This document shows, piece by piece, positions 1 to 26,321 of a stretch of 26,321 nucleotides of DNA (positions are counted from its first letter, which is position 1; every line of letters begins with the position of its first letter). A program made the position numbers and the translations under genes. Below the pieces are notes generated by a model. The model had not been told where the DNA came from and did not search any database. It was given only the letters and a program-made list of their open reading frames with translations. The DNA is taken from IMG/VR virus record IMGVR_UViG_2671180458_000015; one strand, written 5' to 3'. Origin of the DNA: a virus. Taxonomy: Duplodnaviria > Heunggongvirae > Uroviricota > Caudoviricetes.

Positions 1-546
1 CTACGCACGTCCAACCAGGTGCTTCGCACTCCTGTACTTAAGACCGTTTTTACCAAGTCCCATATACAGAAAGGTGTTCACCGTCTTCGTGTTTATACCC
101 ATTTCACGGGCAAGATGGCAGGGCTTTGACTCCCGGTACACGTATCCAAACATCACCACCATCTCGGACATCGTCAGAGGTCGCGCATACGTATTATGTA
201 CCCACTCACCATTCCGGATTTTCCTGTACGTCTCCAGGCGCCCCGTAACATCTTCCGCATCAATCTGAAGATAACGGCGTCCCTGAAACATGCAGCACAT
301 CAGCCTGCCAAGGAGGGCATCACAGATTATCACCCATGACTCATCATGTGCCGGTACACTCTTCCTGTTCTCTGGTGTAAAAAATTCCCTCGCCAGTATT
401 ATCCTGTACCCCTCAAGCATCTGCTGCAGGCCATACTCCAGATAACGGTTGCGGGTCGCCAGAATCACTTTCATCGCTGCCACCTGTTTCATGCTCACAT
501 GAGAAAAAACGGCAGACAAAACTCCACGCCTGCCGTCATGCTTCAT
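1..546 (-). CDS. LuxR/GerE-type HTH transcriptional regulator-like protein (cargo gene); start uncertain
   Basis: Complete ORF with stop at 1..3. The C-terminal segment LTMSEMVVMFGYVYRESKPCHLAREMGINTKTVNTFLYMGLGKNGL resembles a LuxR-type helix-turn-helix. The N-terminus (MKVILATRN...) looks like a degenerate receiver domain without the acidic pocket. Candidate starts are at 546, 492 and 474; 474 has an AGGTGG-like RBS. Family call is from motif recognition only. Confidence 0.4.
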   Translation of the reverse strand: MKHDGRRGVLSAVFSHVSMKQVAAMKVILATRNRYLEYGLQQMLEGYRIILAREFFTPENRKSVPAHDESWVIICDALLGRLMCCMFQGRRYLQIDAEDVTGRLETYRKIRNGEWVHNTYARPLTMSEMVVMFGYVYRESKPCHLAREMGINTKTVNTFLYMGLGKNGLKYRSAKHLVGRA

Positions 547-560
547 GTCACTGTCAGCAA

Positions 561-1712
561 TTAAAACTCAAAGTTCACACCAGCGTTCCAGGATACATCG
601 CCATCGCTCGCTGCCACACCTGCTTTCGCTGCTGTCTGCTCATTGAAACGGTAACCAACACCCACGGCAACAGCCTGTTTGTCACTGTAACCACCAACGG
701 CAGCAGTGGCGTTGAATTTACCCACACTGTACGGCTGGAAAAGACCTGCCAGCGCTGCGCTCTGGGCTGCCGCACGTTTCATCTCTTCGTGGTTTTCATT
801 AATCTGACGCTGATGACTGTTCAGACGTGTGTTGTGCTCCTGCAACTGACGGGAAGTGGACTGAATAGCCTGTGTATTTTTAGTAACCCGGCGGTCAACA
901 CTACCAACAGTAGCATCAATACGGTCTGTTCTGCCGGACAAAGCTACAAGCCCATCATTAACAGCCAGGGTTTTGCTGGCTCCTTCTGCACGGGTCAGGG
1001 TTCCGTCGGAGTTAACACCAACTGTCGTTCTGGAGTCTGTATATTCACGAGACTTTTTCGCTTCAACCACAAGGCGGGTATTCGTATCCTGAGCCAGTTG
1101 CTCAACACTGTCTTTTACACGGTCAACCTGACGAACGGTTGCAGCATCTGAGGGACGAGTACCGTCACTCAGACCACCAAGCACCCGGGTTTTATAAGCC
1201 TTACCCGGCTCTGCTTCATAACCGATATAAACCTCATTGTCACGGGTTGTGCGTGAATTAGCTCCTAATGCAACACTGTTTTTATTTGTTACTGTTGCCT
1301 TTGCCCCTAACGCAGTACCTTCTGTTGCATCTTTATCAACTTTGGCTCGGTTACCTGCTGCCGTGCCATATGTAGCCGTGTTATCAACAAATGCAATGCT
1401 TCCCAGGGCTGTAGATGCATCTGCATAAGCATATGTTCCCCCACCTAAAGCCACACTTTGCTGTCCTCGTGCTGCAGACCATGATCCCACTGATGTTGCA
1501 ATTTCTTTATCCGCGCTGGCCCCTGTACCAACAGCTAGCGCAATCTCTCCATCCGCGCGAGCTGAAGCAGAAAGATCTGTATTTTCTGGGATACTCCCTG
1601 AGGCGATAAGCTTATTCTCCGATGCATCCTGAGCCAGAACGCCAGCGCTTACACCAAATAAAATACCGCCAATAACAACGGAAATAACACTTCGTGATAA
1701 AGACTTATCCAT
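561..1712 (-). CDS. Trimeric autotransporter adhesin, YadA/Eib-like (prophage-borne immunoglobulin-binding protein family candidate)
   Basis: 383 aa with an N-terminal signal peptide ([29 protein letters not shown]), a Thr/Ala/Gly/Ser-rich repetitive passenger, a coiled-coil stalk (…[40 protein letters not shown]) and a YadA-type C-terminal beta-barrel anchor ending GVNFEF. GGAG-type RBS upstream. Sits after the tail fibre genes, the usual cargo position. Confidence 0.7.
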
Positions 1713-2086
1713 GTATGATTCCTCATGAATTTATTTGTATACAAACAAACCGAAATACATCGGATGAATAAAGAAAATCTGATGTATTTCGGCACCCATG
1801 AGGATATTCCTAAAAAACCCCACAAATTTAATTTTAATTTTTAGGAAATATCTTAGTGTATTTTTTACACCTTTACTCCAAATACTGGAGCACAAGGCAG
1901 AGCAATACTAAATAAAAAACTGATCTCATGCCGCTGAATATTTCACATCTGCTTACACTGTAATTTCTGAGCAACATCACAATATCATCAAAATTTAACT
2001 GTTTAGTTCAGCCATGATATTTCCCTGCGTAATTATTACGACTCTTTCAGTAAAAACAGAAAGGGACAATCCCTCTTTTCCACCAA

Positions 2087-2758
2087 TTACTCCTGTGCCC
2101 AGCCAACCCTGTATGCCAGGATCTCATCCGCACTGGTCAGCTTTTCCAGCTCCTTCTTCATGGTGCGCTGGCGAATGTGGATTTCCATCCCTTTAGTGAA
2201 CATCGCCTGCTCTGCCGCTTCACTCAGCGCAATAAGCTCTTCTGCTGTCACCGGCACATCATTGTTTTCCGCATCCGTCCAGAAAAACGCCTCCGGCAGT
2301 TTCCCCGCTTTCGCTGCAGCCACCGACGGCTCAAGACGCGTCTGCGTTGACTTCCCGTAGTCCCATTTACGCCCATTGTGCTCAAACGTGTAGTTCGCCG
2401 CTTCCATCGCATTACGCCAGGCGTTAATTTCATCGCCCTTCATCCCGCGCGCTTTCTCCGCGGTCAGCAGGTCCGTGATTTTCTCCCCGTCAAAACCCCA
2501 GCGCCCCGAGATGTCAGCTTTGCGGTTTTCTTCCGTATCTGCAACCTCTGCCACACTCTGGTTTACCGGCCACAGCATAGAGACATCCTTACTTATGCTG
2601 GTGATTATACCGTTACTGTCATAAACCAGCTTCAGCGTCTCCGCTGAAAATAACGACTGACACTCATACCAGTCCTGACCATCCTCTGATTTCAGGTACA
2701 TCGCACCCGGCACATCAGGTTTTTCAGGGGTATAGTGCTTCAGGTTTTTAATAATCAT
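2087..2758 (-). CDS. tfa: Tail fiber assembly protein (P2 gpG / Mu U-like N-terminal domain)
   Basis: N-terminus MIIKNLKHYTPEKP…SEDGQDWYE…LKLVYDSNGIITSISKDVSMLWP…VAEVADTEENRKADISGRWGFDGEKI parallels the conserved N-terminal region of P2 G-type tail fiber assembly proteins. Lies directly downstream of stf. Start at 2758 chosen for its GGAGAATAAT RBS; the six-frame ORF extends to 2806. Confidence 0.7.
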   Translation of the reverse strand: MIIKNLKHYTPEKPDVPGAMYLKSEDGQDWYECQSLFSAETLKLVYDSNGIITSISKDVSMLWPVNQSVAEVADTEENRKADISGRWGFDGEKITDLLTAEKARGMKGDEINAWRNAMEAANYTFEHNGRKWDYGKSTQTRLEPSVAAAKAGKLPEAFFWTDAENNDVPVTAEELIALSEAAEQAMFTKGMEIHIRQRTMKKELEKLTSADEILAYRVGWAQE

Positions 2759-2821
2759 ATTATTCTCCGTATTTAATGCCCGGTTGGGCATAATGGAACG
2801 CAACAACCAGTGTGAGTCACG

Positions 2822-4558
2822 TTATTCCGTTTTAATCGTTACCCACTGGCTTCCATTGTGAACCTGAAGAAAGCCATAAGTTACAGCAGTAATTTTGTAA
2901 GCCTGTGACCGGATATTCAGAATTACAGCACCATCAGGGACTATATTCATGCCGGGAATCGTTGGTTGTGCTCCATCCAGTGACGGGAAAGTAATCACCT
3001 CATGGTGTGCGACTTCTTTCTTCCCTCCGATACGCAGCCCACTAACCAGCGAAGTTGCGCCATCTTTCCCCGGAGGCCCCATCGGTCCCGGTTCACCGCG
3101 CTCACCTTTGGGACCTGCCAGACCTGCTGGACCTGCTTCTCCCGGATCGCCTTTGTCACCTTTTGGCCCCTGTGCGCCTGCCGGGCCAGCAGCTCCCGTA
3201 TCCCCTTTAGGTCCCTGCGGTCCTGCTGGACCTGCTGGCCCCGTGTCCCCTTTCTCTCCTTTCGGACCGGGAACACCACCTCCTGCTGCAGCCTCTTCTG
3301 CCTTTGTTTTCGCTTCATTTGCCACATCCATTGCCGCCTTCACGGCCTTCGGCGTGGCTGCCTTTGTTTCGTCATTACTGTCAGTATCACTGCTTAACTG
3401 CACCACACCTTTCTGCGTCGTGCTGGCATCCCGCTGGCTGACCGTATCCGGTTTGTTTTTTGTGCTGTAATCCACCCGCCAGTGGAAATACTGTGTGTCG
3501 CCGTAAACCGTACAGGTACAGACCGTGCCATTAATAAACCCCGTTGCACCGTATTCGCCAATGGTGACCCGGACTATGGCAGCCTCATACGTTCCCATCA
3601 CCTCAATGACACAGCCACCCAGATTGAGTTTTCCCGGCCCGACATCCGTGATGACTTTATTGAATCCCGCAGGCAGTGATGCCTTCATCATCCAGTAAGG
3701 CTGGTCAAATGCCCCTTTTTCTTTCAGCCAGGCGACAAACTCACTCGTGGTCCATTCACCGGCCCCCGTATGAATGTCCCGCCCGTATACTCTGGCTGCT
3801 CCCACGGTGTTCAGAAACTTCACCTTATCCGGGATATCGTCACCGTTTTTCGCTTTCTCCAGGCATCCGTCCGCTTTGTCCATTGCCGCTTTCACCGCTT
3901 TCGGGGTGGCTGCCTTCGTTTCATCATCACTGTCCGTTGCGCTGCTTAACTGCACAATTCCCTTCTGTGCCGTCGTCGCATCCGGCCCTCCCGGCTCACC
4001 TTTTTCGCCCTTCTCTCCCCGCTCACCTTTCACACCCTGAAGCCCCTGTGGTCCTGTCTCACCACGCTCACCCTTTGGCCCCCGCTCGCCGGTATCGCCT
4101 TTTGGCCCGGGAATACCCTGTGGCCCCGTGTCTCCCTTATCCCCCTTCGGTCCCCTCGCATTCTCTGCCCGTTTCTTCGCTTCCTCTGCACTCGCCGCTG
4201 ACGCTTCCGCACGTTTCAGGATTTCCGCGGCCACCGCTTCCAGCTCTGCAAGGGCTTTCGGGTAATACTGTGCATCCTCCAGGTCCATCAGAAATTTATT
4301 CAGCGTTCCCGGTGCCGAATCCGCCTTCACCAGAATGTCACCCACATATGACGGCGCGTACCCTTCCGTGTTCAGCGTCACCCGGTACAACCCCGGCTCA
4401 ACATCCATACTGTAACTGCCGGTTTCCCCCGGCTGACCATACGCCACCGTGGTGACAATCACCGTCTCCGTTGTGCGGCGCGCTTTCAGCTCTATCGTGC
4501 ATCCCGGTACCGGTTTTCCCGTACCATCCTTCAGCACACCCGATATTCTGACTGTCAT
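2822..4558 (-). CDS. stf: Side tail fiber protein (lambda Stf-like) with collagen-like Gly-X-Y repeats
   Basis: N-terminus [28 protein letters not shown] matches the lambda Stf N-terminus ([17 protein letters not shown]…LKARR). Two blocks of GXY collagen-like repeats and two copies of the tail-fibre repeat motif (KGIVQLSS…[15 protein letters not shown]). Confidence 0.85.
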
Positions 4559-4571
4559 GGATTTCCCCCAT

Positions 4572-4606
4572 AAAAAAAACCGCAGTACCGGTTTCCCGGC
4601 CTGCGG
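4572..4606 (-). terminator. Intrinsic terminator downstream of the hok-like ORF, immediately upstream of the stf RBS
   Basis: On the minus strand: stem CCGCAG / CTGCGG enclosing an inner CCGG hairpin, followed by UUUUUUUU, then the GGGGGA RBS and stf ATG at 4558. Confidence 0.6.
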
Positions 4607-4701
4607 TAAAATTTGCGGTTTGTTGGTGTTAAAACGGTGCCATCCGGCTGACCACCCTCAGCAACCGGTCGGCGGGGGATATTCTCCCCCGCCACGGTTT
4701 C

Positions 4702-4842
4702 TTACTGCTTACACTGTAAGAACGCCGCAATCTCCGCGCCCGCTATCCGGAACCGGAACTCGCACAGTGAAGTGTGGGTGATCCAGATAATGAGCACTAC
4801 CGTGATACAAATCACGGTGGTTTTTAACGGTTTTTGCGACAT
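4702..4842 (-). CDS. Hok/Gef-family type I toxin (small membrane toxin), not in the ORF track
   Basis: Hand translation of the minus strand gives a 46-aa ORF, MSQKPLKTTVICITVVLIIWITHTSLCEFRFRIAGAEIAAFLQCKQ, with AAGGAG RBS 9 nt upstream of the ATG. One TM helix followed by the Hok family signature (SLCE.R.R…E.AAF), most similar to HokA/HokB-type sequences. Stop TAA at 4702..4704. Confidence 0.7.
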   Translation of the reverse strand: MSQKPLKTTVICITVVLIIWITHTSLCEFRFRIAGAEIAAFLQCKQ

Positions 4843-5043
4843 AAACGCTTGCTCCTTTTACGGAGAGGCGCTAACCTTTCACTTGCTTAGGATGAATGGT
4901 CAGGCCTCGGGTTAAACATGAATGTTTGTCCGGGGCCTTTTCACATCCGGCCTTCAGGTGTTCCCTCCGGCCATCAGCCAAAGGCACCCGCGCATACTGT
5001 ACGGTTTTTGTCTCCTTCCGGCAATCCGTATTCCGGCTGCCTG

Positions 5044-8000
5044 TCACGATCTCCGGGTAAAACCGGAATCTGTCGATTTCGCCACCATGAGAGTAAAGGC
5101 GTCATATCTCCACCGCACCAGCTCTCTCTTTCTCCCTTCCACATCCCCCATATTGCCAGGACCACCTTCAACTCTCATTGTCACTGTAATCCGTGTATCT
5201 CCCCCTCCTGCCACCACATCCCATACTCCTGAAACGGTGTCCCCGAGGTTGGTGTACGTGTTAACAGCATTGCCATTTCTGTCAAAACGACCTGAAAAAC
5301 CCGTATCAGCAATTCTCGGTTCTGCCTTAATGACAACTCTTCCGTTAATCTCTATCGTCAGTGTTCCTGAATAGAAAAAGAAGGGAAGGAGTATCAGCTT
5401 GCGATCAAACGAAACATCATCAGCAAGAGATACCTCCGCCTTAAAGATGACATAACCCTCTCCATACTTGTGGTTCGTAATATGGAGCGTGCCATCACGA
5501 GGTTCGAAGGAATAGCCCTTGACGATATCACCGATGATTCTGTCTGCGCTAATGGTTCCTTTAACAACGCAGTTTTCTGCAATGGTCACGTTATTCAGCG
5601 TGCCCGAGTTCGCACTGATATGTCCGCTGATGTCAGCATTGCGGGCCGTCAGCCTGCCCTCCGGCGTCAGGGAGAACGTCGGGGGATTGCCGGACGAGGT
5701 GATGCTTACTGCAAACAGTCGCTTCAGGAACACATCGTTCATGAACAGCTGATTCCCCTGCGCCACAAACAGCGGCGTGGTGTTGCCGTTCTCCGGGTTA
5801 ATCATCGCGATACGGTCCGCCTGCAGCAGTATATTGCTCAGGGGCTGGCCATCAGCATCCTCAATCCCCGCACCTATACCGGCAACATACGGAATGCCGT
5901 TTTTTGTTTTCTGCACCTTCAGCATGTACAGCGCAGCCAGGTCGTTATTTGTGTCTGTCTGCACCCGCTGTATCTGCTGTATGGTGGCGCTCTGGTCTTC
6001 CAGGGTTTTACTGACCGTCTGCGTGATTTCATTGCGGGTTTCTGTGATGGTGGTCTTCATCTCCGCCATCTCATCGTCAAGCTGGCTGTTATCAATCAGC
6101 TCCCACATCCCCTGTGCCAGATGTGTCTTCCCGATTTCTCCTCTGAAAAAGTCCAGATACCCTTCCGCATCATTGCTCGCCCGGCCACTGGCTTCCACAA
6201 ACGCAGATTTCCCCACCAGGTTGACGCTGCGCACATAAAACCAGAAATCCTTCCCCGGCTTAATGTGCGGGCCGGAGACACTCCACTGGCTGCCTGTCCC
6301 CAGATAACGGGCAAAGGTTTCCACCTGTGCCATGTCCGTGATGCGTTTTTCTGAGAACCAGAATTCAGACTGTACCGTCGGGTCATACACCGCCAGCACC
6401 GGTACTGCTGTTATCTGATAATACCCCGACGTCAGCTCAATGCTGTCCGGTGCTGCCGGGGCGTTAATCCGGAACGTGGTGGTGGCAGGTTCGCCCTGCT
6501 GGCCGTAGCTGTTTATCGCCCTGACCGTCAGGGTGTATTCCCCCAGAGGCAGGCCACTGAAACGGTGCTCCGTGTCGGCAGTGATGGCGCTGGTCACCAG
6601 GCGGCTGTTTTCACCACTGCCACTGGTCAGGCGCAGACTGAAGCGCACGCCCTTCACCACCCGCGGCGTGTCCCATTTCGCCAGCGCCAGATACTGGCCG
6701 TCTGAGGCACTCACCTCCACCGTGAGGTGCTGCACTGCCGGCGGGATGACGCTGTTCAGTGAGCCGGACATCGGCTCAAAGCGGGCCCCGTTATCCACGA
6801 TGGCTTCTTTTTCCGGTACGTGCTGCACTGCCGTGATGGCAAAGGTGCCGTCCGTGTTTTCCCGGATGGAAACACAGCGGAACAGGCGACGACGCAGTGA
6901 CGGCAGGGAGAGTCCCCACACACCGTATGTCGCCACGCCATCAGGCAGAATGCTGACCTGTATCCGGTCAGGGGCGGGTTGTGCAGTGATGTCCACGCGC
7001 ACCGGCTTACCGCTGCCGTTAATCAGGTTCACCGTCGATGTCCCTGTTTCCGGCAGTGTCACCTCACGGTCCAGCGTCAGGGTACGGCTGGCGGCATCGA
7101 TGGACAGGATACGTCCGCCGGTCAGGGTCCCGGCATAGTCGTTATCACAGATTTCAATGATGTCACCGGGCGTGTGCCGCAGCCCCTGTGACCCGAGCGT
7201 GAAATCCACCGTCTGCGTTTCCAGCAGTTCTGTCTTTATCACCCACAGTCCGGCACGGTGGGCCTGACCGCGGCTGGTACAGCCAAACGCATCCATCTTC
7301 AGCAGATTGCGCCCGTAGCGCAGGATGGCGTCCGGGTCTTCCACCAGTTCAGTGGAAGTCTGCCAGCCGTTCTGCGGGTCGGTGTAATTCACCTCCACCG
7401 CCGTGTGCCGGTCCTTCAGGGCACTGAAGCTGTAGCGGAACCCCACGCCGTTATCATCCACCACCACATCGCTGTTGGTGTACGGCCACACCACATCCGA
7501 CGGACGGTCCTGAACGAACGTCAGCGTCTGGCCGTTCCATACCGGCATACAGCGCATCGCCGAGCAGAAATCCCCCAGGACATCCCACACCTTACGCTGC
7601 TGTGACAGGTACGCATTAAAGGTCATCCGCGGCTCTGTGCCCCCGAAACCATCCGGGACCGTCTGGTCGCAGTACTGCCCGATGGCATACAGAGCCCACT
7701 TGTCCACATCCGCCGCCCCCAGGCGTTTTCCCATGCCGTAGCGCGGGTGGGTCAGCATGTCCCACAGGCACCAGGCCGGGTTATTGCTGTATGCCGGTTT
7801 CAGGCTGCCGTCCCAGATACCGCTGTAGGTGCGTTTTTCCGGGTCATAGTTTGACGGCACCTGAATGATGCGACCGCGGATATGGTAGTTCACCACCATC
7901 TGCTGGCCACCGAACTGCTCCGCATCCACCTGCAGCCCCACAATGGCCGTGTTCGGGTAGCACTGTTTCACATCGATGATTTCGGTGTATGACGACCACA

Positions 8001-8592
8001 GCGTTCTGTTCTGCAGCTGGTCCGTGGTGCTGTCCGCCGTCTCCCTGACCATCCGGATGTTAAAGGGGCGCTCAGGGAGATTATTCAGAATCACCGACGT
8101 CAGGTACTGCGAGGTAGTCTTGCCGTTAATGGTGATATCCTTCTCCGTCACCCAGTTACCGTTACGCTCAAGCTGAATCAGCAGGCGGACAGAAGAGGGG
8201 TTACGGTCACCCTTTGAGGTGGTCTCCACCAGTGACTGCACCCCGAAGGTGACCCGCAGACGGTCAATGTTCGCTGACGTGATGGTGCGCGTCACCGGCT
8301 TTGCCTTCGTCACCTCCACGCCCAGTGCGGTTTCCGCCCCGGAGGACTCAAAGCCTTCCGGCGGTGTCTGCTCCTGCTCCCCGGCACGCCAGACGGCGGT
8401 CACACCGTGTATCACGGGATTACCGTCCGTGTCCGTCAGCGGGGTTTTGTTCACCAGAATACTCTGCAGTCCCTTCACCGGACCTTCCACCGGTCCCTCA
8501 CCAATGGCATCAATCACGCTCATCATCTGCGTGGATTTGAGATTGTCCTTCGCCTCACGCGGTGTGTGCCCCTTGCCGCCCCCTTTACCCAC
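5044..8592 (-). CDS. J: Tail tip / host specificity protein J (central tail fibre)
   Basis: Strong collinear similarity to lambda gpJ through most of its length ([21 protein letters not shown]…, FN3-like region, …[13 protein letters not shown]). Probable GTG start at 8592 preceded by AGGAGA; the six-frame ORF extends to 8643. The C-terminal ~150 aa are unlike lambda J. Confidence 0.93.
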
Positions 8593-8630
8593 TCTGTCCC
8601 CCTCTCCTGTCTGATGTCTGAATCTGTTTA

Positions 8631-8667
8631 TGCCCAAAAACAACAGGCACCCCGGAGGGTGCCTGTG
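8631..8667 (-). terminator. Intrinsic terminator-like hairpin about 40 nt upstream of the J start
   Basis: On the minus strand: 10-bp stem ACAGGCACCC / GGGTGCCTGT with a 4-nt loop, followed by UGUUUUUUGGG. Confidence 0.5.
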
Positions 8668-8795
8668 TCATGACGGAATAAAATTTCTGAAACTCTTCAC
8701 ATTTCCGGCAATTGCCTGTAGCCGCAATAATGACGCTGCGTTACTTTTTTGATGCCTGAAAAATAACTCCATAAAGTTAATCTTCATCGTTCTCT

Positions 8796-8828
8796 CCCGC
8801 AGCTCCGCTAACTCTGCGGGATTTTTTT
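8796..8828 (+). terminator. Intrinsic terminator on the plus strand in the I-J spacer
   Basis: Plus strand: stem CCCGCAG / CTGCGGG with an 11-nt loop (8796..8820), followed by ATTTTTTTATTTT. The minus-strand reading has no U-tract. Confidence 0.5.
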
Positions 8829-8832
8829 ATTT

Positions 8833-9513
8833 TCATCCCCGCCCGATAACCACCACTTTCCCGTCACCACCCTCATCACGGGTGCTGATGTCCTGGGATA
8901 TCCGTCGTGAACCAACCAGCATTTCACCGTAAGGCACCGGCATCGGGTTACCCTGAGCAATCATGTTGTCCAGTGACGAAAAATACGTGTTCTGTTTACC
9001 GTTATCCGTACTTTTGTATTCCGGCGTCTTTGCCTTCGGGGCCAGCATCTGGGCCACACCACCCAGAATCATGCTGGCCCCCAGTGAGAACAGCATCGTG
9101 GTGGCAGTCAGCCCTCCGGCACTCAGGGCTGCGCCCCATGCCGCCAGTGTTGCACCACCAGTGAAAAATGACCCGACAATCGCTGCAACCCCCAGCACAA
9201 CCTGAAAAACACCATTTCCCCCGGCCCCTGCCAGCCGCGGTACAATATGAATCACGGCCCTCCCGCTCAGTGGCTCATGAAGACGGGCATACACCGCCTC
9301 CGGCGCGGTATCCTCACCGGCAATACGTATCTGATACCAGCCTTCGTTCATCTGACAGCGGAATCCCGGCACCTGCAGCGACAGGGCACGGATGGCCTCC
9401 GCTGCCGTGTTCACATACAGGCTGATGCGGCGACCAAATCGTTGTAAATCCCCGTGAAGGCAGATGCGGACCAGTGGCGGTGACGCCAGACAGAATGCGT
9501 TCGTCGTTGCCAT
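8833..9513 (-). CDS. I: Tail assembly protein I
   Basis: Collinear similarity to lambda gpI (…RICLHGDLQRFGRRI…AVIHIVPR…NGKQNTYFSSLDNM…VVVIGR). Overlaps the 3' end of K as in lambda. Confidence 0.9.
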   Translation of the reverse strand: MATTNAFCLASPPLVRICLHGDLQRFGRRISLYVNTAAEAIRALSLQVPGFRCQMNEGWYQIRIAGEDTAPEAVYARLHEPLSGRAVIHIVPRLAGAGGNGVFQVVLGVAAIVGSFFTGGATLAAWGAALSAGGLTATTMLFSLGASMILGGVAQMLAPKAKTPEYKSTDNGKQNTYFSSLDNMIAQGNPMPVPYGEMLVGSRRISQDISTRDEGGDGKVVVIGRG

Positions 9514-10154
9514 TTCTCTGAATACCTCTCCCGTTTACTCAGTTGTTCAGGTATATGGTGAAGCAGTTCACCGTTGCCACAGTAAATGGCGGCATGATTC
9601 GGCACCGATGCGCCAAAGCAGCACAGCAGGATATCGCCTGCCTGTGCACAGGACGGAGACACCCGGTAAAAGCCGTTGTCTGCCAGGTTGTCCAGGTACA
9701 GGTTCTGACCGTTGCGCCACCAGTCATCCTCACGCACAAAATCCGGCAGCGTTATCCCCGCCAGATGGTATGCATCCCGGAACAGGGTGTAACAGTCCGT
9801 CACACCGTGTTCAAAGCGCCGTCCGGTCAGGTGCGGCACACAGCGGAACCGGTGAATTTCACCCCGGCAGACCAGCCACCAGGGCAGGGCACTCTTTATC
9901 TGCAGCCGCCGGTCCGCCTCGCTCAGCCAGGGCAGACCACCGGGATGACTGTGGACCAGCGCCACAATCTCCCCCTGCATCTGTGCCTGCAGCCAGTCTT
10001 CCGGTGTAATACGAAAATACGCCTCCGGCTCTGCGGAGATATTCACGCAGGGCTGGTACCGTTCGCCCTCCGGGGTGCTTATCACGAAGCCGCACGACTC
10101 CGCTGGCGCACACCGCCGGGCATGCGCCAGAATCGCTGATTCAGTCTGTGTCAT
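9411..10154 (-). CDS. K: Tail assembly protein K (MPN/JAMM plus NlpC/P60-like)
   Basis: From the internal Met (MTQTESAILAHARRCAPAESCGF…HSHPGG…) the ORF matches lambda gpK. The upstream extension to 10415 in the six-frame track overlaps L and is rejected. Confidence 0.9.
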   Translation of the reverse strand: MTQTESAILAHARRCAPAESCGFVISTPEGERYQPCVNISAEPEAYFRITPEDWLQAQMQGEIVALVHSHPGGLPWLSEADRRLQIKSALPWWLVCRGEIHRFRCVPHLTGRRFEHGVTDCYTLFRDAYHLAGITLPDFVREDDWWRNGQNLYLDNLADNGFYRVSPSCAQAGDILLCCFGASVPNHAAIYCGNGELLHHIPEQLSKRERYSEKWQRRTHSVWRHRHWSASAFTGIYNDLVAASACM

Positions 10155-10164
10155 AAACCGGGAT

Positions 10165-10863
10165 TTACTGCGAAAGTTTATTGATGGAAAGGAAACCGCC
10201 AAAATTGACCGCCATGCCGCGCATCTCACACCCGCGCATGCATTTACTGCATCTGTCCTTCCGGATATCCGTGGTAGGGTTGTCGAACTCATCCGCCACT
10301 GCCGGACCGTTATACCCGCACTCATCGCCCCGGTAATCCCACATACAGGTGTTCGCCAGCATGATGCGACCGGGAAACAGCGCACCGTCCGTCTCCGTCG
10401 GTGTCGCCAGCACAAACGAGGCCGTCATGGCCGTCAGCGATGACATCTGCTCCACCACCCACCGGTCCGTCAGCTCCTGCTCCGGGTCTGCCTCAGGATT
10501 GCCTGCCACAAAATTCACCGCATCCAGAAAACGCGCATACACCCGGCGACGGACCACCGTGGCACCCACCAGGCTCTGCAAATCCTCCGCCATCCCGGTG
10601 ACCAGCCCGAAAAGATTGGACACTGTCAGCGACGGGCGGGCACTGCTGCCCTTTCCGTTCATCTCAAAGCCGCTGCCCTCAATCGGGTACGCCTGATATT
10701 CACGCCCCTGCCAGGTCACTGGCTCCCCTTTTTCATTCAGCTCATTGCAGAAAAAATACCGCTCACCGCCCTGCACCGTCAGGTCGATTTCCCAGAGCAC
10801 CACCCGCGGTGACTGCTCTGACTTAACCGACTCGTTAAGACTTTCTTCGTGAATATCCTGCAT
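10165..10863 (-). CDS. L: Minor tail protein L
   Basis: 232 aa collinear with lambda gpL, including the C-terminal Cys cluster (CSKCMRGCEMRG). Confidence 0.93.
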   Translation of the reverse strand: MQDIHEESLNESVKSEQSPRVVLWEIDLTVQGGERYFFCNELNEKGEPVTWQGREYQAYPIEGSGFEMNGKGSSARPSLTVSNLFGLVTGMAEDLQSLVGATVVRRRVYARFLDAVNFVAGNPEADPEQELTDRWVVEQMSSLTAMTASFVLATPTETDGALFPGRIMLANTCMWDYRGDECGYNGPAVADEFDNPTTDIRKDRCSKCMRGCEMRGMAVNFGGFLSINKLSQ

Positions 10864-11192
10864 CAGTTCACCACCTGCTTAAACTCCGCGCTGAACTCAA
10901 CGCGCAACATCCCGACCCGCGCAGACCACCCGGCACAGGTCACCTTTATCTGCCGGTATGCATAGGGTGGCTTCCACAAAAATGCCTTCCAGCCCCCGTG
11001 CTCTGCCAGGAACGCTTCCAGATGCCGGGCCTCCTCCCGGGTCACGGAAAGCGTCACCCTGTATGTTTTCAGGTCAGCATTCAGCCCTGCCGCCATACGC
11101 TGTGAGTACCCGTCACCAAAACGCACTTCACGCACCGACGGCTGCGAGTTCACCTCCATATCCGGCTTCACTTTCCAGCGAAAGGTTTTCAT
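10863..11192 (-). CDS. M: Minor tail protein M
   Basis: 109 aa, MKTFRWKVKP…LRVEFSAEFKQVVN, nearly collinear with lambda gpM. Confidence 0.95.
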   Translation of the reverse strand: MKTFRWKVKPDMEVNSQPSVREVRFGDGYSQRMAAGLNADLKTYRVTLSVTREEARHLEAFLAEHGGWKAFLWKPPYAYRQIKVTCAGWSARVGMLRVEFSAEFKQVVN

Positions 11193-13783
11193 CGCCCGCT
11201 CCCTGATAACATACCGCCATCACGCAACTGCAGCCGGAGTTCATCCTGCGCCCCCTTGCGGGCCATGTCATACACCGCCTTCATCAGCTGCGGCCCCGCC
11301 TGTCCGTTGATACCGTCGTTCTGAATCACCACGTGATTGTTCTGATTAAAATTAATACCTTCCGCCCGCCGCATCTGCGCCGGACTTCCGGCACCACCCA
11401 CATAACCACCTTCCGCATAGCCGCGCATCAGGCGGTAAAGATTCCCCACACCTATCCGGCTGGTTGCCTCCTTCGTGAAGACAAACTCCCCGCGGTGAAC
11501 TATCCCCGCAGGCTCATATTTGCCGCCCGTCCCCGTAAATCCTCCGGTCGCGAAATGGAAGTTCGCCGCCGCAGCCTCAATGGCCGTCCCCGAGGAAGCA
11601 GATGCACCACCACCGAAAGCACCGCCAATGGCGCTGCCGATACTCCCGACAATCCCCACCATTGCCTGCTTAAGCAGAATTTCTGTCATCATGGACAGCA
11701 CGGAACGGGTGAAGCTGCGCCAGTTCTGCTCACTGCCGGTCAGCATCGCCGCCATATTCTGTGCAATACCATCAAAGGTCTGCGTGGCTGCACTTTTTAC
11801 CTGCGACATACTGTCCGTGGCGCTCTCTTCCCACTCACTCCAGCCGGACTTCAGGCCTGCCATCCAGTTCCCGCGAAGCTGGTCTTCAGCCGCCCAGGTC
11901 TTTTTCTGCTCTGACATGACGTTATTCAGCGCCAGCGGATTATCGCCATACTGTTCCTTCAGGCGCTGTTCCGTGGCTTCCCGTTCTGCCTGCCGGTCAG
12001 TCAGCCCCCGGCTTTTCGCATCCATGGCGGCCCGTTTTGCCCGTTGCTGCTGTGCGAATTTATCCGCCTGCTGCGCCAGCGCGTTCAGGCGCTCCTGATA
12101 CGTAACCTTGTCGCCAAGTGCAGCCAGCTGGCGTTTGTACTCCAGCGTCTCATCTTTATGCGCCAGCAGGGATTTCTCCTGTGCAGACAGCTGGCGACGT
12201 TGCGCCGCCTCCTCCAGTACCGCGAACTGACTCTCCGCCTTCCACAAATCCCGGCGCTGCTGGCTGATTTTCTCATTTGCTCCGGCATGCTTCTCCAGCG
12301 TCCGGAGTTCTGCCTGAAGCGTCAGCAGGGCAGCATGAGCACTGTCTTCCTGACGATCGCCCGCAGACACCTTCACGCCGGACTGTTTCGGCTTTTTCAG
12401 CGTCGCTTCATAATCCTTTTTCGCCGCCGCCATCAGCGTGTTGTAATCCGCCTGCAGGATTTTCCCGTCTTTCAGTGCCTTGTTCAGTTCTTCCTGACGG
12501 GCGGTATATTTCTCCAGCGGCGTCTGCAGCCGTTCGTAAGCCTTCTGCGCCTCTTCGGTATATTTCAGCCGTGACGCTTCGGTATCGCTCTGCTGCTGCG
12601 CATTTTTGTCCTGTTGAGTCTGCTGCTCAGCCTTCTTTCGGGCGGCTTCAAGCGCAAGACGGGCCTTTTCACGATCATCCCAGTAACGCGCCCGCGCTTC
12701 ATCGTTAACAAAATAATCATCCTTGCGCAGATTCCAGATGTCGTCTGCTTTCTTAAACGCAGCCTCTGCCTTAATCAGCATCTCCTGCGCGGTATCAGGA
12801 CGACCAATATCCAGCACCGCATCCCACATGGATTTGAATGCCCGCGCAGTCCTGTCTGCCCAGGTCTCCAGCGTGCCCATGTTCTCTTTCAGGCGGCGGG
12901 TCTGGTCATCAAACCCTTTCGTGGCGGCCTCGTTCGCCGCCTGCAATGCCCCGGCTTCATCGCCGGAACGCTGCAACTGAGCAACATACGCAATCTGCTC
13001 TGCCGTCACGTTACGGAACTGGCGTGCCATCGCAATCAGCCCCGACGTCGGGTCGGTGGTCAGTTTTCCGAAAGCCTCTGCAACCTTGTCCACCTCCACA
13101 CCGGAGGCAGACGCAAAACGCGCCACACTCTGGTTAATGGCATCAAACTGTTCACCACCACGCACACCGGCACTGACCAGGGCTGCCAGTGACTCTCCCG
13201 CCTGGTTAAACGTCAGCCCTGCCGCCTGCCCGGCTCTGGAGAGCGTCAGCATGCGCTCTGCCGTCAGTCCTGACTGATTACCGGAAAGAACCAGGGTTTT
13301 ATTAAACGCTGAAAGCGTGGAATCCCCCTGGTACCAGGCGTACGCCAGCGCACCGGTCGCCACCGCCAGCGAGGTGACCCCGACCATCGGCAGGCTGATC
13401 GCACCGGCAAGCCCCCGGAACATGGGGATCATCCCGCCGAATGAGTCCTTCACCTGACCGCCCTGTTGCAGCAGGATGAGCCAGGGATTCTGACCACCGG
13501 CAAGCTGCGTGGCCACGTCGGTGAACTGCATGGGTAGCATACGCATGGCCGCTTTATACTGCCCGACGGACATCCCGGCTTTTTGTGCAGCCAGGGCCTG
13601 ACGGCTCAGCCCCTGTTCAACGGCAGCGGCCTGTTTCTTAAAAGACTGGCTGACACGCCCGGCCATCAAATCCGCAAGGTCACTGGTTTCACCCAGTTCT
13701 TTCTTTACCCGTGCAGCCTCTTCAGAAAAACGGGTTGAATCCAGTGTAAGAACAGCTGTCAGATCGGCAAAATTACCCGCCAT
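11189..13783 (-). CDS. H: Tail tape measure protein H
   Basis: Collinear similarity to lambda gpH along its length. Start taken at 13783 (MAGNFADL…) because AGGAGG lies 8 nt upstream; the six-frame ORF begins at 13801. Confidence 0.95.
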   Translation of the reverse strand: MAGNFADLTAVLTLDSTRFSEEAARVKKELGETSDLADLMAGRVSQSFKKQAAAVEQGLSRQALAAQKAGMSVGQYKAAMRMLPMQFTDVATQLAGGQNPWLILLQQGGQVKDSFGGMIPMFRGLAGAISLPMVGVTSLAVATGALAYAWYQGDSTLSAFNKTLVLSGNQSGLTAERMLTLSRAGQAAGLTFNQAGESLAALVSAGVRGGEQFDAINQSVARFASASGVEVDKVAEAFGKLTTDPTSGLIAMARQFRNVTAEQIAYVAQLQRSGDEAGALQAANEAATKGFDDQTRRLKENMGTLETWADRTARAFKSMWDAVLDIGRPDTAQEMLIKAEAAFKKADDIWNLRKDDYFVNDEARARYWDDREKARLALEAARKKAEQQTQQDKNAQQQSDTEASRLKYTEEAQKAYERLQTPLEKYTARQEELNKALKDGKILQADYNTLMAAAKKDYEATLKKPKQSGVKVSAGDRQEDSAHAALLTLQAELRTLEKHAGANEKISQQRRDLWKAESQFAVLEEAAQRRQLSAQEKSLLAHKDETLEYKRQLAALGDKVTYQERLNALAQQADKFAQQQRAKRAAMDAKSRGLTDRQAEREATEQRLKEQYGDNPLALNNVMSEQKKTWAAEDQLRGNWMAGLKSGWSEWEESATDSMSQVKSAATQTFDGIAQNMAAMLTGSEQNWRSFTRSVLSMMTEILLKQAMVGIVGSIGSAIGGAFGGGASASSGTAIEAAAANFHFATGGFTGTGGKYEPAGIVHRGEFVFTKEATSRIGVGNLYRLMRGYAEGGYVGGAGSPAQMRRAEGINFNQNNHVVIQNDGINGQAGPQLMKAVYDMARKGAQDELRLQLRDGGMLSGSGR

Positions 13784-14635
13784 AGCGTACACCTCCTGCA
13801 ATTCCCTCAGACACCATCATCAGCATGGCTTCATCCTCTGTGCTGCTCCGCATGTCATCACTGACCGTAACGATTTCCTTCCCGTCAGCCCCAAAGCGGA
13901 CACCACCAGAAAGTCCTGCCGCTTTCCGCATCAGCATATCGTCCTCATCCGGCCTCTCCGTCTGCGCTTCCTCACGCCGGGGGACAAGCAGACTGAAATC
14001 CGAGGGATGCATATCCGGATCGCAAAAAAACAGGCTGAGTACGGCGTACGTCAGCCCGGAAAAATGCATATCCAGCTGAGTATCGTGAAAATAATGCGTG
14101 CGGTAAAAACGGTGCCAGTCGGCATATTCGGTGGATGTCATCCCGGCAAGCATGGCGCGCCAGTCGGGTCTCCCCATCTCACGCGCCAGTCTGAGGGCAA
14201 AGTTCAGCTCGCCGTCGAAGACTTTCCCGCAGAAAAATCATCATCAGTCAGCGCGTTATTTTTCGCCACTTCAGTAATATCAGTATCCGGACGAACAGCT
14301 TCGATCATCCCGGACAGGCACAACACAACGTCTTCCGCCCGGGCAATGGCATCGGCAGGCCAGGTGGTGAGCACTTCCTGCTCTATCTTCATCACGGCCT
14401 CATTCATTGACGGTGACGCCGTTTTCTGTGGATGGTTATGCCACAGGGACATCGCCACCAGAAACGCCCCGGTTCTGACAAGGTCCTCCACGCTCACCTG
14501 CAGGTTACCGCTGGCTTCAGCCTCTTCTGCCCGCCGTTTCAGGAGGGCAAGATGCTCAATACGCTGCAGCGCAGACAGCTCAGAAAGCGTGACAGACACA
14601 CCGTTATATTCAAATTGTTCTGTTTTCAGAAACAT
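13773..14635 (-). CDS. GT: Tail assembly chaperone G-T fusion, made by a programmed -1 ribosomal frameshift
   Basis: Slippery heptamer G GGA AAG at 14222..14228, in the zero frame of G (codons GCG GGA AAG = A-G-K) six codons before the G stop. The -1 frame continues GKVFDGELNFALRLAREMGRPDW… into the T ORF (13773..14177), as in lambda G/GT. Confidence 0.8.
14204..14635 (-). CDS. G: Tail assembly chaperone G
   Basis: 143 aa, MFLKTEQFEYNGVSVTLSELSALQRIEHLAL…, collinear with lambda gpG. Confidence 0.92.
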   Translation of the reverse strand: MFLKTEQFEYNGVSVTLSELSALQRIEHLALLKRRAEEAEASGNLQVSVEDLVRTGAFLVAMSLWHNHPQKTASPSMNEAVMKIEQEVLTTWPADAIARAEDVVLCLSGMIEAVRPDTDITEVAKNNALTDDDFSAGKSSTAS

Positions 14636-14654
14636 GCTTTATCACTCCCTCAGC

Positions 14655-15404
14655 TTAACCCGCTGCAACATCCGTGACGGTAATTTCCGCCACCGCCGCA
14701 AACTCACCATTGCCGGTGACCACAGGGATCTGTGCTTTACCTGCCGCAACACCTTTCACCGTGATCGTGTTCCCCTTCACGGTAATGGTGGCGAAATTCT
14801 GATTCGCTGAGGTTGCGCGGAACGTTTTATCCGTCGCGCCTTCCGGCTGAACGGCCACGGTCAGGGTGATATTCTGACCTTTTGCCACATTGCCCGTTGG
14901 TGGCGTCACGGTAATACCGGTGACCGGTGTGATGTCCCCCTGATCTTCCGCCAGCGACGGACGACCGATATTGGTGATTTTTACCGTACGGGTGATCACC
15001 TCTTTGGCGGTCACCGCTTTACCAATGGCGCTCACCCAGCCACGGAACACATCCACCGTACCGTTCGGGAAGAGAATTTTGTAGGCCCGGGTCTCACTGC
15101 TGTCAAACCAGGCAATCAAATCGCGCTGCCCTTTCTCACCCGGCTTCCAGGCCAGCGTAAAACTGGTGTCACCGGCAGATTTCTGCCCCTGCCCGGTGGA
15201 TACCCAGTCAGCATCCTCATCATCCAGATAGTTATCATCGTAGGATTCCGCCGTCATCTCGCCGGGGGTCAGATCCTTCACCTTCGCCAGTCGCTGCCAG
15301 TCATCGTCTGACAACGGGTTTGCATAAGCATCACCAGTGCCGGTGTACACCCACAGTGTGGTACCGGAACCTTTCACCGGCTCAAGAGGATTTGGTGTTG
15401 CCAT
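14655..15404 (-). CDS. V: Major tail protein V (with C-terminal Ig-like domain)
   Basis: 249 aa collinear with lambda gpV (…[36 protein letters not shown]…[14 protein letters not shown]…). Confidence 0.95.
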
Positions 15405-15411
15405 ATCGTCC

Positions 15412-15810
15412 TCACATCTCGTAGGTAATTTTCCACAGGAGATCTGCCGATCCCCACATCATAAACTCATCATCCCGGCGGTAGTCATACCCCTGAAGAT
15501 TCATCTTCAGCAGTAATGCACTGAGCCCGGGAACTGCCTCCAGCGCAGGAAGAATTTTTTCTTCCATCCACATATCCAGTGCCGAGTCCGGTTCTTTTGC
15601 CCTGAGAAAAACCTCAATATGCAGTGTCGCCTCCCAGGTTCCCTCATCAACGAACTCGTCAGCAGCAGACGCATCTGTCAGGTAAACAGCAACAGCAGGC
15701 AGTTCCTGTTCATCAATAAAAACCGGACGACCGTCAAACCAGCTCACCCTCTCAGAAATATTTTCTTTCAGGGCAGACAGAACTGCCGCCCGTATTTCAC
15801 GGTGTTTCAT
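15412..15810 (-). CDS. U: Tail terminator protein U
   Basis: 132 aa, [11 protein letters not shown]…GYDYRRDD…ITYEM, collinear with lambda gpU. Confidence 0.95.
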
Positions 15811-15822
15811 ACACCCTCCCTG

Positions 15823-16452
15823 TCATTTTCGTTTCAGCACCAGGCGTAACTGATGCGCCATGGCCGTCATCATCTGCGCCGGTAATTTTTCCCGGTACAT
15901 CCGGTCCCGTTCACGTTCAAAGGTTTCTGCCAGCGGTCCGGCAGTCGGAATCTTCACCACTTCGATCGGCAGACGGTGGCGTTTCGGCCTCCCTTTGCTG
16001 TCCGCGCCGGTGGACGATGATGCCCACGGCATACGCTGCATCACATGCCAGCGTCCGTTAGCCAGCCGGGTGATAAAGGCGTCCGGGATCCGTCTTTTCC
16101 CCACAATCAGCACACTGCCGCCCCCTTTCAGGGCCGCACGCTGTCCTTTCTTTCTCCGTTTTCTGCGGGAAAGTCGAACGCGGGCCTCCCCCAGTTTGAT
16201 GGCGGGCAGGTTGCCGGTATTGATGTAAACCTTTGCGTAAACCTTATCCGGTCGTGCCGGACTTAACCGGATGCGGGCACGGATAAGACGACGGGGAACG
16301 GCCAGCTCCCTGGCAACTGAAGAGGCCGTTTTCGCAATAATGGCCCCCGCCACGCGGTTCAGTGTCGTGGCAGAGGCCCGGGGAACGGCACGGCGATCAA
16401 TTGCATCCAGATTTTTCATGGCCTGCGCCAGACCTTTTATTGCCATACTCAT
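15823..16452 (-). CDS. Z: Tail completion protein Z
   Basis: 209 aa, MAIKGL…LSRRKRRKKGQRAALKGGGSVLIVGKRRIP…NGRWHVMQR…, collinear with lambda gpZ. Confidence 0.93.
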   Translation of the reverse strand: MSMAIKGLAQAMKNLDAIDRRAVPRASATTLNRVAGAIIAKTASSVARELAVPRRLIRARIRLSPARPDKVYAKVYINTGNLPAIKLGEARVRLSRRKRRKKGQRAALKGGGSVLIVGKRRIPDAFITRLANGRWHVMQRMPWASSSTGADSKGRPKRHRLPIEVVKIPTAGPLAETFERERDRMYREKLPAQMMTAMAHQLRLVLKRK

Positions 16453-16730
16453 TCCTGTTCGACAAAAATCCGGGGTTTACCGTTGTACGTGTCATAACGG
16501 GTCACCGTCAGTGTGCGCCCCGCAAACACAACAACATCATGACGGGCCGGACGGTACCGGGCTGAAAACACCACCAGTGACAACTGGCTGCCCGAAAGCG
16601 CCCCCATCTCCGCGGACTCTTCCTCCGGCATCACGTCGTACACGACGCCGTTAATCTCCGCCTGTTTGCCCATCATCCGAACGGTCGCCACGTCCATCCG
16701 GCAACACATTCGCGTAAACAGATCAGACAT
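16449..16730 (-). CDS. Head-tail joining protein, lambda gpFII-like (candidate)
   Basis: 93 aa; position between the head genes and Z, and a motif pattern reminiscent of gpFII (G…I.GV.D…SL.V…GD.L.V.RV…). Weak similarity, motif-level only. Confidence 0.5.
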   Translation of the reverse strand: MSDLFTRMCCRMDVATVRMMGKQAEINGVVYDVMPEEESAEMGALSGSQLSLVVFSARYRPARHDVVVFAGRTLTVTRYDTYNGKPRIFVEQE

Positions 16731-17049
16731 TGATTTTTACCGCCACAGTGGCGCTGTTTGCAGGAGCATTTTCCCAGGCTACTCCCGCTGCCACCGCACC
16801 GTCTGCAGCCAGCTGCACAACCCCGTCCTTCAGATAAACCACCGCGCCGGACTGAATGTCGTCAGCAGACTGTTTGGGCAGCAGGAACACGCCTTCGGCA
16901 AAACCGTCACCGGCCTCACCGGCAGGAATATCGGTAATGGCCACGGCCACCATACTGCCGACCACCACCGCAGCACCGCTCAGGATGGTCTGATCTCCGG
17001 CATTCACCAGTTCAATGGTGGTACCGTCCTGTACAAAATTTTTCGCCAT
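16723..17049 (-). CDS. Small Gly/Ala/Val-rich head protein, DUF2190-like (decoration/cement candidate)
   Basis: 108 aa, MAKNFVQDGTTIELVNAGDQ…, directly downstream of the capsid gene; composition and length fit the DUF2190 family. GGAGAAA RBS. Confidence 0.5.
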   Translation of the reverse strand: MAKNFVQDGTTIELVNAGDQTILSGAAVVVGSMVAVAITDIPAGEAGDGFAEGVFLLPKQSADDIQSGAVVYLKDGVVQLAADGAVAAGVAWENAPANSATVAVKINV

Positions 17050-17135
17050 AATGCTGTTTCTCCGGACAGCCCCTGTGGGGCTGTTTTTCAGGCATAAAAA
17101 AGCCCTTTCGGGCAGTGATTGTGATAACGCGGTTA

Positions 17136-19115
17136 TCAGGCCACCGACGAACGCACCAGCCCGCGCCAGTCAAGTGGTGCCACTCCGGCATCAATACGGA
17201 TTTTTGTGGCAATACCGTCAGTGGTGAAACCTTCCTGCTGATCAATGTATGGCGTGTCCACACCATCCAGCCAGGCCACTTCAATGGTGTCAGTGCCCTG
17301 TGCCGCCGCCAGATACCAGGTTTTCGGATCTGCCGCATCAAGACGCGCTTCTGCAATCACCTCAGCAAAGTTCTGGATGGGGTTAATGACACCGGCGTTT
17401 GCATCCGCCCCTTTCACACTGGCCGATTTGATGGTCTGGTTCGCCACCGTCTCCAGTGCCACCGGTACCAGCATAAAGGCCGGACGGATATTCAGGGCGC
17501 GATCGCCTTCTTTCTGCAGGCGCATCATCTGACGGGCCGCATCCAGTCCGGAAACGGAGATCCCCCCGGTGGCAATATTTTTGTGATCGGCATGGAACAG
17601 CGCCTTACCGTCAGACAGTTTCGGGTTATCCGTCAGCACCTTGTAGACCAGGTCACCAATCGTTGCCTTCGCCGCACGCCCCATCTTCATCGGCACGTCC
17701 ACCAGCATATTCAGATCATCATTGATAATGGCCTGGCGGGTGATGGAGAAAATCTCCCCGTAAGTGGCCAGTGCAATGGTCTCCTTGCGATCTGAGGTGG
17801 TGATGTATTTATACTCCGCCCCCTCACGAACCTGGCGCAGAGAACCAAAACCGCCCATCCCCACGCGATACGCTGTTTTGAAGTCTGACAGGCGTCCCTT
17901 ACGGGTCCACTTCTGGAAGGTTTCTTCTGATTCCTCCCAGCCCTGGATCAGCCCCTTGTTCGACACATCCAGCAGAATATTGCCAAAATCAGAGGTGCTG
18001 TGCGTCAGCGCCAGCCCGACCATCTGCATGGGGTTATAACTGGCCACCCCAATACCGCGCTCCGTCAGTGACATGCGAGCCCATTCACGCAGGGTCATCC
18101 CGTTATAGGCGTTATCCTTCTCGACATTTTCAAATCCGGCACGGGCCAGCATCGCCTGGCGGATCCCGTCCCCCACAAAATTGCCGTTTCCGGCATAAAT
18201 ATGGGCCGGTGTGTTTTTGTTGGTCGGCGAGGACTCCTTGCCCATTTCATTCAGCAGACGTTCACGGGCCATTTCCAGCGAACAGTCAGGATCAGCCACG
18301 CACTGTGCCTGAAGCGTCTGATAGCGACCGCCGAACATGGCAAACAGATCGTTAATGCCTGACATGCGTGCTTTCTGCTCAGCCATAACGCGGGCGCGAA
18401 TGGTCGCCTCATCAGACACTGCTGGTACCGGTGATGGTTCTGTTACCGCCGGTGCAGGGATTGTCACTGTGGTATCACGCGGGGCACTGTTGCGTGGCGG
18501 AGTAATCATGTTTCGGATGGATTCCGGCATCTTTTTAAATTCCTCTGTACGTTTTGACTGAATACATGCCATTGCCTCAACAGCGGGTGTCACCTGGTCA
18601 GCAAATCCGTGTGCCAGACATTCGGCACCGGACATCCAGGTTTCATCCGCCAGCATGGCGGCAATTTCATCGGTGGTTTTTCCGGTTTTCTGCGCATAGG
18701 CTGGCAACAGTACCGATTCGACTTTATCCAGCAAATCAGCATAACTGCGCATATCCTCAGCATCCCCGCCACTGAATCCCCATGGCTTATGGATCATCAT
18801 GAAGGCATTTTCCGGCATAATGACCGTATCACCGGCCATCGCAATCACAGATGCCATCGAGGCGGCAACGCCATCCACATACACGGTAATGGTCGCCCCC
18901 TGATTTTTCAGGGAATTAAAAATGGCGATGCCTTCAAAGACATCGCCACCCGGTGAGTTGATGTGGAGATTAATGTGGGTGATATCACCCAGAGCATTCA
19001 GTTCGCTGACAAACTGCTTCGCGGTAACTCCCCAGAAACCAATCTCGTCATAAATATAAATATCCGCGTCACCCGGCCCCCCAGCCTGCATCCTGAACCA
19101 GGATTTATTCTTCAT
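17136..19115 (-). CDS. Fused ClpP/S49-like prohead protease and HK97-fold major capsid protein
   Basis: N-terminal portion has ClpP-like motifs (IYIYDEIGFWG…INSPGGDVFEGIAIFNSLK…SMASVIAMAGD…MIHKPW). The C-terminal ~380 aa looks like a major capsid protein. The six-frame ORF (to 19307) overlaps the portal gene; start proposed at the ATG at 19115 (MKNKSWF…), which gives a typical protease N-terminus. Confidence 0.75.
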   Translation of the reverse strand: MKNKSWFRMQAGGPGDADIYIYDEIGFWGVTAKQFVSELNALGDITHINLHINSPGGDVFEGIAIFNSLKNQGATITVYVDGVAASMASVIAMAGDTVIMPENAFMMIHKPWGFSGGDAEDMRSYADLLDKVESVLLPAYAQKTGKTTDEIAAMLADETWMSGAECLAHGFADQVTPAVEAMACIQSKRTEEFKKMPESIRNMITPPRNSAPRDTTVTIPAPAVTEPSPVPAVSDEATIRARVMAEQKARMSGINDLFAMFGGRYQTLQAQCVADPDCSLEMARERLLNEMGKESSPTNKNTPAHIYAGNGNFVGDGIRQAMLARAGFENVEKDNAYNGMTLREWARMSLTERGIGVASYNPMQMVGLALTHSTSDFGNILLDVSNKGLIQGWEESEETFQKWTRKGRLSDFKTAYRVGMGGFGSLRQVREGAEYKYITTSDRKETIALATYGEIFSITRQAIINDDLNMLVDVPMKMGRAAKATIGDLVYKVLTDNPKLSDGKALFHADHKNIATGGISVSGLDAARQMMRLQKEGDRALNIRPAFMLVPVALETVANQTIKSASVKGADANAGVINPIQNFAEVIAEARLDAADPKTWYLAAAQGTDTIEVAWLDGVDTPYIDQQEGFTTDGIATKIRIDAGVAPLDWRGLVRSSVA

Positions 19116-20607
19116 GCTGGCTTTCGGTGTCACGCTGATACTGTCGTTCAGTTCCGGCACTGTTGCCTCCTTTGTCGTTGACGGGGTCAGTATCAAAGAC
19201 CAGCCCCAGTCTGCTGTTTTCATCAATTTCAGCCTTGCGGCGACGTTTGACCTCATCCGGATTGCGCCCGCCGGCACGCACCCAGTCAGATTCTGTCGCT
19301 GCACCACCCCGGATCTGAATTCTCCAGGCTTCAGCTTCCTTAACCGGGTCGATCCACGGCATCACCGGACCGGAATACGTCGCGTTATATAGCGTTTTCA
19401 TCGCCACATCCGCCGGAATTTTCAGCAGACCTGCCGCAACCACCATATTCAGCCATGTCCGGTACACCGGGCGGGTTACCGCACCAATAAAACAGTCCTG
19501 CAGGATCAGGTAACCATCCGTGGACTCGACCAGCTCCTGCCGCTGGGCGCTGTAGGTGCCGTTATAGTTACGCGCCGCACTGGAAAAACTCAGACGACTG
19601 CCAGCTGCCACTGCACGCAACTGGCCGTTGCGGAAAGTTTCAAGGTTGGGATTGGGACGGTCAGATTTGACCATGCCGATATCCTCGCCCTTGCGCAAAT
19701 CGTCATAAATAATACCCGGGGTGATATGGACTTCCCGCTCGGTTTCTTTGATCCCCGGATCTTCATAGTCCTGTCCGTCACCTTTACGGATATACAGTCC
19801 CAGCGCCGCAGCAATACGCGCCGCTGTCAGTTCCGCATCCTCATACTCTTTAAGGGCACTGATCCGCATCAGCACCCCCGATAACATGGATGAGCCTCGC
19901 GTCTGATGCAGACGACGAGTGAACTTCAGGTGGATCATTTTTCCGGCAGCGATTTCTTTCGTATCACTCTGCCGGCCGCTGACCGGATAATTTTTATAAA
20001 CCAGATATTTTTTCGGTCTTCCCCACTCATCAAGAAAAACCCCCTGATTCAGTCCGGCGGATTCATCAGTGCGCATGGGAACAAAATCCGGCTCCATCGC
20101 CTCAAGCCAGAATGGCACTCCCGCCGTCCGTTCCAGACCGTTTCCCGCACCACTGACCATCTGCGCAAACACTTCACCATCCCGCAGCCAGGTCCGCAGC
20201 AGTAAACGTTCAAGCACGGGACGGGTATACTGCCCTGTCACATCCGGACTCACGGACCATTCAGCCCACAACCGGCGGATATCCGCAGCCAGCTCTGCCG
20301 CCATTTCCCCGTTTTTTCGTAATGGCTGAGGCTCCACAATAATTCCCCTGGCACCAATCACCCGCTCTTCCAGCTTGTCAAACACACCAATCACCAGGTC
20401 ATGATTGATATCCAGAAAACGGGCCTGCTCCCGCAGGGAAACCGCACCGTATTTACTGAGCTGATCAGCAGAGCGATTTTCCCGCCGGGCTTTATGTGTC
20501 CGGGTCGGTTTCACCGCCTCATAGGCCATGATTAACGCCCTTGAACGCAGTCTGGCTGCTTTCCATCCGGGGGAAAACACGCCTATCACATCATCAATAA
20601 TTGCCAT
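19105..20607 (-). CDS. Portal protein (lambda gpB family)
   Basis: 500 aa in the expected position between the W-like gene and the protease-capsid gene; family assigned by size, position and general resemblance to lambda-family portal proteins, not by a specific motif. Confidence 0.85.
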   Translation of the reverse strand: MAIIDDVIGVFSPGWKAARLRSRALIMAYEAVKPTRTHKARRENRSADQLSKYGAVSLREQARFLDINHDLVIGVFDKLEERVIGARGIIVEPQPLRKNGEMAAELAADIRRLWAEWSVSPDVTGQYTRPVLERLLLRTWLRDGEVFAQMVSGAGNGLERTAGVPFWLEAMEPDFVPMRTDESAGLNQGVFLDEWGRPKKYLVYKNYPVSGRQSDTKEIAAGKMIHLKFTRRLHQTRGSSMLSGVLMRISALKEYEDAELTAARIAAALGLYIRKGDGQDYEDPGIKETEREVHITPGIIYDDLRKGEDIGMVKSDRPNPNLETFRNGQLRAVAAGSRLSFSSAARNYNGTYSAQRQELVESTDGYLILQDCFIGAVTRPVYRTWLNMVVAAGLLKIPADVAMKTLYNATYSGPVMPWIDPVKEAEAWRIQIRGGAATESDWVRAGGRNPDEVKRRRKAEIDENSRLGLVFDTDPVNDKGGNSAGTERQYQRDTESQHEE

Positions 20608-20843
20608 TAAAACCTCGCCAGTTTAAATCCCGGTTTTCCCCGCCTGCGGCTCACCATCGCGGCAAGCCTGCGTTCCCACTCCTGACGTCCGGCGCGGATC
20701 TGAGAAAGGCTTTCCAGCGTCAGTTGCTGCCCGTTGAAGGTGACAGACTTCCCCTCCAGTACGGCCATTTCCGCTTCACGGTACCGCTGAATCATTTCTC
20801 TGGCTTCTTCTGTGCTCACAACCAGCCTCCTGATGTTATCCAT
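20607..20843 (-). CDS. Head-tail joining protein, gpW-like
   Basis: 78 aa; C-terminus …MVSRRRGKPGF resembles the lambda gpW C-terminus (…RRRGPAGF). Lies between terminase large subunit and portal as in lambda. Confidence 0.65.
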   Translation of the reverse strand: MDNIRRLVVSTEEAREMIQRYREAEMAVLEGKSVTFNGQQLTLESLSQIRAGRQEWERRLAAMVSRRRGKPGFKLARF

Positions 20844-22939
20844 GGATTATCTTCCGCACGCTCCGTCCGCAGTTTTTTCTTCCGGCGACGGCGTTTTTCT
20901 GCCCCGGCCGTCAGTTCCGGGGATACCGTTTCACCAGAACGCTCCTGCGGGAAGACGAGCCACGTTTCCCGCTGTGCCCAGTCCGGTGCGGAGGGCCAGC
21001 GGATCTTTTCATAACCATGCAGAACAGCAAGCGCATCCGCATAAACCAGCAGGTCAAACGCCTCGTTAGCACCCCTGCCCGGTTTTCGCCATTTTCCGTC
21101 ACTGCCGCGCTCTTCATAGGTCAGCTCATCGTAAAACCACCGCCCCAGCCAGTCGGGAAAGTGGATATAATTCGGCCCTGGTGTGTCACGCCACAGGGCA
21201 TTATTTACACGGTCCTTAAACGCATCCGTCTGAACCAGCCACAGCGCGACATCGCCACTGGCTCTGGCACGGCGGGCACTTCTGCCGGTATTATCCGGGA
21301 AGGTACGGTTAATCAGCCTGTCACGGCGAAGACCATCCCCCTTGAACAGAAACACCCTGTTGCCCAGTCCGTCACTCCGGCAACGACGCCAGAAACGATA
21401 GGCGTTATCTGTCACCCCGGCTTCCCCTCCCGTATCCACCGCCATGGCCATCAGACGCATGCGCACATCCGGATCAGAAGCCAGCGGCCATGTTTTATGG
21501 AACACATCCGTCAGCAACAAATCCCAGTCCTCCGGATATGCCGCCGGATCAACCGGCAGACTTTCACCGTTGGGACTGCAGCGCAGTGAATGCCGGATGT
21601 TGTAGCGATCAACAATCCAGCGTTCCCCCTGCTCTCCGTATCCGGTGATCTGCACAACAAAACGGCGATTTTTACCGCCCTGTACGTCAACCGTTGCCTC
21701 AATAAAACGCACACCATCCGGCACAGATCGCCTGGGAAACGGCTCGGCACGCTGTTCAAGCAGTTCACTTTTACGCTGTTCCGTGGCTGAACGGGGCAGA
21801 TAGGGTCGTCCGATATCGGTGTTCACCACCGCTTTCAGGCTCTCTTCACTGCCGGTTCGCTCATACTCTTCTTCTGCCGCCAGCAGCTTAAAAATCAGTT
21901 GTTCCCAGGTCTGAAACGCCGCAGCCGGCCCCTCCATCCAGAAACTTGCTATTCTGGAATTTCGGGGGGTTCCGGTGATACTGCCATCCGCCGCTGCCCG
22001 TTCGCCTTCCCGCAGCCAGATCCCCTGGTTATTCAGTTCACGCTTCTGTTCCGGAGCAATCAGGCCGCGGCAGTGCGGACACATCAGGCGGGCCGTCTGC
22101 CCGGCAGCCACAAAATCAGGGTTATTCCGGTAACCGGTCATGTTATCCATCACCGGCTGAAAATATTCCCCGCAGTGCGGACACGGCCAGTACCACCGGC
22201 GGCGGTCTCCCCGGTTATACAGTGACAGGATCCCCGTTGTTGGCGGTGCCTCATGTGCTCCACCACAACGCCATTTGGTGTCAGTGATATCCCGCCCCGG
22301 TGAACTCTCGACCAGGGTCATCCCCGAGGACATAAAGGTGGTGGTACGCTTTGAGGCCAGCGTGAAGGCATCCCCTTCACCGTCGACATTCTCAGGAAAA
22401 CGGTCATAATCCGTCAGCGCCACACGACGGTAATCCGAGGAGGAAAATACGGTGATCGACGGCCAGCCAATTTTCAGGAATGAGCCGTCAAGAAACATTT
22501 TATCGTGGACGTTGTTGTCATTACGGGAAGGACTGAGGCGCTTGCTGACCTCCGGACTGTGGCGAAACGTCCTGGAAAGACGCGTTCTGGAATGCTCACG
22601 CGCCTTCGTCTCGGTCATCTGCACCACCAGCATATCCGCCGGATCACAGATGATGCCGTACACAATCCAGCCATCAATCAGCCCTTCGGTTTTCCCGGTT
22701 CGCGCCGGTCCGACAAACACCACCGCGTCATATTCACGGGCTGATAATGTATTAATGGGGTCTATCATATAGGGCGTCAGCGATGACTCCCACGGACCGG
22801 AAGTATTGGCTCCCCGTGGTACCCGCATATAACGCCTGATGGCTTCCGCTACTGGTAACCGGCCAGGTGGGCGAAACAGCGAGGCCACTTCGCGCCAGAT
22901 ATCGGATGCGCGGCTATGGCTCTCGTTCACCTGATTCAC
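20816..22939 (-). CDS. Terminase large subunit (gpA-like)
   Basis: 707 aa with Walker A-like motif (VFVGPARTGKTE) and Cys-rich segments; follows the small subunit with a 4-nt overlap. Confidence 0.88.
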   Translation of the reverse strand: MNQVNESHSRASDIWREVASLFRPPGRLPVAEAIRRYMRVPRGANTSGPWESSLTPYMIDPINTLSAREYDAVVFVGPARTGKTEGLIDGWIVYGIICDPADMLVVQMTETKAREHSRTRLSRTFRHSPEVSKRLSPSRNDNNVHDKMFLDGSFLKIGWPSITVFSSSDYRRVALTDYDRFPENVDGEGDAFTLASKRTTTFMSSGMTLVESSPGRDITDTKWRCGGAHEAPPTTGILSLYNRGDRRRWYWPCPHCGEYFQPVMDNMTGYRNNPDFVAAGQTARLMCPHCRGLIAPEQKRELNNQGIWLREGERAAADGSITGTPRNSRIASFWMEGPAAAFQTWEQLIFKLLAAEEEYERTGSEESLKAVVNTDIGRPYLPRSATEQRKSELLEQRAEPFPRRSVPDGVRFIEATVDVQGGKNRRFVVQITGYGEQGERWIVDRYNIRHSLRCSPNGESLPVDPAAYPEDWDLLLTDVFHKTWPLASDPDVRMRLMAMAVDTGGEAGVTDNAYRFWRRCRSDGLGNRVFLFKGDGLRRDRLINRTFPDNTGRSARRARASGDVALWLVQTDAFKDRVNNALWRDTPGPNYIHFPDWLGRWFYDELTYEERGSDGKWRKPGRGANEAFDLLVYADALAVLHGYEKIRWPSAPDWAQRETWLVFPQERSGETVSPELTAGAEKRRRRKKKLRTERAEDNPWITSGGWL

Positions 22940-23412
22940 ATATCGGCCTCATCACAACAGTCAATGACTGCCTTTTCCAGTGTGTCGCGGATCTCATCAA
23001 CCACAATCTGTACTTCATTCAGTTGTGATGCAGTCCACCCCCTGTCCCTCTCCAGCCGGTCAGGCCAGGTTTCCAGTACCTGAACTATCGCTTTCACCAC
23101 GACAGAAAAGGACCGCCTGACATCACTGACTGGCACAAGCTGAACAGTTTCATGCTGAAATTTAAGACGCTCGCGCTCGGACTGATACCATGCCTTACGA
23201 GCGTGAGGATCCATATCCTCATCTTCGGAAGATGGTGGTTTTTCCAGCAACGAAGTTATCAAATCCGTCAGGAGATACAGTTTTTTCTTTTCATTACTGC
23301 CTGGTGCAAGAGGAACATCCGCCATTCTGGCGGCAACAGTCTGCCGGTGCAGACCTGAAAGGGCTGCCAGTTGATTAATATTTAACTTCATATTTTTCAG
23401 CTCGCCGTCCAT
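22936..23412 (-). CDS. Terminase small subunit (Nu1-like winged HTH N-terminus)
   Basis: N-terminus MKLNINQLAALSGLHRQTVAARMADVPLA… resembles the lambda Nu1 HTH region. GGAGGG RBS 6 nt upstream of the ATG at 23412. Lies just downstream of the presumed cos region. Confidence 0.75.
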   Translation of the reverse strand: MDGELKNMKLNINQLAALSGLHRQTVAARMADVPLAPGSNEKKKLYLLTDLITSLLEKPPSSEDEDMDPHARKAWYQSERERLKFQHETVQLVPVSDVRRSFSVVVKAIVQVLETWPDRLERDRGWTASQLNEVQIVVDEIRDTLEKAVIDCCDEADM

Positions 23413-23539
23413 TTACATCCCTCCACATAAACCGCAGAACAGAAGTGACTCTGTTTTTTTTGTAAAGAAATGCCGCCATATAAAGATGTCGAACAAAAAA
23501 CAACCACAATCATCATCTTTTTAATACTAACAGCATTAA

Positions 23540-23680
23540 AAACAACAAGTTACCATCATGATGATGATGACGATAAAATCACAAAAATGCGCCTTTTTCC
23601 GCGCCGCCCGCCCCGTGTTCATACCCACCCCACCAGGAGGACCCGCAAAAAATGATAATGGTTATCATTTTTAATGTAGT
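23540..23680 (-). promoter_or_regulatory. Candidate cos region (cosN-like GC-rich core plus flanking palindromes)
   Basis: Minus-strand ACACGGGGCGGGCGGCGCGG (plus 23599..23616) resembles the lambda cosN context ACGGGGCGGCGACC and sits ~190 bp upstream of the terminase small subunit start, as cosN does relative to Nu1. A perfect 11-bp inverted repeat lies at 23648..23672 and a CATCATGATG palindrome at 23555..23564. Confidence 0.4.
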
Positions 23681-23868
23681 CCGGTTTCTTCCACCATCGC
23701 ACCGGACCAGCGACTATGAGGGGACAACGCCGCGCTCCGTTAACGCGGTAAACCCCGGTGTGTATCGTTTTTGATTATCCCCGCACACTCGCGCAGAGGA
23801 GTCTCCCTGTCGGGCTGCGGTCTCTGTTAATGAGGGAATACAGCGACGATACGGCGCATCCGCAAAAC

Positions 23869-24336
23869 TTAGTTCAGGCACTGAGTGCGGATATAGTCCT
23901 GTGCCCCTTCCAGCTGCTTCTGCATTGTCATCAACCGTTCTCTGAGGATGAAATAATCCCGTTCAGCGGTGTCTGCCAGTCGGGGGCCGGTTGCATTATC
24001 CACGCCGGAGGTGCCGGTGGCTTCACGCACGGTACCGGAGCAGGTGGCGTTGATCCGCAGGCGCTTACGACCAGCGGCAACATCAGCACGCAGAGTTTCA
24101 TTTTCAGCTCTCGCATCAGCTAATTCCCTCGAGTATTTTGCATCGAGCGCAGCAACATCGCGCTGGCGCACCTGCATATCAGTAATGGTTGCGTTTGCCA
24201 GCTCCAGCTCTCTGGCTTTTTTATCGCGCTGCGCTTTGTAGGTGATGGCGTTATCACGGTAATGATTCAGCCCCAGACTAAGCGCACCACAGGCCACCAG
24301 CAGGGCAATGATGACCACACACAGAACGCGGTTCAT
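23869..24336 (-). CDS. Rz: Spanin inner-membrane subunit Rz (i-spanin)
   Basis: 155 aa with an N-terminal TM segment ([16 protein letters not shown]) and a coiled-coil periplasmic domain; it contains Rz1 in the +1 frame. Confidence 0.8.
23931..24116 (-). CDS. Rz1: Spanin outer-membrane lipoprotein Rz1 (o-spanin), embedded in Rz
   Basis: Embedded out-of-frame ORF with a lipoprotein signal ([15 protein letters not shown]) and a Pro-rich mature part ([19 protein letters not shown]…). Likely start at the internal Met at 24101. Confidence 0.75.
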
Positions 24337-24337
24337 T

Positions 24338-24436
24338 TCACCACCAGCGTATCTGACCGATGAAATAACCGGAGACCATAATCACAAACACCAGCCAGAT
24401 AAGAATGAACTTCCAGGTAGATAATTTTTCAGCCAT
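24338..24436 (-). CDS. Candidate small membrane protein (32 aa) between endolysin and Rz, not in the ORF track
   Basis: Hand translation: [41 protein letters not shown] 8 nt upstream. Its TGA stop (24338..24340) is separated from the Rz ATG (24336) by one nucleotide. One predicted TM helix. Confidence 0.25.
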
Positions 24437-24634
24437 CACTCAAATCTCCCGAATCAGTTTGCTAAAATCAAACACACTTTCTCCTTTGACTTTTCCGGAG
24501 TCAGGAAACACAAAACCCCACCTGCTGCTAACAAACGGGGTTTTTACTTTTATTCACTTAGGTTTTGCCAGTTCGCAGGATTTCGTGTTATCCGTCCGCG
24601 TTGGCCAACGTCATTTTTCAGCAAAATATTCTGC

Positions 24635-25168
24635 TTATCTGTCGATACCCCAGCACGCCAGCGCGCTCTCCTGGTCACGACGGGATACCTGACCATAGCA
24701 ATTATTTGAGCGGATACGGCAGTCTCTGCCACCGTCCTTAATCCACCAGCGAAGCGCCTCACACGCTCCCCTGCGATCTCCTGCATTAATTCGTTTATAA
24801 AACGTCGACGGGAAACACTTACCCGGGCCAATGTTGTAAGGACAGAATGACGCAATACCCGCTTTCTGGGGTTCAGTCAGTGGCACTTTGATGTTTTTCT
24901 CCACCCATGCCAGCGCCTTATCACGCTCAATGGCGTTAACCCGGTCGCATTTCCCCTTCGACAGCTTCATGCCAGGAATAACAGGCTTACCATCCACCCG
25001 GGTGGCTCCACGGCAGATGGTCCAGATACCCGCGCCATCACGGTATGCCGTGGTGTGGTTGCCTTCTTTTTCATCCAGAAACTGGTCGAGGATTTCAGGC
25101 GCAGAAGCCCCTGCGGCAATCAGCGCCAGAACGGCAGCCGACAGGCCGTATTTGATTTTTGTGTTCAT
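24635..25168 (-). CDS. R: SAR endolysin (T4-lysozyme-like, GH24 muramidase)
   Basis: 177 aa. The weakly hydrophobic Gly/Ala-rich N-terminal segment (YGLSAAVLALIAAGASA) is typical of a signal-arrest-release domain. The catalytic region (…DEKEGNHTTAYRDGAGIWTICRGAT…) fits the lysozyme E-D-T pattern. Partner of the pinholin. Confidence 0.85.
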   Translation of the reverse strand: MNTKIKYGLSAAVLALIAAGASAPEILDQFLDEKEGNHTTAYRDGAGIWTICRGATRVDGKPVIPGMKLSKGKCDRVNAIERDKALAWVEKNIKVPLTEPQKAGIASFCPYNIGPGKCFPSTFYKRINAGDRRGACEALRWWIKDGGRDCRIRSNNCYGQVSRRDQESALACWGIDR

Positions 25169-25204
25169 GGATATATTAAATATTCAGCCGCTGTCCCAGG
25201 CCCA

Positions 25205-25537
25205 CTAAATACGCACTTTCAGATAAGTCAGTCCGGGATGAAGCCAGTAAGCCGGCACTTTTTTAAAAGGCGGATTATCAAAATCACGAAGAAGTGCCTC
25301 CCGCACAACTGAATCCTTGTCCGCACCACTGGCCAGCGCTTTAATCTCAGCGGCTACCTGCAGATACCCCATGCAACGACCAATACGCTTCATCAGCCCC
25401 TGTTTTTTATTGTTCTTNNNNNNNNNNNNNNNNNNNNNNNNNNNNNNNNNNNNNNNNNNNNNNNNNNNNNNATTCAGTTCAGCAATTTCATTTTCCAGAC
25501 GACTGAAGCGCTGATTCATTTCTTCATGGTTCATCAC
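25205..25537 (-). CDS. Hypothetical protein between holin and endolysin, interrupted by an assembly gap
   Basis: ORF starts 1 nt after the holin stop, with a GGAGAT RBS, N-terminus MMNHEEMNQRFSRLENEIAELN. A run of N then intervenes; the C-terminal part is …GLMKRIGRCMGYLQVAAEIKALASGADKDSVVREALLRDFDNPPFKK…. Frame continuity across the gap cannot be trusted, so this may be one gene or two fragments. Confidence 0.3.
   Translation of the reverse strand: MMNHEEMNQRFSRLENEIAELNXXXXXXXXXXXXXXXXXXKNNKKQGLMKRIGRCMGYLQVAAEIKALASGADKDSVVREALLRDFDNPPFKKVPAYWLHPGLTYLKVRI
25408..25471. other. Assembly gap (64-nt run of N)
   Basis: Contiguous N characters; true length and sequence unknown. Confidence 0.99.
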
Positions 25538-25753
25538 CTAATCTCCCCGTGCCGCCTTACGCCGGTCTTCTTTAATCTTGAAATACAGGTTCGTCAGATA
25601 TGTCAGCAGCCCAAACAGCAGACTCCCCAGCACGCCTATTGCCGCCCACTGAGACGGGGAAACCCTGTCCAGCAACTGCAGGAACCAGTAGCCCGTTCCC
25701 ACCGCTGACGTGGTGTATGACACACCTGTTGTGATTTTTTCCATCTGGTACAT
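25538..25753 (-). CDS. S: Class II holin (phage 21 S-like pinholin) with dual-start motif
   Basis: [71 protein letters not shown]: two TM segments and a basic C-terminus. Met1 and Met4 form a dual-start (antiholin/holin) arrangement. Resembles phage 21 S. Confidence 0.8.
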
Positions 25754-25828
25754 ACCCCGTCTCCCGCACACGGAAGCTCACAACATGAAAAAGGCCAGCA
25801 GTACTTTACTGATGGCCCTGACTCACCC

Positions 25829-26113
25829 TTACAGCATGGTGCCCGGTTCGGGTTGTGCTTCAGTCGCATCAACCACCGGTGATTCCGGTTGAATATCGCC
25901 GTTTTCTGAGGTGATATCTTCCGGTTGCGGTTCCGGCTCTGGCTGTTCGCCTGGCTGCTCTCCCAGTATCGTATCCAGAATCGCATCCACATCTGCTTCT
26001 ATCTGCGCTTCAAATGTCTGGCGGACTTTCTGTTTCAGTGCTCCACGCACATCTTCTGAGCGCAGCGCGTCTTTCACTGCATCAGCAGTGACCAGGGGTT
26101 TTACTTCTGACAT
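25829..26113 (-). CDS. Hypothetical acidic, Pro/Glu-rich protein upstream of the holin
   Basis: ORF from the internal Met: MSEVKPLVTADAVKDALRSEDVRGALKQKVRQTFEAQIEADVDAILDTILGEQPGEQPEPEPQPED…. No recognisable family. The longer six-frame ORF (to 26275) has no obvious RBS. Confidence 0.3.
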   Translation of the reverse strand: MSEVKPLVTADAVKDALRSEDVRGALKQKVRQTFEAQIEADVDAILDTILGEQPGEQPEPEPQPEDITSENGDIQPESPVVDATEAQPEPGTML

Positions 26114-26138
26114 AGGGTTTTCTCGTTGAAAGGGGTTG

Positions 26139-26321
26139 TTAAGGAGTAATGGGCTCTTCGGGTTTGCTTCCGGCTGACTGACTGGCGCTGATTTTCTCTG
26201 CGGCCCTTTTATCAATCTGCCTGCGCCAGAAATCGCGCACGGCCCTGTAACCACCCGAAAGAAGATAAAGCCCACAGACCACCGTACAGAAGTACAGCAT
26301 TAACTGGTTCAGAAATGACAT
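26139..26321 (-). CDS. Hypothetical small membrane protein (60 aa); start coincides with the window edge
   Basis: MSFLNQLMLYFCTVVCGLYLLSGGYRAVRDFWRRQIDKRAAEKISASQSAGSKPEEPITP: one predicted TM helix and a basic/polar tail. The ATG is the last three bases of the window, so the ORF may extend beyond it. Confidence 0.3.
   Translation of the reverse strand: MSFLNQLMLYFCTVVCGLYLLSGGYRAVRDFWRRQIDKRAAEKISASQSAGSKPEEPITP

What the first reader, a model, noticed from the sequence alone, without database searches (positions are those of the whole stretch)
1..2086. Cargo island after the tail fiber genes: Eib/YadA-like trimeric autotransporter adhesin plus a LuxR-type regulator-like gene
Downstream of tfa there is an AT-rich 370-bp spacer, then a 383-aa protein with signal peptide, repetitive Thr/Ala/Gly passenger, coiled-coil stalk and YadA-type membrane anchor (ends GVNFEF), then a 157-181-aa protein with a LuxR/GerE-like C-terminal HTH and a degenerate receiver-like N-terminus. 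Prophage-borne trimeric autotransporters in this position include the E. coli Eib immunoglobulin-binding proteins, which confer serum resistance. The adjacent regulator-like gene is not something I recognise and could be a dedicated regulator of the adhesin or of host genes.
Basis: partly seen in the sequence, partly recalled or inferred. Interest (0 to 1): 0.6.

Follow-up and report, generated by a model that had tools for sequence, protein, structure and literature searches.

The report
Prophage Eib adhesin plus TosE-like regulator
The end of this E. coli prophage carries a known kind of cargo: a short variant of the Eib antibody-binding surface adhesin, followed by a small unstudied gene that I identify as a relative of TosE, a LuxR-type regulator that sits behind another E. 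coli adhesin gene.

Summary
Window 561-1712 (-) encodes a 383-aa trimeric autotransporter with a YadA anchor. Its passenger matches the EibD crystal-structure construct at E 7e-94 and is 79% identical to EibE. It lacks the roughly 135-aa N-terminal domain of EibC/D/E/G but keeps the IgG-Fc Asp (D266).

Window 1-474 (-) encodes a 157-aa protein; the 181-aa reading is an artefact. It is the "ORF-156" annotated in GenBank records AF151091 and AF151674-6 downstream of eibA/C/D/E, so the gene arrangement is already on record.

What is new here:
- ORF-156 folds (AF2 pLDDT 92) as a reduced, non-canonical receiver-like domain plus a GerE/NarL-type HTH.
- It is a full-length homologue of TosE of uropathogenic E. 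coli (E 1e-29). TosE is a LuxR-family gene directly 3' of the tosA adhesin gene and is linked to motility suppression.
- It is under purifying selection (dN/dS 0.1-0.2).
- It follows YadA-anchor genes at a fixed 86-94 nt across a terminator. It also occurs without them, upstream of kpsF and next to nleA.
- A conserved RcsB-box match lies 143 nt upstream of eib.

What the regulator acts on remains untested. Overall this is a new member of known kinds, of moderate interest.

The parts
1..474 (-). orf-156 homologue: 157-aa TosE-family protein with a reduced pseudo-receiver domain (aa 1-~92) and a LuxR/GerE-type HTH (aa ~100-153). The stop codon is at 1-3.
   Evidence: - ORF and conserved start.
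- 99% identical to ORF-156E.
- AF2 pLDDT 91.8.
- TosE homology, E 1e-29 and 131 bits.
- dN/dS 0.09-0.21.
508..537 (-). Intrinsic-terminator-like GC-rich hairpin plus T-run between the eib stop codon and the orf-156 start codon. The wider inverted repeat spans 497-548.
   Evidence: - Terminator scan.
- Inverted repeat I2.
- RNA fold -28.9 kcal/mol, z -3.7.
- The same hairpin is annotated as stem_loop in AF151091 and AF151674-6.
- Its sequence is conserved in all TAA-linked loci.
561..1712 (-). eib-type trimeric autotransporter adhesin gene (383 aa). It is an EibE-like variant without the N-terminal domain.
1632..1712 (-). Predicted Sec signal peptide (aa 1-27, [27 protein letters not shown]|QD). 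It differs from the MSKKFT... signal peptide of the classical Eibs.
   Evidence: Read directly from the sequence and from the alignments. No signal-peptide predictor was available, so the cleavage site is inferred.
915..917 (-). Codon of Asp266 in the motif GRTDRID-A. It is equivalent to EibD D387 and EibG D391, the residue required for IgG Fc binding.
   Evidence: Position mapping. Mutagenesis of EibG D391 is described in PMC13534694.
564..740 (-). YadA-type membrane anchor (aa 325-383), ending in GVNFEF.
   Evidence: - Pfam PF03895, E 9.5e-17.
- YadA anchor structure 2LME, E 1.8e-18.
1713..2086 (.). AT-rich 374-bp regulatory spacer upstream of eib.
   Evidence: - Composition.
- Homologous to the upstream regions of eibA/C/D/E and other eib-type genes.
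1842..1855 (.). TAAGATATTTCCTA (minus strand): a perfect match to the RcsB box TN(G/A)GAN4TC(T/C)NA, starting 143 nt upstream of the eib ATG.
   Evidence: - It is the only match in the 26-kb window.
- The same position (-138..-145) carries a match in 16 of 37 TAA loci, including eibC/D/E.
- Consensus taken from PMC7913699.
- Binding has not been tested.
1799..1812 (.). TAGGAATATCCTCA: a second box-like element with one mismatch, 43 bp downstream of the first and conserved as GGAATAtCCT.
1750..1792 (-). Hairpin with 16-nt arms and an 11-nt loop, 38-80 nt upstream of the eib ATG. It is conserved as a structure, with different arm sequences in other eib loci. Its role is unknown; it could be an insulating terminator, a leader attenuator or an operator.
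   Evidence: - Inverted repeat I1.
- RNA fold -19.5 kcal/mol, z -3.5.
- Equivalent hairpins of -15 to -23 kcal/mol in 8 other loci.
- stem_loop features in the GenBank records.
1734..1745 (.). Palindrome TTTGTATACAAA inside the best-conserved block of the upstream region (-37..-15 from the ATG). It may be a core promoter (TATACA) or an operator. The SD sequence GAGGAA lies at 1719-1724.
   Evidence: (I3).
2087..2806 (-). Context gene: an ORF-191-like DUF4376 / tail-fibre-assembly-like gene. RefSeq places its start at 2758.

Best explanation
**Setting (shown).** Window 1-2086 is the cargo ('moron') end of a lambdoid prophage integrated next to dinI/prfC of a LEE-negative STEC-type E. coli. It carries the classical eib cassette: an AT-rich regulatory spacer, the eib gene, a terminator hairpin and orf-156.

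**The adhesin (shown).** The 383-aa product is an Eib-family trimeric autotransporter, closest to EibE. It lacks the N-terminal domain and has a different signal peptide.

**How the adhesin works (inferred from the family).**
- It is exported by Sec.
- Three C-terminal anchors form the outer-membrane barrel.
- The beta-roll head, saddle and coiled-coil stalk are displayed on the surface.
- The stalk segment around Asp266 binds IgG Fc.
- This gives aggregation or chain-like adherence and complement resistance.

**The regulator (shown).** orf-156 encodes a 157-aa protein under purifying selection. It has a receiver-like fold that lacks the acidic pair and a GerE/NarL-type HTH. It is a full-length homologue of TosE, the LuxR-family gene directly 3' of the tosA adhesin gene of UPEC.

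**How the regulator works (inferred).**
- It is transcribed by read-through of the eib terminator, so it is made at a low level in step with the adhesin.
- It acts as a phosphorylation-independent transcription factor.
- Like TosE/TosF, it adjusts other surface programmes to the adhesive state. Flagellar motility is the documented TosEF phenotype.
- Feedback on the eib promoter, possibly through the conserved RcsB-type box and with RcsB as partner, is possible but unproven.
For: **Eib identity**
- YadA anchor, E 9.5e-17.
- EibD 2XQH match, E 7e-94.
- 79/72/70/59% identity to EibE/D/C/A.
- Locus collinear with AF151676/5/4 and AF151091.
- D266 corresponds to EibD D387 and EibG D391.
- EibG and relatives confer complement resistance.

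**Prophage context**
-.

**ORF-156 fold**
- AF2 pLDDT 91.8.
- All top Foldseek hits are RcsB, EvgA, LiaR, DesR, FixJ or VpsT, with probability up to 0.99.
- Top viral hits are response regulators.

**TosE homology**
- BLASTP E 1e-29 over 152 aa.
- Family profile 131 bits.
- 45% identical to genes annotated as LuxR family.
- tosE lies directly after tosA in CFT073.
- The TosE/F association with motility suppression is stated in PMC5956150 and PMC10392849.

**Linkage and selection**
- The gap between the anchor gene and orf-156 is 86-94 nt in every TAA-linked locus, including divergent TAAs and a plasmid.
- dN/dS is 0.09-0.21.
- The DNA-reading helix (K130-T131-V132...L136-Y137) is invariant across all genomic contexts. 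This fits a target shared by all hosts.

**Terminator**
-.
Against: - No experiment bears on ORF-156. No paper in the searchable library mentions it.
- TosE was studied together with TosF, and no TosF-like partner gene is present here.
- The TosE function is itself described as 'unknown regulatory function'.
- Sequence profiles do not reach Pfam's GerE threshold.
- hhalign to NarL, RcsB, RcsA, GadE and DctR is not significant. The LuxR and receiver assignment therefore rests on a predicted structure and on TosE.
- Read-through of the terminator is inferred, not shown. No sigma-70 consensus promoter was found anywhere in 1-2900.
- Ig binding of a variant without the N-terminal domain has not been tested.
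- Some family members are pseudogenes or internally deleted.
Confidence: 0.7

Rival explanations
1. ORF-156 is a dedicated positive regulator of the eib promoter. [quoted passage not shown] That would overcome silencing of the AT-rich spacer. Because orf-156 lies behind the eib terminator, this would create positive feedback, which could explain the low and condition-dependent (static culture) expression of Eib.
For: - A perfect RcsB box is the only match in the 26-kb window. It lies 143 nt upstream of the eib ATG.
- The same position carries a match in eibC/D/E-type loci. The eibA type has TAAGGAAATTCCGA, which resembles the rcsA-promoter box TAAGGTTTATCCGA.
- The Lys of the KTV motif, equivalent to RcsB K180, is invariant.
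- Small LuxR-type proteins without phospho-acceptor chemistry that work as RcsB partners are established.
- The 168-bp upstream fragment used to drive eibG by Kotaka et al. would include both boxes.
- No regulator of Eib is known.
Against: - ORF-156 homologues occur with the same recognition helix but with no eib gene and no RcsB box nearby, at kpsF, hpaBC/perC and nleA loci.
- The 349-aa TAA locus has an ORF-156 homologue but a degenerate box.
- The box is conserved above average (0.86 against 0.72) but is not the best-conserved block.
- One pattern match per 26 kb is what chance gives.
- There is no sequence similarity to the known auxiliary regulators.
- The transcription start site is unknown.
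Confidence: 0.25
2. The 383-aa adhesin is functionally a Cla-like chain-forming adhesin that no longer binds immunoglobulin. It would be an Eib in ancestry but not in function.
For: - It lacks the N-terminal domain, as Cla and Yal proteins do.
- It comes from the same O128ab:H2 genomes in which Cla proteins were described.
- The Tyr next to the Fc-binding Asp (EibD Y388) is Ala here.
Against: - Cla proteins share less than 50% similarity with Eibs and lack the critical Asp. This protein is 79% identical to EibE and keeps Asp266.
- Ala at the neighbouring position is also found in EibG, which binds IgG Fc, and in EibA.
- Deletion of nearly the whole passenger of EibG preserved Fc binding.
Confidence: 0.15
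3. orf-156 is a decaying or functionless passenger ORF of the cassette, or a bona fide phospho-accepting response regulator of an unidentified kinase.
For: - Decay: there are pseudogene remnants in E2348/69 and short fragments in O157:H7, and 15 IMG/VR loci with an internal deletion of aa 79-118.
- Phospho-acceptor: Asp52 is invariant and aligns with RcsB D56 in a non-significant alignment.
Against: - dN/dS is 0.09-0.21 over dS up to 1.7.
- Intact copies are present in 184 complete genomes, with 30 invariant residues concentrated in the HTH.
- The acidic Mg-binding pair is replaced by Thr7-Arg8, and helix alpha5 and the conserved Lys are missing from the model.
- No kinase gene is adjacent.
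Confidence: 0.07

Closest known systems
EibE / EibD / EibC / EibG (E. coli immunoglobulin-binding trimeric autotransporters of P-Eib prophages; EibD structures 2XQH and 2XZR)
   Same: - Same YadA anchor, beta-roll head, saddle and coiled-coil stalk (79% identity to EibE).
- Same Fc-binding Asp.
- Same position after the prophage tail-fibre and orf-191 genes.
- Same upstream regulatory spacer and same downstream terminator plus orf-156.
   Different: - It lacks the roughly 135-aa N-terminal domain.
- It has an unrelated signal peptide (MDKSLSRS...).
- It lacks the 11-aa stalk insertion of EibC/D.
- Here orf-156 is the last prophage gene before dinI/prfC, with no orf-60 or eaa.
- Ig binding is untested.
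ORF-156A/C/D/E (uncharacterised ORFs in GenBank AF151091 and AF151674-AF151676)
   Same: Orthologous gene: 99% amino-acid identity to ORF-156E and 68% to ORF-156A/D. Position and spacing behind eib are the same.
   Different: Nothing structural. These ORFs were never assigned a fold or a function in any text I could search.
TosE (c0364) of uropathogenic E. coli CFT073, LuxR-family member of the tosRCBDAEF adhesin operon
   Same: - Full-length homologue: 30% identity, E 1e-29, with shared motifs T-x-N-x-YLE-x-GL, FF-x-P-[DE]-NR, VI-x-CD, LTM-x-EM and KTV...KNG.
- Same size.
- Encoded immediately 3' of an adhesin gene.
   Different: - The adhesin is an RTX protein secreted by a type I system, not a TAA.
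- TosE is followed by a second LuxR gene, tosF, which has no counterpart here.
- TosE is on a chromosomal island, not a prophage.
- The TosEF phenotype (motility suppression on overproduction) has not been tested for ORF-156.
RcsB auxiliary regulators RcsA, GadE, DctR (YhiF), BglJ and MatA/EcpR
   Same: - Small LuxR/GerE-type HTH proteins whose N-terminal domain is receiver-like but not phosphorylated.
- They control surface and stress genes.
- GadE and DctR share the T-(R/K)-(D/N) and VIID-type motifs at strands beta1 and beta3.
   Different: - There is no significant sequence similarity (hmmsearch and hhalign E >= 0.015).
- Interaction with RcsB is untested.
- ORF-156 is shorter: 157 aa against 175-207 for GadE, DctR and RcsA and 180 for EcpR. 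BglJ was not fetched.
Adhesin-operon-encoded motility repressors (PapX, FocX, MrpJ) and the LuxR-type AutA/AutR next to the UpaB autotransporter gene
   Same: Same logic: a regulator gene is attached to an adhesin gene and couples adhesin expression to other surface programmes such as motility, capsule and acid resistance.
   Different: - PapX and MrpJ have different folds (MarR-like and XRE-like); this is from my own knowledge.
- The LuxR-type gene next to upaB/hyxB in CFT073 (HyxR, together with HyxA) shows no similarity to ORF-156.

Membership tests
Eib (E. coli immunoglobulin-binding trimeric autotransporter adhesins) | C-terminal YadA-type trimeric membrane anchor | tested here: met
   - PF03895, E 9.5e-17, aa 325-383.
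- YadA anchor structure 2LME, E 1.8e-18.
Eib (E. coli immunoglobulin-binding trimeric autotransporter adhesins) | Passenger homologous to the Eib head, saddle and coiled-coil stalk | tested here: met
   - EibD 2XQH, E 7e-94, over aa 37-295.
- 79% identity to EibE.
Eib (E. coli immunoglobulin-binding trimeric autotransporter adhesins) | Conserved IgG-Fc-binding Asp in the stalk (EibD D387 / EibG D391) | tested here: met
   Asp266 lies in GRTDRID-A. Ala follows it, as in EibG.
Eib (E. coli immunoglobulin-binding trimeric autotransporter adhesins) | N-terminal domain present in canonical EibC/D/E/G | tested here: not met
   About 135 residues are absent. The signal peptide joins directly to the pre-beta-roll segment.
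Eib (E. coli immunoglobulin-binding trimeric autotransporter adhesins) | Prophage location after the tail-fibre and orf-191 genes, followed by orf-156 | tested here: met
Eib (E. coli immunoglobulin-binding trimeric autotransporter adhesins) | Non-immune binding of IgG (and IgA) Fc; serum resistance | not testable with these tools
   Needs an Fc blot and a serum-killing assay.
Cla (chain-like adhesins lacking IgG binding) | Less than 50% similarity to Eibs and loss of the Fc-binding Asp | tested here: not met
   It is 70-79% identical to EibC/D/E and retains Asp266.
LuxR/GerE HTH (Pfam PF00196) | Sequence match at Pfam's gathering score | tested here: not met
   - No hit for the window protein.
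- 1 of 29 family members matches, at E 0.056.
- The homologues TosE (19.7 bits) and TosE-like (22 bits) fall just under the 23.5 cut-off.
LuxR/GerE HTH (Pfam PF00196) | Four-helix GerE/NarL-type DNA-binding fold with the KTV recognition-helix motif | tested here: met
- K130-T131-V132 are invariant.
- This rests on a predicted structure.
Response-regulator receiver domain (CheY-like) | Alpha/beta receiver fold | tested here: inconclusive
   - The model has beta1-alpha1-beta2-alpha2-beta3-alpha3-beta4-alpha4 and lacks alpha5.
- There is no Pfam Response_reg hit. A weak RcsC_ABL hit has E 0.011.
Response-regulator receiver domain (CheY-like) | Phospho-acceptor chemistry: acidic pair after beta1, Asp after beta3, Thr/Ser after beta4, Lys after beta5 | tested here: not met
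   - Thr7-Arg8 occupy the positions of the acidic pair.
- Only Asp52 is retained.
- There is no equivalent of the Lys or of alpha5.
- The alignments used are not statistically significant, although they agree with one another.
TosE family (adhesin-linked LuxR-family proteins of E. coli) | Full-length sequence homology to TosE | tested here: met
   - BLASTP E 1e-29, 30% identity over 152 aa.
- Family profile 131 bits.
TosE family (adhesin-linked LuxR-family proteins of E. coli) | Gene located directly 3' of an adhesin gene in the same orientation | tested here: met
   - Gap of 86-94 nt after the YadA-anchor gene in 23 of 50 IMG/VR loci and in all P-Eib records.
- tosE lies 120 nt after tosA.
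TosE family (adhesin-linked LuxR-family proteins of E. coli) | Paired second LuxR gene (tosF) | tested here: not met
   - There is no further gene: the prophage ends at dinI/prfC.
- There is no significant similarity to TosF.
TosE family (adhesin-linked LuxR-family proteins of E. coli) | Suppression of motility / fliC on overproduction | not testable with these tools
   Needs a soft-agar assay and fliC/flhDC qRT-PCR.
RcsB auxiliary regulators (RcsA, GadE, BglJ, MatA, DctR) | Heterodimerisation with RcsB on a composite box that contains an RcsB half-site | not testable with these tools
   - An RcsB-box match upstream of eib is suggestive only.
- There is no sequence homology to known members.

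The most novel reading that the evidence does not exclude
ORF-156/TosE-like proteins would form an Escherichia-restricted family of small pseudo-receiver/LuxR regulators that travel on mobile elements. They ride directly behind, or next to, horizontally acquired surface factors: Eib and other short TAAs on prophages and plasmids, the TosA RTX adhesin, the kps capsule region 1, pap-adjacent islands and nleA effector loci. Acting as auxiliary partners of the host response regulator RcsB, they would plug those factors into the Rcs surface and envelope sensing circuit. The result would be activation of the adhesin promoter through the conserved RcsB-type box, together with repression of flhDC. This would explain why Eib is made in static, surface-like conditions and not in shaken culture.
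Probability: 0.15. Interest if true: 0.6.

Novelty: new member of a known kind. Interest (0 to 1): 0.35.

Why it matters
Eib-type adhesins give LEE-negative Shiga-toxin-producing E. coli aggregation, chain-like adherence and complement resistance. Their expression is low and strongly condition-dependent, and no regulator is known.

The gene that always follows them has been left as 'hypothetical' in every one of the 439 complete E. coli genomes that carry it. Recognising it as a TosE-family LuxR-type regulator with a non-phosphorylatable receiver-like domain gives two things:
- a concrete candidate for coupling adhesin production to motility, capsule or the Rcs system;
- simple experiments to test that idea.

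The 383-aa variant is also a natural test of whether the N-terminal domain matters for Ig binding and chain formation. None of this overturns current understanding. It refines the annotation of a known virulence cassette.

Tried and rejected
- **Pfam and NCBIfam on ORF-156.** No GerE or Response_reg hit, only a weak RcsC_ABL hit.
- **Sequence search against solved structures.** Single-sequence and profile searches gave only E about 0.15-0.5 to LuxR/GerE HTHs.
- **hhalign of the family profile.** Comparisons to NarL, RcsB, RcsA, GadE and DctR were not significant, E 0.019-0.18. They were used only for alignment register.
- **Exhaustive profile search of 1.8 billion representatives.** Only 38 hits, so no bridge to canonical LuxR proteins.
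- **afdb50 fold library.** Not available.
- **RNAalifold on the upstream hairpin.** MAFFT misaligned the arms, so it failed. It was replaced by single-sequence folds.
- **Rfam.** Nothing found.
- **Sigma-70 promoter scan.** No site in 1-2900, so the transcription start remains unknown.
- **Sandt & Hill 2000/2001 and Engstrom 2014.** These papers are not held. What I say about IgA binding by EibC/D/F, and details of the TosEF experiments beyond titles and citing sentences, comes from memory or from secondary sources.
- **Does the RcsB box travel with ORF-156 homologues outside eib loci?** It does not. This lowered the 'dedicated eib activator' reading.
- **Is the protein ClaA/ClaB?** Considered and rejected on identity and on Asp266.
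- **Are the LuxR-type genes next to upaB/hyxB related?** Considered and rejected: no similarity.
- **Xanthomonas pisi hit.** It is a 601-bp contig and most likely contamination.
Full report
**Observation**

On the minus strand the window holds a 383-aa ORF (561..1712) and an ORF at 1..546 or 1..474 (181 or 157 aa). A 374-bp stretch with GC 0.35-0.39 (1713..2086) separates them from a DUF4376 / tail-fibre-assembly-like gene (2087..2806) and a collagen-like tail-fibre gene (2822..4558).

The DNA is 100% identical to the chromosomes of the O128ab:H2 STEC strains JNEC-KY202 and JNEC-KY174. There it is the right end of a lambdoid prophage abutting dinI/prfC.

**The adhesin**

The 383-aa protein has a YadA membrane anchor (PF03895, E 9.5e-17, aa 325-383) and YadA-head repeats. 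Its best match among solved structures is the EibD passenger 2XQH (E 7e-94, aa 37-295), followed by the YadA anchor 2LME.

The DNA matches the GenBank records of prophages P-EibE, P-EibD and P-EibC. All of them, and P-EibA, show the order orf-191 / stem-loop / eib / stem-loop / orf-156.

Aligned with the classical proteins, it is 79, 72, 70 and 59% identical to EibE, D, C and A. Several features stand out:
- It lacks the roughly 135-residue N-terminal domain.
- It has an unrelated signal peptide.
- After the signal peptide it continues directly with the 'IASG...' segment that precedes the beta-roll in EibG-like 508-aa proteins.
- It lacks the 11-residue stalk insertion of EibC/D.

The 383-aa form is a recurrent natural variant. 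Several clusters at 91-99% identity exist, all E. coli and all named only 'YadA-like family protein'.

Kotaka et al. 2026 sequenced these very genomes. They showed for EibG that Asp391, aligned with the EibD Asp next to Tyr388, is required for IgG-Fc binding. They also showed that chain formation needs the head-to-saddle region, and that ClaA/ClaB lack this Asp and share less than 50% similarity with Eibs. In the window protein the motif is GRTDRID266-A267. The Asp is kept, and Ala follows it as in EibG.

I therefore file it as an Eib-family member lacking the N-terminal domain, and predict that it binds IgG Fc. I do not file it as a Cla. Ig binding and serum resistance cannot be tested here.

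**The second gene: the start codon**

The family alignment (29 sequences, 46-98% identity to the window protein) shows that nearly all members start at MKVILATRN..., which is the ATG at 474. RefSeq uses the same start. A good AGGTGG ribosome-binding site precedes it.

The 181-aa reading would run through a GC-rich hairpin followed by a T-run (508..537; -28.9 kcal/mol, z -3.7). That hairpin is a typical intrinsic terminator and is annotated as a stem-loop in all four P-Eib records.

The protein is 99% identical to ORF-156E and 68% to ORF-156A/D. No text in the searchable library mentions orf-156. It belongs to PHROG 6585, 'unknown function'.

**The second gene: the fold**

Sequence methods alone do not classify it:
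- There is no Pfam GerE or Response_reg hit for it or for its relatives.
- Matches to LuxR-type HTHs among PDB sequences are only E about 0.15.
- An exhaustive profile search of 1.8 billion representatives finds only 38 proteins.

An AlphaFold2 model built on the family alignment is confident (pLDDT 91.8, pTM 0.86). It shows beta1-alpha1-beta2-alpha2-beta3-alpha3-beta4-alpha4 followed by four helices. Fold searches agree on what this is:
- Every top Foldseek hit in the PDB is a NarL/FixJ-type response regulator: RcsB, EvgA, LiaR, DesR, FixJ, StyR, VpsT, VraR. E-values are about 1e-3 and probabilities reach 0.99.
- The top viral hits are response regulators as well.

In the alignments to NarL and RcsB the register is consistent, although the alignments are statistically insignificant. 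They show three things:
- The acidic pair after beta1 is replaced by Thr7-Arg8.
- Asp52 aligns with the phospho-acceptor.
- The KTV motif of the recognition helix is invariant. Its Lys130 is equivalent to RcsB K180, the main base-reading residue according to PMC7913699.

Helix alpha5 and the conserved Lys are missing. The domain is therefore best called a pseudo-receiver.

**The second gene: homology to TosE**

A tblastn search of plasmids found 43-45% identical genes that depositors had annotated 'LuxR family transcriptional regulator'. One lies near an 'RTX toxin' gene and is followed by a second LuxR gene. This pointed to the tos operon.

In CFT073 the gene directly after tosA is tosE (160 aa). 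It is a full-length homologue of ORF-156:
- BLASTP gives 30% identity over 152 residues, E 1e-29.
- The ORF-156 family profile scores it at 131 bits.

The shared motifs span both domains. TosF, HyxR/HyxA (next to the UpaB/HyxB autotransporter gene), EcpR, GadE, DctR, RcsA and RcsB are not detectably similar in sequence.

TosE itself reaches Pfam's Sigma70_r4_2 threshold and falls just short of GerE. According to the literature I could read:
- TosE and TosF are 'conserved LuxR family members' that suppress motility (title of Engstrom et al. 2014).
- They are listed among the regulators of fliC (PMC10392849).

**Distribution and linkage**

The family is confined to Escherichia and occurs in 439 of 5426 complete E. 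coli genomes, always as 'hypothetical protein'.

In 23 of 50 IMG/VR loci and in all P-Eib records, a YadA-anchor gene ends 86-94 nt upstream of it. The same terminator lies in between. This holds even behind divergent short TAAs and on a plasmid, next to a 1439-aa TAA.

Other members stand alone:
- about 450 bp upstream of kpsF of the group 2 capsule cluster;
- beside hpaBC and a perC-like gene;
- in prophage cargo regions next to nleA.

Fifteen loci carry an internally deleted remnant, and EPEC E2348/69 has a pseudogene. Intact copies are under purifying selection, with dN/dS 0.09-0.21 at dS up to 1.7. The recognition helix is nearly invariant in all contexts. This argues for a target or partner common to all hosts, rather than one private to each neighbouring gene.

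**The upstream spacer**

Eighteen distinct eib-type upstream regions align. Reading from the far end towards the gene, the shared plan is:
1. TAAGAnnnnTCCTA, 138-145 nt before the ATG. In the window this is 1855..1842.
2. An AT-rich stretch.
3. GGAATAtCCT (1812..1799).
4. A hairpin whose arms differ in sequence between loci but always fold, at -15 to -23 kcal/mol. In the window this is 1792..1750.
5. The best-conserved block, TTTGTATACA(A/G)ATAA. In the window it forms a perfect 12-bp palindrome at 1745..1734.
6. The Shine-Dalgarno sequence, then the ATG.

The first element matches the RcsB box TN(G/A)GAN4TC(T/C)NA (PMC7913699) and the RcsAB box TaAGaa|tatTCctA (PMC3950696). It is the only match in the 26-kb window, and 16 of 37 TAA loci have it at the same place. 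The eibA-type variant TAAGGAAATTCCGA resembles the rcsA-promoter box TAAGGTTTATCCGA listed.

One match per 26 kb is what chance gives. The chance of such a match falling inside the 374-bp spacer is about 1.5%. Its columns are conserved above average (0.86 against 0.72) but are not the best-conserved ones. The box does not accompany ORF-156 homologues outside eib loci.

I treat RcsB control of eib as a lead, not a result. No paper links RcsB with Eib. No regulator of Eib expression is known, although expression is higher in static culture, under microaerophilic conditions and at 37 C.

**Mechanism**

- Shown: the identities, folds, homologies, linkage, selection and motifs described above.
- Inferred for the adhesin: Sec export, trimeric barrel, surface 'lollipop', Fc binding around Asp266, aggregation or chain adherence, and complement resistance, as for EibG and relatives.
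- Inferred for ORF-156: only about 30 nt separate the terminator from its start codon, which leaves no room for a promoter. It is therefore most likely expressed by partial read-through of the eib terminator, at a low level tied to eib transcription. It would act without phosphorylation as a LuxR-type DNA-binding protein. By analogy with its homologue TosE, it would tune other surface programmes, with motility as the first candidate, to the adhesive state.

The rival reading is that it activates the eib promoter, perhaps with RcsB on the conserved box, as GadE-RcsB does on the GAD box. This is attractive and testable, but the stand-alone family members weaken it.

**Novelty and verdict**

The cassette and its position are on record in GenBank entries AF151091 and AF151674-6, and the adhesin belongs to a well-studied family. 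Four things are new:
- the recognition of a recurrent Eib variant without the N-terminal domain;
- the fold assignment of ORF-156;
- its homology to TosE, which generalises the theme of a small LuxR-type gene riding behind an adhesin gene from an RTX adhesin to prophage and plasmid TAAs and to other surface-factor loci;
- a conserved RcsB-type box in eib promoters.

This amounts to a new member of known kinds. It is of moderate interest and comes with a clear experimental path.

Noticed in passing
window 1750-1792 (-), and equivalent positions in L001, L003, L004, L005, L027, L029, L030, L033, L036: A hairpin 38-80 nt upstream of the eib start codon is conserved as a structure while its arm sequences differ completely between eib subtypes. 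It is followed by a U-rich tract and the highly conserved TTTGTATACA(A/G)ATAA block. It could be an insulating terminator, a leader attenuator or an operator.
   Followed up: partly
L020-L023, about 5001-5516, with kpsF starting near 5950-5970: An ORF-156/TosE-family gene (171 aa, 56% identical) sits about 450 bp upstream of kpsF, at the region 1 promoter of the group 2 capsule cluster. No adhesin gene is nearby. It is a candidate capsule regulator.
   Followed up: partly
L079 (E. coli E2348/69) 6001-6437; L049 4001-4543: ORF-156 homologues lie in prophage cargo regions next to the type III effector gene nleA. The copy is intact in some IMG/VR contigs and a pseudogene remnant in EPEC E2348/69. 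O157:H7 genomes keep only a 74-nt fragment.
   Followed up: partly
L012-L015 (plasmid contigs) 1-5483: On plasmids, an ORF-156 homologue follows a short TAA (254-367 aa). That TAA sits behind a 1439-aa TAA and a BamE/OmpA-domain gene, close to vapBC-like and ccdAB toxin-antitoxin genes and a Rep3 replicon.
   Followed up: no
L080 1777-2253 and L081 5001-6116: TosE-like genes (45% identical to ORF-156) occur between fimbrial clusters next to papI/papB. They also occur near an RTX gene, followed by a TosF-like second LuxR gene. Each is preceded by a conserved 68-aa hypothetical ORF.
   Followed up: partly
window 4702-4842 (-): A Hok/Gef-family toxin gene lies between the tail-tip gene J and the collagen-like tail-fibre gene (RefSeq annotation of the identical genome). 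Rfam reported no Sok-like RNA at gathering threshold.
   Followed up: no
window 2822-4558 (-): The 578-aa side tail fibre has two collagen triple-helix blocks and two Phage_fiber_2 repeats. It scores weakly against streptococcal and Legionella collagen-like adhesin models.
   Followed up: no
L025 (Xanthomonas pisi DSM 18956, 601-bp contig): The only non-Escherichia genome hit to the ORF-156 family is a 601-bp contig carrying the internally deleted form. It is most likely E. coli contamination of that assembly.
   Followed up: no
PMC13534694, section 10: The paper writes the EibD Fc-binding residues as 'D378-Y388'. In the EibD sequence (AF151675) the Asp adjacent to Tyr388 is residue 387, so D378 looks like a typographical slip.
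   Followed up: yes

What the first reader, a model, noticed from the sequence alone, without database searches (positions are those of the whole stretch)
4559..5043. Hok/Gef-family type I toxin gene in the J-stf spacer, missing from the ORF track
Hand translation of the minus strand (4842 to 4702) gives a 46-aa protein, MSQKPLKTTVICITVVLIIWITHTSLCEFRFRIAGAEIAAFLQCKQ, with a good AAGGAG RBS. It has a single TM helix and the Hok family signature (SLCE.R.R…E.AAF), closest to HokA/HokB-like sequences. The locus fills the spacer where lambda carries lom, and ends in a strong intrinsic terminator right before the stf RBS. Hok toxins are normally controlled by an antisense Sok RNA and an overlapping mok frame; I could not locate these by eye. 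hok/sok loci have been reported to affect phage infection, so this is plausible superinfection-exclusion or stabilisation cargo.
Basis: partly seen in the sequence, partly recalled or inferred. Interest (0 to 1): 0.6.

Follow-up and report, generated by a model that had tools for sequence, protein, structure and literature searches.

The report
Prophage hok/sok toxin-antitoxin module

Summary
A 46-aa ORF (4842..4702, minus strand) with an AAGGAG ribosome-binding site passes the Pfam Hok/Gef threshold (42 bits against 22).

The whole 485-bp J-stf spacer is one hok/sok module:
- an own promoter and a roughly 417-nt hok mRNA (4989 to about 4572);
- a 5'-3' fold-back (tac-fbi) supported by compensatory changes in 56 relatives;
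- a target hairpin and a terminator;
- on the plus strand, a Sok-like antisense RNA (about 4885-4942). Its -10 hexamer TAACCT matches the -10 I reconstructed for sokW from the mutagenesis primers of a published study.

It is not new. RefSeq annotates the identical gene as "Hok/Gef family protein" (about 120 complete E. coli genomes carry a 90% or more identical locus). A 2025-26 preprint catalogued Hok in prophages and tested a 2-residue variant, which is not among the three homologs it reports as non-toxic. The characterised hokW-sokW of phage Sp5 is a different locus.

Small extras: a fixed J-stf position, a mok-less allele, and a hypervariable Sok-recognition patch. Interest is low.

The parts
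4996..5024 (-). Candidate hok promoter: -35 TTGCCG (5024-5019), 17-nt spacer, -10 TACAGT (5001-4996); predicted +1 at G4989
   Evidence: Read from the sequence. The -10 position is conserved as TAGAAT/TAAATT/TAGATT in relatives. K-12 hokC has TATAAT at the same spacing from GGGTGC. The hexamers are below the promoter scanner's threshold.
4572..4989 (-). Predicted full-length hok mRNA (about 417 nt)
   Evidence: MFE -183.6 kcal/mol, z = -8.06 against shuffles. The ends are inferred from homology to the hokC/hokW leaders and from the terminator. They have not been mapped experimentally.
4974..4989 (-). tac-like 5' element: GGGUGCC UUU GGCUGA
   Evidence: It pairs with 4651-4636 in the MFE structure. 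GGGTGCCTT is invariant or nearly invariant in 56 relatives. RNAalifold recovers the helix independently.
4865..4911 (-). Sok-target stem-loop of the hok leader; its upper stem and loop (4899-4879) are hypervariable; the loop carries a YUNR-type CUAA
   Evidence: The hairpin forms in the 3'-trimmed mRNA fold and in all five allele variants through compensatory changes. It is part of the Rfam RF01794 match at 4831-4989, 55 bits, E = 2.6e-11.
4852..4857 (-). hok Shine-Dalgarno AAGGAG, partly paired with the upstream CUCC (4865-4862)
4702..4842 (-). hok coding sequence, 46 aa (MSQKPLKTTVICITVVLIIWITHTSLCEFRFRIAGAEIAAFLQCKQ)
   Evidence: An identical gene is annotated as Hok/Gef family protein WP_000078854.1. 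A 2-aa variant (79_1563) was tested for toxicity in bioRxiv 10.1101/2025.08.07.668861 and is not among the three non-toxic homologs the text names.
4722..4730 (-). Downstream box pairing with the hok start region (AUGUCGCAA 4842-4834)
   Evidence: MFE structure and RNAalifold consensus, columns 167-175 with 282-290, 99% paired. The pairs are almost invariant, so there is no covariation evidence.
4663..4699 (-). Hairpin just after the hok stop codon
   Evidence: Five pairs change on both sides across relatives, for example AU28/GC23 and AU23/GC23.
4636..4651 (-). fbi-like 3' element: UCAGCC GGAU GGCACC
   Evidence: It pairs with the 5' end. Helix 1 is 97.6% paired, and 4 of its pairs change on both sides (23:385 GC27/CG23; 24:384 GC44/AU7).
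4572..4607 (-). Intrinsic terminator of hok mRNA: branched G+C stem followed by U8
4849..4877 (+). Candidate Sok promoter: -35 TTGCTC (4849-4854, overlapping the complement of the hok SD), 17-nt spacer, -10 TAACCT (4872-4877)
   Evidence: TAACCT is the complement of the AAGGTTAG block, which is invariant in 55 of 56 relatives. It aligns with the hexamer that Takada et al. 2021 mutated to make promoter-less sokW, as I reconstructed from their primers. It is below the promoter scanner's threshold.
4885..4942 (+). Predicted Sok-like antisense RNA (about 58 nt): 5' tail, hairpin 4902-4938, U-tract
   Evidence: Fold gives -21.5 kcal/mol. The 5' end is placed by aligning to the annotated 5' end of K-12 sokC. 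No transcript data were available.
5044..8643 (-). Upstream flank: tail-tip protein J
2822..4558 (-). Downstream flank: side tail fibre (phage_tail_N, fibre repeats, collagen repeats)

Best explanation
The J-stf spacer (4559-5043) is a self-contained hok/sok-type type I toxin-antitoxin module carried as cargo by a lambda-like E. coli prophage. It sits where phage lambda carries lom. SHOWN: the 46-aa ORF is a Hok/Gef family member. The surrounding RNA has the hok-mRNA architecture: a conserved 5' end, a long-range 5'-3' fold-back with compensatory changes, a leader homologous to the hokC and hokW leaders, a target hairpin, pairing that buries the start codon, and a terminator. INFERRED BY HOMOLOGY: a roughly 58-nt Sok RNA is made from the opposite strand, from TTGCTC-17-TAACCT. 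INFERRED MECHANISM (R1 hok/sok paradigm, from established knowledge): the stable full-length hok mRNA is locked by tac-fbi pairing. Slow 3' trimming removes fbi, and the 5' end refolds so that the target hairpin appears. The unstable Sok RNA then binds through its 5' tail and triggers RNase III decay. If Sok is no longer replenished, Hok is made, inserts into the inner membrane and depolarises the cell. This allele has no mok frame, and the Sok duplex (4885-4942) does not cover the hok SD (4857-4852). Sok must therefore act through mRNA decay or structure rather than through mok-hok translational coupling. ROLE (untested, in the order I favour): prophage stabilisation or competition by post-segregational killing; help with lysis after induction, because hok lies inside the late operon and in its orientation, as was shown for hokW; abortive infection against superinfecting phage.
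For: The ORF and its ribosome-binding site are present. Pfam HOK_GEF scores 42.2 bits against a gathering score of 22, and PHROG 251 matches at E = 4e-21. The Rfam hok/sok leader model matches at 55 bits, E = 2.6e-11, on the hok strand. The full-length mRNA folds with z = -8.06 and contains the 5'-3' fold-back. RNAalifold on 56 relatives recovers that helix independently. In the pair-count test 98.8% of cells are paired against 31-46% in slid controls, 11 pairs change on both sides, and 0 of 500 shuffles reach the observed covariation score. The 3'-trimmed mRNA refolds into a 5' stem plus the target hairpin. The leader aligns with K-12 hokC/sokC and with Sp5 hokW/sokW, and the -10 I reconstructed for sokW from the published mutagenesis primers is the same TAACCT. 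The hok CDS is under strong constraint among J-stf alleles, with pi = 0.008. A 2-residue variant (79_1563) is in the set tested for toxicity in E. coli, and the three homologs named as non-toxic do not include it. PGAP annotates the identical gene as a Hok/Gef family protein.
Against: There are no transcript or toxicity data for this exact allele. The mok frame, a defining regulatory part of the R1 paradigm, is absent, so how translation is activated is unknown. Both promoters are below the consensus scanner's threshold. The Rfam score is 4 bits below its gathering score. The NCBIfam Hok models are far below their cut-offs. Decayed copies of the locus exist elsewhere, and K-12 chromosomal hok loci are known to be partly inactive (established knowledge).
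Confidence: 0.88

Rival explanations
1. The locus is a silent relic. Without mok, and with the SD and AUG buried in structure, Hok is never translated, and the module is simply carried along with the tail genes.
For: All three reading frames are closed upstream of hok, and no start codon reads into it, whereas 95%-identical relatives keep a 70-codon mok-like frame. The SD is partly paired and the AUG fully paired in both predicted folds. Copies with a GTG start, a lost ATG or a frameshift exist.
Against: The hok CDS is intact and nearly invariant (pi = 0.008), while a neighbouring 21-nt patch has pi = 0.28. All RNA helices are kept through compensatory changes. Most members of the subfamily also lack mok, so its absence looks like the norm rather than decay. 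The SD is a strong AAGGAG.
Confidence: 0.1
2. The main role is to assist lysis. Q-antiterminated late transcription from J through stf reads across hok, swamps Sok, and Hok helps permeabilise the membrane at the end of the lytic cycle, as reported for hokW-sokW in Sp5. This is a rival about role, not about identity.
For: hok lies inside the late operon, in the same orientation as J and stf. The related allele in 933W-type phages lies between lom and the next late-region gene. Takada et al. 2021 showed that mitomycin C lowers sokW, raises HokW, and that deleting the locus halves phage release.
Against: hokW is a different Hok cluster at a different place in Sp5. The module has its own promoter, terminator and fold-back lock, which a pure late gene would not need. 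No data exist for this locus.
Confidence: 0.3
3. The main role is abortive-infection defence of the lysogen against superinfecting lytic phages: host transcription shut-off depletes Sok, and Hok kills the cell before the invading phage matures.
For: From established knowledge, R1 hok/sok was reported to exclude T4, and prophage moron slots often carry defence genes. hok genes are about four-fold enriched in prophages.
Against: PADLOC has no matching model. The preprint found no enrichment of hok near defence systems. There is no test for this allele.
Confidence: 0.2

Closest known systems
Hok cluster '79' of Escalera-Maurer et al. (bioRxiv 10.1101/2025.08.07.668861), tested representative 79_1563; RefSeq WP_000078854.1
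   Same: The peptide is the same apart from two residues (T24S, Q46R), and the nucleotide sequence of the CDS is nearly the same. The identical protein is already annotated as 'Hok/Gef family protein' in RefSeq E. coli genomes.
   Different: Nothing substantive differs at the protein level. That study did not analyse mok, Sok, the mRNA elements or the position inside prophages.
46-aa hok locus downstream of lom in 933W / Sp5 (VT2-Sakai) / Shigella 75/02 Stx phages (their cluster 72; PHROG 251 'MokW-like host killing')
   Same: It is about 78% identical in DNA over the mRNA and 65% in protein. It has the same length, the same leader, the same tac/fbi elements, the same Sok -10 and the same C-terminal AEIAAFLQCKQ motif, and it also lacks mok.
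   Different: It sits between lom and a 133-aa gene in short-tailed Stx phages, not between J and stf. Its Sok-target patch is different.
hokW-sokW of Sakai prophage 5 (Takada et al. 2021, PMC8621323)
   Same: It is a prophage-borne hok/sok module with a homologous leader, the same -35/SD overlap and the same TAACCT at the Sok -10 position (as I reconstructed it from their primers). It has been shown to be a type I TA system that depends partly on RNase III and Hfq.
   Different: It encodes a 51-aa Gef/HokC-like toxin. It lies about 13 kb away in Sp5 (near 57.8 kb, against 44.5-44.9 kb for the 46-aa locus) and has a mok ATG. It is not the same locus or cluster.
hok/sok of plasmid R1 and the chromosomal hokC (gef)/mokC/sokC of E. 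coli K-12
   Same: The overall architecture matches: toxin mRNA with 5'-3' fold-back, a cis-antisense Sok of about 60 nt ending in a G+C hairpin and U-tract, and a Sok promoter overlapping the hok SD (R1 details are from established knowledge).
   Different: There is no mok: the mokC ATG aligns with ATC followed by an early stop. The peptide is 46 rather than 50-52 aa. NCBIfam Hok models are not met.
lambda lom moron (J-lom-stf)
   Same: It occupies the same slot between J and the side tail-fibre gene and is an autonomous cassette with its own promoter and terminator (lambda gene order is from established knowledge; J and stf flanks are).
   Different: There is no homology. lom encodes an outer-membrane protein. 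In 933W-type phages lom and the hok module sit side by side.

Membership tests
Hok/Gef protein family (Pfam PF01848) | Score at or above the Pfam gathering threshold | tested here: met
   42.2 bits against 22, E = 6.1e-11, profile positions 8-42 of 42
Hok/Gef protein family (Pfam PF01848) | Short peptide (about 45-55 aa) with one N-terminal hydrophobic helix and the conserved (S)LCE...E.A.F core | tested here: met
   The sequence has these features. S25, C27, E37, A39, A40 and F41 are invariant in the subfamily alignment.
HokA (NCBIfam NF007290 equivalog) / Hok subfamily (NF007279) | Score at or above the curated cut-off | tested here: not met
   37.9 bits against 89, and 37.1 against 73. The peptide is not HokA and is only loosely 'HokA-like'.
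hok/sok type I TA locus (R1 paradigm) | Long-range 5'-3' (tac-fbi) fold-back in the full-length toxin mRNA | tested here: met
   Present in the MFE structure and the RNAalifold consensus. The helix is 97.6% paired with 4 pairs changed on both sides.
hok/sok type I TA locus (R1 paradigm) | Cis-encoded antisense Sok RNA with its own promoter overlapping the hok SD region | tested here: inconclusive
   TTGCTC-17-TAACCT and a hairpin plus U-tract are present and align with the annotated sokC and with the sokW -10 reconstructed from published primers. The promoter scanner finds nothing at its threshold, and there are no transcript data.
hok/sok type I TA locus (R1 paradigm) | Match to the Rfam hok/sok leader model RF01794 | tested here: inconclusive
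   55 bits, E = 2.6e-11, full-length match (1-157), but the gathering score is 59.
hok/sok type I TA locus (R1 paradigm) | mok reading frame that starts in the Sok-target region and overlaps hok (translational coupling) | tested here: not met
   All three frames are closed between -47 and -15, and no ATG/GTG/TTG reads into hok. The mokC/mokW ATG aligns with ATC. A mok-like frame is present in only 8 of 61 unique relatives, or 12 if those with only a TTG start are counted.
hok/sok type I TA locus (R1 paradigm) | Target hairpin whose loop carries a YUNR U-turn motif for Sok recognition | tested here: met
   The hairpin at 4911-4865 forms in the trimmed mRNA fold. The loops CCUAAGCAA and CUUCAGCAA contain CUAA and UUCA. 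The significance of the motif is from established knowledge (Franch et al. 1999).
hok/sok type I TA locus (R1 paradigm) | Toxicity of the peptide and neutralisation by the antisense RNA | not testable with these tools
   From the literature only: the 2-aa variant 79_1563 is in the tested set and is not among the three non-toxic homologs named. Neutralisation by Sok has not been tested for this cluster.
hokW-sokW of Sp5 (Takada 2021) | Same toxin and same locus | tested here: not met
   HokW is 51 aa (MKQQKAM...YESEK), Gef-like, and lies at about 57.8 kb of VT2-Sakai. The relative of the window locus lies at 44.5-44.9 kb.

The most novel reading that the evidence does not exclude
The 21-nt patch 4899-4879, which is the upper stem and loop of the Sok-target hairpin and the complement of the Sok 5' tail, may be a specificity determinant under diversifying selection. 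Otherwise near-identical J-stf hok modules, and the up to seven paralogues in one STEC genome, would then carry mutually orthogonal Sok antitoxins. This would resemble incompatibility switching in antisense-controlled plasmid replicons, and it would stop one prophage's Sok from disarming another prophage's Hok. On this reading, the subfamily also works without mok, which implies a Sok mechanism based on decay or structure rather than translational coupling.
Probability: 0.25. Interest if true: 0.5.

Novelty: already known. Interest (0 to 1): 0.2.

Why it matters
This result mainly serves as quality control. It confirms that a small toxin gene hides in a tail-gene spacer, and that phage records such as 1720a-02 and 933W still label such genes 'hypothetical'. 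It also supplies what the recent Hok catalogue left open for this cluster: explicit coordinates for the mRNA, the tac/fbi elements, the target hairpin and Sok. If the mok-less regulation and the hypervariable Sok-recognition patch proved functional, they would say something about how co-resident prophages keep addiction modules from cross-neutralising each other. That goes beyond the finding as given.

Tried and rejected
I solved this by passing alignment A1.
- The consensus promoter scan found no sigma-70 site in 4400-5200, and it reported only two plus-strand terminator-like sites that are the complements of hok-mRNA hairpins. I therefore assigned both promoters by homology.
- Rfam at gathering thresholds found nothing in the whole window, and there are no tRNA genes.
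- PADLOC has no model that matches the peptide.
- One literature query was rejected for syntax.
- I first assumed the 78%-identical Stx-phage relative was the characterised hokW. The paper's primers and a BLAST search showed that it is a second, different locus of Sp5.
- I considered short leader ORFs as mok substitutes: ATG-TGA at 4945-4940, a 10-codon ORF from ATG 4921, and GTG-AAA-GGT-TAG at 4883-4871. None is conserved among relatives, so I did not adopt them.
- I tested whether paralogues in one genome always differ in the Sok-target patch. Most pairs differ, but L033/L036 and L041/L043 are identical, so strict insulation is not shown.

Full report
**Observation.** An AAGGAG site lies at 4857-4852, 9 nt before the ATG. 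An in-frame TAA at 4860-4858 rules out a longer N-terminus. The ORF lies in the 485-bp spacer between J (5044..8643) and a side tail-fibre gene (2822..4558; Pfam phage_tail_N, fibre repeats, collagen repeats). The window as a whole is the late arm of a lambda-like prophage, with all large ORFs on the minus strand.

**Family assignment.** Pfam HOK_GEF scores 42.2 bits against a gathering score of 22. PHROG 251, 'MokW-like host killing', matches at E = 4e-21. The NCBIfam HokA equivalog (37.9 bits against 89) and the Hok subfamily model (37.1 against 73) are not met. PADLOC has no matching model.

**RNA anatomy: leader and promoters.** Rfam RF01794 ('sok') matches 4831-4989 on the hok strand over its full length (55 bits, E = 2.6e-11, gathering score 59). 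The model's consensus begins like the hokC mRNA 5' end and ends at the hok AUG, so in practice it describes the hok leader in the sense orientation. A four-way alignment of the window leader, the 933W-type leader, K-12 hokC and Sp5 hokW shows one shared architecture.

The predicted 5' end is G4989. It lies 7 nt after a -10 TACAGT (5001-4996), which sits at the same spacing as the TATAAT of hokC. The matching -35, TTGCCG, is at 5024-5019.

On the plus strand, TTGCTC (4849-4854) overlaps the complement of the hok SD. It is followed after 17 nt by TAACCT (4872-4877). This hexamer is the complement of the block AAGGTTAG, which is identical in 55 of 56 relatives. It also aligns with the sokW hexamer. 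From the published primers, I reconstruct that Takada et al. changed GGCTAACC to GGCGAGCC there to make promoter-less sokW. Aligning to the annotated 5' end of sokC places the Sok 5' end at G4885. A hairpin at 4902-4938 and a U-tract end the RNA near 4942, giving about 58 nt against 59 nt annotated for SokC. Both promoters fall below the simple scanner's threshold, so they rest on homology.

**RNA anatomy: fold-back and refolding.** The modelled 417-nt mRNA (4989 to about 4572) folds at -183.6 kcal/mol, z = -8.06. In that fold G4988-A4974 pair with C4636-U4651, a tac-fbi-type fold-back. The hok AUG region (4842-4834) pairs with 4722-4730, and GGAG of the SD pairs with CUCC at 4865-4862. When the 3' part including fbi is removed, the 5' end refolds locally and the target hairpin at 4911-4865 appears. 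This is the refolding expected from the R1 paradigm (established knowledge).

**Comparative test.** I collected 12 genome loci and 79 IMG/VR loci that encode relatives and aligned 56 non-identical mRNA regions. RNAalifold recovered the 5'-3' helix on its own. In the pair-count test, 98.8% of cells are standard pairs, against 31-46% when the 3' partners are slid by 1-3 columns. Eleven pairs change on both sides, and no shuffle out of 500 reaches the observed covariation score. The tac-fbi helix has four such pairs (for example 23:385 GC27/CG23), and the post-stop hairpin has five. The AUG/downstream-box helix is almost invariant, so it is neither supported nor contradicted by covariation.

**mok.** In the window all three frames are closed between -47 and -15 relative to the hok ATG, and no ATG, GTG or TTG reads into hok. 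The mokC/mokW ATG aligns with ATC, which is followed by a stop four codons later. Among 61 unique relatives, only eight have a long mok-like frame overlapping hok with an ATG start at -76 or -103, and four more have only a TTG at -46. One of the eight is L038, which is 95% identical to the window. Compared with L038, the window has CCTAAG in place of CCTTCAG and one extra T before the ATG. The predicted Sok duplex (4885-4942) does not reach the SD (4857-4852). From this I infer that Sok acts through decay or structure rather than through translational coupling.

**Distribution and context.** The 485 bp are 100% identical in two RefSeq E. coli chromosomes. About 120 complete-genome records have a locus at least 90% identical, and 1530 of 5426 genomes match at some level, with up to 7 places per genome. 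In JNEC-KY202 the gene is annotated 'Hok/Gef family protein', WP_000078854.1, between gpJ and the tail-fibre gene, in a prophage next to prfC. In Stx phage 1720a-02 (98.5% identical) it is labelled 'hypothetical'. Among IMG/VR loci, the window-type allele lies J-hok-stf in 27 of 31 cases. The 933W-type allele lies lom-hok-gp63 in 28 of 31. Other alleles follow gpD and Ogr at the ends of P2-like prophages.

**Relation to the literature.** The characterised hokW-sokW of Sp5 (PMC8621323) is a different locus. Its toxin is a 51-aa Gef-like peptide and it lies near 57.8 kb of VT2-Sakai. The relative of the window locus is at 44.5-44.9 kb, just after lom. The preprint 10.1101/2025.08.07.668861 catalogued 44,248 Hok homologues, including those in prophages and IMG/VR phages, and reports about four-fold enrichment in prophages. 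Its Table S2 of experimentally tested sequences contains 79_1563, which differs from the window peptide at two residues, and 72_1589, which is the 933W-type peptide. The text says 42 of 45 tested homologues were toxic and names the three that were not, and none of the three belongs to these clusters. The authors state that they did not analyse mok, Sok or the mRNA elements.

**Verdict.** The modest additions from this analysis are explicit coordinates for all RNA parts, the demonstration that this allele lacks mok, the fixed J-stf slot, and a hypervariable Sok-recognition patch. That patch has pi = 0.28 over 4899-4879, against 0.008 in the CDS, and the hairpin is kept by compensatory changes. 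Copies in the same genome usually differ in this patch but not always, so the idea of insulation between paralogues remains a hypothesis.

Noticed in passing
window 4879-4899 (minus strand); alignment A2 columns 107-128: A 21-nt patch in the upper stem and loop of the Sok-target hairpin is hypervariable among otherwise 95% or more identical J-stf hok modules (pi = 0.28, against 0.019 for the rest of the mRNA and 0.008 for the CDS). Five variants all keep the hairpin through compensatory changes. A second two-allele patch lies at 4939-4947 (GAUGUGAAA against GAAAGACGA).
   Followed up: partly
L038, L042, L030 (ATG at -76); L009, L078, L081, L085, L087 (ATG at -103): A minority of relatives carry a 70-80-codon mok-like frame that overlaps hok, while most, including the window and the 933W-type loci, have none. 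In this Hok subfamily mok is sporadic rather than defining.
   Followed up: partly
AP000363.1 (VT2-Sakai/Sp5) 44516-44910 and about 57500-57830; L003, L096: Sp5 and 933W-type Stx phages carry two different hok loci: the characterised hokW (Gef-like, 51 aa) and an uncharacterised 46-aa one right after lom. In many phage records the latter is labelled 'hypothetical' or 'MokW-like host killing'.
   Followed up: partly
L051 about 2930-3140 and about 3430; L058 2408-2653, 3001-3141 and about 3433: Some prophage ends carry tandem hok modules. A second leader of the same subfamily with a different target patch lies about 500 nt downstream, and in L058 there is also an 81-aa in-frame mok-hok ORF of another Hok type 400 nt upstream.
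   Followed up: no
L047, L048, L053: These are decayed copies of the J-stf hok module. L047 has a GTG in place of ATG plus a 21-nt leader deletion, L048 has lost its start codon, and L053 has a frameshift in the C-terminal part.
   Followed up: no
L005 (Planococcaceae MAG), L006 (Vagococcus sp.), L008 (Xanthomonas pisi): Enterobacterial-type hok loci appear in assemblies labelled as Firmicutes or Xanthomonas. The L008 peptide is identical to the 933W-type, and L006 has the P2-like Ogr context. These look like contaminating enterobacterial contigs rather than true hosts.
   Followed up: no
window 2822-4558 (minus strand): The side tail-fibre protein contains three collagen triple-helix repeat stretches (Pfam Collagen, 72 bits) between the phage_tail_N domain and the fibre repeats.
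   Followed up: no
window 561-1712 (minus strand): An ORF of 383 aa lies near the prophage end. By coordinate offset it matches the CDS that PGAP annotates as 'YadA-like family protein' in a genome identical over the 485-bp query (identity of this ORF itself was not checked). It would be possible adhesin-like cargo downstream of the tail-fibre assembly gene (DUF4376, 2087-2758).
   Followed up: no
window 4702-4740 (minus strand); A2 columns 282-320: The last roughly 40 nt of the hok CDS (UUGCGGCGUUCUUACAGUGUAAGCAGUAA) are almost invariant across the whole subfamily, including synonymous sites. This fits RNA-level constraint from pairing with the start-codon region, acting on top of protein constraint.
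   Followed up: partly
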